The translations under genes were made by a program, and so were the position numbers. Shown one piece after another: positions 1 through 60,600 of a stretch of 60,600 bases of DNA. The DNA is taken from NCBI GenBank assembly GCA_049662565.1, contig JBATBW010000081.1:1-60600 (forward strand). Direction: 5' to 3'. Numbering within the stretch: the stretch's first letter is position 1; the number at the start of each line of letters is the position of its first letter. A model generated the notes under the pieces. It was not told the DNA's origin, did not search any database, and worked only from the letters and a program-made list of their open reading frames with translations. The stretch is from Erysipelotrichaceae bacterium. Its GTDB lineage: Bacteria; Bacillota_I; Bacilli_A; Erysipelotrichales; Erysipelotrichaceae.

Positions 1-587
1 CTAGTAAAGGCTCTAATTTTAGATTTAAAGATGTAGCGGTAATTATCAATAAGAATAGTGCAAGTGCTTCGGAAGTGCTTGCTGCAGCTTTAAAAGATAA
101 TGAAGTCGCAACAATCGTCGGAAACACATCATATGGTAAGGGAACATCACAAGAGATTAAAATGTTTAGTGATGGTAGCGCCTTAAAATATACTTCCGCA
201 ATTTGGTTGTCGCCAAAAGATCATGAAATCAATAATCAAGGAATTACTCCTGATCATCTAGTGGATATGCCGTCATTTCTTGCATTACCAATGACGGATT
301 TCACGGACAAAGAATTAGTAGTAAAATTTGATAGTGTCAATATCTTTACTGCCCAAATTCAACAAGGGTTAAATATGCTAGGTTATAGTAATCGAGTAGA
401 TGGTTATTATGATCAAATTACACTTAATAATTTAAAAGACTTTTGTCAAAAGAACGGGATTAGTTATCAAAAAGATGTTAACTACGATTACTATCATCAA
501 ATAATAAATAAGTTCTTATCATATTGGTTAGATAACCCATTAAAAGTAGATAGCCAATTAATTAAAGCATTAGAATTAATTAAATAA
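1..587 (+). CDS. S41-family C-terminal processing peptidase, 3' part (5' end outside window)
   Basis: The frame is open from nt 3 to the stop at 587; the track ORF at 75 is only an internal GTG. 'NKNSASASEVLAAALKDN..GNTSYGKG' resembles the S41 catalytic region. The tail 'IQQGLNMLGYSNRVDGYYDQITLNNLKDFCQKNGI' looks like a peptidoglycan-binding repeat. Confidence 0.75.
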   Translation, partial: SKGSNFRFKDVAVIINKNSASASEVLAAALKDNEVATIVGNTSYGKGTSQEIKMFSDGSALKYTSAIWLSPKDHEINNQGITPDHLVDMPSFLALPMTDFTDKELVVKFDSVNIFTAQIQQGLNMLGYSNRVDGYYDQITLNNLKDFCQKNGISYQKDVNYDYYHQIINKFLSYWLDNPLKVDSQLIKALELIK

Positions 588-767
588 TATGGTAAACTTT
601 TAACAAATTATATATATCAAGAAATTAGATTAATGAAATATATCTTAAGGTTAAATTAAGGATTGATGCATATATTTTTAAGATAATAATTATAAAATAT
701 AATTAAACCTTTAAAGATACGTAATATTTTCATCTTTATTGGGCATTATTAAAATTGAGGTACGTAG

Positions 768-1700
768 ATGAAATTTATATTAAAAATCACCATATTTTCA
801 ATCATATTTGTAATGCTCCTTTTTGGTGTGTCACAAATCGCAAGACCTAAAAATAATACACAAGAATGCGGGATGAATAATGTCAAAGCTAGTGGGATAT
901 TAGGTGAGAAAAGAAATAGCATTGATGTACTAGTAATTGGTGATAGTGAGGCCTTTTCTGCTATTTCACCTTTACAAATATTTGAAGATAGTGGTATTCC
1001 TGTTTATACTAGTGCCTCAGGAAGACAACTATTATATCGAAGCATTGACTATTTAGAAATGGCTTTAGAAAAACAAAAAATAAAAATGATTATTTTAGAA
1101 ACAAATAATATTTTTTCTAACTATAGTTATTTTAAATATGCAGCTGATCGAATTGGAAATATCTTTCCCATCATCAAATATAATACTTTTTGGAAAACGG
1201 AAAATATCAAATATATTGGTAAAGCCGCAGAATATACTTGGACTGATGATTTTAAAGGGTTCCATGTCCTAAAACATATCGATCCAAGTCCGGATAAGGA
1301 TTATATGAAACCAAGTGATGGTGAACAAAAAATCAATAAACTAAATAAAGAACATATTTTATATATCAATCAGTTGGCTAAAGAAAATGGAGCAAAATTA
1401 GTTTTCTTAAGTACACCAAGTACACTTAACTGGAATATGGAAAAACATAATAGTGTGGTAAAACTCGCTAAAGAAATGGAAGTTGATTATATTGATTTAA
1501 ATTTAATTGATATTGGTATTGATTGGGATAAAGATACTTACGATAAAGGTGACCATGTCAATTATACAGGGGCGAAGAAAGTTACTAGTTATCTAACTCA
1601 ATATTTAAAAGATACTAATCAATTTGAAGATCAAAGAGATAATGTTAAATATCGTAAATGGAAGAAAGCATTGAAAAGATATCATGCGGAAATTCAATAA
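768..1700 (+). CDS. membrane-anchored SGNH/GDSL-like hydrolase or acyl-esterase
   Basis: It has an N-terminal TM helix 'ITIFSIIFVMLLFGV'. 'VLVIGDSEAF' fits SGNH block I and 'KGDHVNYTG' fits block V (DxxH). A GAGG RBS lies upstream. Confidence 0.5.
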   Translation: MKFILKITIFSIIFVMLLFGVSQIARPKNNTQECGMNNVKASGILGEKRNSIDVLVIGDSEAFSAISPLQIFEDSGIPVYTSASGRQLLYRSIDYLEMALEKQKIKMIILETNNIFSNYSYFKYAADRIGNIFPIIKYNTFWKTENIKYIGKAAEYTWTDDFKGFHVLKHIDPSPDKDYMKPSDGEQKINKLNKEHILYINQLAKENGAKLVFLSTPSTLNWNMEKHNSVVKLAKEMEVDYIDLNLIDIGIDWDKDTYDKGDHVNYTGAKKVTSYLTQYLKDTNQFEDQRDNVKYRKWKKALKRYHAEIQ

Positions 1701-1705
1701 ATAGG

Positions 1706-1729
1706 AGATGATTGATTAATCATCTTTTT
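1706..1729 (+). terminator. intrinsic terminator
   Basis: An 8-bp stem agatgatt/aatcatct with a 4-nt loop is followed by a T-run. Confidence 0.7.
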
Positions 1730-1765
1730 ATATGGTGATTTTTTCACTAAATAGCGATATATAAG

Positions 1766-1794
1766 TTGACAAACTAGTATTTTATCCGTATTAT
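1766..1794 (+). promoter_or_regulatory. sigma-A-type promoter of the ATPase/RloB cassette
   Basis: TTGACA (1766-1771), a 17-nt spacer, then TATTAT (1789-1794). An AAGGAGA RBS precedes the ATG at 1818. Confidence 0.6.
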
Positions 1795-1817
1795 TTAACT
1801 ATATCAAGGAGAAAACT

Positions 1818-3158
1818 ATGCTTATAAATATTTCGATCGATAATTTCTTATCATATAATGATAAACAAGAATTAAATATGATTACCTCTAGTAAAATCCA
1901 AAAGATGAAGGAACATAAAGTGGTAATTAAAGGGACACCGATTTTAAAACATTGCGCTATTTATGGTGCTAATGCGGCAGGGAAATCTAGTTTAGTTAAA
2001 GCTTTTAATTTTATAAATGAGTTTGTGTCGAAAGGTTTTCCTAGTTATGGCAAAGAAATGTATTGTAGAACAAACAAAGATAATGCCACTAGAGTAAGCA
2101 CCTTTGAAATAACTTTTGTGATTGATGATATCTTTTATGCTTATGGGTTTGAAGCAATATTAAAAGAAGGGAAAATACGTAGGGAATGGTTATATAAACT
2201 GAAATCAGATTGCACTTACAAAGTTTTATTTGAGCGTAATAATAAACAAGTTCAAAAGGGGGATGGGCTTAATCTACCATTTTCCGAGTTAACTATAATG
2301 AATAATTGGATAAGTGATTATAATTTAGATTCTCATAAATTGTTTTTAACTTTTATCAATGAACAAGCCTATGGAATAGAAAATACTAAGTTAAGATGCT
2401 TATATGATGTATTTACATGGTTAACTTATGGTATCGATATTTATACGCCACATATGAGTAAAATAAATTTGAATCACTACAGTAAACCGGAATTATTGAA
2501 TAAAATAAAAAAGATAATTAAGTGTTTTGATGTCAGTATTAGTGATGTATTTTTAAAAGAAGTAGAAATATCGGAAATAGAAAAAGAAATTGAACCGGAA
2601 TTTTATCGTAATACGATTAATAAACTTTTAAGTGAAAAAGAAGATAAACCTCACGTATCGATGTTTAATGGAAAAAATTATATTAAAATAGAATGTATGC
2701 CAACTGGCGAATTAAAAGCTTTAGTCCTTAATTTTAAACATGATAAATCGGATTTTGATTTTACACTAGCGGAAGAATCGGATGGCACAAGAAGAATTTT
2801 TGATTTTATGCATATTTTATTATGCGATGTTCCATACAAAGTATTTGTAGTTGATGAATTAGAGCGTAGTTTACATCCGAAGATGACAGAAGCATTCATT
2901 GATTTATTTGATGAATTACATCAAGATGATAAAATTCAATTAATATTCACTACCCATGAATCAACAATAATGAGTCAGGAGTTCTTCCGTCGTGATGAAA
3001 TATGGTTTGTAAAAAAAGATGAAGACAATCACAGTGTGATTTATCCGTTAGATAGCTATGAGGATAGATACGATAAGGTTTTAAACAGAACTTATCTTTG
3101 TGGCGGATATGGAGCTGTCCCAAATATTCGCAAATATGAGGAAGAAGATAGCGAGTAA
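1818..3158 (+). CDS. AAA_21/ABC-type (SMC-like) ATPase, AbiLi/RloA-like
   Basis: Walker A 'GANAAGKSS', Walker B 'VFVVDELERSLHP' and an H-loop-like 'FTTHES' are present. It is paired with an RloB-type gene. Confidence 0.75.
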   Translation: MLINISIDNFLSYNDKQELNMITSSKIQKMKEHKVVIKGTPILKHCAIYGANAAGKSSLVKAFNFINEFVSKGFPSYGKEMYCRTNKDNATRVSTFEITFVIDDIFYAYGFEAILKEGKIRREWLYKLKSDCTYKVLFERNNKQVQKGDGLNLPFSELTIMNNWISDYNLDSHKLFLTFINEQAYGIENTKLRCLYDVFTWLTYGIDIYTPHMSKINLNHYSKPELLNKIKKIIKCFDVSISDVFLKEVEISEIEKEIEPEFYRNTINKLLSEKEDKPHVSMFNGKNYIKIECMPTGELKALVLNFKHDKSDFDFTLAEESDGTRRIFDFMHILLCDVPYKVFVVDELERSLHPKMTEAFIDLFDELHQDDKIQLIFTTHESTIMSQEFFRRDEIWFVKKDEDNHSVIYPLDSYEDRYDKVLNRTYLCGGYGAVPNIRKYEEEDSE

Positions 3159-3162
3159 ACCT

Positions 3163-3870
3163 ATGTCACCAATTAAAGAATATACCAATTGGAATATCCG
3201 AAAAAGTGATATAGAAAAGAAGGTACCAATCCATAAAAGATATTATTTTATTTGTGAAGGTAGAAATACAGAAAAATGGTATTTTAAAAAACTGATTGAT
3301 AGGCGAAAAGAATTATCAATTAGTGACAATATAGAATTGGTGTTCTTAGAAAAAACGGGAACTGATGAAAATGTTTCTAATCCTAAAAGTTTATTGAAGC
3401 TAGCGAAAAAGCAAAAAGCTAGTAATAAATATAATCCGCAAATTGAGCAAATTATAATTATATTTGATGCAGATATCTATAAAGATAATAAAGAAGAATA
3501 TCAAAAATTAATAAAGAATGCGAAAGGTTTTAAGTTAGGTGTTACATATCCGAGTTTCGAACTTTTCTTGTTATTGCACAATGAAAATGCGGTGGATAAA
3601 CTGATTAAACCGCATAAAAAAGAAATTATTGAAAATGAATGGGTTAATGGCGGAAGTGTTAGTAGAAAAAGATATGTTCATAAATTATTTACCGATAACT
3701 ACAAAATTAACCCGAAGACTAATGATCGAGTTGGGGATTTAGTTAATTATCTCGATATTGCTATTGCCCAGGAAAATAAGATTAATAGTAATATTGATAA
3801 TGCAGTTGGGGTTATTACTAGTAATATTGGTCATATCATTAAATCAATTATTAAGGATAAGGGTAATTAG
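3163..3870 (+). CDS. RloB-domain (Toprim-like) protein, AbiLii-like
   Basis: 'YYFICEGRNTEKWYF' matches the RloB CEGxxTExxYF signature, and an acidic 'IIIFDADIY' follows. I chose the ATG at 3163, just after the upstream stop (3156-3158); in-frame alternatives are at 3100, 3109 and 3136. Confidence 0.7.
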   Translation: MSPIKEYTNWNIRKSDIEKKVPIHKRYYFICEGRNTEKWYFKKLIDRRKELSISDNIELVFLEKTGTDENVSNPKSLLKLAKKQKASNKYNPQIEQIIIIFDADIYKDNKEEYQKLIKNAKGFKLGVTYPSFELFLLLHNENAVDKLIKPHKKEIIENEWVNGGSVSRKRYVHKLFTDNYKINPKTNDRVGDLVNYLDIAIAQENKINSNIDNAVGVITSNIGHIIKSIIKDKGN

Positions 3871-3898
3871 TGTAACTATAAAGGTTACCCTTTTTTTT
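3859..3898 (+). terminator. probable intrinsic terminator
   Basis: The stem aagggtaa/ttaccctt has a large loop and is followed by T8. It overlaps the stop codon. Confidence 0.5.
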
Positions 3899-3964
3899 GT
3901 GGTTATAATAATAGGGATATAAGTATAAATATGATAAAATATAAGAGAATAAAGGAGGTTTTGT

Positions 3965-5932
3965 ATGTTTGAATTAGTTTCTAGTTATCAACCTAATGGT
4001 GATCAACCGCAAGCTATTAAGCAATTAGTTGAAGGTTTGAACAATAATAAAAAACATCAAGTTTTACTTGGGGCGACAGGTACAGGTAAGACTTTTACTA
4101 TTGCTAATGTGATAAAAGAAGTTAATCGTCCGACTTTAGTTTTTGTCCACAACAAAACCTTGGCAGGACAATTATATGGTGAATTTAAGGAGTTGTTCCC
4201 TAATAACCATGTCGAATATTTTGTTTCAAACTTTGATTTTTATCAACCCGAAGCTTATATTGTAAAAAGTGATACGTATGTTGAAAAGACTGCGATGATT
4301 AATCAAGAATTAGATATGTTAAGGATGGCGGCGTTAAATGCGGTATTAGAACATCGGGATACAATAATTGTTGCCAGTGTGGCTTGTATCTTCGCTAGTA
4401 GTGATCCTAATTATTATAAAGATATGTTTTTTACGATTCATACTAAGGAAAGAATTAGTCGGGATGAATTGTTGTTGAAGCTTGTAGATCGTCAATATCA
4501 TCGTAATGATATTGAGTTAGAACCGGGTAGTTTTCGGGTTAATGGTGATGTAATTGATATATCATTAAATTCTACGAATGAGTTTATGTTGCGTATTGAA
4601 ATGTTTGATGATGAAATTGAAAGAATATTAGAAATTGATAAAGTTACTAATAATATTAAACAGGCTTATCAGTTGTATAATGTTTTTCCGGCTAATGTTT
4701 ATTCGCGGGATAAAGATCAAATATTAAGAGCTTGTCAAGATATTGAAAAAGAGCTGAATGAACGAGTGGCTTATTTTCATGAACATAATTTATTGTTGGA
4801 AGAACAACGTTTGTCACAGCGCACATTATATGATTTAGAAGCATTAAGAGAATTTGGGATGTGTAAGGGGATTGAAAACTATTCGATGCATATTGATGGT
4901 AGGCCACCTGAACAACGTCCGTTTAATTTATTTGATTATTTCCCGGATGATTATTTGTTAGTTGTGGATGAATCGCATGTTTCTTTACCACAAGTTAAAG
5001 GGATGTATAATGGGGATCATGCTCGTAAACAAACATTGGTGGATTATGGTTTTCGTTTGCCTTCGGCCTTGCATAATCGCCCGATGCGCTTTGAAGAATT
5101 TCAAGAGTTAATTAATCAAGCGATATATATTAGTGCTACACCAGGCGATTATGAGTTAGAGCTAGTCGATAATCAAGTAGTGCAACAAATTATTCGTCCG
5201 ACCGGATTAATTGATCCGATTATTGAAGTGCGTCCGACTAAAGGGCAAATTGATGATCTCGCTAATGAGTTGAATATGGTTATTGCGAAAAATCAAAGAG
5301 CATTAATCACAACCTTAACAGTTAAGATGGCCGAAGATTTGACCCATTATTTGACAATGGCAAATTATAAAGTAGCTTACTTACATCATGAAACTAAAAC
5401 TTTAGAAAGAACGGAAATAATTAGAGATTTACGTTTAGGTAAAATTGATGTATTAGTGGGTATTAATTTATTAAGAGAAGGTTTAGATATTCCTGAAGTA
5501 TCCTTAGTATCAATAATGGATGCGGATAAAGAAGGTTTTTTACGCAGTTATCGTTCATTAGTTCAAACGATTGGACGGGCAGCCCGTAATAGTGAAGGTC
5601 GCGTTATTATGTATGGTGATAAGATGACGGATTCAATGACGAAAGCCATTCAAGAAACTAATCGTCGACGCCAAATTCAAATGGCTTATAATGAGGAACA
5701 TCATATCACGCCAAAAACGATTATTAAAGAAGTGCGGGAGGCTATTAGTGATAAAGAAACTAAACAAGCATATACTAAGTATATTAGTAAGAAAAATAAT
5801 AAAGTAGGCGGTAAAGCAAAAGAAGATTTAATTATTTCTTTAGAAAAAGAAATGAAACAAGCAGCTAGTGTTTTAGACTTTGAAAAAGCTGCGAATTTAA
5901 GAGATATCATTTTTGAATTAAAAAGTGAGTGA
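3965..5932 (+). CDS. uvrB: excinuclease ABC subunit B
   Basis: 'GDQPQAI', 'GATGTGKTF' and 'VVDESHV' helicase motifs are present, and the C-terminal UVR domain reads 'LDFEKAANLRD'. Confidence 0.97.
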   Translation: MFELVSSYQPNGDQPQAIKQLVEGLNNNKKHQVLLGATGTGKTFTIANVIKEVNRPTLVFVHNKTLAGQLYGEFKELFPNNHVEYFVSNFDFYQPEAYIVKSDTYVEKTAMINQELDMLRMAALNAVLEHRDTIIVASVACIFASSDPNYYKDMFFTIHTKERISRDELLLKLVDRQYHRNDIELEPGSFRVNGDVIDISLNSTNEFMLRIEMFDDEIERILEIDKVTNNIKQAYQLYNVFPANVYSRDKDQILRACQDIEKELNERVAYFHEHNLLLEEQRLSQRTLYDLEALREFGMCKGIENYSMHIDGRPPEQRPFNLFDYFPDDYLLVVDESHVSLPQVKGMYNGDHARKQTLVDYGFRLPSALHNRPMRFEEFQELINQAIYISATPGDYELELVDNQVVQQIIRPTGLIDPIIEVRPTKGQIDDLANELNMVIAKNQRALITTLTVKMAEDLTHYLTMANYKVAYLHHETKTLERTEIIRDLRLGKIDVLVGINLLREGLDIPEVSLVSIMDADKEGFLRSYRSLVQTIGRAARNSEGRVIMYGDKMTDSMTKAIQETNRRRQIQMAYNEEHHITPKTIIKEVREAISDKETKQAYTKYISKKNNKVGGKAKEDLIISLEKEMKQAASVLDFEKAANLRDIIFELKSE

Positions 5933-5940
5933 GGATGTTT

Positions 5941-8763
5941 ATGCAAGATAAAATAATTATTAAGGGAGCCCGAGAAAATAATCTAAAAGATGTGAACCTA
6001 GAGTTCCCTAAAAATAAATTAGTGGTATTTAGTGGTGTCAGTGGCTGTGGGAAAAGCTCATTAGCTTTTGATACTATCTATGCCGAAGGGCAAAGAAGAT
6101 ATGTGGAATCATTAAGTGCTTATGCTCGTCAGTTTTTAGGTAATAGTGAAAAACCGGATGTGGATTTAATTGAAGGATTATTGCCAGCGATTGCGATTGA
6201 CCAAAAGACGACCAATAATAATCCGAGATCAACTGTGGGTACGGTAACGGAAATATATGATTACTTACGTCTATTATATGCGCGAGTTGGGGTACCATAT
6301 TGTCCAAATCACCATATCCCAATTACGAGTATGAGTGTTAAAAAAATGGTCGAAAAGATTGAAGAAATAAGTGAGGGGACAAGATTAGTAATTCTTGCAC
6401 CAATTGCGAAGAATAGTAAAGGGACATTTAAAGATACTTTTGATAAACTTAAAAAAGATGGGTTTGTTAGAGTAGAGGTAGATAATGAAATATTTGTTTT
6501 AGATGAAATTAAACCGTTAGAAAAAAATAATAAACATAATATTAATGTAGTGATTGATCGTTTAGTTAAAAAAGAAGAGAATCAAATGCGTTATATGGAT
6601 TCTATTGAAACGGCTTTAAAATATGGTAATGGGGTCGTAATTATTAAATATGATGATCAAGCATTAACTTTTAGTAGTAACTATAGTTGTATTGAATGTG
6701 GATTTTCAATTACGGAATTAGAACCTCGTTTGTTCTCTTTTAATGCGCCAATTGGGGCCTGTGAACATTGTAAGGGAATTGGTAGTGTTCAAAGTGTGGA
6801 CAATGATTTCTTAATACCGGATGCTTCATTAAGTATTAATGAAGGAGGGATTGCTTACTATAAGAATTTAGTAAATACGGATAGTATTGAATGGCAAAAC
6901 TTTAAATCATTAATGGATCATTACCATGTTGATGGTGATTGTCCAATAAATAAATTACCAAAGAAACAATTAGAATACTTATTAGTTGGATCAGATGAAC
7001 CAATTAGTTATACAATTGAAAGTAAAAGTGGAAACAAATATATTAAAAAAGATTATATTGAAGGAGTAAGCACTTTAATATTACGTCGTTATCATGAAAC
7101 AACATCCCAAATGAGTAAAGATTGGTACGCCAAATTCTTAAGTGAAAATGAATGTCCAGTATGTCATGGTGATCGTTTAAATCCGATGGCCTTAAGTGTC
7201 TTAGTTGGTAAGAAGAATATTGCAGACTTTACTAAGATGTCAATTAAAGAAGCATTACACTTTATTAATAGTTTAAAACTTAGTGTAAGTGAACAAGAAA
7301 TTAGTCGTTTAATCATTAAAGAAATTAAAAGTCGATTACAATTTTTAGTTAATGTTGGATTAGAATACTTATCATTAAATCGTATAGCTGGTACTTTAAG
7401 TGGTGGTGAATCTCAAAGAATTAGATTAGCTACGCAAATAGGGACTAGTTTAACTGGGGTCTTATATGTGTTAGATGAACCATCAATTGGTCTTCATCAA
7501 AAAGATAATGATCGCTTAATTGCGACATTAAAACAAATGCGAGATTTAGGAAATACTTTAGTTGTCGTTGAACATGATGAAGATACTTTACGAGCTAGTG
7601 ATTATATCGTGGATATTGGACCTAAAGCGGGTGAACATGGTGGAGAAATCATCTACCAAGGTGACTTAGAGGGTATTATGAATTGTGAACAATCAATTAC
7701 GGGTCAATACTTATCGGGTAAAAAACAAATTGTGATGCCACATACTATTCGTAAGGGTAATGGTAATTACTTAAAGGTAGTGAAGGCTAAAGGAAACAAT
7801 TTAAAGAATGTAAGTGTTAAGATACCCTTAGGAACTTTCACATGTGTTAGTGGAGTTAGTGGTAGTGGAAAGAGTACATTAGTAAATGAAATTATTGGTA
7901 AAGCTGTGGCCTTGCATTTAGGGCGATCAAAGGTTAAACCTTTGGAATATCAAAAGATTGAAGGGTTAGAACATATTGATAAATTAGTAGTAATTGATCA
8001 AAAGCCAATCGGGAAAACACCAAGATCTAATCCGGCTACCTATACAGGTGTCTTTGATGATATTCGTGATTTGTTTGCCTTAACACCAACAGCTAAACTT
8101 AAAGGATATGATAAGGGGCGTTTCTCTTTTAATGTGAGAGGTGGACGTTGTGAAGCTTGTCAAGGTGATGGAGTAAGAAGGATATCAATGCACTTTTTAC
8201 CTGACGTCTATGTGCAATGTGAAGAATGTCATGGACAAAGATATAATGATGCGACTTTAGAAGTAACATATAAAGGATTAAATATTAGTCAAGTATTAGA
8301 CTTAACGGTAGAAAAAGCGATTGATTTCTTTAGTAATATTCATAAAATTAAAAGACAACTACAAGTATTAGATGATGTTGGACTAGGGTATATTCGTTTA
8401 GGACAAGCTGCAACTACTTTAAGTGGTGGTGAAGCTCAAAGAATTAAACTAGCATTTGAACTACAAAAACGAGCTACCGGTAAAACTTTATTTATTTTAG
8501 ATGAACCGACTACCGGGTTACATAGTGATGATGTCAATAAATTAATCCAAGTTATCCAAAAGATTGCGGATAATGGGGATAGTGTGATTGTCATTGAACA
8601 CAATTTAGATGTTTTAAAATGTGCGGATTATATCATCGATATGGGGCCAAATGGTGGTGATGATGGCGGAAAAGTTATCTTTAGCGGAACAATTAATGAT
8701 ATAATTAATTGTAAGGAAAGTTATACTGGAGCATATCTACATAAAATAATTAAGGAGAGATAA
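5941..8763 (+). CDS. uvrA: excinuclease ABC subunit A
   Basis: 'ARENNLK', two ABC modules ('GVSGCGKSS' and 'GVSGSGKST', with 'LSGGE' twice) and zinc-finger CxxC pairs are present. I chose the ATG at 5941, which follows a GAGGA RBS; the track start at 5929 is a GTG. Confidence 0.96.
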   Translation: MQDKIIIKGARENNLKDVNLEFPKNKLVVFSGVSGCGKSSLAFDTIYAEGQRRYVESLSAYARQFLGNSEKPDVDLIEGLLPAIAIDQKTTNNNPRSTVGTVTEIYDYLRLLYARVGVPYCPNHHIPITSMSVKKMVEKIEEISEGTRLVILAPIAKNSKGTFKDTFDKLKKDGFVRVEVDNEIFVLDEIKPLEKNNKHNINVVIDRLVKKEENQMRYMDSIETALKYGNGVVIIKYDDQALTFSSNYSCIECGFSITELEPRLFSFNAPIGACEHCKGIGSVQSVDNDFLIPDASLSINEGGIAYYKNLVNTDSIEWQNFKSLMDHYHVDGDCPINKLPKKQLEYLLVGSDEPISYTIESKSGNKYIKKDYIEGVSTLILRRYHETTSQMSKDWYAKFLSENECPVCHGDRLNPMALSVLVGKKNIADFTKMSIKEALHFINSLKLSVSEQEISRLIIKEIKSRLQFLVNVGLEYLSLNRIAGTLSGGESQRIRLATQIGTSLTGVLYVLDEPSIGLHQKDNDRLIATLKQMRDLGNTLVVVEHDEDTLRASDYIVDIGPKAGEHGGEIIYQGDLEGIMNCEQSITGQYLSGKKQIVMPHTIRKGNGNYLKVVKAKGNNLKNVSVKIPLGTFTCVSGVSGSGKSTLVNEIIGKAVALHLGRSKVKPLEYQKIEGLEHIDKLVVIDQKPIGKTPRSNPATYTGVFDDIRDLFALTPTAKLKGYDKGRFSFNVRGGRCEACQGDGVRRISMHFLPDVYVQCEECHGQRYNDATLEVTYKGLNISQVLDLTVEKAIDFFSNIHKIKRQLQVLDDVGLGYIRLGQAATTLSGGEAQRIKLAFELQKRATGKTLFILDEPTTGLHSDDVNKLIQVIQKIADNGDSVIVIEHNLDVLKCADYIIDMGPNGGDDGGKVIFSGTINDIINCKESYTGAYLHKIIKER

Positions 8764-8764
8764 T

Positions 8765-9703
8765 ATGGAAGAAAAAAAAGTATATATTAAAGAACTAGCC
8801 GATTTTCTAAACTTGAAACAACTAACAGGTAATGATGAAGCTTTAAATCGTTGGGTTATTGTTTCGGATGTTAATCGTCCGGGATTGGAATTATCGGGAT
8901 TTTTATTAGAATCCGAATTAAAAAGAGTGATTATTTTAGGTAATAAAGAATTATCATATATTTATACATTAGATCCAGAAACTAGACTAGAAAGATTCAA
9001 AAGTTTAACAGATGGGTTTACTCCTTGTATCATTATCTCAAGTAATCGCCATTGCCCTAGCCAATTAGTGCAAATTGCGAGTGAAAGAAATTTCCCAGTA
9101 TTTGTCACAATGAAAAAATCTAGTCGTTTATTAGTAGAAGTAGTCGGTTTCTTAGAAAAGAAATTAGCACCTAGCGATAATATTCATGGTGGTTTAATGA
9201 GTATTTATGGTAAAGGAGTTATGATACTTGGGCCAAGTGGTATTGGTAAAAGTGAAGTAGCTTTAGAATTGATTAAAAAAGGGCATGTGCTTGTTGCGGA
9301 TGATCGCGTTGATGTGAAAAGAATTCAAAATCGCATTACGGGTCAAGCGCCAGATATCTTATATGGTATGTTAGAGATTAGAGGAATAGGTATTATTGAT
9401 TGTGTCAAAATGTTTGGTGCTTCTAGTGTAACACCAGATGTTAATGTCGATTTTGTCGTGAAATTATCACGTTGGAATGACGATAGCGCCATGCGTTTGA
9501 CGGATGATCAACAACTAACTTATCGTATTTTAGATATGGATGTACCGATGATTGATTTACCAGTTAGTGAAGGGCGTTCGATATCAACAATTATTGAATC
9601 AGCTGTTACTAATTTCAATTTAAAATTAATGGGATTTGATAGTCAAGAGGAATTCTATACTCGTCAAATGGATTTCATTAGAAAAAAAGAGGGTGATGAA
9701 TAA
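8765..9703 (+). CDS. hprK: HPr kinase/phosphorylase
   Basis: P-loop 'GPSGIGKSE' and 'LEIRGIGIID' are present, with the typical length and position upstream of lgt. Confidence 0.95.
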   Translation: MEEKKVYIKELADFLNLKQLTGNDEALNRWVIVSDVNRPGLELSGFLLESELKRVIILGNKELSYIYTLDPETRLERFKSLTDGFTPCIIISSNRHCPSQLVQIASERNFPVFVTMKKSSRLLVEVVGFLEKKLAPSDNIHGGLMSIYGKGVMILGPSGIGKSEVALELIKKGHVLVADDRVDVKRIQNRITGQAPDILYGMLEIRGIGIIDCVKMFGASSVTPDVNVDFVVKLSRWNDDSAMRLTDDQQLTYRILDMDVPMIDLPVSEGRSISTIIESAVTNFNLKLMGFDSQEEFYTRQMDFIRKKEGDE

Positions 9704-11157
9704 TGCAATTTTTTCCTGATATGAGTACTTTCGTTCAATTTGGCAGTTTATCAATAAAATGGTATGCAGTATTTATCCTTACCGGAGCTTTTATTGCTTA
9801 TTATTTCAGTATGAAAAATTGGAAGAAAGCGGGTTATCTACCAAGTGATTTAGAAGATATATTTCTTTATGTCTTACCAGTCGGAATTATTGGGGCCCGC
9901 ATTTGGTATGTCTTATTTTCGGATTTAGGTAGTTATCTTGCTGATCCGATTTCAATATTATATATTTGGCAAGGTGGTCTTGCCATTCAAGGTGGGGTTG
10001 TCGCTGCCTTAGCTTTTGCCTATTTCTATTTAAAGAAGAAAAGATATTCTTTCTTAAGAGCGATTGATTGTGTGGTTCCAAATTTATTAATTGCCCAAGC
10101 AATTGGACGTTGGGGAAACTTTATGAATCAAGAAGCTTATGGTGTGGTAGTAGACGAAAGTTTCTTTAATTTTTTACCGAATTTTATTAAAGAAGGGATG
10201 TTTATTGATGGGGCATTTAGGATGCCAACTTTCTTAATGGAAAGTGTTTTAAATATAATTGGTTTCGTTTTAATTATTACTTTGTTTAGAAAGTTCGCTT
10301 ATCGTAAAAGAGGGGATATGACCTATGCTTATTTCGCTTGGTATGGAGTTGTTCGTTTCTTTGTCGAAGGATTTAGAACCGATAGTTTATATTTTATGGG
10401 TTTAAGAATGGCGCAACTTACTGCTTTTGCGGGTTTATTGATTGCGATATTAGGCTTAGTGGGAGTGATTAATAAGTTTATTAAGGTTGATAAACCGACC
10501 ATTATTTTTGATTTAGATGGAACTTTATTAGATACTAAACAGGCAATTATTTCTTCAATGAAAAAAGTTTATGAACAATTATTACCGGATTATCAATTGA
10601 CACAAGAAGATTTAGATTTTGTCATTGGTCCACCTTTAACCCAATCATTTGCCCGTCATTTCCCTAGTGAGATGATCGACCAATGTATAGAACTATATCG
10701 TGAAGATAATAAAAAAGCGCAACAAAAATATGTCAAACCAAACAAGAATGTTTTGCAAGCAATTAGGGAGTTAAAACATGAGGGTTATCATTTAGCTGTC
10801 GTTTCTAGTAAATATACTTATAGTGTAGAATATGGCTTAGAATTATGTCAAATTAAAGACTATTTTGAAGTAATTATTGGAGGAGATATGGTTGAAAGGG
10901 TAAAACCTGATCCTCAAGGCTTATTATTAGCATGTGAAAAGATGGGGGTTAGTAAAGATAATTGTATTTATATTGGGGATGTGGATAGTGATATAGAAGC
11001 GGGTAAAAAAGCCGGAATGTATACTATTGCTTATCCTTATATTGAAAGCAAGAAAGAAGCTTTATTAAACGCTAATCCTAATTTTGTATTAAATGATTTT
11101 AGCGAGTTAGTTAATAAAGTACAGGAGATAGATTTATGGAAAAATTATACGATCTAG
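9703..11157 (+). CDS. lgt: prolipoprotein diacylglyceryl transferase fused to a C-terminal HAD phosphatase (PpaX-like) domain
   Basis: The N-terminal ~260 aa are polytopic and carry the Lgt signature 'GRWGNFMNQEAYG'. From about residue 265 come HAD motif I 'IIFDLDGTLLDT', 'VVSSK' and 'GDVDSDIEAG'. Confidence 0.85.
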   Translation: MQFFPDMSTFVQFGSLSIKWYAVFILTGAFIAYYFSMKNWKKAGYLPSDLEDIFLYVLPVGIIGARIWYVLFSDLGSYLADPISILYIWQGGLAIQGGVVAALAFAYFYLKKKRYSFLRAIDCVVPNLLIAQAIGRWGNFMNQEAYGVVVDESFFNFLPNFIKEGMFIDGAFRMPTFLMESVLNIIGFVLIITLFRKFAYRKRGDMTYAYFAWYGVVRFFVEGFRTDSLYFMGLRMAQLTAFAGLLIAILGLVGVINKFIKVDKPTIIFDLDGTLLDTKQAIISSMKKVYEQLLPDYQLTQEDLDFVIGPPLTQSFARHFPSEMIDQCIELYREDNKKAQQKYVKPNKNVLQAIRELKHEGYHLAVVSSKYTYSVEYGLELCQIKDYFEVIIGGDMVERVKPDPQGLLLACEKMGVSKDNCIYIGDVDSDIEAGKKAGMYTIAYPYIESKKEALLNANPNFVLNDFSELVNKVQEIDLWKNYTI

Positions 11158-12062
11158 CAATCATTGGAAGTGGTCCTAGTGGTATTACTTGTAGTATTTA
11201 TGCATCAAGAGCTAATTTAAAAGTTGCTTTAATTGAAAAAGGTGCGCCAGGTGGTAAGTTAGTTAAAACATATCATATAGAGAATTATCCCGCTATTAAG
11301 GAGAGTAGTGGAGTCGACTTAGCTTTATCAATGTTTGATCACGCGACAGCTTTTGGTAGTGAATTTGTTTATGGTGATGTAAGTAAAGTTAATGATCTAG
11401 GGGATATTAAAGAAGTTATTTTCGCTAGTGGTGAAAAGGTACAGGCAAAATCAATTTATATTGCGACTGGTACTGATGAACGTTTAATGAATATTGAAAA
11501 TGAAAATAAAATGATTGGTCGTGGTGTTTCTTTTTGCGCAGTATGTGATGGATCATTTTATAAAGGGCAAGATGTTGTCGTTGTTGGTGGTGGTAATGCC
11601 GCTTTGGAAGAATCTATTTATTTGACACAATTTGTCAATAAAGTGACCATTGTTGTTCGTCGTGATGTCTTTAGGGCTGAACCTTTAGTGATTGAAGAAG
11701 CATATAATAATCCTAAAATTGAAATTATCACAAAATATACACCAAATAAGGTTATAGTAGAAGATAATAAAGTTGCCGGATTAGAGATAACTAGTGTGGA
11801 AACTGGAGAAAGTAAAGTAATTAATTGTCAAGGTATCTTCCCTTATATCGGGGCTATTCCCGCAACAGCTTTTGTTAAAGATTTAGATATCACTAATGAA
11901 CAAGGATATATCCTTGTCGATGAAAAAATGCAAACAAAGATTAAAGGTATTTATGCGGGAGGTGATGTTATTGTGAAACAATTACGTCAAGTGGTTACTG
12001 CGACAAGTGATGGTGCGATAGCTGCCCATAATATTACTAAATATTTAAAGTCAGGAGAATAA
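11136..12062 (+). CDS. trxB: thioredoxin-disulfide reductase
   Basis: 'IIGSGPSG', the redox motif 'CAVCDG' and 'VVGGGNAALEE' are present. Confidence 0.93.
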   Translation: MEKLYDLAIIGSGPSGITCSIYASRANLKVALIEKGAPGGKLVKTYHIENYPAIKESSGVDLALSMFDHATAFGSEFVYGDVSKVNDLGDIKEVIFASGEKVQAKSIYIATGTDERLMNIENENKMIGRGVSFCAVCDGSFYKGQDVVVVGGGNAALEESIYLTQFVNKVTIVVRRDVFRAEPLVIEEAYNNPKIEIITKYTPNKVIVEDNKVAGLEITSVETGESKVINCQGIFPYIGAIPATAFVKDLDITNEQGYILVDEKMQTKIKGIYAGGDVIVKQLRQVVTATSDGAIAAHNITKYLKSGE

Positions 12063-12063
12063 T

Positions 12064-12912
12064 ATGGATAGAAAAAGACAACTTGTATTAATTTCGGGAA
12101 GATCAGGAGCTGGGAAAAGTAGTGCAATGCACACTTTTGAAGACTTAGGTTATACTTGCTTAGATAATTTCCCTTTGGAACTAGTTGATGACTTAGGTAG
12201 GTTATTGATGGGCGAAGATAATAAGTATCAAAATGTGGCATTAGCTTGTAGTGCTAGTGATTTTTATCTTGTCAACCAACATATGTCAAAAATTCCGGTT
12301 AATATTCGTCGTCTAATTTTGGATGCGCAAGATGAAAAATTAATTACACGTTATCAATTTACGCGGCGGGAACATCCTTTATTAATCAATAATGTTGTGA
12401 GTTCTTTAATTGATGCGATTGAATATGAAAAAGAATTATTAACTAAAATGACGGGCAATAGTATAATGATTGATACGACATTTATTAGTGAAAAGGAACT
12501 TAAAAAAAAGATTCAAGAAATTTTCTATATTGATAATCGTAAAGGTTTTAGTATCAACTTCACGTCATTTGGTTACAAAAAAGGATTGCCCCTTGATGCA
12601 GATTTAGTCATTGATGTGCGTTTTTTAATTAATCCTTATTGGAATAAAGAGTTAAGACATATTAGTGGTTTAGAAGATTCGGTATATGATTATGTCATTA
12701 GTAATGAGGATACAATCAAATATTTAGAAACATTAACTCAATATTTAGATTTCACATTTGAAGCTTTTAATACCGAAAATAAAAAATATATGATGGTAGC
12801 CATCGGCTGTACGGGTGGCATGCATCGTAGTGTTAGTGTTGCCCGTTATTTGGCAGATAAATACAGCGAGAAATATCATACATTTATTTCCCATCGTGAA
12901 TTAGGTGACTAA
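12064..12912 (+). CDS. rapZ: RNase adapter / nucleotide-binding protein RapZ (YvcJ)
   Basis: P-loop 'GRSGAGKSS' and 'IGCTGGMHRSV' are present, and the rapZ-yvcK-whiA order is conserved. Confidence 0.92.
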   Translation: MDRKRQLVLISGRSGAGKSSAMHTFEDLGYTCLDNFPLELVDDLGRLLMGEDNKYQNVALACSASDFYLVNQHMSKIPVNIRRLILDAQDEKLITRYQFTRREHPLLINNVVSSLIDAIEYEKELLTKMTGNSIMIDTTFISEKELKKKIQEIFYIDNRKGFSINFTSFGYKKGLPLDADLVIDVRFLINPYWNKELRHISGLEDSVYDYVISNEDTIKYLETLTQYLDFTFEAFNTENKKYMMVAIGCTGGMHRSVSVARYLADKYSEKYHTFISHRELGD

Positions 12913-12914
12913 TT

Positions 12915-13847
12915 ATGAAAAAAGTGGTGGTTATTGGTGGCGGTAGTGGCCAATCAATTATGTTAAGGGCAATAAAGAGAATGGGCGATATCGATCTTAA
13001 AACGATTGTGACAGTTGCCGATGATGGCGGCAGCACAGGGCGTTTAAGAGAAATATTTAATATCCCAGCTGTAGGGGATATTCGTTCAGTAATGTGCGCT
13101 CTGTCAAATGATGAAGAGGTTATTGAATATTTGATGAACTTTCGTTTTGATCGCGATAGCGAAGAGTTTTCTAATCATAATCTAGGCAATTTGATAATGT
13201 GTGCTTTAATTAAAAGAAATCATAATCTTTATGATTCGATTTATGAAATGGGTCGGTTGTTAAATATCAAAGGTGAGGTTATTCCTTCGACTTTAGAAAC
13301 GATTACTTTACATGCTTATATGGATGATGGTGTTCATGTTCGGGGAGAACATAATATTACCGGTGCGAAAAGTAAAGTGAGTCGGGTTTTTCACGAAGAT
13401 GATGTGGAAGCTAATCCTTTAGCGATAAATGCGATTATCGATGCGGATTATATTATTTATTCGATTGGTTCACTATATACTAGTATAATGCCATCGTTAA
13501 TTATTCCGAAAATAAAAAATGCTCTGCAAAAAAGCAAAGCTAAAAAAATATACTTTTGTAATGCGATGAGTGAAGAAGGAGAAACGTTAAATTATTCTTT
13601 GGAAGATCATGTGCAAGCTATTGAGGATCATACCGGTTTATTGGTGGATATAGCTGTTTGTCATAATGATATCATTCCCCAGGAAATATTAGCGAAGTAT
13701 CAACTAGAAAATGCGCATGAAATTAAGTCGGTCGAAAATAATCATCATTATGATATAATTAGAAGTGAATTATTGACTTTTGATAAAAATCGTATTCGCC
13801 ATGACGGTAATAAAATTATCAAAGTACTAGAAAGGTTGTTGAAGTAA
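12915..13847 (+). CDS. yvcK: YvcK/GlmR-family (UPF0052, CofD-like) protein
   Basis: 'VVIGGGSGQS' and 'VADDGGSTGRLR' are present, and it lies between rapZ and whiA. Confidence 0.9.
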   Translation: MKKVVVIGGGSGQSIMLRAIKRMGDIDLKTIVTVADDGGSTGRLREIFNIPAVGDIRSVMCALSNDEEVIEYLMNFRFDRDSEEFSNHNLGNLIMCALIKRNHNLYDSIYEMGRLLNIKGEVIPSTLETITLHAYMDDGVHVRGEHNITGAKSKVSRVFHEDDVEANPLAINAIIDADYIIYSIGSLYTSIMPSLIIPKIKNALQKSKAKKIYFCNAMSEEGETLNYSLEDHVQAIEDHTGLLVDIAVCHNDIIPQEILAKYQLENAHEIKSVENNHHYDIIRSELLTFDKNRIRHDGNKIIKVLERLLK

Positions 13848-14776
13848 TGTCATTTACTTTAGAAGTAAAAAGTGAAATTAGTAGTAATGAACTACATGCT
13901 TGTTGCGCTAAAGCGCAGCTTGCAGCTTTAATGCAATTTAATGGATCGTTAGATTTAATTAGTGGACATTGGATTTTAGTTTTTAAGACTACTAATCCAA
14001 CAACAGCGAAAAGAATTTTAGTTTTGGCGAAAAAATTTTATGATATAAAAACGCAAATTAGTTATATTCAAGAGTTTCGTTTAAAGAAGAATAAAACTTA
14101 TGTCGTTAAAATATTAAATCATGCTTTAGACATTTTAAAAGATATTGACTTATATAGCGATAAAGGGATGAAGAGTTATCCTAATTTGCATAATAAAGAT
14201 TGTTGTAAAAGAGCCTATTTGGCAGGATGTTTTCTAGCTGCTGGTAGTGTTAATTCACCAAAGACATCTAACTATCATTTAGAGATTGCTTGTAGTGATA
14301 TATTAATGGCTAATTTTGTTTTAAAATTAATGAATAGTTATTATTTGGATGGTAAGATTATTAAAAGAAGAAATCAAGAAGTAGTATATCTTAAGTCTAG
14401 TGAAAAGATTGGTGACTTCTTACGTTGTGTTGGGGCCCATAATTCATTGATGGCTTACGAGGATATTCGTATTCAAAGAGACTTTATGAATAATTTGTCA
14501 CGTTTAGATAATTGTGAGATTGCCAATGAAGTAAAGACAATCAATGCGGCCAATTCGCAAATTGCCGACATTGAGTTGTTATTAAAATATCGGGAATTAA
14601 AGACAATTGATAAAAAGTTGGCAGAGATTATCAATATACGTTTAGATAATCGTAATGCCTCATTAAAAGAGTTATGCGATATTTATGAAGCGATATATCG
14701 TGTATCAATTAGTAAATCAGGAATGGCGCATCGCTTAGCGAAAATAAAAGAGTTAGCGAGTGCATATGTCAAATAG
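13847..14776 (+). CDS. whiA: DNA-binding sporulation/cell-division regulator WhiA
   Basis: It has a LAGLIDADG-like middle region 'AYLAGCFLAAGSVNSP' and a C-terminal HTH 'ISKSGMAHRLAKI'. Synteny supports the call. Confidence 0.9.
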   Translation: MSFTLEVKSEISSNELHACCAKAQLAALMQFNGSLDLISGHWILVFKTTNPTTAKRILVLAKKFYDIKTQISYIQEFRLKKNKTYVVKILNHALDILKDIDLYSDKGMKSYPNLHNKDCCKRAYLAGCFLAAGSVNSPKTSNYHLEIACSDILMANFVLKLMNSYYLDGKIIKRRNQEVVYLKSSEKIGDFLRCVGAHNSLMAYEDIRIQRDFMNNLSRLDNCEIANEVKTINAANSQIADIELLLKYRELKTIDKKLAEIINIRLDNRNASLKELCDIYEAIYRVSISKSGMAHRLAKIKELASAYVK

Positions 14777-14785
14777 GAGGTATTT

Positions 14786-15022
14786 ATGTATTGGATTTTA
14801 TTAGTAGCTTTATTATTATTTATCTTTTATATTGCATGGCCAGTCTTTTTGGCTTTGCTAGTCTTTATTCTTGTTGTTGGTTTATTTAATTTTTTTAAGA
14901 TAAAGAAAACGGTTAAACAAATGAATGAGGATATTAATGCGACAATTTATGATGATAATATTGAAGAAGTAAAAAATAGCGATGTTATTGATGCAGAATA
15001 TACAGAAAAAGAGATAAAATAA
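14786..15022 (+). CDS. small membrane protein (two predicted TM helices)
   Basis: An AGGAGG RBS precedes it. The N-terminus is hydrophobic ('ILLVALLLFIFYIAWPVFLALLVFILVVGLF') and the tail is acidic. Confidence 0.6.
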   Translation: MYWILLVALLLFIFYIAWPVFLALLVFILVVGLFNFFKIKKTVKQMNEDINATIYDDNIEEVKNSDVIDAEYTEKEIK

Positions 15023-15906
15023 TGAAATTATTAGAATTAAAAGATTATGATTTATATCAACAGTATTATCGTAGATGCAATTATTCACTTAGTAATTATA
15101 ATTTTTATAATATGTTGATGTTTGCTAGCTGGGTGGAAGTGTCTTATGTAATAGATAATGATATCATGTATTTATTTGGTAAATATCAAAATGAATACTA
15201 TGCCTATATGCCACTATGTGGCAATGATCGCTTTGTCGAAGGGTTATTATTTATTAAGGAATATCTTAACAATTTGAATTGTAAAGTAAAATTTGCTTGT
15301 TTTGATGAAGAACATTACCATCAAGTTTTAAAAATATTTAAGACATGTAATGCGAATAGCACCTATGATAGTAGTGATTATGTTTATGATTTTGTATCAC
15401 TCCAAACTTTTAGTGGGAAGAAAATGCAAAAGAAAAGAAATTTAATTAATAACTTTTTGAAGAATTATGAGTATCAATGGGAAAAGATTGATGATATTGA
15501 AAAGGTTAAGGAGTTTAATGATTGGTGGTTTGATAATCATCACCAAATGTATTTAGATCATGATCTAAAGGCTACTAATTATATTTTAGATAATTATGAT
15601 AAGTGTTTCGGAGTTAGTGGGATAGTAATTAAGGTTGATGAAAAGGTAATTGGTTATATTATTGGTTCAATGCTTAATGAAAATACTATCCAAATTCATA
15701 TTCAAAAAGCTAACGATGAATATATTGGTATTTATCAATTATTGTTTAAGACATATTTTAGTATGTATAGTAATATTAAATTAGTTAATTTAGAAGATGA
15801 TCTAGGTTTAGAAAATTTAAGACATAGTAAGGAGAGTTATCATCCGGTTATGTTAATAAATAAGTATCAAATATGTACGAATAAAGGGGAGATGAATCTT
15901 GTTTGA
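15022..15906 (+). CDS. DUF2156 / LPG-synthase-C-like (GNAT-fold) protein
   Basis: The N-terminus 'LKDYDLYQQYYRRCNYSLSNYNFYNMLMF' and the overall length resemble stand-alone MprF C-terminal-domain homologues. This is recognised by eye only. Confidence 0.55.
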   Translation: MKLLELKDYDLYQQYYRRCNYSLSNYNFYNMLMFASWVEVSYVIDNDIMYLFGKYQNEYYAYMPLCGNDRFVEGLLFIKEYLNNLNCKVKFACFDEEHYHQVLKIFKTCNANSTYDSSDYVYDFVSLQTFSGKKMQKKRNLINNFLKNYEYQWEKIDDIEKVKEFNDWWFDNHHQMYLDHDLKATNYILDNYDKCFGVSGIVIKVDEKVIGYIIGSMLNENTIQIHIQKANDEYIGIYQLLFKTYFSMYSNIKLVNLEDDLGLENLRHSKESYHPVMLINKYQICTNKGEMNLV

Positions 15907-16795
15907 TCTAGCAAAACAAAGTGAAAAAGAAATAATTTATCGCTTGTGGAAAGAATATTTTTCTTTTGATGATTTTGGATATACGGATTATTTTTTCAAA
16001 TATCAATATGATTTAGGAAAAACTTATGTTATTAGAGAAAATAATGAAATTGTTTCTTGTTTACATGTCGCTAAACATCCAATTATGTTGAATGACATTT
16101 TAGTTTCTAGTTCCTATATCGTTGGGGTTATTACAGTTAAGGAATATCAAAATAAGGGGTACATGCATCAATTATTTAATCATGTTTTAGATATTTTAAG
16201 TCGTCAAGATTTGATTACATATATTCAAGGTTATGAACCTGATATATATAAGATGTTTGACTTTAATCCTACTTATTATAAAAATAAGTATGTGATTAAA
16301 AGAGAAAATATGAAGATGGGTCCTACTAGTGGAGTTGTAATTAATCATCATAGTAAAGATATGTTACGGGTTCATGAAAAGTTTATGCAGAAGTTTGACG
16401 GTTATTTAGTACGTAATGAACAATATTATAATGCTTTACAAAAAAGAATAACGAGTCAAAATGGTTATTCTTTGATGTGTTATGATGTCAATAATCAGCC
16501 TTTGGGCTATGCTTTAGTTACCAAAGAAAACAAGAGAATGATTATTGATGAAATATGTTATTTAGATATTGCAACATTAAGTAAGTTGTTGTCAATGGCT
16601 TTAATGACGAGTGAAGAAGTAATTCTATATAGTAGTGCAAGTGAAGCTTTATTTAAAGTTTTCCCTAATTTGCAGGCGGAAAAAGAAATGTTTGCGATGG
16701 TGCGCATTAATGATTTGCGTTTGTATCAGAAGTTATACAATAATCATCAAATTAAAATGGGTAGAAAACCTTTGTGGTTTAATGAATATGCTTAA
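15899..16795 (+). CDS. GNAT-family N-acetyltransferase (Eis-like, with C-terminal extension)
   Basis: The acetyl-CoA pocket motif 'VKEYQNKGYMHQLFNHVL' is present. The start is a TTG after a GGGGAG RBS, and the gene overlaps the upstream one by 8 nt. Confidence 0.6.
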   Translation: MFDLAKQSEKEIIYRLWKEYFSFDDFGYTDYFFKYQYDLGKTYVIRENNEIVSCLHVAKHPIMLNDILVSSSYIVGVITVKEYQNKGYMHQLFNHVLDILSRQDLITYIQGYEPDIYKMFDFNPTYYKNKYVIKRENMKMGPTSGVVINHHSKDMLRVHEKFMQKFDGYLVRNEQYYNALQKRITSQNGYSLMCYDVNNQPLGYALVTKENKRMIIDEICYLDIATLSKLLSMALMTSEEVILYSSASEALFKVFPNLQAEKEMFAMVRINDLRLYQKLYNNHQIKMGRKPLWFNEYA

Positions 16796-17438
16796 GTATC
16801 TTATTTGGGATTTCAATGGGACGATTTTAGATGATGTTGATCTATGTTTAAGTATCTTAAATAATCAATTAACAAAATATCATTTGCCTAATGTGAGTAA
16901 AGATCATTACTTAGATATTTTCACTTTTCCAATTGTTGATTATTATTTAGCGGTGGGCTTGAATGATGATATTAAGCCTTTTGAGCAGTTGGCCAATGAA
17001 TTCATTGAGCAATACGATCAACGTCACAAAAAAGAAACGGTTGTTTATCCCCAAGTTTTAGAATTATTGAAGAAGTACCAAAAACTAGGGTTTAAACAAA
17101 TAGTGTTATCAGCTAGTAAACAAGATATTTTAGTGGATCAACTTCGTTATTTTAATGTTGATCAATACTTTGATGAAATATTGGGTATTAATGATATTTA
17201 TGCCCATTCTAAGTTGGAATTAGGGCTTAATTGGATAAAAGAACAAAACATTAACTTAGATGAAGCTTTAATGATTGGGGATAGTATTCATGATTTAGAG
17301 GTCGGTTTAAGTATGGGTGTTAATGTAGTTTTAGTTGGGCAAGGTCATACATCGATGTCGCGTTTATTGGCGGTTAGTGCCAATAGTTTTAATGATTTTT
17401 GTGATGTTGATGAATATGTTATGAATAATTTTGATTAA
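16782..17438 (+). CDS. HAD-superfamily hydrolase (phosphoglycolate phosphatase-like)
   Basis: 'LIWDFNGTILDD' is HAD motif I, followed by 'VLSAS' and 'GDSIHDLEVG'. The track's N-terminal extension from 16635 overlaps the upstream gene; I chose the ATG at 16782 (16788 is also possible). Confidence 0.8.
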   Translation: MNMLKYLIWDFNGTILDDVDLCLSILNNQLTKYHLPNVSKDHYLDIFTFPIVDYYLAVGLNDDIKPFEQLANEFIEQYDQRHKKETVVYPQVLELLKKYQKLGFKQIVLSASKQDILVDQLRYFNVDQYFDEILGINDIYAHSKLELGLNWIKEQNINLDEALMIGDSIHDLEVGLSMGVNVVLVGQGHTSMSRLLAVSANSFNDFCDVDEYVMNNFD

Positions 17439-17532
17439 TAATCAGTAGTTATTGAAAATGTTTACATTTTAAAGAAAAACCTTTCATTTCTCTTTCTAAT
17501 GTGTTAGAATACTAGAAGTGGAGGAATTACTG

Positions 17533-17922
17533 ATGGTTGAGATTCAAAATAATGCCTACTTCTGGCAAAAACTTACGACATTATTGATGTCTAGTGATTT
17601 GGTCATTACTAATAAACAAGGGTCAACCCATAGCCAATATCCAAATTTGATTTATCCAACGGATTATGGATATATTTGTGATACGAATGTTGATAGTGGT
17701 CCGGTTGTTAAAGCGTTTAAGGGAACTAATAGTTCTTATAGTGTAAAAGATGTGATTGTATCGGTTGATATCTTAAAAAGAGATATTGATGTAAAATTAT
17801 TATTAGGTTGTACAGATGAAGAAATTGAGAATGTTTTATTGTTTTTAAATCAAACTGATTTTCAAAAAACGATTTTAGTTTCTAAAGGTGATGAAATTCC
17901 TAATTGGGCGGAAAGCAATTAA
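17533..17922 (+). CDS. small conserved hypothetical protein (weak pyrophosphatase-like 'YPxDYGYI' motif)
   Basis: A GGAGG RBS lies 8 nt upstream of the ATG at 17533. The function is not established. Confidence 0.45.
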   Translation: MVEIQNNAYFWQKLTTLLMSSDLVITNKQGSTHSQYPNLIYPTDYGYICDTNVDSGPVVKAFKGTNSSYSVKDVIVSVDILKRDIDVKLLLGCTDEEIENVLLFLNQTDFQKTILVSKGDEIPNWAESN

Positions 17923-17939
17923 TAGTTTTCCGTTTTTTT
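17909..17939 (+). terminator. possible intrinsic terminator
   Basis: The stem cggaaa/tttccg has a 12-nt loop and is followed by T7. It overlaps the stop codon. Confidence 0.45.
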
Positions 17940-17940
17940 A

Positions 17941-17949
17941 TGTTATAAT
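17941..17949 (+). promoter_or_regulatory. extended -10 element (TGtTATAAT) for the MBOAT operon
   Basis: The sequence tgttataat lies 22 nt upstream of the ATG at 17971. No clear -35 was found. Confidence 0.45.
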
Positions 17950-17970
17950 CATTTTGAAGGAGATTTACAC

Positions 17971-19356
17971 ATGATATTTTCAAGTTCACTTTTTCTGTTT
18001 TTATATTTACCGATAGTATTACTTATTTATTATGTTATTAATATAAAGTATCGAAACATCTTTTTGTTTTTTGCCAATTTGATATTCTATGGCTGGGGAG
18101 AACCAATATACATTTTAATTATGGCTTTTTCAACGATAGTTGATTATGTTAATGGTTATTATGTGGGGAAGTATCGCGATACGAATATTAAAAAAGCACG
18201 GGTGTTTTTAATATTATCGATCGTGATCAATTTGAGTTTATTAGGATTCTTTAAATATTATGATTTCTTAGTAACTTCATTTAGTTTTTTAGGTTTAAAA
18301 CCTTTAGGTTTAGGATTGCCGATTGGAATTTCTTTTTATACTTTTCAAACGATGTCATATTCGATTGATATCTATCGTAATCAAGCGAAGGTTCAAAAGA
18401 ATATCTTTACTTTTGGCACTTATGTCGCCTTGTTTCCACAATTAATTGCGGGGCCGATTGTTCGTTATAAAGATTTAAGTGACCAATTAGATGATAGACC
18501 TTATACTGTGGATAAGTTTAGTGAAGGGGTAAATCGCTTTATGATTGGTTTAGCAAAGAAAATATTGCTTGCTAATGGTATTGGTCAATTATGGGATAGT
18601 GTCATTGCTTTACCGGCTAGTCAGGTTAGTGTCTTAGCTAGTTGGTTGGGGATTATTGGTTTTGCTTTTCAAATATATTTTGATTTTAGTGGTTACAGTG
18701 ATATGGCTATTGGTTTGGGTAAAATGTTGGGGTTTGAATTTTTAGAAAACTTTAATTATCCTTATATATCTAAATCAATTACTGAGTTTTGGCGTCGTTG
18801 GCATATTTCTTTAGGCACCTGGTTTAGAGAGTATGTGTATATTCCGTTAGGCGGCAATCGTAAGAGTTTATTTAGAAATATTATTAATTTATTTATTGTT
18901 TGGTTTTTAACGGGATTGTGGCATGGAGCGGATTATAATTTTATTTTATGGGGATTATATTTTTGGTTCATTTTGTTGGTAGAAAAATATGTTATTGGTA
19001 AGTATTTAAAGAAGATGCCTAATTTTATCCAACATTTCTATGCTCTTTTCTTGATATTGATTGGTTGGGTTATTTTTCAAATTACGGATTTAAATATGAT
19101 GAAAGAGTATTTAAAAACATTATTTGGTATTAATACCGCTTTGTTTAATGGTGTTTCTTTAGAATTACTTCGTAATTATTTCATTTTATTAGTGGTTTGT
19201 GGTTGTAGTAGTGTTAATTATTTCAGTGATCAATTGAAGATTATGATGATGAAGCATCAATGGTTGAAAGTGGTCGCTTTAGTTGTTGGTTTGGTTGTGA
19301 TTACTAGTTATTTAGTGGATGCAACTTACAATCCATTCTTATACTTTAGGTTTTAG
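17971..19356 (+). CDS. MBOAT-family O-acyltransferase (AlgI/DltB/PatA-like)
   Basis: The protein is polytopic. MBOAT motifs 'FDFSGYSDMAIGLGKMLGF', 'FWRRWHISL' and 'LWHG' are present, including the conserved His. Confidence 0.9.
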   Translation: MIFSSSLFLFLYLPIVLLIYYVINIKYRNIFLFFANLIFYGWGEPIYILIMAFSTIVDYVNGYYVGKYRDTNIKKARVFLILSIVINLSLLGFFKYYDFLVTSFSFLGLKPLGLGLPIGISFYTFQTMSYSIDIYRNQAKVQKNIFTFGTYVALFPQLIAGPIVRYKDLSDQLDDRPYTVDKFSEGVNRFMIGLAKKILLANGIGQLWDSVIALPASQVSVLASWLGIIGFAFQIYFDFSGYSDMAIGLGKMLGFEFLENFNYPYISKSITEFWRRWHISLGTWFREYVYIPLGGNRKSLFRNIINLFIVWFLTGLWHGADYNFILWGLYFWFILLVEKYVIGKYLKKMPNFIQHFYALFLILIGWVIFQITDLNMMKEYLKTLFGINTALFNGVSLELLRNYFILLVVCGCSSVNYFSDQLKIMMMKHQWLKVVALVVGLVVITSYLVDATYNPFLYFRF

Positions 19357-19365
19357 GGAGGTATT

Positions 19366-20466
19366 ATGAAAAGAAAACATGATAAATTAATTATCTTTAT
19401 TTTTATTAGTTTTATTTTTGTGATGATGATTGGTAATTTTGTGAATGCGGATCGATCTTTTTCGGATAATGAAAATCGGAAGTTAGCACAAAAGCCGGCA
19501 TTTACAATTAATAAATTATTTAGTGGTAAATATATGGTTGAGTATGAAAAGTATGTCAATGATCAATTTATTTTTCGGGATAATTGGATTAATTTAAAGG
19601 CATATAGTGAAATAATGTTTGGTAAAATTGAGAACAATAATGTTTATTTGGGTAGTAGTTTGGTTGATAAGTTTACTAATTATGATCAAACTGTTATTAA
19701 TAATAATATTAGTGCCATTAATAAATTTATGAAGAAGAATGATGATATTAATGTCAGTGCGTTAATTGTGCCGACTAGTGGTCAGTTTTATCAAAATCAA
19801 ATATCACAATTTGCTTATAACTTAGATCAAGAGAAGTTATTACAGGAGATTAAGTCGAAAATTAAAGGTAGTTTTGTGGATGTTTATTCCGATTTTGCGA
19901 ATAGTGAAGAAGATTTATATTTTAAATATGATCATCATTATAATATTGAAGGAGCCTATTTAACTTATCAAGCGTATTTAAATCATGTTGGTTTAAAAGC
20001 GGTAGATAAAAAAGATTTGATTAGGGAAGTAGTTAGTGATAATTTTAGAGGTACTTTGTATTCCAAGAGTGGTTTATTTAATATCAAAGGGGAAGAAATA
20101 GTTAATTACTATCATCCTAATTTATTAGTTGATGTGCTTTATGATCAAGATAGCAAAGCGACGATGTTTTTAAAAGATAATTTGAAGAAGAAGGATCAGT
20201 ATACATATTTTCTTGATGGTAATCATGCGTTGACACAAATTGATACGCATCAAGAAGGTAAGAAGTTGTTGTTGGTTAAGGACTCTTATGCTCATATTTT
20301 GACACCTTTACTAGCGAAACATTATTCGCAGATTATTTTAGTAGATCCGCGTTATTATAAAGAGAGTATAAGTGATTTAGTGTTGGAAAAAGGGATTGAT
20401 GAAGTATTAATTATTTATAACTTAGATAATTTCACCAAAGATTTATCTTTAGGAGCGATAAAATGA
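19366..20466 (+). CDS. DHHW-family (AlgX/AlgJ/PatB-like) extracytoplasmic acyltransferase partner
   Basis: It has an N-terminal TM anchor and the motif 'KYDHHYN' (DHHW-type). It lies immediately downstream of the MBOAT gene. Confidence 0.8.
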   Translation: MKRKHDKLIIFIFISFIFVMMIGNFVNADRSFSDNENRKLAQKPAFTINKLFSGKYMVEYEKYVNDQFIFRDNWINLKAYSEIMFGKIENNNVYLGSSLVDKFTNYDQTVINNNISAINKFMKKNDDINVSALIVPTSGQFYQNQISQFAYNLDQEKLLQEIKSKIKGSFVDVYSDFANSEEDLYFKYDHHYNIEGAYLTYQAYLNHVGLKAVDKKDLIREVVSDNFRGTLYSKSGLFNIKGEEIVNYYHPNLLVDVLYDQDSKATMFLKDNLKKKDQYTYFLDGNHALTQIDTHQEGKKLLLVKDSYAHILTPLLAKHYSQIILVDPRYYKESISDLVLEKGIDEVLIIYNLDNFTKDLSLGAIK

Positions 20467-21449
20467 GCCAAATAAAAAGAATATTGAGAATTGTTGAATT
20501 GTTGTATGACACGGATTATGAACACCCAACGTCGATTAAAAAAATGAATGAGGTCTTAGAGAATGAGAGTTACGAAGGCCATAAGATGACTTTTGAAAGA
20601 AAGATGTTTTATAGCTTAATTGATGACTTGCGGGATATTGGATATAATATTGAGGCTTGTGGTAATAATTATTATTGGGATCATGATCGTCTTGATGAAA
20701 CACAATTATTTATCTTATTGAAGATTATTAATTCGAGTACGACTATTACTAAAAAACATAGTGAAGAAATTATTGAAAAGCTGTTGAATATAACTTGTTC
20801 GCAAAACCGTGACAATTTGCGAAAGTGGGTTGTGGATAATCCAAAGAAGAGTAAAAACGAGAAAATCTTATATTGTGTTAATGATTTAGTTAAGGCGATT
20901 GATAATCATGTGAAGGTTACTTTTGATTATTATAAGAGTGATAATAAGGTGAAGAGTTATCGTATTAGCCCGTATTTTGTTCATTATAATCATGATCATT
21001 TTTATTTGATTGGTAGTCACCCAACAAGAACTGGTTTTAATATTTATCGTTTAGATCGGATGAAGGATCTGAAAGTTGGTAAGAAGAAATATGATGAACA
21101 TGTTACTATTGAAAGTGTTAATGAGTATATTAGAGATAATATTGATATGTATCATGGTAAGGTCTACAATGCGACTATTGCCTTTAAACGAGAAATTGAA
21201 AATCAAATCTATGATTATTTTGGTCAAGGTATCATTATTGATAAAGGAAGAATGGATTGGTATAAGGTTAATGTTAGTGTCAATGATGCGCCTACTTTCT
21301 TTGGGTGGATGGCGCAATATGGTAATGAAATAAAGATTATGGCTCCGGCTTCATTAAAAAATAAATATATTAATTATATAAAGAGTGTTTTATCTTTGTA
21401 TGGAGTTGAAGATAATAGTGGTTTAATAGAAGAAAAGATCCCATCGTAA
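20463..21449 (+). CDS. WYL-domain transcriptional regulator (N-terminal wHTH)
   Basis: The N-terminus 'IKRILRIVELLYD' is HTH-like. The WYL core reads 'YRISPYFVHYNHDHFYLIGS...FNIYRLDRMKDLKV'. Its start overlaps the DHHW stop (ATGA at 20463-20466). Confidence 0.8.
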   Translation: MSQIKRILRIVELLYDTDYEHPTSIKKMNEVLENESYEGHKMTFERKMFYSLIDDLRDIGYNIEACGNNYYWDHDRLDETQLFILLKIINSSTTITKKHSEEIIEKLLNITCSQNRDNLRKWVVDNPKKSKNEKILYCVNDLVKAIDNHVKVTFDYYKSDNKVKSYRISPYFVHYNHDHFYLIGSHPTRTGFNIYRLDRMKDLKVGKKKYDEHVTIESVNEYIRDNIDMYHGKVYNATIAFKREIENQIYDYFGQGIIIDKGRMDWYKVNVSVNDAPTFFGWMAQYGNEIKIMAPASLKNKYINYIKSVLSLYGVEDNSGLIEEKIPS

Positions 21450-21461
21450 ATACGATGGGAT
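21438..21461. terminator. bidirectional hairpin between convergent genes
   Basis: The palindrome atcccatcgta-aa-tacgatgggat spans the stop codon of the WYL gene and abuts the yigZ stop. Confidence 0.6.
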
Positions 21462-22064
21462 TTATATTTCTATAGTGATTTCTTTTTGGGATAAATACTT
21501 AATTTTTCCGCTGGACAATTGATTGATTTTTTCGATTAGTTCATCGTTAAATGAGATATAAGTGATGAGGATATTTAAATCGAATTGGGTATCAATTATC
21601 TTGATATCGTTGATGGTCAATAAGTAGTTGATTTTATCATATAAGTCATATGGTACTTGAATGATATTTTCTTTTGCGATAGTGGGTATAGTGATTGTTG
21701 CTTCGTTAATGGCTTGGGCTGCGCTACTGCTGTAGGCTCTAATTAGTCCGCCACTGCCTAGTTTAATTCCACCAAAGTAGCGGATTATGGCGCATAAACA
21801 GTTATCTAAATCATTTTTGATTAAGACGTTTAGAATGGGGATACCGGCTGTTCTAGCGGGTTCTTTGTCATCGCTGCTTCTTGTTGTTTGTTGGTTGTTG
21901 CATATTAAGGCATAACAAATGTGGTTAGCGAAGCTGTGTTCTTTTTTTAGTTTTAATAAATATTCTTTTGCTTGAACCTCGTTATCAATGGGTACTAAGT
22001 GGGTTATGAATTCACTTTTGTTGATTGTTTGTGAGGTTATAACTGTATCTTTAATATGTTTCAT
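21462..22064 (-). CDS. yigZ: YigZ/IMPACT-family (UPF0029) protein
   Basis: 'INKSEFITH', 'DDKEPARTAGIPIL' and 'RYFGGIKLGSGGLIRAY' are present. Confidence 0.85.
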   Translation of the reverse strand: MKHIKDTVITSQTINKSEFITHLVPIDNEVQAKEYLLKLKKEHSFANHICYALICNNQQTTRSSDDKEPARTAGIPILNVLIKNDLDNCLCAIIRYFGGIKLGSGGLIRAYSSSAAQAINEATITIPTIAKENIIQVPYDLYDKINYLLTINDIKIIDTQFDLNILITYISFNDELIEKINQLSSGKIKYLSQKEITIEI

Positions 22065-22095
22065 TTAATCACCATAAATATTATACTATAAAGGG

Positions 22096-22124
22096 TTGAA
22101 ATTATTAAGTAGAAGTAGTATCAT
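22096..22124 (+). promoter_or_regulatory. htpG promoter
   Basis: TTGAAA (22096-22101), a 17-nt spacer, then TATCAT (22119-22124). Confidence 0.55.
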
Positions 22125-22128
22125 ATTT

Positions 22129-22155
22129 TTAGCACTTACTGACTTAAAGTGCTAA
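22129..22155 (+). promoter_or_regulatory. CIRCE operator (HrcA binding site)
   Basis: TTAGCACTT-N9-AAGTGCTAA compares with the consensus TTAGCACTC-N9-GAGTGCTAA. It sits between the -10 and the RBS. Confidence 0.85.
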
Positions 22156-22167
22156 ATGGAGGTATAT

Positions 22168-24057
22168 ATGGCAAAGAAACAATTTAAGGCAGAGTCGAAA
22201 AGATTATTAGATCTAATGATTAATTCAATTTATACGCATAAGGAGATTTTTTTAAGAGAGCTTATATCTAATGCTTCTGATGCAATTGATAAATTATATT
22301 ATTTATCATTAACTAATGATCAAATAACTATTAAAAAAGATAGCTTAGAAATCTTTTTGGAAGTTAATGAAGGTGATAGAACTATTACAATTAAGGATAA
22401 TGGTATTGGTTTAAGTAAAGAGGACCTACAAGAAAATTTAGGGACTATTGCGAAAAGTGGTTCATTAGACTTTAAGACTAATATTGAAGGCAATGAAGAT
22501 GTCGATATCATTGGTCAATTTGGGGTTGGTTTTTATTCCGCTTTTATGGTGGCGAAAAGCGTCGAAGTTATTACTAAAAAGTATGATAGTGATGTCGCTT
22601 ATAGTTGGATTAGTGATGGTGTTGATGGTTATACTATCAACGAAAGTAGTAAGGATGAGATTGGTACTACGATTATTTTGACTTTAAAAGATGATAGTGA
22701 AGATGATAAATATAGTGAATATTTAAGTGAATATCGTATTAAGGATTTGATTAAGCGATATAGTGATTATATTCGTTATCCAATTAAGATGTATGTGAAT
22801 AAGCAAGTTAAAAAAGCGGATAGTGATGAATATGATAGTGTTAAAGAGTTAGAAACTTTGAATAGTATGATTCCTTTGTGGAAGCGTAATAAGAATGATA
22901 TTAAGAAGGAAGAATATGATGATTTCTATAAAGATAATTTTATGGATTTCAATGATCCTTTAAAGGTTATTCATTTCAATGTTGAGGGTAATATTTCTTT
23001 TGATTCATTATTATACATTCCAAGCAAGGCTCCTTATAACTATTATACGAAAGATTTTGAAAAGGGTTTAAAGTTATATTCTCGTAATGTTTTTATTATG
23101 GATAAAGCTAGTGATTTAGTGCCTGAGTATTTTAGATTCGTTAAGGGACTAGTTGATTCAATGGATTTATCTTTGAATATTTCACGGGAAATGTTACAAC
23201 ATGATCGTCAATTAAAGGCGATTGCGGGTAAAGTGGAAAAGAAGATTAAATCTGAATTGTTGAATATGTTGAATAATGAAAGAGATTTATATGTTCAATT
23301 TTATAAAGAGTTTGGTATTCAATTAAAGTATGGAGTGTATAGCGATTATGGTATGCATAAAGATACTTTACAAGATTTATTAATGTTCTATTCTTCGAGT
23401 GAAAAAGAGTTAGTCACTTTAAAAGAATATGTTGATCGAATGAAAGAAGGTCAAGAGTTCATTTATTATGCTAGCGGTAGTAGTGTAGATAAGATTGATA
23501 AATTGCCACAATTAGAGTTATTAAAAGATAAGGGTTATGAAATTCTTTATTTAAGTGATGATGTTGATGAATTTGCTTTACAAATGTTGATGAAGTATAA
23601 TGAAAAATCATTTAAATCTGCTAACCAAGGTGATTTAAATTTAGAAGATGAAGCTACTAAAGAAGAAGTTAACAAAGTAAGTGATGATAATAAAGGTATG
23701 TTAGAATTAATTAAAGAAGCTTTAAAAGGTAAAGTTGACGATGTAATTATTTCTAAACGCTTAAAAACGGCACCAGTATGTTTGAGTAGTAAAGAAGGAT
23801 TATCTATGGAAATGGAAAAGGTGTTAAGCCAAATGCCAGATGGCAGTCAAATAAAGGCCGAGAAAGTTTTAGAGATTAATCATGGTCATGATTTGTTTAA
23901 AGCCTTGACTAAGGTGTATAATAAAGATGCTTCATTAATTGATGAGTATGCAAGTCTTTTATATAACCAAGCACTAATGATTGAAGGATTTAGTGTGGAA
24001 GATCCGATTGATTTTTCAAATAAAATGGTTAAGTTAATGATTGATTCTGCAAAATAA
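22168..24057 (+). CDS. htpG: molecular chaperone HtpG (Hsp90)
   Basis: 'ELISNASDAIDK' and 'IGQFGVGFYSAFMVA' are present. I chose the ATG at 22168, which follows a GGAGG RBS. Confidence 0.95.
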   Translation: MAKKQFKAESKRLLDLMINSIYTHKEIFLRELISNASDAIDKLYYLSLTNDQITIKKDSLEIFLEVNEGDRTITIKDNGIGLSKEDLQENLGTIAKSGSLDFKTNIEGNEDVDIIGQFGVGFYSAFMVAKSVEVITKKYDSDVAYSWISDGVDGYTINESSKDEIGTTIILTLKDDSEDDKYSEYLSEYRIKDLIKRYSDYIRYPIKMYVNKQVKKADSDEYDSVKELETLNSMIPLWKRNKNDIKKEEYDDFYKDNFMDFNDPLKVIHFNVEGNISFDSLLYIPSKAPYNYYTKDFEKGLKLYSRNVFIMDKASDLVPEYFRFVKGLVDSMDLSLNISREMLQHDRQLKAIAGKVEKKIKSELLNMLNNERDLYVQFYKEFGIQLKYGVYSDYGMHKDTLQDLLMFYSSSEKELVTLKEYVDRMKEGQEFIYYASGSSVDKIDKLPQLELLKDKGYEILYLSDDVDEFALQMLMKYNEKSFKSANQGDLNLEDEATKEEVNKVSDDNKGMLELIKEALKGKVDDVIISKRLKTAPVCLSSKEGLSMEMEKVLSQMPDGSQIKAEKVLEINHGHDLFKALTKVYNKDASLIDEYASLLYNQALMIEGFSVEDPIDFSNKMVKLMIDSAK

Positions 24058-24066
24058 GGAAGATAT

Positions 24067-25215
24067 ATGATAAACTTTTTAATTAAAACATTTGTGAAAG
24101 ATGACAACCGTTATCAATATGGGTTACTAAGTGGGATAGTAGGTATTATTGCGAATTTCTTACTATTTAGTATGAAATTACTTATTGGTATTTTATCGGG
24201 TAGTTTGTCAGTAATGGCGGATGCCTTTAATAACTTAAGTGATAGTGCTAGTAGTGTAGTGACAATGGTCGGTTTTAAACTTTCTAATATGCCAGCGGAT
24301 AAGGATCATCCTTTTGGTCATGGCCGTAGTGAATATATTGCGGGTTTAGTTGTCGCTTTTGCGATTGCTTTAATGGGGTTTGAATTATTTAAGAGTAGTA
24401 TAACAAAAATATTTAATCCTAGTAGTATTGAAATTACGACGATTACTTTAGTTATCTTAGTTGTTTCAATTATTATTAAAGTGTGGTTGTTTTTCTTTAA
24501 TAATAAGATTGGGAAGCTTACTAATTCGCAAACGATTAAGGCGACTAGTAAAGATGCATTGTTTGATGTTTTATCGACAACGGTTATTTTAGTTGGGGTT
24601 TTAGTGGAAAATTATTGGTCACTTCGTGTTGATGCTTATTTAGGAGTGATGGTTTCAATCTTTATTTTATATAATGGTTATGAAACTATTAAAGATACAT
24701 TAAGCCCGTTATTGGGTGAAGCACCTGATCAAGATTTTGTGAGTCAGGTTAAGAAAAAGGTTATGTCTTATCCTAATATTGTGGGTATCCATGATATGAT
24801 GGTACATAATTATGGTAATAACAAGATTTTTATTTCTTTGCATGCGGAATTACCAAGCAATATTGATGTGATGTTGTTGCATGATGAAGTGGATAATATT
24901 GAAAGAGATATTAAAAAAGAGTTTAATTGTGATATGACTATTCATATGGATCCGGTTTTAATGAATGATAAGAAATTGAATAAGGTCAAAGGACAAGTTA
25001 TTAAGGCGATCCATGAAATTAATGAGAACTTTCATATTCATGATTTTCGGATTGTAGAAGGCGTTACTCATACTAATTTAATATTTGATGTAGTTGTTCC
25101 TTTTGATTGTGAATTTAATAATGATGTACTATATGAATTAGTTTATCAAAAGATTAAAAAGTTGGATAATACTTATGAATTAGTTTTAAATATCGATCAA
25201 GATTATGTGCAATAA
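24067..25215 (+). CDS. cation diffusion facilitator family transporter
   Basis: Six TM segments are predicted. 'MADAFNNLSD' and 'HPFGHGRSEY' are present, followed by a C-terminal cytoplasmic domain. Confidence 0.88.
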   Translation: MINFLIKTFVKDDNRYQYGLLSGIVGIIANFLLFSMKLLIGILSGSLSVMADAFNNLSDSASSVVTMVGFKLSNMPADKDHPFGHGRSEYIAGLVVAFAIALMGFELFKSSITKIFNPSSIEITTITLVILVVSIIIKVWLFFFNNKIGKLTNSQTIKATSKDALFDVLSTTVILVGVLVENYWSLRVDAYLGVMVSIFILYNGYETIKDTLSPLLGEAPDQDFVSQVKKKVMSYPNIVGIHDMMVHNYGNNKIFISLHAELPSNIDVMLLHDEVDNIERDIKKEFNCDMTIHMDPVLMNDKKLNKVKGQVIKAIHEINENFHIHDFRIVEGVTHTNLIFDVVVPFDCEFNNDVLYELVYQKIKKLDNTYELVLNIDQDYVQ

Positions 25216-25240
25216 GGAGCGAAAGCTCCTTATTTTATTT
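25214..25240 (+). terminator. intrinsic terminator
   Basis: The hairpin aaggagc-gaaa-gctcctt is followed by a T-rich tract. Confidence 0.75.
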
Positions 25241-25320
25241 TGGGGATAAGAAATGATGAATAAATAGCAAATATTGGTTATTTTTATCAGGATACTATTG
25301 ATCTACTACTTGAATTGTGA

Positions 25321-25349
25321 TTGAAAAGACAAGTTAGTAGTGGTATAAT
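25321..25349 (+). promoter_or_regulatory. pgk-tpiA promoter
   Basis: TTGAAA (25321-25326), a 17-nt spacer, then TATAAT (25344-25349). Confidence 0.65.
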
Positions 25350-25374
25350 CTAGTTGCTATTAGGAGGATATATC

Positions 25375-26571
25375 ATGGCAAAAATGACTGTCAAAGATTT
25401 AGACGTTAAGGGTAAAAAAGTCATCGTTCGCGTTGATTTTAACGTACCTTTAAAAGATGGAGTAATTACTAACGATAATCGTATTAACGCTGCATTACCA
25501 ACTATTAATTATTTAGTAGAAAATGGAGCAAGAATTGTTTTAATGTCACATTTAGGAAAAATTGATCATAAAGATCCTGAAAAATGTGAAGCTGGTAAAA
25601 AGAAAAACAATATGGCGCCAGTTGCCGCAAAATTAGCGGAAAAAGTTTCAACAAGTGTTACTTTTGTACCTGTTACTCGTGGTGAAGAATTAGAAACTGC
25701 AGTTGCGAATTTAAAAGATGGTGAAATCGTATTAATGCAAAATACGCGTTATGAAAAAGGCGAAAGTAAAAATGATGCAGAATTAGCACAATATTGGGCT
25801 AGTTTAGGAGAATTATTTGTATCTGATGCTTTTGGTTCTGTTCATAGAGCACATGCTTCTACAGTAGGTATTCCTAGCATTTTACCTAGTGCATTAGGTT
25901 TCTTAGTGGAAAAAGAAGTAAACATGTTATCTAAAGCTTTAAATGATCCTAAACGTCCATTAGTGGCGGTATTAGGTGGAGCTAAAGTAAGTGATAAGAT
26001 TGCGGTTATTGATAATTTATTAAGTATTGCGGATAAGATTATTATCGGTGGTGGTATGGCTTATACATTTAGTGTTGCACAAGGGCATAAGATTGGTAAA
26101 TCTTTATTAGAAGAAGACCGTGTAGAAATGGCTAAAGAATATTTAGCTAAAGCTAATGGAAAGATTATTTTACCGATTGATACTGTAGCAAATACGCAAT
26201 TCGCTAATGAAGGCGATATCAAAGTATTTGAAGGTGACATTCCTGATGAATATATGGGATTAGATATTGGTCCTAAATCGATTGCTTTATTTAGTGAAAC
26301 TTTAAAAGATGCGAAAACAGTTATTTGGAATGGACCTATGGGTGTATTCGAAATGGAAAACTTCGCAGTTGGTACTAAAGCTATTTGTAAAGCAATTAGT
26401 GATATTGATGGTGTTATGAGCGTTATTGGTGGTGGCGATAGTGCTGCAGCTGCAATTTCTATGGGTTACCAAGATAAATTCAGCCATATTTCTACAGGTG
26501 GTGGTGCATCACTAGAATATATGGAAGGTAAAGTATTACCAGGAATTGATATTATACAGGAGAAAAAATAA
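25375..26571 (+). CDS. pgk: phosphoglycerate kinase
   Basis: 'VRVDFNVP', 'SHLGK' and 'GGGDSAAA' are present. I chose the ATG at 25375, which follows an AGGAGG RBS. Confidence 0.97.
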
Positions 26572-27315
26572 ATGAGAAAACCAATTATTGTCGGAAACTG
26601 GAAGATGAACAAAACAAATGCGGATGCGATCACATTTGTTAATGAAATTGAAAAAGTATTACATGATAAAGCGGACTTTGGAGTAGCAACTCCATTTACT
26701 TGCTTAGCTACTAGTGTAGGAAATGCTAAAAACTTAATCATTGCGGCTGAAAATTGTCACTTTGCGGATAATGGAGCTTTCACTGGTGAAGTTAGTGTTC
26801 CAATGTTAGAAGAAATTAATGTTAAATGGTGTATTATTGGACATAGTGAAAGAAGACAAATGTTTGGTGATACTAATGAAACAGTTAATAAAAAAGCTAT
26901 TCGTTTAATTGCGAGTAATATGACTCCAATTATTTGTTGTGGAGAAACATTAGAAGAATTTGAAGCTGGTCAAACAGAAAGTATCGTTAGAACTCAAGTT
27001 AAAGAATGTTTAGCGGGTATTGATGGTAAAGATGTTGCGAACTTAGTTATCGCTTATGAACCTATTTGGGCTATTGGTACTGGTAAATCAGCTACTAAAC
27101 AAATTGCTCAAGATACTTGTGCAATTGTTAGAAACCAAGTTGAAGTTATGTATGGTAAAGAAGTTGCGGATAAAGTACGTGTTCAATATGGTGGATCAGT
27201 TAAACCAGACAATATTAAAGAATATATGGCTATGGAAGACATCGATGGTGCATTAATCGGTGGTGCTAGCTTAAAAGTTGATTCATTTACAGAAATCATT
27301 GAAGCAGTTAAATAA
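26572..27315 (+). CDS. tpiA: triose-phosphate isomerase
   Basis: 'GNWKMN', 'IGHSERR' and 'AYEPIWAIGTG' are present. Confidence 0.97.
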   Translation: MRKPIIVGNWKMNKTNADAITFVNEIEKVLHDKADFGVATPFTCLATSVGNAKNLIIAAENCHFADNGAFTGEVSVPMLEEINVKWCIIGHSERRQMFGDTNETVNKKAIRLIASNMTPIICCGETLEEFEAGQTESIVRTQVKECLAGIDGKDVANLVIAYEPIWAIGTGKSATKQIAQDTCAIVRNQVEVMYGKEVADKVRVQYGGSVKPDNIKEYMAMEDIDGALIGGASLKVDSFTEIIEAVK

Positions 27316-27325
27316 TTAATTCTAC

Positions 27326-27349
27326 AAAGGCGATAGTATATCGCCTTTT
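27326..27349 (+). terminator. intrinsic terminator of tpiA
   Basis: The hairpin aaaggcgata-gta-tatcgccttt is followed by a T-run. Confidence 0.8.
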
Positions 27350-27461
27350 ATTATTTATGGACGGATGTTCCAAACAAAGACTTAATTACTATCACATTTA
27401 ATGTTACTATCAGTGATAGAATGACAAGCGATAAAGCTATTGTCTACAAGTTAACAAAATA

Positions 27462-27490
27462 AAAGGCGATTATATCGCCTTTTATGTTTT
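27462..27490 (+). terminator. second, near-identical intrinsic terminator
   Basis: The hairpin aaaggcgat-tat-atcgccttt is followed by a T-rich tract. It is a near copy of the hairpin at 27326-27349. Confidence 0.7.
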
Positions 27491-27653
27491 AATGAGGTAA
27501 ACACATGGATAATTTATTTCAAAATTATAAATATTAAGGATATTGATGTCTATAGATGGGTTAATTATAGGTCGTATATTATTTACTATATATTTTACTA
27601 AACTACTTATTTGCTAGTTGTGGTATTATATAAATAAGATAGAGGTGACATTT

Positions 27654-28892
27654 ATGAATAGTTTGGATTATTTATTAAAATATGACAATGAATTAGGACT
27701 ATCGATGAAAAAAGAATTAGATCGTCAACAAAATAATTTGGAATTGATTGCGAGTGAAAATATTGCGTCAGTTGGAGTTTTGGCGGCTATGGGTAGTATA
27801 TTAACTAATAAGTATGCTGAAGGGTATAGTGGTAAACGATATTATGGAGGTTGTGAGTATGTTGATGAGGTGGAAGATCTAGCTATTTCTCGTGTTAAGA
27901 AGTTGTTTAAGGCGGAGGCTGCCAATGTCCAACCACATTCAGGGGCGCAGGCTAATTTGGCGGTTTATTTTGCTTTATTACAACCAAATGATACAGTATT
28001 GGGGATGAGTTTGGATGCTGGTGGTCATTTGACTCATGGTAGCAAGGTTAATTTGAGTGGGAAGTATTATAATTTTATTCCTTATGGTATTGATGATAAT
28101 ACGGGGTTAATTAATTATGATGAGGTAAGAAGTCTTGCGCTAGAATATCGACCAAAAATGATTGTGGCGGGTGCTAGTGCTTATCCGCGAAGTATTGATT
28201 TTGAGAAATTTAGAGAAATTGCGGATTTAGTTGGAGCTTACTTAATGGTGGATATGGCGCATATTGCTGGACTTGTGGCAGTGGGTTTACATCAATCTCC
28301 AGTGCCTTATGCGGATGTGGTGACAAGCACTACTCATAAGACGTTAAGAGGGCCACGTGGTGGGTTAATCCTTTGTAAAGAGGAGTTGCTGCCTAAAATT
28401 AATAAAGCGTTATTTCCCGGCACTCAAGGTGGTCCATTGATGCATATTATTGGTGCTAAGGCGGTTTGTTTTAAAGAAGCATTGGATGATAGTTTTAAAC
28501 TTTATCAACAACAAGTATTAAATAATGCGAAAGCTTTAGCAAAAGGCCTAATGGATTTAGGTATTAATTTAGTTTCGGGTGGTACTGATAATCATTTGAT
28601 GTTATTAGATTTACGTAATATGAATATTACGGGTAAAAAGCTAGAACATCGTTTGGATGCTGTACATATTACCGTTAATAAAAACGCTATTTCTAAAGAT
28701 CCACTAGGTCCAAATATCACTAGTGGTATAAGAATAGGTACTCCTGCTGTAACAACTAGAGGACTAAAAGAAGAAGATATGAGTGTTATTGCGAAACTTA
28801 TATATTTAGTTATTACGGATTTTGATAATCAAAAAGAATATATAATTAATGAAGTTAAAAAAATGACGGATAAGTATCCTATTTATCAATAA
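27654..28892 (+). CDS. glyA: serine hydroxymethyltransferase
   Basis: 'ELIASEN', '[13 protein letters not shown]' and '[14 protein letters not shown]' (PLP lysine) are present. I chose the ATG at 27654, which follows a GAGGTG RBS. Confidence 0.97.
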
Positions 28893-28906
28893 GGAACCAC
28901 ATAAGC

Positions 28907-28946
28907 AAATAGATGACCAATTTGATAATTAGTCATCTATTTTTAA
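28907..28946 (+). terminator. intrinsic terminator of glyA
   Basis: The 11-bp stem aaatagatgac/gtcatctattt is followed by a T-run. Confidence 0.7.
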
Positions 28947-28982
28947 TTAAATATGATATAAAAAAAGTAGGTAGGTGCATTT

Positions 28983-29657
28983 ATGTTTAATATAGCTATT
29001 ATTGATGATGAAAAATTCTTTATTGAAGAAGTCTTTGAACTATTAAATAATCAAATTGATGATTGTCATATCGCTAGTTATGATAGTGCAAGCTCATTTT
29101 TGATGGCAAATCAAATATATGATTTAGCTGTTATTGATATTAATATGCCGAAAATGGATGGTATTGAATTGTCTAAAAGAATTAAAGATAATATTAAATA
29201 TATTATTTTTCTTACTACTAACGAACAAAGGATGCAAGATGCGTTTGATTATCATGTTATGGGGTATGTATTTAAAAAAGAGATGCATAATAAGTTGGTA
29301 GATTTGGTAAAAAGTATAATAAATAAAGAAAATAAGACAATTAATTTTACTATTGATCGTCTAGTGTTTCCTTTTAAAGAAGATGATATATACTATATTC
29401 AAAAAGAAGTGCGCAGATTTTATTTGTATACCCAAAAACAAGAATATATTGTTACGGAAAAAAGTTTAGAGAGTTTGCGATTAAGGTTGTCTAATGCTTT
29501 TTCTTTTATTAATCAATCATGTATTGTTAATATCGATCACATTGCTAGGCGAGATGATGATGTCATTATGTTAGATAATGGAGTTAAACTTTATATTAGT
29601 CGGCGCTTTAAAAAGAATTTTATAAAAGAATATTTTATAAGGGTGATGGAAAAATGA
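28983..29657 (+). CDS. LytTR/AgrA-family response regulator
   Basis: The receiver domain carries 'IAIIDDE' and 'LAVIDINMPKMDG'. The C-terminal LytTR-type region reads '...IYYIQKEVRRFYLYT...FSFINQSCIVNIDHI'. Confidence 0.85.
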   Translation: MFNIAIIDDEKFFIEEVFELLNNQIDDCHIASYDSASSFLMANQIYDLAVIDINMPKMDGIELSKRIKDNIKYIIFLTTNEQRMQDAFDYHVMGYVFKKEMHNKLVDLVKSIINKENKTINFTIDRLVFPFKEDDIYYIQKEVRRFYLYTQKQEYIVTEKSLESLRLRLSNAFSFINQSCIVNIDHIARRDDDVIMLDNGVKLYISRRFKKNFIKEYFIRVMEK

Positions 29658-29736
29658 ACTTGTTAGATTGTGGAGTGAATTATCTTCTGTTTTATGTTAG
29701 TTTTTTTTGGGTTTTTAAAAAAGTAAGAATCATTTT

Positions 29737-30903
29737 TTGTGGTTTTTCATTAGTTTGTTTTTGTTTGCCTTTTTAATTTTGATATTTAATATGATTACTA
29801 ATAATGTATTTTTAAAGAATTTGTTTATTACAATAATTACTTTTGTCTTTATTTATGAGTTGTTTGATGATAATTTTTATTATGAATTATCTTATTACTT
29901 GATTTGTTGTTGCTTGTTTTGGACTATTGTATTGTTTCAAAAATTGTTTTTATTTTTTATGGGTGTGAATAGTTCTATCATGTTAGTTTTTCATGTTGTT
30001 ATTTTGTTGGGGTTGTTTTATCTTGTTGGAAGATTTTTTAATAAAAATAAATATTTGATTGATGATAGTACTTATTTGGCTCTGCTATATAATTTTGGTT
30101 TTTTGCTTGTGTTGTTATGTATTGTTATAGATGTTATGGATTATATTAAAAAAGATTCTATTTTCATTGGTTTTGTTTTAATCATTGCTGTGTATATAAT
30201 GTATTCGTTGTTTAGTACATATCGATTGATTAATTTGATTCAAGTTAATTATAAAAAAAAGTATTTAGAAAAACTGATTAATGAATCGAAAAAACAAATA
30301 GAAAATATTGAAGATGAGAATCAGGCAGTTAGACATTTAAGGCATGATTTTCAAAATCATTTATTGATTATTAATAATTTAGTTTTAGATAATAATAATG
30401 AAGATGCTTTGAAATATTTAAAAAGTATTAGTCATCATTATCAATTTGATCAAAAACAAACTATTAGTGGTTTAGTTTATTTGGATACGGTATTAAATGC
30501 CAAAGAGAATCTATTTCCTTCAATTGAGTTTGTTTTCGATGTTGAGAGAAGTAGTGTTAATATTGATGAGTTTGATTTATGTACGGTTATTTTTAATTTA
30601 TTGGATAATGCGATTAAAGAAGTTGTTACTGATGATAAGCCAAAAATAATACTGGTCATTAAAAAGCATAATGATGATGTTCTGATAAATATGAGTAATT
30701 CTTATAAAAATTTAAATTCATCAAAGGTGGAAAATGGGTTACATGGGTTGGGGTTAAAAATTGTTGAAAGTGTTGTGAATAAGTATTCAGGTCATATGTC
30801 AATTGATATTAATGAGGATTTTAATGTTAATATTATTATGAAAGACTACCATTTAGACAATAATAATACCTATTTACACCATAATAGTGGGATAGTTATT
30901 TGA
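29737..30903 (+). CDS. AgrC/ComD-like (HPK10, GHKL) sensor histidine kinase; 5' end uncertain or frameshifted
   Basis: Six predicted TM helices are followed by the H-box 'RHLRHDFQNH', N-box 'FNLLDNAIKE' and G-box 'GLHGLGLKIV'. The track start is a TTG. An upstream 40-codon ORF in another frame may be the true N-terminus. Confidence 0.8.
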   Translation: MWFFISLFLFAFLILIFNMITNNVFLKNLFITIITFVFIYELFDDNFYYELSYYLICCCLFWTIVLFQKLFLFFMGVNSSIMLVFHVVILLGLFYLVGRFFNKNKYLIDDSTYLALLYNFGFLLVLLCIVIDVMDYIKKDSIFIGFVLIIAVYIMYSLFSTYRLINLIQVNYKKKYLEKLINESKKQIENIEDENQAVRHLRHDFQNHLLIINNLVLDNNNEDALKYLKSISHHYQFDQKQTISGLVYLDTVLNAKENLFPSIEFVFDVERSSVNIDEFDLCTVIFNLLDNAIKEVVTDDKPKIILVIKKHNDDVLINMSNSYKNLNSSKVENGLHGLGLKIVESVVNKYSGHMSIDINEDFNVNIIMKDYHLDNNNTYLHHNSGIVI

Positions 30904-30953
30904 TTGTGGTATAGATACATTGACAAGTAAACTGGTTAAAGGGAGTTGATAAG

Positions 30954-31628
30954 GTGAATAAAAAGACAACATTAATTGTTTTAGGGGTGATTATTGGTAT
31001 TGGATTGGGTATTCATTTTATGGTGAAAATGTTGACCTCTAATTTCCCTTTGAAGTATGAAGATATATACAAATTATCAATTGATAATTTGAATATTGTG
31101 ATTAGAAAAGAAGTGGTTACAAAGGATGTGCAAATAGTAGTAAATGATAAAATTAATAATAGTAATAGTGTTAAGTTATCAACTATTGGTAAATACTTAG
31201 TTGTGACAAATGATGATTTATATTGCAATGATGATAAAGTAGAATATTTTAAGGGCACTTATCTTTATTTATTAGATAGTAATAAACAATATTATTTTGT
31301 GGGTGATTCTAAGATATATTATAAGAATAAATGGTATGATAAAGATATTAGTAAAGAACAAGTTGATAAGTTGTTTTTAGGGTTTAATGGAACATCAAGG
31401 TTTGAATTAAGCGATTTTGATACTATGGAATTTGTGTTTAAAGAAAGATATTATTATCCTGAAAGTGATAAACATATTGAAAATAAACTGATAGTAGAAT
31501 ACAAAGTTAATCAACAAGATGTTTATTTGAAAACATATTCATCTAGGGGTGATAATAATTATTGGATTTTAACAAGAGAACAATTTAGTAAATTTTGTGC
31601 AAATATTGAAAAGATAATTAGTGAATAA
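30954..31628 (+). CDS. membrane-anchored protein of unknown function (paralog 1)
   Basis: The start is a GTG after a GGGAG RBS, and there is a single N-terminal TM helix. It shares 'YEDIYKLSIDNLNIVIRKEV' and the C-terminal 'REQFSKFCANIEKII' with the next ORF. Confidence 0.7.
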   Translation: MNKKTTLIVLGVIIGIGLGIHFMVKMLTSNFPLKYEDIYKLSIDNLNIVIRKEVVTKDVQIVVNDKINNSNSVKLSTIGKYLVVTNDDLYCNDDKVEYFKGTYLYLLDSNKQYYFVGDSKIYYKNKWYDKDISKEQVDKLFLGFNGTSRFELSDFDTMEFVFKERYYYPESDKHIENKLIVEYKVNQQDVYLKTYSSRGDNNYWILTREQFSKFCANIEKIISE

Positions 31629-31663
31629 AGAAACTTAAATATTATATATAACGAGGTGAAATA

Positions 31664-32377
31664 ATGGTTAAGAAGATTGCATTTATCGTTTTGGGTTTGT
31701 TTGTGGGTGTGATAATGGGGATATATCTTTTTATTTCTTTCAGTGAAACTAGGATGTTTCGTAATTTTGAAGATATTTATCAGTTTTCTTTTGATGGTCG
31801 TAATGTGGTGATTCAAAAAGATGTACGTGGTGAAGATATTGCTTTAAAGGTGGATGGTTCTTTAAGACCGACGGAAAGTTTTATTACTAAAGATCAAAAG
31901 TCTTATTTGTGTGTTGTGGGGTCACCTCTTTTGCATAATGGTGAAGAAGTTGTTGTTTATGATTCTAGTTTAATTGATGAAGGTATTTGGATTTATGTTG
32001 TGGATAGTGATAAAGAGTATTATCTTAATTATCCTAATGGTATATTGTATGATAAGAAGTATTATTCGTCTGTGGATTTTTCTAAAGAAGATGTGGATTT
32101 GTTGTTGAGTAGTTTTACTAAGGTTGCGGCTTTTGATATTAATAAATATCAGTTTATGGATTTTGTTTATCGTTATCGTTATTATGATCAAACATTGGAT
32201 ACTTTTTATGAAGAGGATACATCGATTGCTTATGAGATAAGAAATGATGGTGTATATATTGTTAGTAGGTATCATTATAAGAATAAACAAGAAGTTGTAA
32301 ATTATTATAAGATTAGTGAAAAAGAATTTAAAGTTTTTTGTTTGAAGGTTGAAGAAATGATTGGGTTGAAATCGTAA
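31664..32377 (+). CDS. membrane-anchored protein of unknown function (paralog 2)
   Basis: A GAGGTG RBS precedes it and there is a single N-terminal TM helix. 'FEDIYQFSFDGRNVVIQKDV' and 'EKEFKVFCLKVEEMI' parallel paralog 1. Confidence 0.7.
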   Translation: MVKKIAFIVLGLFVGVIMGIYLFISFSETRMFRNFEDIYQFSFDGRNVVIQKDVRGEDIALKVDGSLRPTESFITKDQKSYLCVVGSPLLHNGEEVVVYDSSLIDEGIWIYVVDSDKEYYLNYPNGILYDKKYYSSVDFSKEDVDLLLSSFTKVAAFDINKYQFMDFVYRYRYYDQTLDTFYEEDTSIAYEIRNDGVYIVSRYHYKNKQEVVNYYKISEKEFKVFCLKVEEMIGLKS

Positions 32378-32409
32378 TTGATTAGTGTTAAAATATTGAC
32401 ATATGTCAA

Positions 32410-32590
32410 GTAAAGGTAGTAGTTATTAAAATCTGATAGCGAGTTGATGGTTGGTGTAAATCAATAGATGATAATAATGAATTAGGTTACAATAGTTGAT
32501 ATCGTTATTTCGCGTTAAGGAAATTGGAGTGCATCGTTGATGAACTAAGGTGGTACCACGCTTTTGCGTCCTTAGATGCACTTTTTTTAT
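32410..32590 (+). promoter_or_regulatory. T-box leader (tRNA-Leu-responsive) with terminator/antiterminator; 5' boundary approximate
   Basis: The T-box core 'aactaaggtggtaccacg' lies at 32544-32560. The terminator helix gagtgcatc...gatgcac is followed by T7 (to 32588). A tentative specifier 'gaaTTAg' lies at 32482-32484. Confidence 0.8.
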
Positions 32591-32604
32591 TGGGAGGAAC
32601 TTTT

Positions 32605-34995
32605 ATGTATAATCATTTAGAAATTGAAAAGAAGTGGCAAGAATATTGGGATAAGCATCAGACTTTTAAGACGGATGTTTATGATTTTAGTAAGCCGAAG
32701 TTTTATGCTTTGGATATGTTTCCTTATCCTAGTGGTCAAGGATTGCATGTTGGTCATCCTGAAGGATATACGGCTAGTGATATTGTTTGTCGGATGAAAA
32801 GAATGCAAGGTTTTAATGTTTTACATCCAATGGGATTTGATTCTTTTGGTTTACCAGCGGAACAGTATGCGATTAATACGGGTAATCATCCAGAGAAGTT
32901 TACTTTAGAAAATATAAAGACTTTTAAAGAACAGTTGAGTATGATTGGTCTTTCTTTTGACTGGGATAAAGAAATTTCGACTTGTGATCCTAATTATTAT
33001 AAATGGACACAATGGATATTTAAGAATTTATATGCCGATGGTTTAGCTAAGTATGTCGATATGCCGGTTAATTGGTGTGAAGAATTAGGTACAGTGCTTG
33101 CTAATGATGAGATTATTGATGGTAAAAGTGAACGTGGTGGATATCCAGTTGTTAAAAAGAATATGAAGCAATGGGTAATTGATATTGTTAAGTATGCGGA
33201 TCGTTTAATTGATAATTTAGATAAGGTTGATTGGCCTAATTCGACAAAGGAAATGCAAAAGAATTGGATTGGTAAATCAATTGGTGCCAGTGTTGATTTT
33301 AAGGTTAATGGAAGTGAAGAGTATTTTACGGTATTTACTACGCGTTGTGATACTTTGTTTGGGGCTACTTATTGTGTTCTTGCACCTGAACATCCATTAG
33401 TTGATAAGATTACTACTTCTGATAAAAAGGATGAAGTAGCTGCTTATATTAAAGAGTGTGCAAGCAAAAGTGAAATTGAAAGAACGGCTAATAAAGAGAA
33501 GAGTGGAGTTTTTACAGGTGCTTATGCGATTAATCCAGTTAATGATAAATTGATTCCGATTTATATTAGTGATTATGTTTTAATTAGTTATGGTACGGGT
33601 AGTATTATGGCGGTTCCTGCTCATGATGAAAGAGATTATGCTTTTGCGAAGAAGTTTAATATTGATATTATTGAGGTTTTACAAGGTGGGGATATTAGTA
33701 AGGAAGCTTATACTCAAGATGGTCTTCATGTGAATAGTGGTTTTTTAAATGGTTTAAATAAAGAAGATGCCATTATTACGATGTTGGATTGGTTAGAAGA
33801 AAAGGGTATTGGTAAAAAGAAAATTAATTATAAATTAAGAGAGTGGATTTTTGCTCGTCAAAGATATTGGGGTGAACCGATTCCGGTTGTGCATTTAGAA
33901 GATGGTTCTACTTATGTTTTAAAAGATAGTGAGTTACCTTTGGTGTTGCCGACATTAGATGATTATAAACCGGCAAAGAGCGGGAGTAGTCCATTAGATA
34001 AAGCTAGTGATTGGGTTAATGTTACTATTGATGGAATAAAGGGTAAAAGAGAAACTAGTACTATGCCAGGGTCAGCTGGTAGTAGTTGGTATTATTTGCG
34101 TTATATTGATCCTAAAAATGAGAAGATGTTGGCTGATCCTAAATTATTAGAGCATTGGATGCCGGTGGATTTATATATTGGCGGTCCTGAACATGCGGTT
34201 GGTCATTTGTTATATGCGAGAATGTTTAATCAATATTTATTTGATAAGGGTATTGTGAAGTGTGAAGAACCGTTTAAGAAGTTAGTGCACCAAGGGATGA
34301 TCTTAGGGGCTAATGGTATTAAGATGGGTAAACGTTTCCCAGAATATATTGTGGATCCAAAAGTGATTGTGAAGAATTATGGTGGTGATACTTTACGGGT
34401 TTATGAAATGTTTATGGGGCCTTTAGAAGCCGATAAGCCGTGGAATGAACAATCGGTAGAAGGTAGTTATCGTTGGATTGATCGGGTATATCGTTTAGTG
34501 GAAAGTCGAACTAATTTTAGTGATGAAAATAGTGGTGAATTGGATTATAGTTATAACTATTTGATTAAGAAGGCTACTAGCGACATTGAGTCTTTGAATT
34601 TGAATACGGTTATTTCACAAATGATGATTTTTATTAATGACTGTTATAAGGCAAAGAGTATTTATGTGCCATATATTGAAGGATTTGTTCAGGTGTTCTC
34701 TTGTTTTGCTCCTTATGTGGGCGAAGAATTGTGGGAGATGTTAGGTCATAATGAAAGTATTGCTTATTATCCTTGGCCAACTTTTGATGAAAGCAAGTGT
34801 GTGCTTAGTGAAATTGAAATTGGGGTTCAAGTTAATGGTAAGATGCGTGGTAAGTTAGTTGTGGAAAAGGATATGCCAAAAGAAGAGTTGGAAAAATTGG
34901 CTCTAGAAATCCCTAATGTTATTGTAGCTATGGATAATAAACCGGTGCGTAAGTTAATTATTGTTCCTAATAAAATAGTGAATATTGTTGTTTAG
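32605..34995 (+). CDS. leuS: leucine--tRNA ligase
   Basis: '[13 protein letters not shown]' (HIGH) and a KMSKS-type loop 'GIKMGKR' are present. I chose the ATG at 32605, which follows a GGGAGG RBS; the track extension back to 32524 lies in the T-box leader. Confidence 0.96.
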
Positions 34996-35002
34996 TAAGG
35001 GT

Positions 35003-35039
35003 AAGGGTTAGGCATTTGTGCTTAACCTTTTGTCTTTTT
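35003..35039 (+). terminator. intrinsic terminator of leuS
   Basis: A 12-bp stem (two G-U pairs) aagggttaggca/tgcttaaccttt is followed by a T-rich tract. Confidence 0.7.
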
Positions 35040-35103
35040 GGGGGTGTATTAGTTATTTAATATTTGACTTTTTTGTGCTAAACTATATAAGAGGTGATAT
35101 TAT

Positions 35104-35736
35104 ATGCGTATGCGTAAAAAACCTTATCGCGATACAGTTTTAAATGATAGAATAGATGTCATAGTTAAAGAACCACAATTGGTTAAAGGTTGTTGGAAAG
35201 AACTATTAGATAGTGATATATTGCATGTTGAAATCGGTAGTGGTAAAGGTGATTATTGGATTAAAATGAGTGAGTTATACCCTTCAGAAGGCTTTGTTGG
35301 TATTGAGAAGAACTTGGATGTGGCAGCTCGGGCTGTGAATAAGACTTCAGTTAATCAATTGCCAAAGAGTCGTTTTATTGCTTTAGATAGTAAGGATATT
35401 AGTTCTTGGTTTGATTTGGGTGAGATTGATGTGATTCATTTGAATTTTAGTGATCCTTGGCTAAAGAGTGGTTATAAAAAGAGAAGATTGACGCATAGTA
35501 ATTTTTTACAAATGTACTATGATTTGTTGAATGTTGATGGTCGTATTATTATGAAAACGGATAATAAAGATTTGTTTGAGTTTTCTTTATTAGAATTTGC
35601 GACGCAACCTTTTGAATTGGTGGATGTTAGCGTGGATTTTCGTCGCAAAGAAAATGATGATGTTATTAGTGAGTATGAACAAAAGTTTATGGATTTAGGA
35701 CAAGTTATTTATCGAGGAATTTGGAGGAAAAAATAA
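35104..35736 (+). CDS. trmB: tRNA (guanine46-N7)-methyltransferase
   Basis: 'HVEIGSGKGDY' is the SAM motif, and 'NFSDPW' and 'KTDN' are present. Confidence 0.9.
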   Translation: MRMRKKPYRDTVLNDRIDVIVKEPQLVKGCWKELLDSDILHVEIGSGKGDYWIKMSELYPSEGFVGIEKNLDVAARAVNKTSVNQLPKSRFIALDSKDISSWFDLGEIDVIHLNFSDPWLKSGYKKRRLTHSNFLQMYYDLLNVDGRIIMKTDNKDLFEFSLLEFATQPFELVDVSVDFRRKENDDVISEYEQKFMDLGQVIYRGIWRKK

Positions 35737-36809
35737 TGGATATAGCTTTAGCGAAAGAATTGACACAGGCTGTTGGTATTAGTGGCTGTGAAAAATATGT
35801 TAGTCGTATTTTAAAGAAATATTATGATGTTTTGACCGATGAAGTTGTTTATGATAATTTAGGTGGTATTTGTGCCATCAAACGTTGTGGTAAAGAAAAT
35901 GCGAAAAAGGTTTTAGTTGTCGCTCATATGGATGAAGTGGGAATGATCGTTAGTGATATTTGTGATAATGGTTGTTTGAAGTTTGAGATTATTGGTGGTA
36001 TTTGGAACCAAAATATGTTAGCTCAAAGAGTTTTGTTGCAAAATAGTGATGGCAAGATTTTTAAAGGTTGTATTGGTTCGATTGCTCCGCATTTGTTAAG
36101 TGAAGAAGTGCGTAATAAACCAATGGATCCTAAGAATATGTATATTGATTTGGGTTTTACTTGTAAACAAGAAGTTATTGATGCGGGTATCAGACATAAT
36201 GATCCGATGGTAATGGATGGTCCTTTTGAAGAGCTTAATAATGGTCAAAGAATTTTAGCGAAAGCTTTTGATGACCGTTATGGTTGTATCTTAGGTGTGG
36301 AATTACTAAGAGCGGTTAAAGACATACAATTAGATTTTGATTTATATGTAGCGGGTAGTGTTCAAGAAGAAGTGGGATTACGAGGTGCTAGTACGATGAC
36401 TCATTTAGTTAATCCGGATCTTGCGATTGTTTTGGATTGTTCTCCTGCCAATGATTATAGTACGGATAAGAATATTTTTGGGGTATTAGGTAAGGGTGTT
36501 TTAGTTCGTTTCTTTGATAGGGGGATGTTGCCTAATCGAACATTAATAAATTGGTATCAAGATTTAATGGATAAAGCAAATATCAAGAATCAGTATTATG
36601 TTAGTATGGGTGGTACTGATGCGGGAGTTATTCATAAGTCAAATGATGGTATTCCGACTTTAACTATGTGTTTGTGTGCTCGTAATATTCACTGCAGTGC
36701 TTCTATTATTGATATGAATGATTATAAGTGTGCTTATGATGCTTTATTATTGGTGATGAGAGAATTAAATGGTAATTTGATTGAGGATTTTAAACGTGAA
36801 AATCAGTAA
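35736..36809 (+). CDS. M42-family metallo-aminopeptidase (YtoP/YsdC/PepA-like)
   Basis: 'VVAHMDEVGMIV', 'AFDDRYGC' and 'VQEEVGLRGA' are present. The ATG overlaps the trmB stop (TAATG) and follows a GGAGG RBS. Confidence 0.88.
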   Translation: MDIALAKELTQAVGISGCEKYVSRILKKYYDVLTDEVVYDNLGGICAIKRCGKENAKKVLVVAHMDEVGMIVSDICDNGCLKFEIIGGIWNQNMLAQRVLLQNSDGKIFKGCIGSIAPHLLSEEVRNKPMDPKNMYIDLGFTCKQEVIDAGIRHNDPMVMDGPFEELNNGQRILAKAFDDRYGCILGVELLRAVKDIQLDFDLYVAGSVQEEVGLRGASTMTHLVNPDLAIVLDCSPANDYSTDKNIFGVLGKGVLVRFFDRGMLPNRTLINWYQDLMDKANIKNQYYVSMGGTDAGVIHKSNDGIPTLTMCLCARNIHCSASIIDMNDYKCAYDALLLVMRELNGNLIEDFKRENQ

Positions 36810-37512
36810 GATTGTTTTAGTTATCCTTTGTTGTTTGTTATTGAGTGGTTGTATGTCACAAAAACAAACATTGAAGGAAGAACTTCTTGCGAATATTAAA
36901 GTTATTAAAGAGAATAAATTACCAAAGGTCACAAATAATGAAAAGAAGTATTTCCGTTTCAATTTACCGGCTGGTTTGGGAAAAATTGAATCGGATACGA
37001 ATAATAATATTTTTAATTTAGATAATTATCCTTTAGTGATGAATTTAAATATTGCCCAAATATTGAATGACCGTTACTATTATAATAATCAAAAGGCTAG
37101 TTTAGAGATTAATCCCACTACTCCTAGTGATGAAGTTGTGGATTTAACTTTTCAAATTAATGATTATTTAGGTAATCCTAAAGATTGTCATATAAAGGCA
37201 ACATTGTTGAGTAATGATCGTTATTATTTACAAATTGGCAGCAATTATTTAGATTTTGGTTGTGTGGTACCAAAAACGATGTTTAATCGGGTAATTGATG
37301 TTGTTTTTCATATAATTAGAACTTCGGTTATTGATTTTGATGGCATTACAGTAGCGTATACTAATAAAGAGTTAGAAAACAATACTAAACATGATGTTAG
37401 TTTATTTACCCAAATAGCACCACAAGATGGTTTAGTATCGGATATTGTAAATGGCGGAACAATTAATCCGGATTTAATTGGTTCAGGAGGTATGGATAGT
37501 GCAGATCAATAG
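36796..37512 (+). CDS. lipoprotein of unknown function
   Basis: The signal peptide has a lipobox ('LLLSGC'). I chose the GTG at 36796, 8 nt after GAGGA. Confidence 0.65.
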   Translation: MKISKIVLVILCCLLLSGCMSQKQTLKEELLANIKVIKENKLPKVTNNEKKYFRFNLPAGLGKIESDTNNNIFNLDNYPLVMNLNIAQILNDRYYYNNQKASLEINPTTPSDEVVDLTFQINDYLGNPKDCHIKATLLSNDRYYLQIGSNYLDFGCVVPKTMFNRVIDVVFHIIRTSVIDFDGITVAYTNKELENNTKHDVSLFTQIAPQDGLVSDIVNGGTINPDLIGSGGMDSADQ

Positions 37513-38080
37513 TTATCGATTGTTTTATAGCGATAGTTTTCCTAATGTATGGGTTATTAAAACGGATATTGAGAAAAATTGCGATCATTATGTTGTGAAT
37601 AAGAATGTAGTTATTTTGTATAGTGACAATGATGAAATCGTGGGAATTAATATATTGAATATGCCAATTTTAGAAAAAAAAGGGTATAATTATTTTAATG
37701 AAGAATTGATTGAGGTGTTGAATCCTTTGTTACAGGATAATAATTTACCTTTAGTGGTTTTAAAACCTAATAATATTCGGGTTGGTCGTATTTTATCTTA
37801 TGTTCAAGAAGATAATTTACGTGTTTGTGAAGTTAGAGTGTTAGATAAGATTATCCAAGTAGTGACAAATAGAGATAATTTTGTTGAAAATGATTTAGTA
37901 TATGTGGCACTTGAGAATGCAATTATTCCCGATGGTACTTTAATTAAGGATAGTAAAGTTTATGGACATCCAAGTCAAGGAATGTTTTTAAGTAGTAGAA
38001 CATTACAATTAGATTTAAATGATAGTAATTTATTGATAGTAAATGATAAAAATGAGGGCGATTACTATAGCGGGAGGTAG
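37499..38080 (+). CDS. YtpR-like tRNA-binding (OB-fold) protein
   Basis: The C-terminal 'VGRILSYVQE..LRVCEVRV..QVVTN...GHPSQGMFLS' resembles the CsaA/PheT-N tRNA_bind domain. I chose the GTG at 37499 after a GGAGG RBS. Synteny with the B. subtilis ytpR-murC region supports the call. Confidence 0.65.
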   Translation: MQINSYRLFYSDSFPNVWVIKTDIEKNCDHYVVNKNVVILYSDNDEIVGINILNMPILEKKGYNYFNEELIEVLNPLLQDNNLPLVVLKPNNIRVGRILSYVQEDNLRVCEVRVLDKIIQVVTNRDNFVENDLVYVALENAIIPDGTLIKDSKVYGHPSQGMFLSSRTLQLDLNDSNLLIVNDKNEGDYYSGR

Positions 38081-38083
38081 ACC

Positions 38084-38932
38084 ATGGGTATCAAAGAATT
38101 ATTGAAAGTCTTTATTGAAGAAGATGATAGTATTGAAGAAGAGTTAGTGCAACCCCCAAGAGATAATAAAAAGACGGATTTTACTAAGCGTAAAGTGGTG
38201 GAAACAAAAAACGATCTATCTTTTAATAGTGGGGAAAAGATATCTAATGAGTCTACAGAAATTAATAATCGGAAGATTGTTGATTTAAGAGTTAACGATG
38301 ATAAGGCTAAAGTTAAAGAAGAAGTAAAAGAAGAAGAAAAGGTTCGCCCTGTTACGGAATCTAAAAAGGGTGTTAAACCTAATTCTAGTTATCGTTTTAG
38401 TGGTTTGATATCACCAATTAATGGTAGTATGGGTGCTGCGAAAGAAGTCAAAGAAGTAGTTCCAGTTGCTGGTGCAAAAATTGAAAAACCGGGATATTTA
38501 GGTACGATTTATAGTCCGATATATGGTATTAATAATCAAGATTTTAAGCCTAAAAGCGAAGTGAAAAAGGATGAAATTACTATTGATGATATTATTGCGG
38601 ATGATTTAAATGTTGTGGTTATTGAAGATAATAAAGATGAACTTATTAATGAAGATTGTTCTAAAGCTTTTGAAGAAGATTTATTTAATGATGAACAAAA
38701 GGCTATGGATGATATTGAAGTTGATATCAATGCCATTTTTGAAGATGATGAAGAAGCAGTAGTGGAACAAGAAGTCGAAGAAGAATTTCCTTTTGAAAAA
38801 GAAAGTTTTGAACCTGAAGTTGAGGAAGAACTTGTTGTGGAAAAGGAAGTAGTTAAACCTTTGTTTGAAATTGATGATTTAGATGAAGAAGATGTGAATT
38901 TGTTTAATTTTGATGATGAGGATAAGGATTAA
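38084..38932 (+). CDS. highly acidic, low-complexity protein of unknown function
   Basis: The ORF carries a good RBS (GGGAGG). D/E-rich repeats dominate the C-terminal half, and no recognisable catalytic motif was seen. Confidence 0.6.
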   Translation: MGIKELLKVFIEEDDSIEEELVQPPRDNKKTDFTKRKVVETKNDLSFNSGEKISNESTEINNRKIVDLRVNDDKAKVKEEVKEEEKVRPVTESKKGVKPNSSYRFSGLISPINGSMGAAKEVKEVVPVAGAKIEKPGYLGTIYSPIYGINNQDFKPKSEVKKDEITIDDIIADDLNVVVIEDNKDELINEDCSKAFEEDLFNDEQKAMDDIEVDINAIFEDDEEAVVEQEVEEEFPFEKESFEPEVEEELVVEKEVVKPLFEIDDLDEEDVNLFNFDDEDKD

Positions 38933-38933
38933 T

Positions 38934-40244
38934 ATGTATTATTTTATTGGTATTAAGGGTACAGGGATGGCGGCTTTGGCTGGTATTTTACATGATATTG
39001 GTAATGAAGTTAGGGGTAGTGATTTAGCTACTCATTTCTTTACACAGGATGAGCTTGATCGTCGTAATATTGTTATTGATGGTTTTGAGGATGAAGTACC
39101 TAGTGGTTGTGTTGTCATTATTGGTAATGCTTTTGATGATAACTTCCCCCAAGTAAAACAAGCGCTTTCTAATTCTAGTTGTACTTGTTATCGTTATCAT
39201 GAATTTGTTGGTGTCCTGATGAAAAAATATTTGTCGATTAGTGTGGCTGGTAGTCATGGTAAGACGACTACGACAACACTATTGTCAACGATGTTAGATT
39301 TTTATCGTCCTACGGGTTATATCATTGGTGATGGCACGGGTAAGTTGACTAAAGATAGTGAATTGTTTGTGGTGGAATCTTGTGAGTTTCGTTGTCACTT
39401 TTTGAAATATTTCCCGCAATATGCGATCATTACTAATGCCGATTTAGATCATGTGGATTATTTTAAGAGCCACCAACAATATTATCAAGCTTATGAAGAT
39501 TTCGCGTTGAATGTGAAAGATAAAATTGTTCTTTATGGCGATGATATACCGACAAGAGAATTAAAGATCGATCGTTCAAAGTGTTTATATTATGGCCTTG
39601 ATGATAGTAATGATATTGTGGCGAAGAATTTGTGTGAATATCCTAATCATATGACTTTTGATTTGTATATTAATAAAGAATTCAAGTTTTCTTTTGATTT
39701 GCCTTTAGTTGGTATTCATATGTTAAATAATGCTTTAGCTTGTATTGGTATTGGTTATTTATTGGATATGCCTTTTGCTTTAATGAATGAAGGGTTAAAT
39801 CATTTTAAAGGGGCAAAAAGACGTTATGTTATTGAAGAGATTGGTGATTGTATTTATATTGATGATTATGCTCACCATCCAACAGAAGTTGATATGACAA
39901 TTAAGGCGACAAGGAAACGCTTCCCGGGTCGTAAAATTGTGGCCATTTTTAAACCTCATCGTGCTAGTAGGGTGCAATCTTTCGTTAATGAATTTGCGGC
40001 TGCTTTAGGTCAGGCGGATGTTTGTGCGGTTTGTGATTTTACTTCGATTGATGATTTTGATGATGGCAGTGATATTACTATTGAGTATTTGACTGATCGA
40101 ATTGAGGGTTGTTATGTTATTCATGAAAATGATGATGATGTTAAGTTATTATCTGCTTATAAACCTTGTGTTTATTTGTTTATGAGTTCAAAAGATATTT
40201 ATCATTTTGCGAATAAAATAAAGGAAATTAATGGGAAATCTTAG
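38934..40244 (+). CDS. murC: UDP-N-acetylmuramate--L-alanine ligase
   Basis: 'FIGIKGTGMAALA' and 'VAGSHGKTTTT' are present, along with the Mur ligase C-terminal domain. I chose the ATG at 38934. Confidence 0.95.
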   Translation: MYYFIGIKGTGMAALAGILHDIGNEVRGSDLATHFFTQDELDRRNIVIDGFEDEVPSGCVVIIGNAFDDNFPQVKQALSNSSCTCYRYHEFVGVLMKKYLSISVAGSHGKTTTTTLLSTMLDFYRPTGYIIGDGTGKLTKDSELFVVESCEFRCHFLKYFPQYAIITNADLDHVDYFKSHQQYYQAYEDFALNVKDKIVLYGDDIPTRELKIDRSKCLYYGLDDSNDIVAKNLCEYPNHMTFDLYINKEFKFSFDLPLVGIHMLNNALACIGIGYLLDMPFALMNEGLNHFKGAKRRYVIEEIGDCIYIDDYAHHPTEVDMTIKATRKRFPGRKIVAIFKPHRASRVQSFVNEFAAALGQADVCAVCDFTSIDDFDDGSDITIEYLTDRIEGCYVIHENDDDVKLLSAYKPCVYLFMSSKDIYHFANKIKEINGKS

Positions 40245-40258
40245 GATCTCCCATTTTT
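40231..40258 (+). terminator. intrinsic terminator of murC
   Basis: The hairpin atgggaaatc-ttag-gatctcccat is followed by T5. It overlaps the stop codon. Confidence 0.7.
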
Positions 40259-40279
40259 ATGAAATTTTATGAAAATGTG

Positions 40280-40307
40280 TTGAAAAAGTTTTCATAAATG
40301 TTATAAT
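40280..40307 (+). promoter_or_regulatory. promoter of the ytxG/H-like genes
   Basis: TTGAAA (40280-40285), a 16-nt spacer ending in TGt, then TATAAT (40302-40307). Confidence 0.6.
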
Positions 40308-40330
40308 TGATATAAGGACAGGTGAAGAAT

Positions 40331-40792
40331 ATGGATATGTCAGAAATTTTAGAGTATTTAAAGTTGTTTTATGAAATAACATTATATGTATTGCCTTTTT
40401 TCGCAATTATTTTAATAATCTATTTGCTTGTTTTAATTGTGAAATTATCAAAAACAATTAAAAAAGCGAATGTAGTAGTGGATAATATTAATAACAGCTG
40501 GGAAAAGGTTGATAATATATTAGTTAAAACTGAGGCTATTAGTAATAGTATTGATGAATCAATGGGGATTATTCAAGAACCATTAAAAGTTACGGCTAAA
40601 ATTTTTACTAGTGTGGAATTGTTGCATGACTTTACGTATCGTACAGTGATGAAAATGATTGATGAAACTAGTAGAAATTTAAATACAATTAAAGATTGGT
40701 TGAACTCGTTAATTAATAAGAAAACTGTAGATTCTACAGTTAATGTAGATGAACCAATATTTACTAATGAAGAACAAGAAAAAGGAGAATAA
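40331..40792 (+). CDS. DUF948/YtxG-like membrane-anchored stress protein
   Basis: It has an N-terminal TM helix 'VLPFFAIILIIYLLVLIV' followed by a coiled-coil-like region. Its position after murC matches B. subtilis. The start could be 40322, 40331 or 40337. Confidence 0.55.
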   Translation: MDMSEILEYLKLFYEITLYVLPFFAIILIIYLLVLIVKLSKTIKKANVVVDNINNSWEKVDNILVKTEAISNSIDESMGIIQEPLKVTAKIFTSVELLHDFTYRTVMKMIDETSRNLNTIKDWLNSLINKKTVDSTVNVDEPIFTNEEQEKGE

Positions 40793-40793
40793 T

Positions 40794-41303
40794 ATGGAAG
40801 AACAAGTAAAAGATGTAGTTAATGAAGTGGAAAATAAGATTAGTGAAATCGAAGAAAAAGCTAGTGAATTTCCAGTTGAACAACAACCTGTTGTACAAAA
40901 AGTTAAACAATTGGCTGTTGATGGGTTAAAAGGCATTAAGGATGGTTTAGTAACTGTCGAAGATAATATTAAAGACAAAGAAAAAAGAGATGAATTTGTG
41001 AAGAATGTCAAAGATAAGACTTCAGAATTAGTGGATAATACTAAAGATTTGTTTGAAAAGATTAAGAATGATGAAAGAGTTAATGAAGCTATTGATGTGA
41101 CTAAAAAAGCGGCAAATAGTACAGCTGATTTTGTAGTTAAAACTATTGATGATATTAATAAGAATGAAAAAGTTATTGAATTTAAGAAGGATGTTAAACA
41201 AACAGCGCATAATATTGCGATGACATCTTTAGATGCAAGCATTAAAACGCTTAGTAATTTGAAAGATAAACTTTTAAATTCTGACGATAAAAAGGAAGAT
41301 TAA
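40794..41303 (+). CDS. hydrophilic K/E/D-rich coiled-coil protein (YtxH-position stress-protein-like)
   Basis: The ATG at 40794 follows a GGAGA RBS. The track's upstream extension from 40749 overlaps the previous gene. Confidence 0.5.
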   Translation: MEEQVKDVVNEVENKISEIEEKASEFPVEQQPVVQKVKQLAVDGLKGIKDGLVTVEDNIKDKEKRDEFVKNVKDKTSELVDNTKDLFEKIKNDERVNEAIDVTKKAANSTADFVVKTIDDINKNEKVIEFKKDVKQTAHNIAMTSLDASIKTLSNLKDKLLNSDDKKED

Positions 41304-41306
41304 TTT

Positions 41307-42299
41307 ATGAAGCGAGTAACGATCTATGAGGTTGCGAAAAAGGCGAATGTCTCTTTGGCAACGGTTTCTCGAGTAATTAATGGTTCTAATCAAGTTCGGG
41401 AAGACACTCAAAAGAAAGTTAAGGACGCTATTGAAAAACTTGGGTACAAGCCAAATGCGATTGCCCAAGGTTTGGCTTTACAAAAAACAACTACTATTGC
41501 TTTAGTGATTCCAGAGGCTAGTTTTACTTATACTGGTCAATTGATTAATGGGATCATGGATGTATCTAAAATTTATAAATATAATGTAATTTTACATACT
41601 TTTAGTGAAGGACTAAGTGATATTAATGATTTAGTGGAAAATATTATTTCTTCTAATGCCGATGGTGTTGTTATTTATACTGATAAAATGCGTGAGAAAG
41701 AATTGGAATTGTTTAATCAATATAACATTCCGGTACTTGTTATTGGTAACAAAGTTAGCGGTCCATTAATTTCGAGTGTTTATGTTGATTTCGATAAAGT
41801 GGTTTTTGATATTTGTAATCGATATCTTGCGAAGGGTTTAGATAATATAGCGATTATTCAAGATAGAAAGAATGAGTATTCGACAGATCAATTAGTTTCG
41901 GGTGCGAAAAGAGCATTTAAGGGGTATGGTAAAGAGTTTGATAATTATGTGATTATGGAACATGAGTATCGAACATCATATAGTTTCTTTACTAATTATT
42001 TTAAGACGCATCGTCATGATTTAATTATTTGTTATCGTGATTCATATTCTTTGGCAGTTATCAATGCAGCTCGGGAAAATAACATTCAAGTTCCGGAAGA
42101 CATGGAAGTTATTTGTATTGTGGATACTAAATACAATTCAATGGTTAGGCCGCAGTTGTCTTCGTTTGTGATTCCTTCTTATGATTTAGGGGCCGTTGCA
42201 ATGCGGGTGATGACGAAGATGTTAAAAAGGGAAACTAATTTTGAAAAAGAGATTGAATTTGAGTATTTATTTAAAGAAAGACAATCAACAAAGAAATAG
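41307..42299 (+). CDS. ccpA: LacI-family regulator, CcpA-like
   Basis: The N-terminus 'VTIYEVAKKANVSLATVSRVINGSNQVREDTQKKVKDAIEKLGYKPNAIAQGLA' closely parallels B. subtilis CcpA as I recall it. The synteny ytxGH - ccpA - tyrS - rpsD supports the call. Confidence 0.65.
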   Translation: MKRVTIYEVAKKANVSLATVSRVINGSNQVREDTQKKVKDAIEKLGYKPNAIAQGLALQKTTTIALVIPEASFTYTGQLINGIMDVSKIYKYNVILHTFSEGLSDINDLVENIISSNADGVVIYTDKMREKELELFNQYNIPVLVIGNKVSGPLISSVYVDFDKVVFDICNRYLAKGLDNIAIIQDRKNEYSTDQLVSGAKRAFKGYGKEFDNYVIMEHEYRTSYSFFTNYFKTHRHDLIICYRDSYSLAVINAARENNIQVPEDMEVICIVDTKYNSMVRPQLSSFVIPSYDLGAVAMRVMTKMLKRETNFEKEIEFEYLFKERQSTKK

Positions 42300-42335
42300 G
42301 TGGGGAACCACCTATATTTAATGAAAGGTGATATT

Positions 42336-43583
42336 ATGAATTTTTTAGAAGAGTTAGAATTTAGGGGATTAGTAAAAGATGTTACGGATTATGAAGGATT
42401 AAAAGAAAGAATGAAAGAACCAATGACCATTTATTGTGGTTTTGATCCAACTGCGGATTCATTACATGTTGGTCATATGCAACAAATTATTTTATTGAAG
42501 AGATGGCAAAATGCAGGACATCGTCCACTAGCTTTAGTTGGTGGGGCAACAGGAATGATTGGTGATCCTCGTCCTACTACTGAAAGAAAATTGCTTACTT
42601 TAGAAGAATTGGCTCATAATGTGGAATGTATTAAAGAACAGTTGTCGCGTTTTATTGATTTTAATGCGCAAGGTGGGGCAGTTTTAGTTAATAATTATGA
42701 TTGGTTAGGGAATTTAAACATTTTAGATTTTTTAAGAGAATATGGTAAACATTTTAATGTTTCATATATGTTGAATAAAGACACAGTTAGTAAACGTTTA
42801 GAAACAGGTATTTCTTTTACGGAATTTAGTTATACGATTCTTCAATCTATTGACTGGTTAAATTTGCACCAAAAACATAATTGTGTTGGACAAATTGGTG
42901 GTAGTGACCAATGGGGTAATTTAACTAGTGGTAGTGAGCTTATTCGTAAAATATTAGGACCTGAAACTAAAGTGTTTGGTATTACTTCGCCATTAATTAC
43001 TAAAAGCGATGGTTCAAAATTTGGTAAGAGCGAAGGTAAGAATATTTGGTTGGATCCTAATAGAACTAATGCTTATGAGTTTTATCAATTTTGGATTAAT
43101 ACTCCCGATGTGGATGTAATTGATTATTTAAAGCGTTTATCTTTTATTAGCGTGGATGAAATATTAGCTTTAGAAAAAGATATGCAGGAAAATGCGCATT
43201 TAAGAAATGCACAAAAAGCATTAGCGGCGGATATGACTATGATGTGTCATGGCGAAGAAGGGTTAAAATCAGCGATTAAAATTAGTGAAACTTTGTTTGG
43301 TCAAGATTTTAAATCTTTGACTTATGATGAATTGAAAATGGCTTTAGGTGGAATGAACCAAAATCCGATTGTTAGCGAGGGTAATATTGTCGATGTTTTA
43401 GTTGATAATAAGATTTGTGGTAGTAAACGTGAAGCGAGAGAATTTGTGAATAATGGTTCGATTTCGCTTAATGGTGAAAAGGTTAGTGATTTGGAATTGA
43501 TGATTACTAAAGATAATGCCTTATTTAATGAATTTACAATTATTCGTAAAGGTAAGAAAAATTATTTTGTCTTAACGCATTAG
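42336..43583 (+). CDS. tyrS: tyrosine--tRNA ligase
   Basis: 'GFDPTADSLHVGH' (HIGH), 'KFGKSEG' (KMSKS) and a C-terminal S4 domain are present. I chose the ATG at 42336. Confidence 0.96.
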   Translation: MNFLEELEFRGLVKDVTDYEGLKERMKEPMTIYCGFDPTADSLHVGHMQQIILLKRWQNAGHRPLALVGGATGMIGDPRPTTERKLLTLEELAHNVECIKEQLSRFIDFNAQGGAVLVNNYDWLGNLNILDFLREYGKHFNVSYMLNKDTVSKRLETGISFTEFSYTILQSIDWLNLHQKHNCVGQIGGSDQWGNLTSGSELIRKILGPETKVFGITSPLITKSDGSKFGKSEGKNIWLDPNRTNAYEFYQFWINTPDVDVIDYLKRLSFISVDEILALEKDMQENAHLRNAQKALAADMTMMCHGEEGLKSAIKISETLFGQDFKSLTYDELKMALGGMNQNPIVSEGNIVDVLVDNKICGSKREAREFVNNGSISLNGEKVSDLELMITKDNALFNEFTIIRKGKKNYFVLTH

Positions 43584-43634
43584 TAATTTGCTTATCTATT
43601 ATTTTCTTTGTATAATATAGGTGAGGTAGTAGAT

Positions 43635-44135
43635 ATGAAAAAAATAATAATTATTTTGTTAGCTTTAATGATGTTTTCTGGCTGTACTAATAAAACAGTA
43701 GAAACGAAAGATGATAATTTAACTAAATATAATTTCTATTATCAAAAGATTATTGATAATGAGAAGTTTGCGACTAGTTCGATTAATTTCGATATTTCCT
43801 TGGCAATAAATTCCGTTGATGGGGAGTTTCGTTATGATGTGATTGTGGATAATCCTCAAATTGCAATGCACAATATTAAAATGATGGCAGTGGAAGATGA
43901 TGGTTCATTTTCTATCGATAAGACTAAGGTGATGCCGACAGTGGGTATCTTTGAAAGTAATTCTTATCATCTAGTGCCAAATCAAATTAATTTTAATAAG
44001 GGTTATGTTCAGGGTTTGTCTTGTAGTGGTATGACAAAGAAAACTAAAGGTAATATTTTAGTAGTAGTATTTTATAATCGTGATAATGATAAAGAAGAAG
44101 TTGCGGAATATTTTGAATTTACTTACGGTGCTTAA
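43635..44135 (+). CDS. lipoprotein of unknown function
   Basis: The signal peptide 'MKKIIIILLALMMFSGC' has a lipobox. I chose the ATG at 43635, which follows a GGTGAGG RBS. Confidence 0.7.
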   Translation: MKKIIIILLALMMFSGCTNKTVETKDDNLTKYNFYYQKIIDNEKFATSSINFDISLAINSVDGEFRYDVIVDNPQIAMHNIKMMAVEDDGSFSIDKTKVMPTVGIFESNSYHLVPNQINFNKGYVQGLSCSGMTKKTKGNILVVVFYNRDNDKEEVAEYFEFTYGA

Positions 44136-44159
44136 AGGATAGTTGTACTATCCTTTTTA
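44134..44159 (+). terminator. intrinsic terminator
   Basis: The hairpin aaaggatag-ttgta-ctatccttt is followed by T's. Confidence 0.75.
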
Positions 44160-44173
44160 TTTAAGGAGAACAA

Positions 44174-44869
44174 ATGCGATTAGATAAGTTTTTGGCCGAT
44201 TATGGCTTTGGTAGTAGAAAAGAAGTGAAGAATATTATTAGAACTAAAAGAGTTTTAGTTAATGGCAATGTCGTCCTTAGTGATAAGCATCAAGTTAACT
44301 TAACTGATAAGGTTCAGGTAGATAATAAGTTAATTGAAGTTATTGATCGAATTTATTTGATGTTGAATAAACCCGTTGGTTATGTTTGTGCTAATAGTGA
44401 TCAATTATATCCTACTGTATTTAGTTTGATTGAGGATTTTATACCGAAAGATTGTTTTGTTTGTGGCCGTTTAGATGTGGATACTACCGGTTTTGTCTTT
44501 ATAACTAATGATGGTAAATTAGCTTATCAAATTAGTAATGGTAAGAAGAAGGTTGGGAAAACTTATTTAGTTACTTTAGGTCAAGATATTGATGATAGTC
44601 AAATTAAGATGTTAGAAAATGGAGTTAGTATTGATGATTTTGTGACAACTCCGGCGGTAGTTAAGGTTATTGATAATACACACATTGAGTTAACGATTTA
44701 TGAGGGTCGTTTCCATCAGGTGAAGAAGATGATGGTGGCGATTGGGAATGAATGTGTTAACTTGCATCGTTTAGCGATTGGTTCTTTATCTTTAGATAGT
44801 GGTTTAGCTTTAGGGGAGTATCGTCATTTAAGTGAGAAAGAAGTCAATAAGTTCAAGGGGGATAAGTAA
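44174..44869 (+). CDS. RsuA/RluB-family rRNA pseudouridine synthase
   Basis: It has an N-terminal S4 domain 'MRLDKFLADYGFGSRKEV' and the catalytic motif 'GRLDVDTTGFVFITNDG'. Confidence 0.88.
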   Translation: MRLDKFLADYGFGSRKEVKNIIRTKRVLVNGNVVLSDKHQVNLTDKVQVDNKLIEVIDRIYLMLNKPVGYVCANSDQLYPTVFSLIEDFIPKDCFVCGRLDVDTTGFVFITNDGKLAYQISNGKKKVGKTYLVTLGQDIDDSQIKMLENGVSIDDFVTTPAVVKVIDNTHIELTIYEGRFHQVKKMMVAIGNECVNLHRLAIGSLSLDSGLALGEYRHLSEKEVNKFKGDK

Positions 44870-44884
44870 TTATCCTTTTTTTTT
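44860..44884 (+). terminator. intrinsic terminator
   Basis: The hairpin ggataa-gtaa-ttatcc is followed by T9. Confidence 0.7.
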
Positions 44885-44915
44885 GTAAAAAAAGAGTAAA
44901 CATATGTCTACTCTT
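44885..44915 (-). terminator. intrinsic terminator of rpsD
   Basis: On the minus strand, aagagta-gacatatgtt-tactctt is followed by T7. Confidence 0.7.
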
Positions 44916-44923
44916 AGTCGGTA

Positions 44924-45526
44924 TTATCTGTTGTAGTATTCAACAACTAATAATTCATTGATTTCTGTATTTAATTCATTTCTTTCTGGTAAACGGACAT
45001 AAACACCTTTACGAGCTTCTTTATCTACTTCAACAAATGGTAAAGTATTGATACGTGCTTCTAATGATTCTTTAACGATGTTTAAGTTTTTAGATTTTTC
45101 TTTAACTTCGATAACACTTCCAACTTTAGTTGAGTATGAAGGGATATCTACTTTTTTGCCGTTTACTAAAATATGTCCATGGTTTACTAATTGACGAGCT
45201 TGACGACGTGTGCTCGCAAATCCCATACGATAAACGATATTATCTAAACGTGATTCTAATAAGTTTAAGAAGTTGTGACCTTTAACACCAGCCATTTTTT
45301 CTGCTTTTAAATATGTGTTATAGAATTGTTTTTCGTTAACGCCATATAAGAATCTAATTCTTTGTTTTTCTTGTAATTGTAATCCGTAGTTAGTTAATTT
45401 AACTCTTCTAGTTGGACCATGTTGTCCTGGTGCATAAGCACGTTTTGTTAATTCTTCTCCAGTTTCTAAAACTGAGAATCCAAGTCTTCTAGACTTTTTC
45501 CATAATGAACCTGTATATCTTGCCAT
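44924..45526 (-). CDS. rpsD: 30S ribosomal protein S4
   Basis: '[16 protein letters not shown]' is present, with an S4 domain '[26 protein letters not shown]'. Confidence 0.97.
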
Positions 45527-45734
45527 CTTTTCCTCCTTGTAGTGTTTTGGCTAACAACCTAGGAAACAAATCACTTAATAGCTGTGTTAGTACTAGTTTG
45601 AGTTTTCGCTCTTACAGCAGAGTTACACAACACCCCATATATGTAATATATGTTACTAACGCATCACCATCAGCTTTGTTTGCTGCCAACAATAGTTGCT
45701 TTACTATTATAGTTTATTTTTCGTCAAATGTAAA
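45527..45734 (-). promoter_or_regulatory. rpsD promoter plus ~170-nt 5' leader (candidate S4 autoregulatory leader)
   Basis: On the minus strand: TTTACA (45729-45734), a 17-nt spacer, then TATAAT (45706-45711). A long untranslated leader runs down to the GGAGGA RBS. Confidence 0.55.
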
Positions 45735-45755
45735 TGATTATTTTAGGTGTGTGGT

Positions 45756-45784
45756 TTGACATGCCGACCATATGGTCGTATAAT
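45756..45784 (+). promoter_or_regulatory. consensus sigma-A promoter with a palindromic spacer (candidate operator)
   Basis: TTGACA (45756-45761), a 17-nt spacer, then TATAAT (45779-45784). The spacer contains the perfect 14-bp palindrome cgaccatatggtcg (45765-45778). Confidence 0.7.
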
Positions 45785-45810
45785 ATATATGTATTTAGAA
45801 AAGGAGTCAG

Positions 45811-47322
45811 ATGATGAAAGAAAATACAGTAATTATTAAAACTAATAAGGGTGATATTGCAGGTCAATATCAGGATAATATGATGGTGTTTAAGGGTATT
45901 CCTTATGCAAAACCGCCAGTTAAAGAATTAAGATTTGCGCCACCGGTTGCTATGGATGTTTGGGATGGTGTTAAAGAATGTTATGAGTATGGTAATTGTT
46001 CTACTCAAGCGCCATGTATTTTAGTTAATAGTAAACCTAGTGAAGATTGTTTGTATTTAAATGTATGGGCACCTAAATTAGATCCTAATAAGAAGTATCC
46101 GGTTTATTTTTGGATCCATGGTGGTGGATATTTTAATGGCTGTGGCTCGATGGAATATTATGATGGTTCTTCTTTTGCGAATAAAGATGTAATTGTAGTG
46201 ACTATTAATTATCGTTTAGGGGCTTTAGGATTTCTTGCTTTAGAGACTTTAATGAATAAATATGGTACTACTGGTAACTGGGGTATGTTAGATCAAATCG
46301 CTGCTTTAAAGTGGGTTAATGAAAATATTGCGGCTTTTGGTGGTGATAGTAACAATATTACTATTGGTGGGGAATCGGCTGGTTCTTTCTCGGTTTCTAG
46401 TTTAGTGATGTCGCCTTTGGCTAAGGGGTTGTTCCAAAAAGCAATTATGCAAAGTGGTAACATCTTGTCGGATAATGTTTCTTTACCTTTTACTCAAGCT
46501 AAGTTAGAAGCGTCTGTGGATAATTCGGTGAAGTTTGCGCAATTATTTGGTGCGGATGATAGTGAAAAAGGGTTAGAAATATTACAAAATGTTGATGCTT
46601 ATAAGTTGTGGGAAACTGGTTTCTTCTCTTCAGATATTACTGTACCTAGCCCGATGGCTTTTTGGCATACTTTAGATGGTGTGGTATTACCGAAGAATCC
46701 TTTAGAAGCTTTAAAGAATAAGGAATACAATAAAGCTGTTTATTTGATGGGGTTCAATGAACAAGAGGGCAATGTTTTCTTGAGTGAAAACTCAACATTA
46801 GAAGGAGCTCATAATTTTATCAGTTTGGTGTTTGGTGATAAAAAAGATGGTTTAAATAAGTATTATGATGATAATGTTCGTCAAAACTTAGGTTTTGTTA
46901 GCGATGTGGTTACTTATGCTTATTTTAAGGCGGGTACGCTTTCGATGATGGATCTATTGGTTTCTAATGGAGAAAAGGTTTATGGTTATGAGTTTGGCTT
47001 GACGGCGGATGGTAATTATCCAATGAAGAATATTGGGCCTCACCATGCGGTAGATATTTTATATACTTTTGATAGTTTTGATAAGATGGGTTTAATTATG
47101 GGTCCTAATGATAAGATGATTAGTAAGCAAATGAATACGATGTGGGCTAATTTTATTACAAGTGGTAATCCTAATGTTGGTTTAGAGTTGGATCATAAAG
47201 TTGTTTGGGATACATATAATAATAATAAATTTTATTATTTTAATGAAAATATTGAATGTACTAATTTAAAGGATCGGGAAAAGATTAATGATTTTGAAAA
47301 GATGTTAAATCTTACTAAATAA
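45811..47322 (+). CDS. type-B carboxylesterase (PnbA-like)
   Basis: Oxyanion 'FWIHGGGY', nucleophile elbow 'GESAGS' and 'EDCLYLNVW' are present. The start could be 45811 or 45814. Confidence 0.9.
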   Translation: MMKENTVIIKTNKGDIAGQYQDNMMVFKGIPYAKPPVKELRFAPPVAMDVWDGVKECYEYGNCSTQAPCILVNSKPSEDCLYLNVWAPKLDPNKKYPVYFWIHGGGYFNGCGSMEYYDGSSFANKDVIVVTINYRLGALGFLALETLMNKYGTTGNWGMLDQIAALKWVNENIAAFGGDSNNITIGGESAGSFSVSSLVMSPLAKGLFQKAIMQSGNILSDNVSLPFTQAKLEASVDNSVKFAQLFGADDSEKGLEILQNVDAYKLWETGFFSSDITVPSPMAFWHTLDGVVLPKNPLEALKNKEYNKAVYLMGFNEQEGNVFLSENSTLEGAHNFISLVFGDKKDGLNKYYDDNVRQNLGFVSDVVTYAYFKAGTLSMMDLLVSNGEKVYGYEFGLTADGNYPMKNIGPHHAVDILYTFDSFDKMGLIMGPNDKMISKQMNTMWANFITSGNPNVGLELDHKVVWDTYNNNKFYYFNENIECTNLKDREKINDFEKMLNLTK

Positions 47323-47327
47323 TAGGG

Positions 47328-47357
47328 ACTTGTGGGCGTTTGTTCACAAGTTTTTTT
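47328..47357 (+). terminator. intrinsic terminator
   Basis: The stem acttgtg/cacaagt is followed by T7. Confidence 0.7.
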
Positions 47358-47453
47358 ATGAAAATGTATGTAAATAATTTACATTTGTGTATATTATTTA
47401 CAATAGAATGAAAATATTGTTGTAAATATTTTGAAAAATAATGAAAATAAGTG

Positions 47454-47482
47454 TTGACACGCCGTTTTTGTCAGTATATAAT
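47454..47482 (+). promoter_or_regulatory. opp operon promoter
   Basis: TTGACA (47454-47459), a 17-nt spacer, then TATAAT (47477-47482). Confidence 0.7.
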
Positions 47483-47516
47483 TAGCACAATTATATATTT
47501 AGTGAGGAGGGATTTT

Positions 47517-49121
47517 ATGAAATATATAAAAGGGTTATTTGTAGCATTGTTATTATTGACATTGGTTGCATGTGGAAAAGGTAATGGCGGTCAGGATACT
47601 TCGACGGTTACGTTTGCCAAGGAGTTAGATATTATTTCCATGGATTCAAGTTATGCGACAGATGGTGCTTCTTTTGAAGGTATTCAGTTGACGATTGATG
47701 GTTTAATGACTATTGATGCTAATGGTAATATTATTCCGGCTCTTGCTAAAGACAAAGCGGTTGTTAGTGAAGATGGTTTGACTTATACTTATACATTGAA
47801 AGATGCGAAGTGGGATAATGGTGAACCAGTTACTGCTAATGATTTTGTTTATGCTTGGCGTCGTACGGTTTCTAGTCCGGCTGCTGAATATAATTATCTT
47901 TATACAGAAGATGGTGCTTGTTTAGCTAATGCTGCTGATATTATTAAGGGTGTTAAAGATAAGAGTGAATTGGGTATTAAGGCTGTTGATGATAAGACTA
48001 TCGTTATTACTTTATCTAAGCCTTGTGCTTATTTTGAAAGTTTGATGACTTTCCCTGTTTTCTTCCCTATTAATGAAAAGTTTGCGGAAGAAAAAGGTGA
48101 TCAATATGCATTGACTCCAGAAAATTTATTGGCATGTGGTGCTTATAAGTTATCTTCTTGGGAAAAAGGTACTAAGTATGTTGTGGTTAAGAACCCTACT
48201 TACTATGATGCTGCTGCTGTTAAGAGTGAAAAATTAGTGTTTAATGTAGTTAAAGATTTATCAAGTTCGGCTTTAGCTTTTGAAAGTGGTAATGTTGATT
48301 TTACTAAATTGAATAAGGATTTAGTTGATAAATATAAAAATTCAGAAAATTATAGTGAAGTTTTAGAAGGTTACTTATGGTACTTCCAATATAATTTGGG
48401 TAATAAATATTTAGCTAACGTTAATATTCGTAAAGCTTTATCTTTAGCTATTGATAAAGAAGATTTAGTTAAGAATGTTTTAAAAGATGGTTCAATTATT
48501 GGTAAGGGTTTTGTTCCTACTAATTTGGCTACTGGTCCAGATGGTAAAGATTACCGTGAATCAGCTCCAGTTTTCCAAGCTAATAATAAAGAAGAAGCTT
48601 TAAAGGCTTGGGAATTAGGTAAGAAAGAATTGGGTGTTACTGAAATTAAATTAAGTATGTTATTTGATAATGCTGATCCTGCAAAAACAGCTGCTGAATA
48701 TTTACAAGCTAATTTACAAACAGTGTTACCTGGTTTAACTGTTGAAATGGTTGCTCAAGAAAAGAACAATCGTATTGAAATGCAAAAGAAACGTGAGTTT
48801 GAAATTTCATTAACTCGTTGGGGTCCTGATTATGCTGATCCTACAACATATTTATATTTAATGGCTACTGGTAATTCATATAACTATGGTAATTATACTA
48901 ATGCTGATTATGATGCAAAAATGAAAGAAGCTGCTAATGCTGCAGATCCTACTGCTAGATGGAAAGCTCTTCAAGAAGCAGAAGCTATTTGTTTGAATGA
49001 TTATCCAGTTGCACCAATTTTCCAAGTTGGTGGTGCTAGTTTAATTAATAAAAATGTAACAGGTATTGAATCTCATGGCGTGGGTGTTCCTTATATTTAT
49101 AAAAATGTAGTTAAAAAATAA
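47517..49121 (+). CDS. oppA: peptide ABC transporter substrate-binding lipoprotein (family 5)
   Basis: The lipobox 'LLTLVAC' is present and the protein has SBP family-5 length and composition. I chose the ATG at 47517, which follows a GAGGAGGG RBS; the track extension from 47451 covers the promoter. Confidence 0.88.
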   Translation: MKYIKGLFVALLLLTLVACGKGNGGQDTSTVTFAKELDIISMDSSYATDGASFEGIQLTIDGLMTIDANGNIIPALAKDKAVVSEDGLTYTYTLKDAKWDNGEPVTANDFVYAWRRTVSSPAAEYNYLYTEDGACLANAADIIKGVKDKSELGIKAVDDKTIVITLSKPCAYFESLMTFPVFFPINEKFAEEKGDQYALTPENLLACGAYKLSSWEKGTKYVVVKNPTYYDAAAVKSEKLVFNVVKDLSSSALAFESGNVDFTKLNKDLVDKYKNSENYSEVLEGYLWYFQYNLGNKYLANVNIRKALSLAIDKEDLVKNVLKDGSIIGKGFVPTNLATGPDGKDYRESAPVFQANNKEEALKAWELGKKELGVTEIKLSMLFDNADPAKTAAEYLQANLQTVLPGLTVEMVAQEKNNRIEMQKKREFEISLTRWGPDYADPTTYLYLMATGNSYNYGNYTNADYDAKMKEAANAADPTARWKALQEAEAICLNDYPVAPIFQVGGASLINKNVTGIESHGVGVPYIYKNVVKK

Positions 49122-49136
49122 TGCGCTTTGAAGACG

Positions 49137-49172
49137 ACACATTATGGTTAAAAGCCATAATGTGTTTATTAT
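49137..49172 (+). terminator. intercistronic hairpin / partial terminator between oppA and oppB
   Basis: A perfect 11-bp stem acacattatgg/ccataatgtgt with a 7-nt loop is followed by a T-rich tail. Confidence 0.6.
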
Positions 49173-49191
49173 TTAGAAAAGAGGGAGAGAT

Positions 49192-50145
49192 ATGGATAAG
49201 TCTACTTTGAAATATATAGCTAAGCGATTATTGATGGCGGCTGGTACTTTGTTGATTATTGTCTTTGTTTTGTTTTTAATGTTGAAGTTAATGCCGGGTA
49301 CGCCTTTTAATGATGAAAAGTTAACAGAAGCGCAAAAGGCTCTGATATTTGCCAAATATGGGTTTGATCGTCCAATTTGGGAGCAGTTTATTACTTATTT
49401 AAAACAAATGTTGGCGGGGGATTTTGGTATATCTTTTGGGATTGCGCGAAATTTGCCGGTGGCTAGTTTAGTTGTTCCTCGGATTGGGACAAGTTTTGGT
49501 ATTGGTATTGCAGCGGTAATATTGGGTACAGTAGTTGGTGTATTATTAGGTATCTTTGCGGCTTTAAAGCGAAATACAATTTGGGATTCAATTTCCACTG
49601 GTCTTGCGGTATTAGGGGTTAGTATTCCATCTTTTGTATTTTGTTTATTGTTATTGATTTTATTAGGAGTGAAAATTCCGGTTTTGCCGATTTTATATAA
49701 CTCGGCTGATCCAATTAAGTCTTCAATCATACCGGTTTTAGCGTTGTCTGTGTCGGTTATTGCCAATGTGGCAAGGTTTACCCGTAGTGAGATGATTGAG
49801 GTGTTAGGTAGCGAATATGTGCTTTTAGCGCAAGCTAAGGGTTTGGATAAAATTACTTTAATTAAAAGACATGCTTTACGTAATACATTAATTCCGGTTA
49901 TTACGGTTTTAGCTCCCATTATGATTGCATTGATGACAGGTAGTATGGTTATTGAACAAATTTGTGGGATACCAGGGTTAGGTAGTTTGCTTGTTCAGGC
50001 AATTAATGTCAGTGATTATAATGTAACGATGGCGGTAGCTTTCTTGTATAGTGTTTTATATATTGTGATGATGCTTATTGTAGATATTTCTTATGGAATT
50101 ATCGATCCAAGAATTCGTTTGGGAAAGGGGAAGAGCAATGAATAA
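49192..50145 (+). CDS. oppB: peptide ABC transporter permease
   Basis: The protein is polytopic and carries a BPD_transp_1-type EAA region: 'VLLAQAKGLDKITLIKRHALRN'. Confidence 0.9.
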   Translation: MDKSTLKYIAKRLLMAAGTLLIIVFVLFLMLKLMPGTPFNDEKLTEAQKALIFAKYGFDRPIWEQFITYLKQMLAGDFGISFGIARNLPVASLVVPRIGTSFGIGIAAVILGTVVGVLLGIFAALKRNTIWDSISTGLAVLGVSIPSFVFCLLLLILLGVKIPVLPILYNSADPIKSSIIPVLALSVSVIANVARFTRSEMIEVLGSEYVLLAQAKGLDKITLIKRHALRNTLIPVITVLAPIMIALMTGSMVIEQICGIPGLGSLLVQAINVSDYNVTMAVAFLYSVLYIVMMLIVDISYGIIDPRIRLGKGKSNE

Positions 50146-51151
50146 AGATGCAATACAATTTAAAGATGATGATTTTTTATTAGTTGGTGATAAACATAAT
50201 ATTTATCGTGATCAAGTTGTTCCAGCTGTTCCTTTTTTTAAAGATGTAATGAAGCGTTTTAGTGCTAATAAAGGGGCGATGGTTGGTTTAATTTTTATCT
50301 TATTAATTATTGTTATGGCTATTATTTGCCCGATGATTAGTAAATTTGAGTTTGATGCGGTGGCAACTGCTCAACAATCGATGGCGCCTAGAATTCCTTT
50401 ATTGGAAAACATTGGGATTTTTAATGGTAGTGCGAATGGTATTAATAAGTATGCTAACCCTCAATTTCAAGATCTTTATCATTATTTTGGTACTGATACT
50501 TTAGGTCGTGATTTATGGACTCGTGTATGGAGTGGGGCAAGGATATCTTTATATGTAGCTGGTGCTGCGGTATTGATTGATGTATTTATTGGTATGGTTT
50601 ATGGTTTAATTAGTGGTTATTTTGGTGGTGCTGTGGATAATGTTATGCAAAGAATTCAAGAAATTATCAATAGTATTCCGACATTAGTTATTTTAGTATT
50701 ATTGATGTTAGTTTTTAGACCTTCTTTGTATACTATTATCTTAGGTTTAATGTTGACAGGATGGATTGGGATGGCGAGAATTACGCGGGCTCAAGTTTTG
50801 AAAATTAAAGAACAAGAGTTTATTTTGGCTTCTAAGACTTTAGGAGCGGGTCATATGTTTATTATTTTCAAAGAATTGTTGCCTAATATTTTTGGTCAAT
50901 TAATTGTTATGTCGATGTTTTCGATTCCTAATGCGATTTTCTATGAAGCATTCTTAGCTTTTGTTGGTTTAGGTATGCCTGCGCCAATTGCTTCTCTTGG
51001 AACATTGATTAATGAGGGGTATAAATCTATTTTAGTGTCACCGTATATGGTAATTATTCCTGTGGTGTTGCTTGCGATTTTGATGTTAAGTTTTAACTTA
51101 TTAGCGGATGGGCTTAGAGATGCCTTTGATCCAAAGATGAAAGAAATGTAG
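50138..51151 (+). CDS. oppC: peptide ABC transporter permease
   Basis: 'GTDTLGRDLWTRVW' and 'ASKTLGAGHMFIIFKELLPN' are present. I chose the ATG at 50138. Confidence 0.9.
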   Translation: MNKDAIQFKDDDFLLVGDKHNIYRDQVVPAVPFFKDVMKRFSANKGAMVGLIFILLIIVMAIICPMISKFEFDAVATAQQSMAPRIPLLENIGIFNGSANGINKYANPQFQDLYHYFGTDTLGRDLWTRVWSGARISLYVAGAAVLIDVFIGMVYGLISGYFGGAVDNVMQRIQEIINSIPTLVILVLLMLVFRPSLYTIILGLMLTGWIGMARITRAQVLKIKEQEFILASKTLGAGHMFIIFKELLPNIFGQLIVMSMFSIPNAIFYEAFLAFVGLGMPAPIASLGTLINEGYKSILVSPYMVIIPVVLLAILMLSFNLLADGLRDAFDPKMKEM

Positions 51152-51160
51152 GTGGTTAAT

Positions 51161-52243
51161 ATGAAGAGAAGAGTTCTAAAAATTCGTGATTTAAACATTT
51201 CTTTTAAAACTGAAAATGGCATCGTAGATGCGATTAGAGGTATTCGTTTAGATTTATTTGAAGGAGAAACTTTGGCAATTGTTGGTGAATCTGGTAGTGG
51301 TAAATCAGTGACGACTAAAGCGATTATGGGTATTTTAAGTGGTAATGGATTTATTAAAGATGGTGGTATTGAATTTAATTACGATAAAGAAAATAATGGA
51401 GTTTTTGTTACAGAGGATATCGTTAAGTTAAGTCCGAAAGAAATGGGTAAAAACATTTGTGGTCGCCGAATTGCTATGGTTTTTCAAGATCCGATGACTT
51501 CATTAAATCCAACGATGACTATTGGTAAACAAGTGATGGAAGCGATGATATATCATCACCATCTATCAAAACAAGAAGCTTATGATAAAACTTTAAATTT
51601 GTTGACAGAAGTAGGGATTACTGATCCAGAAAAAAGAATGAAAAACTATCCTCACCAATTAAGTGGCGGGATGAGACAAAGAATTGTTATTGCGATTGCT
51701 TTAAGTTGTGAACCGGAAGTATTGATTTGTGATGAACCAACAACGGCATTAGATGTGACAATTCAAGCTAAAATATTAGAGTTAATTAAAAAGATTCAAT
51801 TAGAAAGAAACATTTCGGTTATTTACATTACCCATGATTTAGGGGTAGTAGCGAAAGTGGCAGATTATGTTGCGGTAATGTATGCCGGTAAGATTGTAGA
51901 AAAAGGAACGATTGATGAAATTTTCTATGACCCTCGCCATCCTTATACTTGGGGGTTGTTGAGCGCAATGCCGGATTTAGATACGGATGATGAACAATTG
52001 TATACTATTCCCGGCACTCCTCCTAACTTGATGCATCAAGTAGAAGGTGATGCTTTTGCACCCCGAAATTTATTTGCCTTAAATATCGATTATCGAATGG
52101 AACCGCCTTTGTTTAATGTAGGTGGTACACACCGAGTGGCTAGTTGGTTGTGTCATGAATTGGCGCCAAAAATTGAAATGCCAAAGTCTTTAGAAAAACG
52201 TTTAGAAAAAATGAAAAAGGAGGCGGGTATTAATGTCAACTAA
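51161..52243 (+). CDS. oppD: peptide ABC transporter ATP-binding protein
   Basis: Walker A 'GESGSGKS', signature 'LSGGMRQR' and Walker B 'LICDEPTTALD' are present. I chose the ATG at 51161. Confidence 0.92.
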   Translation: MKRRVLKIRDLNISFKTENGIVDAIRGIRLDLFEGETLAIVGESGSGKSVTTKAIMGILSGNGFIKDGGIEFNYDKENNGVFVTEDIVKLSPKEMGKNICGRRIAMVFQDPMTSLNPTMTIGKQVMEAMIYHHHLSKQEAYDKTLNLLTEVGITDPEKRMKNYPHQLSGGMRQRIVIAIALSCEPEVLICDEPTTALDVTIQAKILELIKKIQLERNISVIYITHDLGVVAKVADYVAVMYAGKIVEKGTIDEIFYDPRHPYTWGLLSAMPDLDTDDEQLYTIPGTPPNLMHQVEGDAFAPRNLFALNIDYRMEPPLFNVGGTHRVASWLCHELAPKIEMPKSLEKRLEKMKKEAGINVN

Positions 52244-53171
52244 TGAACCGATTTTAGTAGTTAATGATTTAAAACAACATTTTAAAGTAAATCGTAAGTT
52301 TACTGTTAAAGCCGTCGATGGTATTTCATTTAAGATATATCCTGGGGAAACTTATGGTTTAGTTGGGGAATCAGGTAGTGGCAAGTCAACAACTGGACGT
52401 AGCATTATTCGTCTTTATGAACCAACGGCTGGAGAAATCATTTTTAATGGACAAAATATTTCTGGTAAAATGAGCAGTGCTAATATAAAGTTATTAAGGA
52501 CGAAGATGCAGATGATTTTCCAAGATCCGATGGCTTGTTTAAACCCACGTAAGAAGGTTTTAGATATCATTGGTGAAGGTTTGGATATTCACCATATGTA
52601 TAATACTAAAGAAGAAAGAGATGAAAAGGTATATTGTATTTTAGAGAAAGTAGGTTTAAGTAGAGAACATGCTTCACGTTTTCCACATCAGTTTTCTGGT
52701 GGTCAACGGCAAAGAATTGGAATTGCGCGCGCTTTGATTATGGATCCGGATTTAATTATTGCGGATGAAGCGATTTCGGCTTTGGATGTTTCAATTCAGG
52801 CGCAAGTTGTCAATTTAATGAAAGATATTCAAAAAGAAACGAATACGGCTTTTTTGTTTATTGCCCATGATTTGAGTATGGTTAAATATATTTCTGACCG
52901 TATTGGGGTATTACATTTAGGTTATTTAGTGGAAACGGGTACTACAAAAGAAATATTTGAAAATCCGATTCATCCTTATACGCGTTCTTTATTAAGTGCG
53001 ATTCCTTCGCCAAATCCTCATATTGAAAAGGTTAAAAAATCTTTGAATTATGATCCATTGGAAGAAGGAGTTGATTATACTATTGGTGTTCAACATTTAG
53101 TGGAAGGAACTCATCAAGTTTTAGCTACAGATGAAGAGTACCAACGATGGTTAAAGGAAACTAAAAAATAG
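52233..53171 (+). CDS. oppF: peptide ABC transporter ATP-binding protein
   Basis: Walker A 'GESGSGKST', signature 'FSGGQRQR' and Walker B 'IIADEAISALD' are present. Confidence 0.92.
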   Translation: MSTNEPILVVNDLKQHFKVNRKFTVKAVDGISFKIYPGETYGLVGESGSGKSTTGRSIIRLYEPTAGEIIFNGQNISGKMSSANIKLLRTKMQMIFQDPMACLNPRKKVLDIIGEGLDIHHMYNTKEERDEKVYCILEKVGLSREHASRFPHQFSGGQRQRIGIARALIMDPDLIIADEAISALDVSIQAQVVNLMKDIQKETNTAFLFIAHDLSMVKYISDRIGVLHLGYLVETGTTKEIFENPIHPYTRSLLSAIPSPNPHIEKVKKSLNYDPLEEGVDYTIGVQHLVEGTHQVLATDEEYQRWLKETKK

Positions 53172-53178
53172 GTGTTTT

Positions 53179-53211
53179 ATAATAACGAAGTGATATTCAC
53201 TTCGTTATTAT
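53179..53211 (+). terminator. intrinsic terminator of the opp operon
   Basis: A 14-bp stem ataataacgaagtg/cacttcgttattat has a 5-nt loop. Confidence 0.7.
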
Positions 53212-53350
53212 GTTGTTTATGTTTGATAGTTTGGGGTATTGGGATCGGTTATTGATTAATTTTCAAAAAAGACTTGAAATATATAAATATTTATATTATT
53301 ATATCTAAGGTATTTATGAAAATAAATAGCGGAAAACGATAAAAAAAGTA

Positions 53351-53380
53351 TTGACTATTGTTCAATAATTGTGCTAATAT
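53351..53380 (+). promoter_or_regulatory. promoter of the tRNA cluster
   Basis: TTGACT (53351-53356), an 18-nt spacer, then an extended -10 TGcTAATAT (53372-53380). Confidence 0.6.
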
Positions 53381-53399
53381 ATATAAGCACAGCAAGAGT

Positions 53400-53473
53400 G
53401 GTTCCTTAGCCAAGTGGTAAGGCAATAGACTGCAACTCTGTGATCATCGGTTCAAATCCGATAGGAACCTCCA
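53400..53473 (+). tRNA. tRNA-Cys (GCA)
   Basis: It folds as a cloverleaf by eye, with acceptor ggttcct/aggaacc, anticodon loop ctGCAac, T-loop ggttcaaatcc and an encoded CCA. Confidence 0.93.
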
Positions 53474-53477
53474 TTAT

Positions 53478-53565
53478 CGGGATGTGGCGAAATAGGTAGA
53501 CGCAACGGACTTAAAATCCGTTGGTAGATAATACCGTGCCGGTTCGAGTCCGGCCATCCCGACCA
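53478..53565 (+). tRNA. tRNA-Leu (TAA)
   Basis: The acceptor is cgggatg/catcccg and the anticodon loop is ctTAAaa. It has a long variable arm, T-loop ggttcgagtcc and an encoded CCA. Confidence 0.92.
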
Positions 53566-53607
53566 TTATTTAGCAACAAGCAGTCATGCTTTTTATTTTG
53601 TGAATAC

Positions 53608-53684
53608 GCGCCCATAGCTCAATAGGATAGAGTGTTTGGCTACGAACCAAAAGGTTGTGGGTTCAATTCCTGCTGGGCGCGCCA
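53608..53684 (+). tRNA. tRNA-Arg (ACG)
   Basis: The acceptor is gcgccca/tgggcgc and the anticodon loop is ctACGaa. CCA is encoded. Confidence 0.93.
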
Positions 53685-53694
53685 TTTAATTATT

Positions 53695-53771
53695 CGGGAT
53701 GTAGCACAGCTTGGTAGTGCACTTGATTTGGGATCAAGGGGTCGCAGGTTCGAATCCTGTCATCCCGACCA
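53695..53771 (+). tRNA. tRNA-Pro (TGG)
   Basis: The acceptor is cgggatg/catcccg and the anticodon loop is ttTGGga. CCA is encoded. Confidence 0.93.
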
Positions 53772-53786
53772 TTTAATTAAAAACAT

Positions 53787-53863
53787 GGCGAGGTAGCTTA
53801 GTTGGCTAGAGCGTTCGGTTCATACCCGGAAGGTCGTGGGTTCGAGTCCCACCCTCGCTACCA
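53787..53863 (+). tRNA. tRNA-Met (CAT), elongator type
   Basis: The anticodon loop is ttCATac. The body resembles the Bacillus elongator tRNA-Met ('GGTTCATACCCG') as I recall it. CCA is encoded. Confidence 0.8.
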
Positions 53864-53880
53864 TTATTACTGTAGCTTAA

Positions 53881-53957
53881 GGACCCTTAGCTCAGTTGGT
53901 CAGAGCTACCGGCTCATAACCGGTTGGTCGTAGGTTCGAGTCCTACAGGGTCCACCA
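53881..53957 (+). tRNA. tRNA with CAT anticodon, probable tRNA-Ile2 (lysidine-modified)
   Basis: The anticodon loop is ctCATaa. The acceptor 'ggaccct' and the body closely resemble B. subtilis tRNA-Ile(CAU) as I recall it. CCA is encoded. Confidence 0.7.
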
Positions 53958-53976
53958 TTTTACTAATTTAATCTTT

Positions 53977-54067
53977 GGAGGAATACCCAAGTGGTTGAAG
54001 GGTCCGGTCTTGAAAACCGGTAGGTCATGCAAGTGGCGCCTGGGTTCGAATCCCAGTTCCTCCGCCA
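53977..54067 (+). tRNA. tRNA-Ser (TGA)
   Basis: The acceptor is ggaggaa/ttcctcc and the anticodon loop is ctTGAaa. It has a long variable arm and an encoded CCA. Confidence 0.92.
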
Positions 54068-54081
54068 TTACATTTATTTAT

Positions 54082-54158
<77 letters not shown>

Positions 54159-54160
54159 AT

Positions 54161-54236
54161 GGTTCCGTAGCTCAGTCGGTAGAGCAGTGGACTGAAAATC
54201 CACGTGTCGCTGGTTCAATTCCGGCCGGAACCACCA
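54161..54236 (+). tRNA. tRNA-Phe (GAA)
   Basis: The acceptor is ggttccg/cggaacc and the anticodon loop is ctGAAaa. CCA is encoded. Confidence 0.93.
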
Positions 54237-54246
54237 TTTGATAATT

Positions 54247-54267
54247 AAGCTCGCAAGAGCTTTTTTT
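54247..54267 (+). terminator. intrinsic terminator of the tRNA cluster
   Basis: The hairpin aagctc-gcaa-gagctt is followed by T7. Confidence 0.75.
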
Positions 54268-54286
54268 CATATAAGGGGTTAAGGAT

Positions 54287-54718
54287 ATGAAAATACTAGT
54301 TAGTGCATGTTTAGTTGGGGTTAATTGTAAATATAATGGTGGTAATAATTATCATCCGTATTTAGTTGACTTTCTAAAGGATCATGAGTATATTACTGTT
54401 TGTCCAGAGTTGTTGTCAGGGATGGGGTGTCCGCGTAATTGTGTGGAACAAGTTAATGAGCGTTTTATTGATCAATTTGGTAATGATGTAAGTGATATAT
54501 TTGTTAAAGGAGTTAATTTAGCTTTATCTAAATTAAAGGATGAAGACATTGATTTGGTTATTCTTCAGTCACGTAGTCCGACTTGTGGGGTTAATCAAAG
54601 ATATGATGGTAGTTTTAGCGGTTCTTTAATTAATGAGTCGGGTTTGTTTGCTAAAAGACTGAAAGAATTGGGATATAAAGTTATTGATATTAAGGATTTT
54701 AAGGTCTTAGGAAACTAA
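54287..54718 (+). CDS. DUF523-family protein (TudS/YbbK-like, Cys-rich)
   Basis: 'MKILVSACLVGVNCKYNGG' and 'SPTCG' are typical DUF523 motifs. Confidence 0.8.
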   Translation: MKILVSACLVGVNCKYNGGNNYHPYLVDFLKDHEYITVCPELLSGMGCPRNCVEQVNERFIDQFGNDVSDIFVKGVNLALSKLKDEDIDLVILQSRSPTCGVNQRYDGSFSGSLINESGLFAKRLKELGYKVIDIKDFKVLGN

Positions 54719-54728
54719 GATCTTTTTT
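54702..54728 (+). terminator. intrinsic terminator
   Basis: The hairpin aggtcttag-gaaa-ctaagatct is followed by T6. It overlaps the stop codon. Confidence 0.7.
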
Positions 54729-54840
54729 ATTTGTGTAATTATATAATCTAATTATGAATATCAGTTAATATAATAATCAAAAAAATTAAATATTATACAC
54801 GATTATTTTGTAAAAATCAACACTTTTACTTGTGAAATTA

Positions 54841-54869
54841 TTGATTTTATCGTTTGGTTATATTAGAAT
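54841..54869 (+). promoter_or_regulatory. candidate promoter of the cooC-like/HAD-family operon
   Basis: TTGATT (54841-54846), a 17-nt spacer, then TAGAAT (54864-54869). Confidence 0.5.
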
Positions 54870-54903
54870 AAAGGGGCAGACATACAAAAGGGGAGGTGTA
54901 CAT

Positions 54904-55665
54904 ATGGGAAAAGCGATTATTGCGCTTGCTGGTAAAGGTGGAGTAGGTAAGACTTCAATTTGTGCGACGATTGTAAGACAACTTGTTAAACAGTATCCAG
55001 ATAAAAGAATTTTAGCGATTGATGCTGATCCAGCGGTGGGACTTGCGACTGCTTTGAATGTGAAAGTAGAAAAAACTATTGATGACATTCGCAAGCAAAT
55101 CGTTGAGGCTGGTGAAAAGAATGATGATAAGCGTCAAGTTAAAGAACTATTAGGTGAAGCTCGTTATTTATTGTTCGATGCGATGATAGAAGAAGAGGGT
55201 TTCACTTTTATTGCGGTAGGTCGTCCGGAAGCTAAAGGTTGTTATTGCGGTATTAATTCGTATTTAAAAGAAGTGATTAGCTTGCTTAGTCAAGAATTTG
55301 ATTATGTGGTTATTGATGGCGAAGCAGGTATTGAACAGATTAATCGTCGTGTTATGGAGCAAGTAACACATTTAATTTTAGTTAGTGATCCAAGCAAAAA
55401 AGGAACTACTGTTATTCAAACGATTAAAAGAGTAGCGGATGATTTAGTGATGTATCAAGAAGTTGGAGCTATTATCAATCGTTTTAATGATGAGAGTCTG
55501 AAGGGTTTAATAAACACGGGTGGTATTAATGTTTTAAGTTATATTAGTGATGATGTTAACTTACAAATGTGTGATATCAAAGGAGAAAGTGTTTTAGATT
55601 TAACTGATAATAGTAATATTGTCAAGGGTGTAGAAGAGGCATTGATTAAACTTAACATAATATAG
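54904..55665 (+). CDS. CooC/AcsF-type MinD-fold ATPase with a CxC motif
   Basis: The deviant Walker A 'AGKGGVGKTS', 'AIDADP', 'GRPEAKGCYCGINS' (Cys-x-Cys) and 'VIDGEAGIEQ' are present. I chose the ATG at 54904, which follows a GGGGAGG RBS; the track extension from 54832 covers the promoter. Confidence 0.75.
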   Translation: MGKAIIALAGKGGVGKTSICATIVRQLVKQYPDKRILAIDADPAVGLATALNVKVEKTIDDIRKQIVEAGEKNDDKRQVKELLGEARYLLFDAMIEEEGFTFIAVGRPEAKGCYCGINSYLKEVISLLSQEFDYVVIDGEAGIEQINRRVMEQVTHLILVSDPSKKGTTVIQTIKRVADDLVMYQEVGAIINRFNDESLKGLINTGGINVLSYISDDVNLQMCDIKGESVLDLTDNSNIVKGVEEALIKLNII

Positions 55666-55678
55666 AAAGGGGATTTGT

Positions 55679-56896
55679 GTGAAAGATTTAAAACATATGA
55701 TTTATTTTGAGAGTTTGTTAGAAGATGCGAATAATGATCTTGTGCGTGAAGCGCAAAGTAATGGTCGTTTAGCATTAGGATATACATGCTTTCATATGCC
55801 AGAAGTATTATTGAATGTTGACAATTGTTTTTCGGTTCGCTTAAGAGCGCCAAATACGGGGTCAATGGAAGTCGCAACTTATTACATGTGTAATAGTAGT
55901 TGTGAGTATAGCCGAGCTTTATTAGAAAGAGCGATGGAAGGGAATTATCATTTCCTAGATGCGATGTGTGGTGTCGATTTATGTGAAGCGATGAATCGTT
56001 GTATGGAAAACATGGAGGTTTTACAAATCCAAGATCCAAAGAAAGAAAAGTTCTTTTGGACTAATACCGATGTAGCTTATGACGATGATGAAAAGAGTGT
56101 CAAACATACGGTTGAACAAATTAAGAGAAAAGTTATGGATCAATTAGCGGATCGTTATGGTGTTGATGTTAGTGATAAGGCGATACGTAAAGCGGTTGAC
56201 CAACATAATGAAGTTTGTCGGGTTTTGACAGAAATTGGGGAATTTCGTAAATTGGATAATCCGCCAATTACGGGTCATGAATTTCATATTTTAACTTTGG
56301 TTACTTATTGTTGTCCAAAGGATTTAATTATTGATAAATTAAGAGAAACTTTAGAAGAAATAAAAAATAGAGAAGTAGATAAGAAGAAACAACATCGCAT
56401 TAGAGTAGTAGTAGTGGGTAGTGAAATTGATGACCCAGATTTAATTTCTTTAATTGAAGATAATGGGGCTTTAGTTGTGGCAGATCGTTTTTGTTATGGC
56501 AGTATCCCAGGACGTCAAGAGATTATTTTAAATGATGAAGAAGATGCATTGACACAAGTTTGTCGTCGTTATCTACAAGATACCGAGTGTCCGCGTCATT
56601 GCGCACCTAAACGGGTTAAGTATCGTCATGATCATGTGGATCAATTAGTGAAAGAATATCATGCGGATGGGGTTATTTACCAACAAATGAAGTTTTGTAC
56701 TTATTGGTCATATGAAAGAACTTTAGCTTCGCATATTATGACTGAAGAATATCATATTCCGACTTTATCGATTGATAGACCATATCAAAGTCGAACTAGT
56801 GGTCAATTACGGACAAGGGTGCAAGCTTTTGTGGAAAATGTTGAAATTAAACAAATTAAAGCTAAACGTGAATTAAAGGAAAAGGAGGGGAAATAG
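55679..56896 (+). CDS. 2-hydroxyacyl-CoA dehydratase / benzoyl-CoA reductase family D-component subunit (double-cubane-protein-like), smaller subunit
   Basis: The start is a GTG after a GGGGA RBS. The protein is Cys-rich ('GYTCFHMPE', 'MCGVDLCEAMNRC', 'RFCYGS', 'KFCTYW') and has the family-typical length. Confidence 0.75.
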   Translation: MKDLKHMIYFESLLEDANNDLVREAQSNGRLALGYTCFHMPEVLLNVDNCFSVRLRAPNTGSMEVATYYMCNSSCEYSRALLERAMEGNYHFLDAMCGVDLCEAMNRCMENMEVLQIQDPKKEKFFWTNTDVAYDDDEKSVKHTVEQIKRKVMDQLADRYGVDVSDKAIRKAVDQHNEVCRVLTEIGEFRKLDNPPITGHEFHILTLVTYCCPKDLIIDKLRETLEEIKNREVDKKKQHRIRVVVVGSEIDDPDLISLIEDNGALVVADRFCYGSIPGRQEIILNDEEDALTQVCRRYLQDTECPRHCAPKRVKYRHDHVDQLVKEYHADGVIYQQMKFCTYWSYERTLASHIMTEEYHIPTLSIDRPYQSRTSGQLRTRVQAFVENVEIKQIKAKRELKEKEGK

Positions 56897-58465
56897 ATGA
56901 GTGAATATAAGCCAAAGAATTATAACTTAGGTAGTTTATATGATAATGATCATCGGGCGATGACTCATCGTGAATGGAAGGGTTTTAAAGACACGATGTA
57001 TGATTTTGGTCGTTGGTTAAAATGTTATGGGTTTATTGCTTCTCAATTAGGGGGGCATCCGATTTTAGTTATTCGGGCCTTAAAGCGTTATCGTTGGTTC
57101 TTATCTTATTTGACGGCTGCCAATATGATTGACCGTCATACGATTGGTATGCGTGGTAAGGAGCTTCGCTATATTCATGAAGAATTTTTTGCTTTAGTGC
57201 ATAATGCGACGATTAATTGTCGTAAAATATTGGTTCGTGATGAACATTTACGTCCAAATAGTAAGAAGGCGAAGGCGTTACGTGCTAATACTATCATGTT
57301 TGATGAAATGACTCCTAAGTCAATTATGTATGGTTTTCCGACTTTAGAGTGGTTAGATATTGCGATGGCGACGATTGGTATGCCTGGGGAAATAGATCAA
57401 ATTGCGAATGTATATTATATTGATAAAATTGAAGAATATGGGATGCCAGCGGACGTTTGTCCATTACCGGCTGCGGAGTGTGGTGTTGCGGTAGTTGATG
57501 ATTTTCCAATTGTTGGTTCATCTTTTATTACTAGTACGATGCCTTGTGATGGTAGTATTGGTCAAACAACTTTTATGGCTCGTTATTTGAAGGATTATCC
57601 AATTTTCCAAATAACTCCGCCTCAACGTTTTAATGAGGAAGAAGTACAAGAGTTTGCGGTTAAGAATTTACAAGAATGTATTGAGTTTATTGAAAAGAAT
57701 TATAATGTGAAATGGGATTGGGATGCTTTTTGGGAAAATTCGAAAAAGTATAATGAATCTTGTCAAGCAATTATAGATAAATGGGATATTAATACGACTG
57801 ATTATCCTCAAGTTTGTGGAGCGGCTTTATCTTTACCGCGAGAATTTGAATTCCAAGGTGCAGGTTGTATGGATGATTTCTTATATAAGACTCAACTTCG
57901 GACGACAGAAATGGCGAAAAAAGGCTATGAAGAAGATAAGAAAGCGGGTGTTAAACAATACCGTCATCGGGCGATAGTTTGGGCCTGCCCAGCGCATTAT
58001 TATACTAACTTTACTTATTGGGCGGATTCTACTTGGGGTGTTAAGACGCTAGTGGATATGGAATGTATGCTTTCTTATCATATGTATCATATTGGTGATG
58101 AAAAACAAGCGATGATAGATGTGGCGAAGAGTTATGAAAAGATGATGATGAGGTCACATACTAATGGTGGTTATGTTAACTCTTTGGATGAGTGTTGGAA
58201 GATGTGTAAGAAGTTTAATGTGGATATCGTTATTATGTATGATCATGTTAGTTGTAAGAACGTGGGATGTTTACATGGATTATATGAAGATCAAGCTAGA
58301 GAACATGGTGTTCATTTAATTTGGGTACCACATGATTTAATGGATCCAAGAACGGTTTCTCGTAAAGCGATGCGTGATGCTTTCAATAAATATATGACTA
58401 ACGTGTTCCGTGAGGAACCGATTGATCCTTCGTTTGTGGATTATGATGACCCAATTGCGTGGTAG
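56897..58465 (+). CDS. 2-hydroxyacyl-CoA dehydratase / benzoyl-CoA reductase family D-component subunit, larger subunit
   Basis: The ATG directly abuts the upstream stop. 'ADVCPLPAAECG', 'STMPCDGS', 'WACPAHYY' and 'HVSCKN' are family-like Cys motifs. Confidence 0.75.
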   Translation: MSEYKPKNYNLGSLYDNDHRAMTHREWKGFKDTMYDFGRWLKCYGFIASQLGGHPILVIRALKRYRWFLSYLTAANMIDRHTIGMRGKELRYIHEEFFALVHNATINCRKILVRDEHLRPNSKKAKALRANTIMFDEMTPKSIMYGFPTLEWLDIAMATIGMPGEIDQIANVYYIDKIEEYGMPADVCPLPAAECGVAVVDDFPIVGSSFITSTMPCDGSIGQTTFMARYLKDYPIFQITPPQRFNEEEVQEFAVKNLQECIEFIEKNYNVKWDWDAFWENSKKYNESCQAIIDKWDINTTDYPQVCGAALSLPREFEFQGAGCMDDFLYKTQLRTTEMAKKGYEEDKKAGVKQYRHRAIVWACPAHYYTNFTYWADSTWGVKTLVDMECMLSYHMYHIGDEKQAMIDVAKSYEKMMMRSHTNGGYVNSLDECWKMCKKFNVDIVIMYDHVSCKNVGCLHGLYEDQAREHGVHLIWVPHDLMDPRTVSRKAMRDAFNKYMTNVFREEPIDPSFVDYDDPIAW

Positions 58466-58482
58466 AAAAGGGAGATATAAAA

Positions 58483-59274
58483 ATGAAATATTATGGTGGA
58501 TGTGACGTTGGCTCTACTTATACAAAATGTGTAGTGGTTGACGAAAGTGGTAAAATGGTGGCGAACAGCACTATTCGTAGTAAAATAAATGCGGCGCAAA
58601 GTGCTAGTGATGCTTTAAATCAAACTATTAGTCAAATTGGTTTAAAATCATTGAATGAATTAGCTTATTTAGTTGGAACGGGTTATGGAAGAAATAAGGT
58701 GCCTCAAGCACAAGAAAATATTTCGGAAATTTCTTGTCATGCGATGGGTGTTCATATGACTAATCCTAATGTTAAGGCAATTATTGATATTGGGGGACAA
58801 GATGTTAAGGGTATTGCGATTGATACAGATGGTACAGTTCAAACTTTCGCAATGAATGATAAATGTGCAGCTGGTACTGGTCGTTTCTTTGAAGCGATGG
58901 CTAATGCTTTTGAATGTACTTTAGAAGAATTTTCTAATTTGTCTTTGACAGCGAAAAATGTTATTCCGATTACGGCGCAATGTACTGTTTTTGCGGAATC
59001 AGAAGTAATTACTTTAGTTGGTGAAGGTAAACCTCGTGATGAAATTGCGGCAGGTATTCAACAAGCGGTAGCGAAAAGATGTTTTGTTATGGCGAAAAAA
59101 GCCGGAGCTAAAGATCAAATTACTTTAACTGGTGGTTGTGCTAAGAATACGGGTTTAAAAAGAGCAATTGAAAATGTTTTAAAGATTAAAGTTGTGGAAT
59201 TAAACATTGATCCGCAATTAATGGGTGCTTTAGGGGCGGCTGAATATGCTCGTCAAAAAGGAATGGAGGTATAG
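58483..59274 (+). CDS. HgdC/BcrAD-BadFG-type ATP-dependent activase (archerase)
   Basis: 'YYGGCDVGSTYTKCVV' is an ASKHA phosphate-1 motif. 'DIGGQD', 'DKCAAGTGRFFE' (bridging-cluster Cys) and 'LTGGCAKN' are also present. Confidence 0.88.
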   Translation: MKYYGGCDVGSTYTKCVVVDESGKMVANSTIRSKINAAQSASDALNQTISQIGLKSLNELAYLVGTGYGRNKVPQAQENISEISCHAMGVHMTNPNVKAIIDIGGQDVKGIAIDTDGTVQTFAMNDKCAAGTGRFFEAMANAFECTLEEFSNLSLTAKNVIPITAQCTVFAESEVITLVGEGKPRDEIAAGIQQAVAKRCFVMAKKAGAKDQITLTGGCAKNTGLKRAIENVLKIKVVELNIDPQLMGALGAAEYARQKGMEV

Positions 59275-59277
59275 TAT

Positions 59278-59433
59278 ATGCCTTGGTATTTAATCGTTTT
59301 AATTGTGATTGTTGTTTTGTTTGTTTTATTATTTGTTGTTTATATAACTAATGCGGATTTAAAGTTAGTAGAAAAAACGTATAATTCATTATTGAAATAT
59401 CAAGAAAACAGAAAAGTCGATACTAAAATCTAA
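59278..59433 (+). CDS. 51-aa single-pass membrane peptide (not in the ORF track)
   Basis: I translated it by hand as MPWYLIVLIVIVVLFVLLFVVYITNADLKLVEKTYNSLLKYQENRKVDTKI*. A GGAGG RBS lies 8 nt upstream, and its stop overlaps the next start (TAATG). Confidence 0.6.
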   Translation: MPWYLIVLIVIVVLFVLLFVVYITNADLKLVEKTYNSLLKYQENRKVDTKI

Positions 59434-60134
59434 TGGAATTGTTTGATCATTTTATTAGTGAGATTGGTCAACTTGTAGTTGATAGAAAAATCTATAGTGC
59501 TAGTGTTTCAAATTTTAAAGGACGTAAAGGTGAATTAATTTTAAATAAGGATGCGGCTTTTACTTTAGGTAGTATGGGTAAGCATAGTGCTAACTGTACG
59601 TTATTTACTAATCAAGATATTAAAGATGAAGTAATTGTTTATGGTGAAGATTTAAATGAAATTACTAGTGACAAATCTTTTGTTCGTATTGCCATAATTC
59701 AAACATCAAATATTGAAGAACATGGTGAACAAGCAGCTTATAACATTATGGAAAACATAAGTCTACGGAAGTATGATGTTTTTGTGGATGGTTATATGGT
59801 GCGAACATCAATGGATTTAAAGGAAGATGTTAGAGTTAGTAAAGATGCGATAAAAAAGGGTCTTAAATTTAAAGATGTTGGTAATGAATATATTGAAATA
59901 TATAAACAAAATAAATATGTAAAGGGTTGTACGATTATTTTTATTACTAGTGATGACGCTAATTATCAAAGGTTAGAAGAAATTAGTTATAAGGCGGAAC
60001 AAACTTATAAAGCATTAAATCATTTATTAAAAGATTTAAAGATGGATTGTCATGCCTGTGGTTGGAAGAGTGTTTGCGACGAAGTAGAAGGTATGAAAGA
60101 AATGCATAGTGCATTATTAAAGAAGGAGATATAA
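59433..60134 (+). CDS. protein resembling the central domain of acetyl-CoA synthase (AcsB/CdhC-like fragment) with a C-terminal CxxCx5C
   Basis: 'VRVSKDAIKKGLKFKDVGNEYI', 'CTIIFITSDDANYQRL' and 'KDEVIVYGEDLNEI' parallel the Moorella AcsB central domain as I recall it. The protein ends with 'CHACGWKSVC'. Confidence 0.55.
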   Translation: MELFDHFISEIGQLVVDRKIYSASVSNFKGRKGELILNKDAAFTLGSMGKHSANCTLFTNQDIKDEVIVYGEDLNEITSDKSFVRIAIIQTSNIEEHGEQAAYNIMENISLRKYDVFVDGYMVRTSMDLKEDVRVSKDAIKKGLKFKDVGNEYIEIYKQNKYVKGCTIIFITSDDANYQRLEEISYKAEQTYKALNHLLKDLKMDCHACGWKSVCDEVEGMKEMHSALLKKEI

Positions 60135-60600
60135 TGGCCGAATTTAAAACAGATAAACAAATTCAAGATTTGTGTGATAGTTTTGGTGATTGGTTTAAGG
60201 ATAAAAGAGCGAATTGTGCGCATAATGCAGCCCAAATGACTAACGATTTATATCCTTATACTTCTATTTTTTCACCAATTAGAATTAATCGGATGGTTGT
60301 GAAAAATCGGGTGGTAATGGCACCGATGGGTAATCTTATGATGTGTGAAGAACATGGTCGTCCAAATGAAAAAATGATTCAATACTTCCTCGCAAGAGCT
60401 AAAGGTGGGGTTGGATTAATTACTAGTGGTTTAGTACCAATTAGTGATGGTATTGATAATACGGTTCAAGAACCAAATAAGAAAGTGATGATGCCTAGAA
60501 TCTCACCGGAAAGAACGTTGATGTCGGGGTGGCGTGATTTAGCACAAGGGTGTCATGCTTATGGTAGTCGTTTCTTTATTCAGTTTACACCGGGTTTAGG
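60134..60600 (+). CDS. Old-Yellow-Enzyme family NADH:flavin oxidoreductase / 2-enoate reductase-like protein, 5' part (continues beyond window)
   Basis: I translated it by hand. It reads 'IFSPIRINRMVVKNRVVMAPMGN', 'FLARAKGGVGLITSGL' and 'LAQGCHAYGSRFFIQFTPG'. The ATG overlaps the upstream stop (TAATG), and the frame is open to nt 60600. Confidence 0.8.
   Translation, partial: MAEFKTDKQIQDLCDSFGDWFKDKRANCAHNAAQMTNDLYPYTSIFSPIRINRMVVKNRVVMAPMGNLMMCEEHGRPNEKMIQYFLARAKGGVGLITSGLVPISDGIDNTVQEPNKKVMMPRISPERTLMSGWRDLAQGCHAYGSRFFIQFTPGL

Follow-up and report, generated by a model that had tools for sequence, protein, structure and literature searches.

A conserved operon of gut bacteria combining homologues of BCR/HAD/double-cubane enzymes with CooC-like and acetyl-CoA synthase-like proteins

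Class I Bzd-type benzoyl-CoA reductase (BzdNOPQ, PDB 8S02; PMC11971306) is a heterodimer of two HGD-D paralogues, the N type with an [8Fe-9S] double cubane bound by six cysteines and the O type with a [4Fe-4S] cluster bound by three, with an ASKHA ATPase of two different subunits serving as the ATP-driven electron injector. DCCP/DCCP-R (PDB 6ENO, 7YYL; PMC7317905) and E. coli YjiML are self-contained cassettes with a 7-Cys/DCC motif, their own archerase, no CoA-activating enzyme, and an unknown physiological substrate; the DCCP homodimer is built from a single protein. The dehydratases HadBC/HadI, HgdAB/HgdC, and FldBC/FldI (PDB 3O3M) combine a heterodimer of alpha and beta HGD-D subunits with one activator, itself a homodimer. 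The CooC/AcsF system, which goes with CooT/CooJ and has CODH and ACS as clients, is built on a MinD-fold ATPase with a deviant Walker A motif and a CxC motif. The anaerobic naphthalene pathway combines OYE-type 2-naphthoyl-CoA reductases with an ATP-dependent, BCR-like tetrahydronaphthoyl-CoA reductase. Here we describe an operon that shares features with each of these systems; a literature search found no paper on this cassette.

The operon lies at the end of the window, by which we mean the whole 60,600-nt stretch of DNA analyzed (Table 1). A first-pass annotation made from the sequence alone had described a tight unit of seven plus-strand ORFs and read it as an uncharacterised ATP-driven, very-low-potential reductase or dehydratase. 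All seven ORFs are present, the seventh truncated at the window end, and their positions, the intergenic gaps of 13, 0, 17, and 3 nt, and both TAATG overlaps were borne out, while the proposed family of every ORF was upheld by HMM, PDB, and fold searches. On its 5' side the unit is bounded by a hairpin, and a GGAGG ribosome-binding site lies upstream of the first start codon. The promoter proposed between them is plausible by its position after the hairpin, but matches of the 9/12 type number 29 in the region against 29.8 in shuffled sequence, so that position is its only support.

Table 1 Features of the operon and its 5' boundary
Feature	Coordinates	Strand	Basis or remark
Terminator-like hairpin	54701..54724	+	10-bp stem, then T run; ends upstream TudS-like gene
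Candidate sigma-70-type promoter, TTGATT-17-TAGAAT	54841..54869	+	9/12 match
CooC-type MinD-fold ATPase, 253 aa from ATG	54904..55665	+	HMM, CooC1 match, conserved CxC
HGD-D N-type subunit, 405 aa	55679..56896	+	HGD-D 1e-89
HGD-D O-type catalytic-subunit homologue, 522 aa	56897..58465	+	HGD-D 3e-35
Archerase-type activase, 263 aa, ASKHA ATPase, single gene	58483..59274	+	BcrAD_BadFG 1e-58
Single-pass membrane micro-protein, 51 aa	59278..59433	+	Stop overlaps ACS-like start
ACS-like protein, 233 aa	59433..60134	+	CdhC, AcsB profile, Foldseek
OYE/FadH-type flavoenzyme, N-terminal 155 aa	60134..60600	+	Oxidored_FMN; continues past window

The two HGD-D paralogues and the activase reproduce the basic plan of BzdNOPQ. 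Among solved proteins the N subunit is closest to BzdN (5e-25, the best match), HadC, and DCCP, and it aligns with and conserves the six double-cubane cysteines (C37, C75, C102, C272, C304, and C340; ligands described in PMC11971306 and PMC7317905), in addition to C50; it shares the 7-Cys/DCC motif of DCCP/DCCP-R and YjiML. Two further invariant cysteines, C180 and C212, are specific to this family and have no counterpart in BzdN. The best NCBIfam match of the N subunit is NF040772 double_cubane (1.9e-42), at a score of 146 that is below the cut-off of 350, and equivalog scores fall far short of the cut-offs for HadC (96 vs 700), BzdN, and BcrC. C188, C217, and C453 of the O subunit line up with the three [4Fe-4S] ligands of BzdO, and C364 is an additional invariant, family-specific cysteine. 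A profile of the O subunit matched DCCP, BzdO, and MbdO in the PDB, and its AF2 model (pLDDT 85) had BzdO as the top fold match, with HadB, DCCP, and MbdO also among the best, placing it closer to catalytic chains (BzdO, HadB, MbdO) than to partner chains. The O subunit is nonetheless equidistant from the BCR, HAD, and DCCP catalytic subunits, at 11–15% identity, so reduction cannot be distinguished from dehydration. The activase exceeds the TIGR00241 cut-off (215 vs 125 bits) and has conserved cysteines at C128 and C167.

Several features separate the operon from these relatives. Unlike Bzd, it has one activase gene, no ferredoxin or ring-hydrolysis genes, and an O subunit lengthened at its N terminus by roughly 100 aa of conserved helical sequence, and it adds the CooC-like, ACS-like, and micro-protein genes. 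The alignment also reads C-D-G-S after the second cluster cysteine, as in DCCP, a position compared with BzdO His131 (PMC11971306). The operon differs from the homodimeric DCCP in encoding two diverged paralogues. To our knowledge DCCP loci do not include CooC-like, ACS-like, or OYE genes, and our literature search found no co-mention of DCCP with any of these.

The dehydratases are structurally close as well, HadB and HadC being among the nearest solved relatives, and the single homodimer-type activase gene is arranged as in HAD systems. We nevertheless consider it very improbable that the genes form just a common 2-hydroxyacyl-CoA dehydratase operon for amino-acid (Stickland-type) fermentation, accompanied by an enoate reductase and some unrelated neighbors: the N subunit has the six-cysteine double-cubane motif in place of the three-cysteine site of a beta subunit, the HadC score is far too low, and the supposed neighbors are conserved parts of the unit. 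A CoA-transferase does lie directly downstream in one related locus, but there is no general CoA-transferase linkage, and the flavoenzyme is the last gene of the operon in the closest relatives, where no CoA-transferase, acyl-CoA dehydrogenase, or ETF occurs. The reading as a standard fld/hgd/lcd operon is largely refuted.

The first gene had been assigned to the CooC type, and this holds. The ATPase matches CbiA/MinD-type models and combines the deviant Walker A motif GKGGVGKTS with a G-C113-Y-C115 motif; its best PDB match is CooC1 (3kje, 5e-14), with the CxC aligned, and both cysteines are 100% conserved among 43 homologues. An ordinary ParA/MinD protein is ruled out by the invariant CxC and by CooC1 being the closest solved relative.

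As in CooC/AcsF systems, for which ACS is a known client, the ATPase gene is adjacent to one for an ACS homologue. The kinship of this 233-aa protein to AcsB/CdhC is supported by sequence profile and fold in agreement: it scores 29.8 against Pfam CdhC (gathering score 24), its family profile aligns to AcsB residues 333–509, and all 22 Foldseek matches at E ≤ 0.001 are ACS/CdhC chains. It had been described as the middle domain of ACS only; the A2 (middle) domain is indeed present, but the protein also retains the first, cubane-binding cysteine motif of the C-terminal domain, C206-x2-C209-x5-C215-x9-H225. This motif is invariant in 86 ACS-like sequences and mirrors C506/C509/C518/C528, the cubane ligands of the A-cluster in ACS, including the cysteine equivalent to the nickel-bridging C509. 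Beyond it, nothing else of the A3 domain is present. The Cys-Gly-Cys that binds both nickels in ACS is lacking; the ACS-like protein alone is therefore unable to carry a complete A-cluster, and its sequence does not imply nickel binding. It is also the least conserved member of the cassette, with 42–50% identity in the closest clade compared to 71–89% for the N subunit, O subunit, and activase, and such fast evolution fits a scaffold or chaperone role at least as well as that of a catalytic partner. In the window region and the loci examined we saw neither a CODH nor a corrinoid protein or methyltransferase, and the partners of this ACS homologue are instead BCR-like.

The cassette recurs well beyond this window. 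The set of six genes (CooC-like, N, O, activase, micro-protein, and ACS-like) was found in 34 distinct loci, indicating an association that is more than chance. Forty-eight ACS-like loci could be judged, and these are 34 of them; three further cassettes lack only an adjacent CooC-like gene, and seven loci have a CooC-like/ACS-like pair without the rest. The activase is absent from one cassette, and one locus retains the same six genes in permuted order. The gene order is conserved in dozens of genomes, and reverse look-ups that started with the O subunit or with the micro-protein recovered it as well. ACS-like relatives occur in 532 species-representative genomes, the best 80 of which are uncultured Bacillota from animal guts. 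The micro-protein, which measures 51–61 aa in cassettes, sits between the activase and the ACS-like gene, directly before the latter, in every locus entry having both (62/62), and its stop codon often overlaps the ACS-like start. Its invariant residues (F19, Y22, N25, D27, K29, and Y35) lie C-terminal to the transmembrane helix. Its relatives form at least 3964 clusters; among the matches listed, 120 of 120 are small and none has a Pfam domain.

In at least four groups of loci the flavoenzyme gene comes next after that of the ACS-like protein; it recurs in several clades and is a variable add-on outside the invariant core. Its homologues are 683–762 aa long and carry a C-terminal Pyr_redox_2 domain (e.g., a 760-aa homologue). 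The nearest solved proteins, FadH (1ps9, 6e-56) and then NCR (6qkg, 3e-47), are CoA-thioester dienoyl and aryl reductases, and its scores are under the BaiCD and BilR cut-offs. An Fe-S flavoenzyme of FadH/NCR type beside a BCR-type ATP-dependent reductase, with NCR as second-best solved relative, recalls the naphthalene pathway, which differs in organisms, habitat, and its CoA ligase/carboxylase context, absent here. Clues to the substrate are limited to the flavoenzyme and one adjacent CoA-transferase.

Whether the accessory genes point to nickel depends partly on other loci. CooT, scoring above its Pfam cut-off, adjoins the ACS-like gene in four distinct contexts (L088/89, L071/75, L066, and L094/95), and a His-rich protein does so in L066, L071/L075, and L094, as in the CooC/AcsF system; neither gene is in this window, and most cassettes lack both. 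Their scarcity leaves room for a function without nickel, in which the CooC-like protein is an Fe-S carrier or insertase of the Mrp/NBP35 kind and the ACS-like protein, whose motif is by itself enough for a cubane, is either an ordinary electron-transfer partner with a [4Fe-4S] cluster or an adaptor that binds CoA, feeding the archerase or the N/O pair. The ATPase does have weak N-terminal matches to NUBPL/Mrp-type and NifH-type families, but its similarity to CooC1 is stronger, by about six orders of magnitude or more, than that to any other solved MinD-fold protein, its motif is CxC and not the CxxC of Mrp/NBP35, and CooT adjacency is repeated in independent loci; we judge this explanation unlikely, without discarding it.

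The same neighbors, which with the CooC-like gene recreate a CooCTJ-type set around the ACS-like gene, could also be taken further, to a catalytic nickel site. The ACS-like protein would then carry an A-cluster-like, Ni-bridged cubane, super-reduced by the archerase and double cubane for organometallic substrate chemistry, with extra thiolates supplied in trans by N/O, a second ACS-like copy, or the CooC-like CxC. The retained C509-equivalent and the invariant N C180 and C212 and O C364, which have no assigned role, are compatible with such a site; the missing Cys-Gly-Cys and A3 remainder, the weak conservation of the ACS-like protein, and the complete catalytic site of BzdO/HadB type that the O subunit already contains make it quite doubtful.

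On balance, and with slightly better than even confidence, we interpret the operon as encoding a radical enzyme from the BCR/HAD/double-cubane superfamily that is ATP-driven and works at very low potential, along with a dedicated accessory metalloprotein module, the substrate being unknown. That is in line with the first-pass interpretation, which an ordinary ParA/MinD first gene, a 233-aa ORF unrelated to AcsB/CdhC, an unconserved gene order, or a standard downstream operon would each have refuted, and none of the four was found. The accessory metalloprotein is probably dedicated, membrane-tethered, and nickel-related, in the absence of metal, activity, or contact data. The suggestion of a possibly heterometal cluster remains unproven, with the CooT and His-rich genes of other loci as circumstantial support.

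By homology to characterized systems, the homodimeric archerase would accept an electron from ferredoxin or flavodoxin and, upon ATP hydrolysis, inject it into the [8Fe-9S] double cubane of the N subunit, from which it would pass to the three-cysteine [4Fe-4S] cluster, with its open iron site, in the O subunit. There the cluster would reduce or ketyl-dehydrate an unidentified substrate, and in this clade the flavoenzyme may next reduce a conjugated C=C of the product. For the remaining steps the gene context is the sole basis. The ACS-like protein, truncated as it is, may bind a cubane through its Cx2Cx5Cx9H motif and be a client of the CooC-type ATPase; as such a client, and given CooT and His-rich genes elsewhere, it probably receives nickel or another metal. 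The co-translated micro-protein could hold it at the inner face of the membrane, where it might serve N/O as an auxiliary redox or metal-center partner or as an assembly scaffold. An uncharacterised cassette conserved in gut and rumen bacteria, the operon hints at a metallo-enzyme system of a new type.

The ORF listing bore out the layout described in the first-pass annotation: seven plus-strand ORFs follow one another with gaps of only 13, 0, 17 and 3 nt and two TAATG overlaps. Six of them make up the cassette, namely a CooC-like ATPase, the double-cubane-type subunit N and the catalytic-type subunit O of the HGD-D family, an activase, a micro-protein and a protein resembling acetyl-CoA synthase (ACS-like); the seventh, an OYE/FadH-type flavoenzyme, is a variable addition. 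The promoter that had been proposed at 54841-54869 matches 9 of 12 consensus positions, but shuffled sequence yields as many such sites (29.8 expected against 29 found), so statistics lend it no support beyond chance and it is plausible only because of where it stands, in the one intergenic gap of any size. The TudS/DUF523 gene further upstream has its own terminator-like hairpin and is a transcription unit separate from the cassette; its adjacency to the cassette was not kept at other loci. A tight tRNA cluster with three tRNA-Met(CAT) copies lies directly 5' of the TudS-like gene and the cassette. The remaining window encodes housekeeping functions (UvrAB, Pgk, SHMT, LeuRS, a Mur ligase, Hsp90 and an Opp-type transporter). 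This transporter, a complete one of the peptide/nickel ABC family and with undetermined cargo (peptides versus nickel), is preceded by a carboxylesterase-family gene and comprises an SBP_bac_5 binding protein, two ORFs that are permease-like by size only, and two ATPases reaching to 53171. An exact look-up in public assemblies returned no record for the window's ACS-like protein.

Coordinates of the cassette, its surroundings and the related loci compared with the window (L-numbers denote loci of related genomes)
Feature	Sequence	Position	Strand	Details
Carboxylesterase-family gene	window	45811-47322		
SBP_bac_5 binding protein	window	47451-49121		
tRNA cluster	window	53400-54236		nine genes: Cys, Leu, Arg, Pro, Met, Met, Ser, Met, Phe
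TudS/DUF523 gene	window	54287-54718		143 aa; 2-thiouracil-desulfurase family
Terminator-like hairpin	window	54701-54724		closes TudS/DUF523 gene
Gene 1, CooC-like ATPase	window	54904-55665	+	253 aa from ATG; GGAGG upstream
Gene 2, N subunit	window	55679-56896	+	405 aa
Gene 3, O subunit	window	56897-58465	+	522 aa
Gene 4, activase	window	58483-59274	+	263 aa
Gene 5, micro-protein	window	59278-59433	+	51 aa
Gene 6, ACS-like protein	window	59433-60134	+	233 aa
Gene 7, flavoenzyme start	window	from 60134, leaves window	+	N-terminal 155 aa
CooC-like - ACS-like - CooT trio	L088	9210-10936		
CooC-like - ACS-like - CooT trio	L089	7291-9017		
Activase - micro-protein - ACS-like - His-rich - CooT - OYE	L071, L075			
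CooC-like - ACS-like - His-rich - CooT - N - O	L066			
Full cassette + His-rich (DUF8180) - CooT - OYE	L094			
His-rich gene between ACS-like and CooT (74-106 aa)	L066	2070-2294		
Same	L071	1879-2157		
Same	L075	1645-1866		
Same	L094	9939-10259		
Permuted cassette	L096	7397-12674		400-kb scaffold
Activase-less variant	L092	6027-12568		
Activase-less variant	L093	5018-11559		
Two tandem N-O pairs	L066	579-10696		
Two tandem N-O pairs	L072	1862-10696		
Two tandem N-O pairs	L081	3-10729		
PF13336 gene after cassette	L016	6076-7419		
74-aa hydrophobic protein and YbjQ_1 behind ACS-like gene	L090	5366-5882		
Same	L091	5682-6198		

Both N and O are members of the HGD-D family (PF06050), scoring 302 bits (E = 1e-89) and 122.9 bits (E = 3e-35), respectively, against a Pfam gathering score of 28.4. 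The top NCBIfam match of N was the double-cubane family NF040772, at 145.7 against a cut-off of 350 (O scored 38.4 against the same cut-off), and N also remained below the equivalog cut-offs for BzdN (93.3 vs 453.8), BcrC (58.6 vs 421) and HadC (96.4 vs 700). Its nearest solved relatives were BzdN (5e-25), HadC and the double-cubane cluster protein (DCCP). Six cysteines of N (C37, C75, C102, C272, C304 and C340) align with cysteines of BzdN and DCCP, are 100% conserved, and match the [8Fe-9S] ligand pattern published for DCCP and BzdN (PMC7317905, PMC11971306); C50 is 93% conserved, and two invariant, family-specific cysteines, C180 and C212, have no counterpart in BzdN.

A direct phmmer search of PDB sequences with O gave no match, and the O family profile found DCCP, BzdO and MbdO there. 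Conserved C188, C217 and C453 of O align with the BzdO cysteine positions of the catalytic [4Fe-4S] cluster, whose ligands are named in PMC11971306. In a fold search with the AF2 model of O (pLDDT 85), the catalytic chains of BzdO, HadB, DCCP and MbdO were near-equal (E ~1e-11, 11-15% identity) and outranked the partner chains. The motif behind the second cluster cysteine, C217-D-G-S, is DCCP-like (the alignment with BzdO being at 11% identity); in BzdO the acid-base pair Glu65/His131 lies at the aqua-[4Fe-4S] cluster, with His131 three residues after Cys128 (PMC11971306). O additionally has a conserved helical N-terminal extension, absent from solved relatives, in which R25, E26, G29, D32 and T33, among others, are invariant and W27 is nearly so. 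The activase passes the curated model TIGR00241 (215 vs 125) and its C128 and C167 are 100% conserved; by analogy with HgdC, we take these to be the ligands of a bridging [4Fe-4S] cluster with two cysteines per monomer. Together, N/O and the archerase (ATP-driven activase) are established by homology as a predicted two-subunit HGD-D enzyme, in which a BzdN/DCCP-type double-cubane subunit is paired with a BzdO/HadB-type catalytic subunit. From this archerase-driven architecture we infer an ATP-coupled, very low-potential electron source for radical reduction or dehydration, the catalysis itself being inferred.

The 233-aa ORF had been read as resembling only the middle domain of ACS; HMM, profile and fold comparisons upheld the relationship to ACS, but the protein reaches further, into the C-terminal domain as far as its first Cys motif. 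It passed the Pfam CdhC model (29.8; gathering score 24) but did not reach the TIGR00316 equivalog cut-off (35.8 vs 356). A profile built from 25 homologues matched AcsB residues 333-509 (1e-5), and all 22 fold matches of its AF2 model (pLDDT 83.5) with E <= 0.001 were ACS/CdhC, with TM-scores of 0.45-0.58 on the query; the fold of the A2 (middle) domain is present. The C-terminus reads D-C206-x2-C209-x2-K-x2-C215-DEVEG-x4-H225, and C206, C209, C215 and H225 were invariant in 86 sequences. HMM alignment pairs C206/C209 with ACS C506/C509; the third cysteine and the histidine were matched to ACS C518/C528 by spacing only, the ACS-like spacing being Cx2Cx5Cx9H versus Cx2Cx8Cx9C for the A-cluster cubane ligands (ACS sequence checked in 1mjg). 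The protein ends ~25 residues after this motif, without the rest of the A3 domain. In ACS, both nickels are bound by a Cys-Gly-Cys site, Cys595-Gly-Cys597. True ACS has this site and a full A3 domain, whereas the ACS-like sequence contains no Cys-Gly-Cys, which argues against a full A-cluster. The family consists of stand-alone proteins of ~240 aa (215 representatives at 50% identity, E <= 1e-30) that databases name only 'hypothetical protein' or 'CO dehydrogenase/acetyl-CoA synthase beta subunit', the latter label being misleading.

The product of gene 1 matched CbiA/MinD/ArsA-type models of Pfam and NCBIfam, and no CooC-specific model was returned by either library. Among all PDB sequences, its best match was CooC1 of Carboxydothermus hydrogenoformans (3kje, 5e-14), in an alignment that pairs the CxC motifs; ArsA came next (4e-8). 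With CooC1 as nearest characterised relative and the G-C113-Y-C115 motif invariant across 43 homologues, the CooC-type assignment made from sequence inspection stands. CooC/AcsF ATPases share the deviant Walker A (here GKGGVGKTS), the MinD fold and the CxC with the cassette ATPase. Neither a CODH nor a full ACS client was seen beside the CooC-like gene in the loci examined, only the truncated ACS-like protein.

The 51-aa micro-protein is composed of a single strongly hydrophobic helix and a basic tail, with F19, Y22, N25, D27, K29 and Y35 invariant. It lies between the activase and ACS-like genes in 62/62 locus entries that have both, and its stop codon often overlaps the ACS-like start. A profile search returned at least 3964 clusters; the 120 listed were 51-95 aa long, and none of these 120 had a Pfam domain. 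The window portion of gene 7 matched Oxidored_FMN, and its homologues of full length (76-84% identity across the stretch inside the window) are 760 aa long with an Oxidored_FMN followed by a Pyr_redox_2 domain. The nearest solved proteins to these homologues were 2,4-dienoyl-CoA reductase FadH (6e-56) and 2-naphthoyl-CoA reductase NCR (3e-47); identities as BaiCD (294-348 bits, cut-off 825) and long-form BilR (300-335 bits, cut-off 750) were rejected. A FadH/NCR-type flavoenzyme follows the ACS-like gene in at least four locus groups (the window clade, L007, L071/L094 and L092).

We found relatives of the ACS-like protein in 532 stretches of species-representative genomes. The best 80 of these came from uncultured Oscillospiraceae, Acutalibacteraceae, Lachnospiraceae, Mogibacterium and Acholeplasmatales/Mollicutes-type MAGs, sampled from the guts of humans (Hadza), ruminants, horses, rabbits and chickens; single O-subunit clusters at 90% identity held up to 6468 member sequences. 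Where enough upstream sequence was available to judge (48 loci), 34 had the order CooC-like - N - O - activase - micro-protein - ACS-like, 3 had the cassette without the CooC-like gene, 7 had the CooC-like/ACS-like pair alone, and 4 had a solitary ACS-like gene. Conservation of the gene order also emerged from the opposite direction, since look-ups starting from O homologues (44% and 66% identity) and micro-protein homologues returned the same cassette. Another 37 contigs (37 of 85 distinct ACS-like loci, within L022-L085) break off inside the activase gene or immediately ahead of it, some hundreds of bases 5' of the ACS-like gene. Activase identity across all cassettes is 78-89%, and the gene is probably an assembly-breaking repeat common to paralogous or co-occurring cassettes.

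Several loci depart from the common order. On one scaffold (L096), whose ACS-like protein was identified by hhalign (E 3e-60), the order is CooC-like - activase - micro-protein - ACS-like - N - O; a ZIP-family metal permease gene lies ~2 kb upstream. An activase-less variant (L092 and L093) reads CooC-like - N - O - micro-protein - ACS-like - 688-aa OYE; its neighbours are transporters of the MatE and MFS types and a gene resembling pyridoxamine oxidase. Three loci have tandem N-O pairs; in L066 the CooC-like and the ACS-like gene are duplicated as well, with one activase only. In the L090/L091 variant, the ACS-like gene is followed by genes for a hydrophobic, probably membrane, protein and YbjQ_1 (PF01906); this variant is highly abundant, its O-subunit cluster comprising 938 member sequences.

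Identity to the window in the closest clade was ~80-89% for the activase, 71-82% for N/O, 64-72% for the CooC-like ATPase and 50-65% for the micro-protein, with the ACS-like protein an outlier at 42-50%. The close relatives (L001, L006, L007, L009, L014 and L017-L019) belong to different classes, have genomes of 30-58% G+C and unrelated flanks, and cassette proteins are ~80% identical between genomes at 30% and 58% G+C. High identity despite these differences implies that the cassette moves horizontally as a unit and, as far as sequence comparison can tell, indicates recent transfer of the whole. PLSDB searches with the ACS-like protein and with the O subunit gave no match for either, and no plasmid copy was found.

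CooT (PF10133, above cut-off) adjoins the ACS-like gene in four different contexts. One is a trio with the CooC-like gene (L088 and L089), for which no HGD-D or activase gene was present within 10 kb upstream; genes for FeoA/FeoB, CDF cation efflux, a DtxR-type repressor, Rrf2, MarR and glutathione peroxidase adjoin this trio. At four other loci a small His-rich protein (for example YHHDHHG...AHMLDHNRHHEEE) is encoded between the ACS-like gene and CooT. One of these proteins had a precomputed Pfam label, DUF8180; searches of Pfam, NCBIfam and PDB sequences revealed no homology to CooJ, another family or a solved structure, and we therefore call them only 'His-rich'. CooCTJ is the nickel-insertion set of Rhodospirillum rubrum CODH. 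A CooC-type ATPase found together with CooT and a His-rich protein is, by analogy, reminiscent of that set; PMC13056359 also summarises CooCTJ.

TetR regulator genes precede five cassettes. Downstream there was no common pathway partner, the genes found instead including a glycosyltransferase, a methyltransferase, GH95, an MFS transporter and ODP/flavodoxin. Only at L016 is the cassette followed immediately by a gene of the acetyl-CoA hydrolase/transferase family (PF13336). In another clade (L036, L040, L082 and ~10 other loci) such a gene stands 1.7-4 kb downstream among sporulation and housekeeping genes, and this linkage probably reflects no more than shared synteny.

The cassette differs from each characterised system it resembles. 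Class I benzoyl-CoA reductases (BCR) of the Bzd/Bcr type share the six-cysteine [8Fe-9S] site with N but have two different ATPase subunits (BzdP/Q, BcrA/D), where the cassette has one activase gene. DCCP is a homodimer of a single protein, whereas the cassette encodes two diverged paralogues. Operons for 2-hydroxyacyl-CoA dehydratases (HAD) include a CoA-transferase and acyl-CoA dehydrogenase/ETF, which are absent from the window and the closest full loci; the first-pass annotation had reported no CoA-transferase or acyl-CoA dehydrogenase in the window, and their absence from those loci also speaks against the downstream region being a standard fld/hgd/lcd operon. The equivalog tests for BCR, HAD, DCCP, ACS, BaiCD and BilR failed, and it is superfamily membership, assigned from sequence, that is kept. 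By analogy, the system may work like a BzdNO/DCCP hybrid with a HAD-style single activator.

Our literature searches linking HAD, BCR or DCCP with CooC or ACS-like proteins found no description of the cassette, and its association with CooC-like, ACS-like, CooT and micro-protein genes is, as far as these searches reach, undescribed. Three possible precedents were set aside: a paper on isoprene reductase deals with HypA/HypB and with an oxidoreductase that is unrelated, one on CODH contexts is silent on dehydratases and activases, and an SAO/double-cubane preprint describes a different locus. To our knowledge, BCR, HAD and DCCP carry out the most reducing biological chemistry outside nitrogenase, and we know of no characterised member that is other than pure Fe-S (or flavin) or that has maturation factors of its own. 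ACS and CooC are generally regarded as components of CO/acetyl-CoA metabolism.

We infer from context that the ACS-like protein may bind a cubane. It may also be a client of the CooC-type ATPase, because the pair occurs even without N/O and attracts CooT and His-rich proteins; Ni(II) binding by this ATPase and ATP-dependent Ni insertion are putative. The co-translated micro-protein would anchor the ACS-like protein to the membrane. A specific partnership of the ACS-like protein with N/O is also inferred, because their linkage survives rearrangements and duplications. The fast evolution of the ACS-like protein favours an auxiliary role, and the data do not decide between nickel, electron relay and assembly scaffold. 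On the substrate we can only speculate: a partner like FadH/NCR, a subunit like BzdN and a gut habitat that is herbivore or fibre-rich hint at an unsaturated or aromatic acid of plant origin with carboxyl or thioester activation.

A bolder proposal, which we consider unlikely, is that the cassette is the first nickel-dependent BCR/HAD/DCCP radical-enzyme system, with a nickel centre directly involved in substrate conversion. The CooC-type ATPase, helped in some genomes by CooT and a His-rich chaperone, would load nickel onto the membrane-tethered ACS fragment; thiolates of a partner subunit would complete an A-cluster-like Ni-[4Fe-4S] centre; and the archerase/double-cubane chain would super-reduce this centre, which would then take part in substrate conversion. 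If true, abundant bacteria of the gut would be using organometallic chemistry of the ACS type independently of the Wood-Ljungdahl pathway. To find the BCR/HAD/DCCP and ACS/CooC worlds joined in one conserved cassette that moves horizontally is unexpected; the cassette also brings in a micro-protein family that lacks annotation and has thousands of variants, and opens to test the use of nickel by BCR-type enzymes, the assembly of double-cubane or unusual clusters, and the physiological substrates of gut DCCP-like enzymes.

Follow-up and report, generated by a model that had tools for sequence, protein, structure and literature searches.

A stand-alone homologue of the acetyl-CoA synthase A2 domain with a conserved cysteine tail, encoded together with a CooC-like ATPase in a radical reductase-type operon

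The window analysed here, a stretch of 60,600 nucleotides from an Erysipelotrichaceae bacterium (contig JBATBW010000081.1), carries towards its end an operon that includes a short gene related to acetyl-CoA synthase (ACS; Table 1). The position of this gene, the target of our analysis, agrees with a preliminary description made from the DNA letters, and its start codon is backed by the N-terminus M-x-[LIF]-[FY]-[DN], which is common to the homologues. The ATG is overlapped by the stop codon of the upstream gene for a small predicted membrane peptide (TAATG), and the ATG of the downstream gene, which encodes a flavoenzyme of the OYE type, overlaps the target stop codon. The operon begins with the CooC-like ATPase gene, which is preceded by a terminator-like site (54701-54724); its GTG start as listed, at 54832, is probably too far upstream, and homologues of the ATPase comprise 252-259 aa.

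Table 1. Genes and features of the operon at the end of the window
Feature	Position	Strand	Evidence
CooC/AcsF-type P-loop ATPase, first operon gene	54904..55665	+	top PDB match CooC1 3kje, E 5.2e-14
BzdN/DCCP-like subunit (405 aa), probable double-cubane [8Fe-9S] carrier	55679..56896	+	Pfam HGD-D E 1e-89
Divergent HGD-D subunit (522 aa), probable catalytic partner (BzdO/HadB-like)	56897..58465	+	Pfam HGD-D E 3e-35, residues 172-486
ATP-dependent activase ('archerase', BcrAD/BadFG/HgdC type)	58459..59274	+	Pfam BcrAD_BadFG E 1e-58; TIGR00241 215 bits, cut-off 125
51-aa single-pass membrane peptide (predicted)	59278..59433	+	ORF, conserved alignment
Target gene: stand-alone ACS A2-domain homologue with C-terminal Cys3-His tail	59433..60134	+	233 aa, ATG start
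A2-domain core, residues 32-174	59526..59954	+	Pfam PF03598, profile positions 10-152 of 155
Metal-binding tail (putative) C206-x2-C209-x5-C215-x9-H225	60048..60107	+	TGT at 60048, CAT at 60105
OYE / 2,4-dienoyl-CoA-reductase-like Fe-S flavoenzyme, N-terminus only	60134..60600	+	Pfam Oxidored_FMN; runs off window end

The location inside an operon of the radical reductase/dehydratase type, as originally described, is borne out by the Pfam matches of two HGD-D subunits and of the activase, which also scores above the TIGR00241 cut-off. The first HGD-D subunit has BzdN as its top PDB match (8s02_B, E 5e-25), and its best NCBIfam match is double_cubane (E 1.9e-42), with 145.7 bits below the cut-off of 350 bits. 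Its conserved cysteines C37, C50, C75, C102, C272, C304 and C340 follow the seven-cysteine order of DCCP. Compared with the published double-cubane motif CX19CX18-19CX29CX166-170CX32-34CX32C (PMC7317905), C102-x169-C272 lies inside X166-170, whereas the other spacings deviate (x12, x24 and x26 versus X19, X18-19 and X29; x31 versus X32-34; x35 versus X32). The second, divergent HGD-D subunit, which gave no match among PDB sequences, has conserved C188, C217 and C453, and C364 is conserved in 47 of 50 sequences. With its BzdN/DCCP-like subunit, its other HGD-D subunit and its archerase-type activase, the operon resembles class I benzoyl-CoA reductase BzdNOPQ (8S02; PMC11971306) and DCCP with its reductase DCCP-R (6ENO; PMC7317905), but the papers on these systems mention no ACS-like protein, no CooC-like ATPase and no 51-aa membrane peptide.

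Tabulation of the genes flanking the homologues, which had been proposed as a check, revealed the CooC-like ATPase gene in 51 of 55 related loci, the membrane peptide (by tblastn) in 34 and the OYE-type flavoenzyme in 18; the latter is thus optional. Equivalents of the membrane peptide are encoded as ORFs of 51-58 aa in loci L001-L005. In the alignment its N-terminal part is hydrophobic (about residues 3-25) and resembles a membrane helix; the conserved motif N-x-D-[LM]-K-[LM] comes after it. The flavoenzyme measures 760 aa at full length in homologous loci and combines Oxidored_FMN and Pyr_redox_2 (L001:10744-13023). The operon often stands under a TetR-type regulator.

Both sequence and fold show the target protein to be homologous to the central (A2) domain of ACS, as the preliminary description had proposed by comparison with Moorella AcsB, and nothing else was matched in the PDB. 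It scores 29.8 bits against Pfam PF03598 CdhC (gathering score 24, E 6.6e-7), a model matched by 38 of 42 family members. A profile of the target family retrieved ACS chains from the PDB at E 6e-5 to 3e-4 (hmmsearch) and aligned with residues 331-509 of Moorella ACS; the family profile was needed for this, as the target as a single sequence reached ACS only at E 0.57-1.3. With hhalign, target residues 38-175 were aligned over 133 columns (probability 90.9%, E 1e-6). An AlphaFold (AF2) model of the protein (pLDDT 85.7) was used for Foldseek, where the best 23 matches were all ACS (top E 1.3e-8) and the next match followed at E 0.14. The motifs E-x-G-G, G-x-D, R-V-S-K-x-A and F..G are common to the target family and ACS. 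HMMER also reproduced all three segment alignments offered initially, in which the labels of the two proteins had been interchanged: DVRVSKDAIKKGLKFKDVGNEYI, CTIIFITSDDANYQRL and KDEVIVYGEDLNEI belong to the window protein, and WLRVSKDAVAKGFRFKNYGEIL, VQVTIFTDEAKVKEY and DGKIEVIGPDIDQI to Moorella ACS.

Relative to ACS (bacterial AcsB, Moorella 1OAO/1MJG; archaeal CdhC, 9C0S), the target protein thus corresponds to A2 plus the first ~30 residues of A3. A stand-alone partial PF03598 domain has been reported for UniProt B8FZT4 (Triant & Pearson 2015, PMC4443539), and CATH 3.30.1650.10, one of the three CATH units that the old Pfam CdhC model spans and presumably the A2 domain, occurs alone in some proteins (PMC4443539). 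Unlike the present account, that report is a remark on database quality which does not deal with function, cysteine motif or gene context; it was the sole related item in a full-text search for literature on the cassette or on the pairing of ACS-like and CooC-like proteins.

Large parts of ACS have no counterpart in the target protein. It was correctly described as having neither the N-terminal CODH-docking domain nor the Cys-Gly-Cys Ni site: A1 is absent, as are A3 past the cubane loop and the Ni-Ni site Cys595-Gly-Cys597, and the reading frame stops 8 residues past H225. Nearly all full-length homologues of the target end at this same place, whereas the TSCGCFE motif of ACS is located ~90 residues further on. 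The acetyl-transfer and CoA residues of ACS (R383, H386 and W405 of C. autoethanogenum, equivalent to Moorella R405, H408 and W427) are not kept in the family, which has I/S, R/K and Q/V at these positions in a moderately reliable alignment of ~20% identity. Because both the Ni-Ni site and the acetyl-transfer residues are missing, acetyl-CoA synthesis by the target protein is excluded. The gene also differs from ACS genes in its surroundings, as ACS is encoded with CODH, corrinoid protein and methyltransferase. Domains of CODH, corrinoid Fe-S protein or methyltransferase were absent from the window, where most ORFs of at least 240 aa were scanned and gave housekeeping matches, and none of the three was seen in the gene tables of L001-L005. 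Nevertheless, the initial view of an orphan gene with no CODH/ACS genes nearby does not hold, since a CooC/AcsF-type ATPase opens the same operon and recurs in nearly all related loci.

The C-terminal tail of the target protein shows a strongly conserved pattern of potential metal ligands. Among 154 family members, C206 is present in 153, C209 in 152 and C215 in 153, which answers the question raised earlier of whether the three C-terminal cysteines are conserved. H225 is found in 131 (85%); its position is otherwise taken by R, D or another residue in some members, and by A or R in Thermodesulfobacteriota-type and other distant members. C209 is flanked by the invariant residues D205, D216 and E217. 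In the hmmsearch alignment, C206 and C209 fall on C506 and C509 of Moorella ACS; the motif C-H-A-C-G-W-K-S-V-C lies at the start of the ACS A-cluster region, and its last residue, C215, is followed by 18 residues up to the stop. The first cysteine comes 34 residues after the last A2 strand in the target and 36 residues after it in ACS, and the spacing C215-x9-H225 equals that of C518-x9-C528 in ACS. The ACS cubane motif as present in PDB sequences, C-x2-C-x8-C-x9-C, differs from the target (x2, x5, x9) by three more residues between ligands 2 and 3. Judging from this one hmmsearch alignment together with spacing and position, C206, C209, C215 and H225 appear to stand where the ACS A-cluster has its four [4Fe-4S] ligands (C506, C509, C518, C528). 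The protein had been described as ending just after the first Cys motif; it does end early in the A-cluster region, but residues appear to be present at all four ligand positions. The hhalign alignment covers the A2 core and does not extend into the tail, whose 28 residues were modelled with low confidence (pLDDT about 50). We infer that the tail site binds [4Fe-4S], although the Cys3-His arrangement could hold a single ion, Zn for example, and not a cluster.

The first gene of the operon encodes a probable partner of this protein. The ATPase has the deviant Walker A P-loop GKGGVGKT, its GCYCG is aligned on QCYCR of CooC1 (the CxC motif, which in CooC-type ATPases lies at the dimer interface), and C113 and C115 of this motif as well as H156 are invariant in 51 of 51 homologues. 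The CooC-like gene also adjoins the target gene where HGD-D genes are not nearby (L053, L064, L085), and it follows the target gene immediately downstream in distant loci (L086-L088) and in loci of the Thermodesulfobacteriota type (L090, L092, L093). In Thermodesulfobacteriota the pair is arranged differently, and a ~500-aa unannotated protein of these clusters showed no homology to the window proteins. A URO-D and B12-binding gene pair is located near the cluster in L090, and an MTHFR gene in L088. AcsF and CooC act on Ni-Fe-S clients by ATP-dependent insertion of Ni into the ACS A-cluster or the CODH C-cluster (Gregg et al. 2016), and CooC1 (PDB 3kje) is annotated as a CODH/ACS accessory protein. 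As with AcsF and CooC, a CxC P-loop ATPase is encoded with an ACS-derived protein across distant lineages; in contrast to the clients of AcsF and CooC, however, the target protein has no ACS Ni ligands, and the pair resides in reductase operons and not in Wood-Ljungdahl clusters.

Systems of the BCR and dehydratase types need a low-potential donor such as ferredoxin, and the characterised BCR/DCCP systems use separate ferredoxins. No ferredoxin gene was seen in the cassette, either in the window or in L001-L005. Electrons enter both the BCR-type (PMC11971306) and the dehydratase-type (PMC7317905) systems via the ATP-dependent activase. We tentatively favour the reading that the target protein is an ACS-derived Fe-S module which is a client of the CooC-like ATPase and a redox or docking partner of the reductase. 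The protein would have kept the A2 domain and the short loop for the A-cluster [4Fe-4S] cubane, and nothing else of domain 3, and would work with the CooC/AcsF-type ATPase as a conserved two-gene unit. By analogy to AcsF and ACS, the ATPase might act on the target protein by loading or repairing its metal site. Once loaded, the protein would be a redox or docking partner for the ATP-dependent enzyme of the operon, which is of the class I benzoyl-CoA reductase/double-cubane type; its most likely task would be to pass electrons of low potential on to the activase or to the double-cubane subunit. An electron-transfer role, which was among those considered initially, gains some support from one natural fusion of a family member (P0181) to a 2x[4Fe-4S] ferredoxin domain. 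Several points count against this reading, namely the variable fourth ligand, the low-confidence tail that the hhalign alignment does not reach, the possible binding of Zn or another lone ion, the copies without a cassette within 8 kb, and the restriction of the fusion to a single cluster on two short contigs. In addition, the characterised BCR, HAD and DCCP enzymes need no ACS-like partner.

Alternatively, the two proteins might be a maturation pair, with the target as a transient scaffold for Fe-S or another metal that builds or repairs reductase clusters, e.g. [8Fe-9S], together with the ATPase and stays outside the working enzyme. This is the main rival, though a less likely one. Only three of the ligands are universal while the fourth varies, and cluster carriers typically show ligation that is partial or shared. 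The nitrogenase P-cluster is matured from two cubanes by NifH, an ATPase that belongs to the superclass of the CooC-like protein. The double-cubane cluster has been likened to P-cluster precursors (PMC7317905). The cited relatives CooC1 (3kje) and AcsF (Gregg et al. 2016) act in Ni insertion or maturation. As would be expected of trans-acting factors, the pair also occurs away from HGD-D genes, and the target gene stands alone in L067, L078 and L079 (no cassette within 8 kb). In L065 and L071 a single CooC-like/ACS-like pair accompanies two HGD-D pairs. However, DCCP overproduced in E. coli carried the [8Fe-9S] double cubane and BzdNO was obtained in recombinant form, with no mention of a dedicated maturase (PMC7317905, PMC11971306). 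An ACS A2 domain of 200 residues is moreover large for a carrier, and the translational coupling to the membrane peptide and the flavoenzyme looks more like that of a stoichiometric component.

A more specific and doubtful proposal is that the CooC-like ATPase puts a hetero-metal, most plausibly nickel, on the conserved, cubane-bridging C209 (the equivalent of ACS C509), and that D205, D216, E217 and H225 complete the site, which would then resemble the A-cluster in minimal form, with Ni-[4Fe-4S]. If this were true, widespread ATP-dependent Birch-type/double-cubane reductases of gut bacteria would be nickel-dependent, and a new kind of Ni-Fe-S cofactor would exist outside CO and acetyl-CoA metabolism. 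An ABC transporter upstream of the operon (45.8-53.2 kb) was considered as a clue to nickel uptake and rejected, as OppA/OppB oligopeptide models fit better than NikA; a tRNA array lies between transporter and operon, and the transporter is not syntenic elsewhere.

It is also improbable that the target is a non-redox adaptor, in which the tail forms a structural Zn (or Fe) knuckle and A2 serves only as a docking platform, which might for example anchor the soluble reductase or the activase at the 51-aa membrane peptide. CxxC...C...H is a common Zn-binding pattern as well, the tail is short and poorly modelled, and the membrane-peptide gene is located directly upstream and translationally coupled. 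Yet the motif is found exactly at the ACS cubane position, some clades have residues that are not ligands in place of the His, the ferredoxin fusion indicates redox chemistry, and a CooC-type ATPase would be left without an obvious job.

Still less probable is a CoA or acyl-CoA adaptor, with A2 presenting a CoA thioester to the reductase or the flavoenzyme. Acetyl-CoA in ACS is bound mainly by A2 (bioRxiv 10.1101/2024.08.05.606187), the basic motif R-V-S-K-x-A-x-K is kept in both the family and ACS, and CoA esters are substrates of BCR, HAD and FadH-like enzymes. We downgraded this idea because the ACS contact residues are not conserved: the adenine-stacking Trp aligns to Q/V, and I and R/K stand in place of the catalytic Arg and His. 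The substrate-channel adaptor role suggested earlier loses support for the same reason. Furthermore, the ACS site is completed by A3, which is absent here, and no CoA ligase or transferase was seen in the cassettes examined.

The target family comprises 812 clusters at 50% identity, with proteins of about 240 residues, and is present in at least 578 species genomes, mostly of uncultured gut and rumen Clostridia. Among the cluster representatives, 45 of them close and 812 distant, nearly all full-length proteins are stand-alone and about 230-250 aa long. The idea that the target is a decaying fragment of a full-length acsB/cdhC gene, for which the shortness of the protein relative to ACS is the sole point, is therefore refuted by this conserved length, by invariant residues over the whole length and by synteny in at least 47 loci; no ACS pathway genes were seen among the window ORFs scanned.

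ACS domains and CooC/AcsF ATPases are seen as belonging to CO and acetyl-CoA metabolism; here a cut-down ACS module and a CooC-type ATPase have been co-opted together into radical-reductase operons. The pair offers a testable handle on the supply of low-potential electrons or special metal sites to double-cubane/BCR-type enzymes, and the target protein would represent a natural minimal A-cluster cubane site on which the evolution of ACS and the action of AcsF and CooC can be studied. The family points to a large enzyme system of gut anaerobes that is still uncharacterised; its cultured hosts include Pseudoflavonifractor capillosus ATCC 29799, Clostridium algidicarnis DSM 15099 and Owariibacterium komagatae.

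The open reading frame at 59433-60134 (+), which the preliminary description had placed there as a homologue of the central domain (A2) of acetyl-CoA synthase (ACS), encodes a protein of 233 residues. In a single-sequence search of the PDB its matches to ACS were not significant (E 0.57-1.3). The protein scores 29.8 bits against Pfam CdhC (PF03598, gathering score 24), whose present 155 positions cover the central domain and which is matched by 38 of 42 family members, and its residues 33-203 lie on positions 306-473 of a 705-position bifunctional NCBIfam model. A 42-homologue profile retrieved the ACS chains of Moorella, Carboxydothermus, Clostridium autoethanogenum and Methanosarcina from the PDB (E 6e-5 to 1e-2), with an alignment spanning Moorella ACS residues 331-509, and hhalign of the family against ACS gave a probability of 90.9% (E 1e-6). 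With the AlphaFold model (mean pLDDT 85.7, pTM 0.81; confident over residues 1-200), the top 23 Foldseek matches in the PDB were all ACS (best E 1.3e-8), the 24th having an E of 0.14. Profile and structure comparisons thus bear out the homology claimed from the sequence, and the predicted fold is that of A2 and of no other solved structure. The three local alignments given for that claim were reproduced with HMMER, although their strings had been swapped and assigned to the wrong protein.

A word-indexed search found 45 relatives of 34-52% identity, nearly all of 233-248 aa, and an exhaustive profile search at E<=1e-3 yielded 812 representatives of 50%-identity clusters, 542 of which also reached E<=1e-10. 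About a quarter of the 150 matches listed are shorter fragments; the full-length relatives among them are almost all 230-260 aa long, and we rejected the idea that the gene is a fragment of a larger one, the family being large and its length, residues and synteny conserved. Species-representative genomes contain at least 578 stretches encoding a relative, most of them in MAGs of the Oscillospiraceae, Acutalibacteraceae and Ruminococcaceae. Among the cultured hosts are Pseudoflavonifractor capillosus ATCC 29799, P. intestinihominis, Clostridium algidicarnis DSM 15099 and Owariibacterium komagatae. Source annotations read 'hypothetical protein' or, automatically, 'CO dehydrogenase/acetyl-CoA synthase beta subunit'.

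Five genes precede the ACS-like gene in its operon, whose members are tightly packed on one strand, with overlapping stop and start codons at the last two junctions. The mechanically called CooC-like ORF begins with GTG at 54832; its homologues measure 252-259 aa, and their start is equivalent to the ATG (MGKAIIALAGKGG...) used in the table. A promoter-like match lies within the resulting extension. Ahead of Oxidored_FMN, the flavoenzyme has about 44 additional N-terminal residues, among them two cysteines (MAEFKTDKQIQDLCDSFGDWFKDKRANCAH...).

Features of the window, with the number of related loci (of 55 with enough flanking sequence, counted per locus) at which each cassette gene was found
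Feature	Position	Strand	Related loci
AAA_21 / AbiEii-like ATPase ORF	1818-3158		
Nine tRNA genes (Cys, Leu, Arg, Pro, Met x3, Ser, Phe)	53400-54236		
TudS-like gene (PF04463)	54287-54718		
Terminator-like hairpin, preceding the operon	54701-54724		
Extension of the CooC-like ORF	54832-54903		
Promoter-like match	54841-54869		
CooC-like ATPase	54904-55665	+	51
First HGD-D subunit, 405 aa	55679-56896	+	49
Second HGD-D subunit, 522 aa	56897-58465	+	48
Activase	58459-59274	+	49
Membrane peptide, 51 aa	59278-59433	+	at least 34 (tblastn)
ACS-like protein	59433-60134	+	
OYE-type flavoenzyme, cut by window end	60134 onwards	+	18
N-terminal extension of flavoenzyme	60134-60265		

Tabulation of the flanking genes placed the CooC-like gene, both HGD-D genes and the activase gene together at 47 of the 55 loci, and at L001-L005 the gene order equals that of the window. 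At L053, L064 and L085 the ACS-like gene comes directly after the CooC-like gene, and HGD-D genes are absent; the distant members L086-L088 have this pair in reversed order, and at L067, L078 and L079 the ACS-like gene stands alone. A second architecture was found at L090, from a Thermodesulfobacteriota MAG, and on the related metagenome contigs L092 and L093. It comprises, in this order, a protein of about 500 aa, two HGD-D proteins, two BcrAD-type ATPases, the ACS-like and the CooC-like protein, with acyl-CoA dehydrogenases at the 3' end in L090 and L092. What is conserved as a unit is the pair of ACS-like and CooC-like genes. The best PDB match of the CooC-like protein is CooC1 (E 5e-14); the two align at the metal-binding CxC motif, which is invariant in 51/51 homologues; the earlier statement that no CODH/ACS pathway genes lie nearby is therefore wrong, as this ATPase is encoded in the same operon.

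Several further observations concern these loci. The first protein of the second architecture (467-525 aa; L090:3107-4600, L092:412-1989, L093:4343-5746) has no Pfam match and no detectable similarity to window proteins. Each of the three cultured hosts examined encodes a TetR-family regulator just upstream of the cassette (L041:584-1165, L019:2685-3386 and L028:2676-3341), as do the clusters L090 and L093; none was found upstream of the cassette in the window. A second, more divergent HGD-D pair lies directly 5' of the cassette at L065:551-3281 and L071:3-2635, each with one CooC-like, one activase and one ACS-like gene, which suggests that both reductase modules there may share the accessory genes. 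Many MAG contigs (L031, L033-L036, L039, L040, L043, L044, L051, L073, L074, L081 and others) start about 300-800 bp 5' of the ACS-like gene, several within the activase gene, whose product at these loci is 77-88% identical to that of the window; the starts probably reflect assembly breakage at this highly conserved gene.

The family carries the C-terminal motif C206-x2-C209-x5-C215-x9-H225, its cysteines lying 28 to 18 residues ahead of the stop of the window protein. Conservation of these cysteines, left to be checked by the preliminary description, is nearly complete: among 154 full-length members C206 is kept in 153, C209 in 152 and C215 in 153, whereas H225 is kept in 131 and replaced by R in 10 and D in 4. 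ACS sequences have C506-x2-C509-x8-C518-x9-C528 (Moorella numbering) as cubane ligands and TSC595-G-C597 as nickel ligands. The gap between the second and third cysteines is shorter in the family, and the fourth position is mostly His instead of Cys. Hmmsearch aligns C206/C209 with C506/C509, and 34 residues separate the last A2 strand from the first Cys (36 in ACS); the assignment of the family residues to the [4Fe-4S] ligand positions rests on this one profile alignment and the spacing. AlphaFold modelled the tail poorly. The window protein ends 8 residues past H225, so that the Cys-Gly-Cys site, as noted before, and the body of the A-cluster domain (A3) are missing. In C. autoethanogenum A2, R383, H386, G399 and W405 hold acetyl-CoA or assist acetyl transfer (bioRxiv 10.1101/2024.08.05.606187); the corresponding Moorella R405, H408, G421 and W427 align with non-equivalent residues in the 42-homologue profile alignment. 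Judged by its sequence, the protein cannot be an acetyl-CoA synthase, and ACS-style CoA binding is unlikely.

The PDB matches of the 405-aa subunit are nearest to BzdN of class I benzoyl-CoA reductase (BCR; 8s02_B, E 5e-25), HadC and double-cubane cluster protein (DCCP), and the closest NCBIfam model, at a score below its cut-off, is that of double-cubane proteins. Its conserved C37, C50, C75, C102, C272, C304 and C340 occur in the same order as in the published 7-Cys motif of DCCP; C102-x169-C272 falls inside the published range, and the remaining spacings differ from the motif by one to several residues. BzdN holds an [8Fe-9S] double cubane, in which electrons are stored for BzdO and its aqua-[4Fe-4S] site (PMC11971306). 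Three to four cysteines are conserved in the 522-aa subunit, a divergent HGD-D protein, and a 2,4-dienoyl-CoA-reductase-like flavoenzyme is often encoded alongside. These matches, the cysteine order and the HGD-D partner together identify the predicted product of the operon as a class-I-BCR/DCCP-like ATP-dependent reductase.

The most economical reading is that a CooC/AcsF-type ATPase and its ACS client formed an ancestral functional couple and were co-opted together as a unit. Of ACS, the ACS-like protein would have kept just the cubane loop and the A2 scaffold. The ATPase would load or repair the metal site of this protein, and the holo-protein would act for the reductase, most probably as its partner in low-potential redox transfer or in docking. 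We put this forward tentatively; it is supported by the lack of a ferredoxin gene in the cassette, by the match to [4Fe-4S] ligand positions and by the family member P0181, which joins the ACS-like domain to a 2x[4Fe-4S] ferredoxin domain and is followed by a CooC-like gene. That the pair is instead a maturation system for the reductase clusters is rather doubtful, and a non-redox adaptor stabilised by Zn, which might provide a tether to the membrane peptide, is improbable. A CoA adaptor is more improbable still, given the non-equivalent residues at the acetyl-CoA-holding positions. A minimal Ni-[4Fe-4S] site at C209, the most novel of these readings, is about as improbable as the Zn-stabilised adaptor.

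A full-text literature search found no paper on the cassette, the ACS-like/CooC-like pairing or the family, and reviews of double-cubane proteins and gut Fe-S enzymes mention neither cassette nor family. The only precedent found is a remark from 2015 that UniProt B8FZT4 contains one of the structural parts of the old Pfam CdhC model on its own (PMC4443539). We regard the protein as an ACS-derived module in a new context.

Directly 5' of the cassette lies a gene resembling TudS (2-thiouracil desulfurase), a single-domain relative of BCR and dehydratase (HAD) subunits (PMC11971306). Its closeness is probably coincidence, since the hairpin intervenes and tblastn found no match in any related locus. 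The tRNA genes lie between an Opp-type transporter and the cassette. The AAA_21 ORF stands amid housekeeping genes (UvrAB, HprK, Lgt, TrxB-like, RapZ, WhiA, HtpG, PGK, TIM, SHMT, LeuRS, TyrRS), and nearly all large ORFs of the window, whose GC content is 31.9%, are on the + strand.
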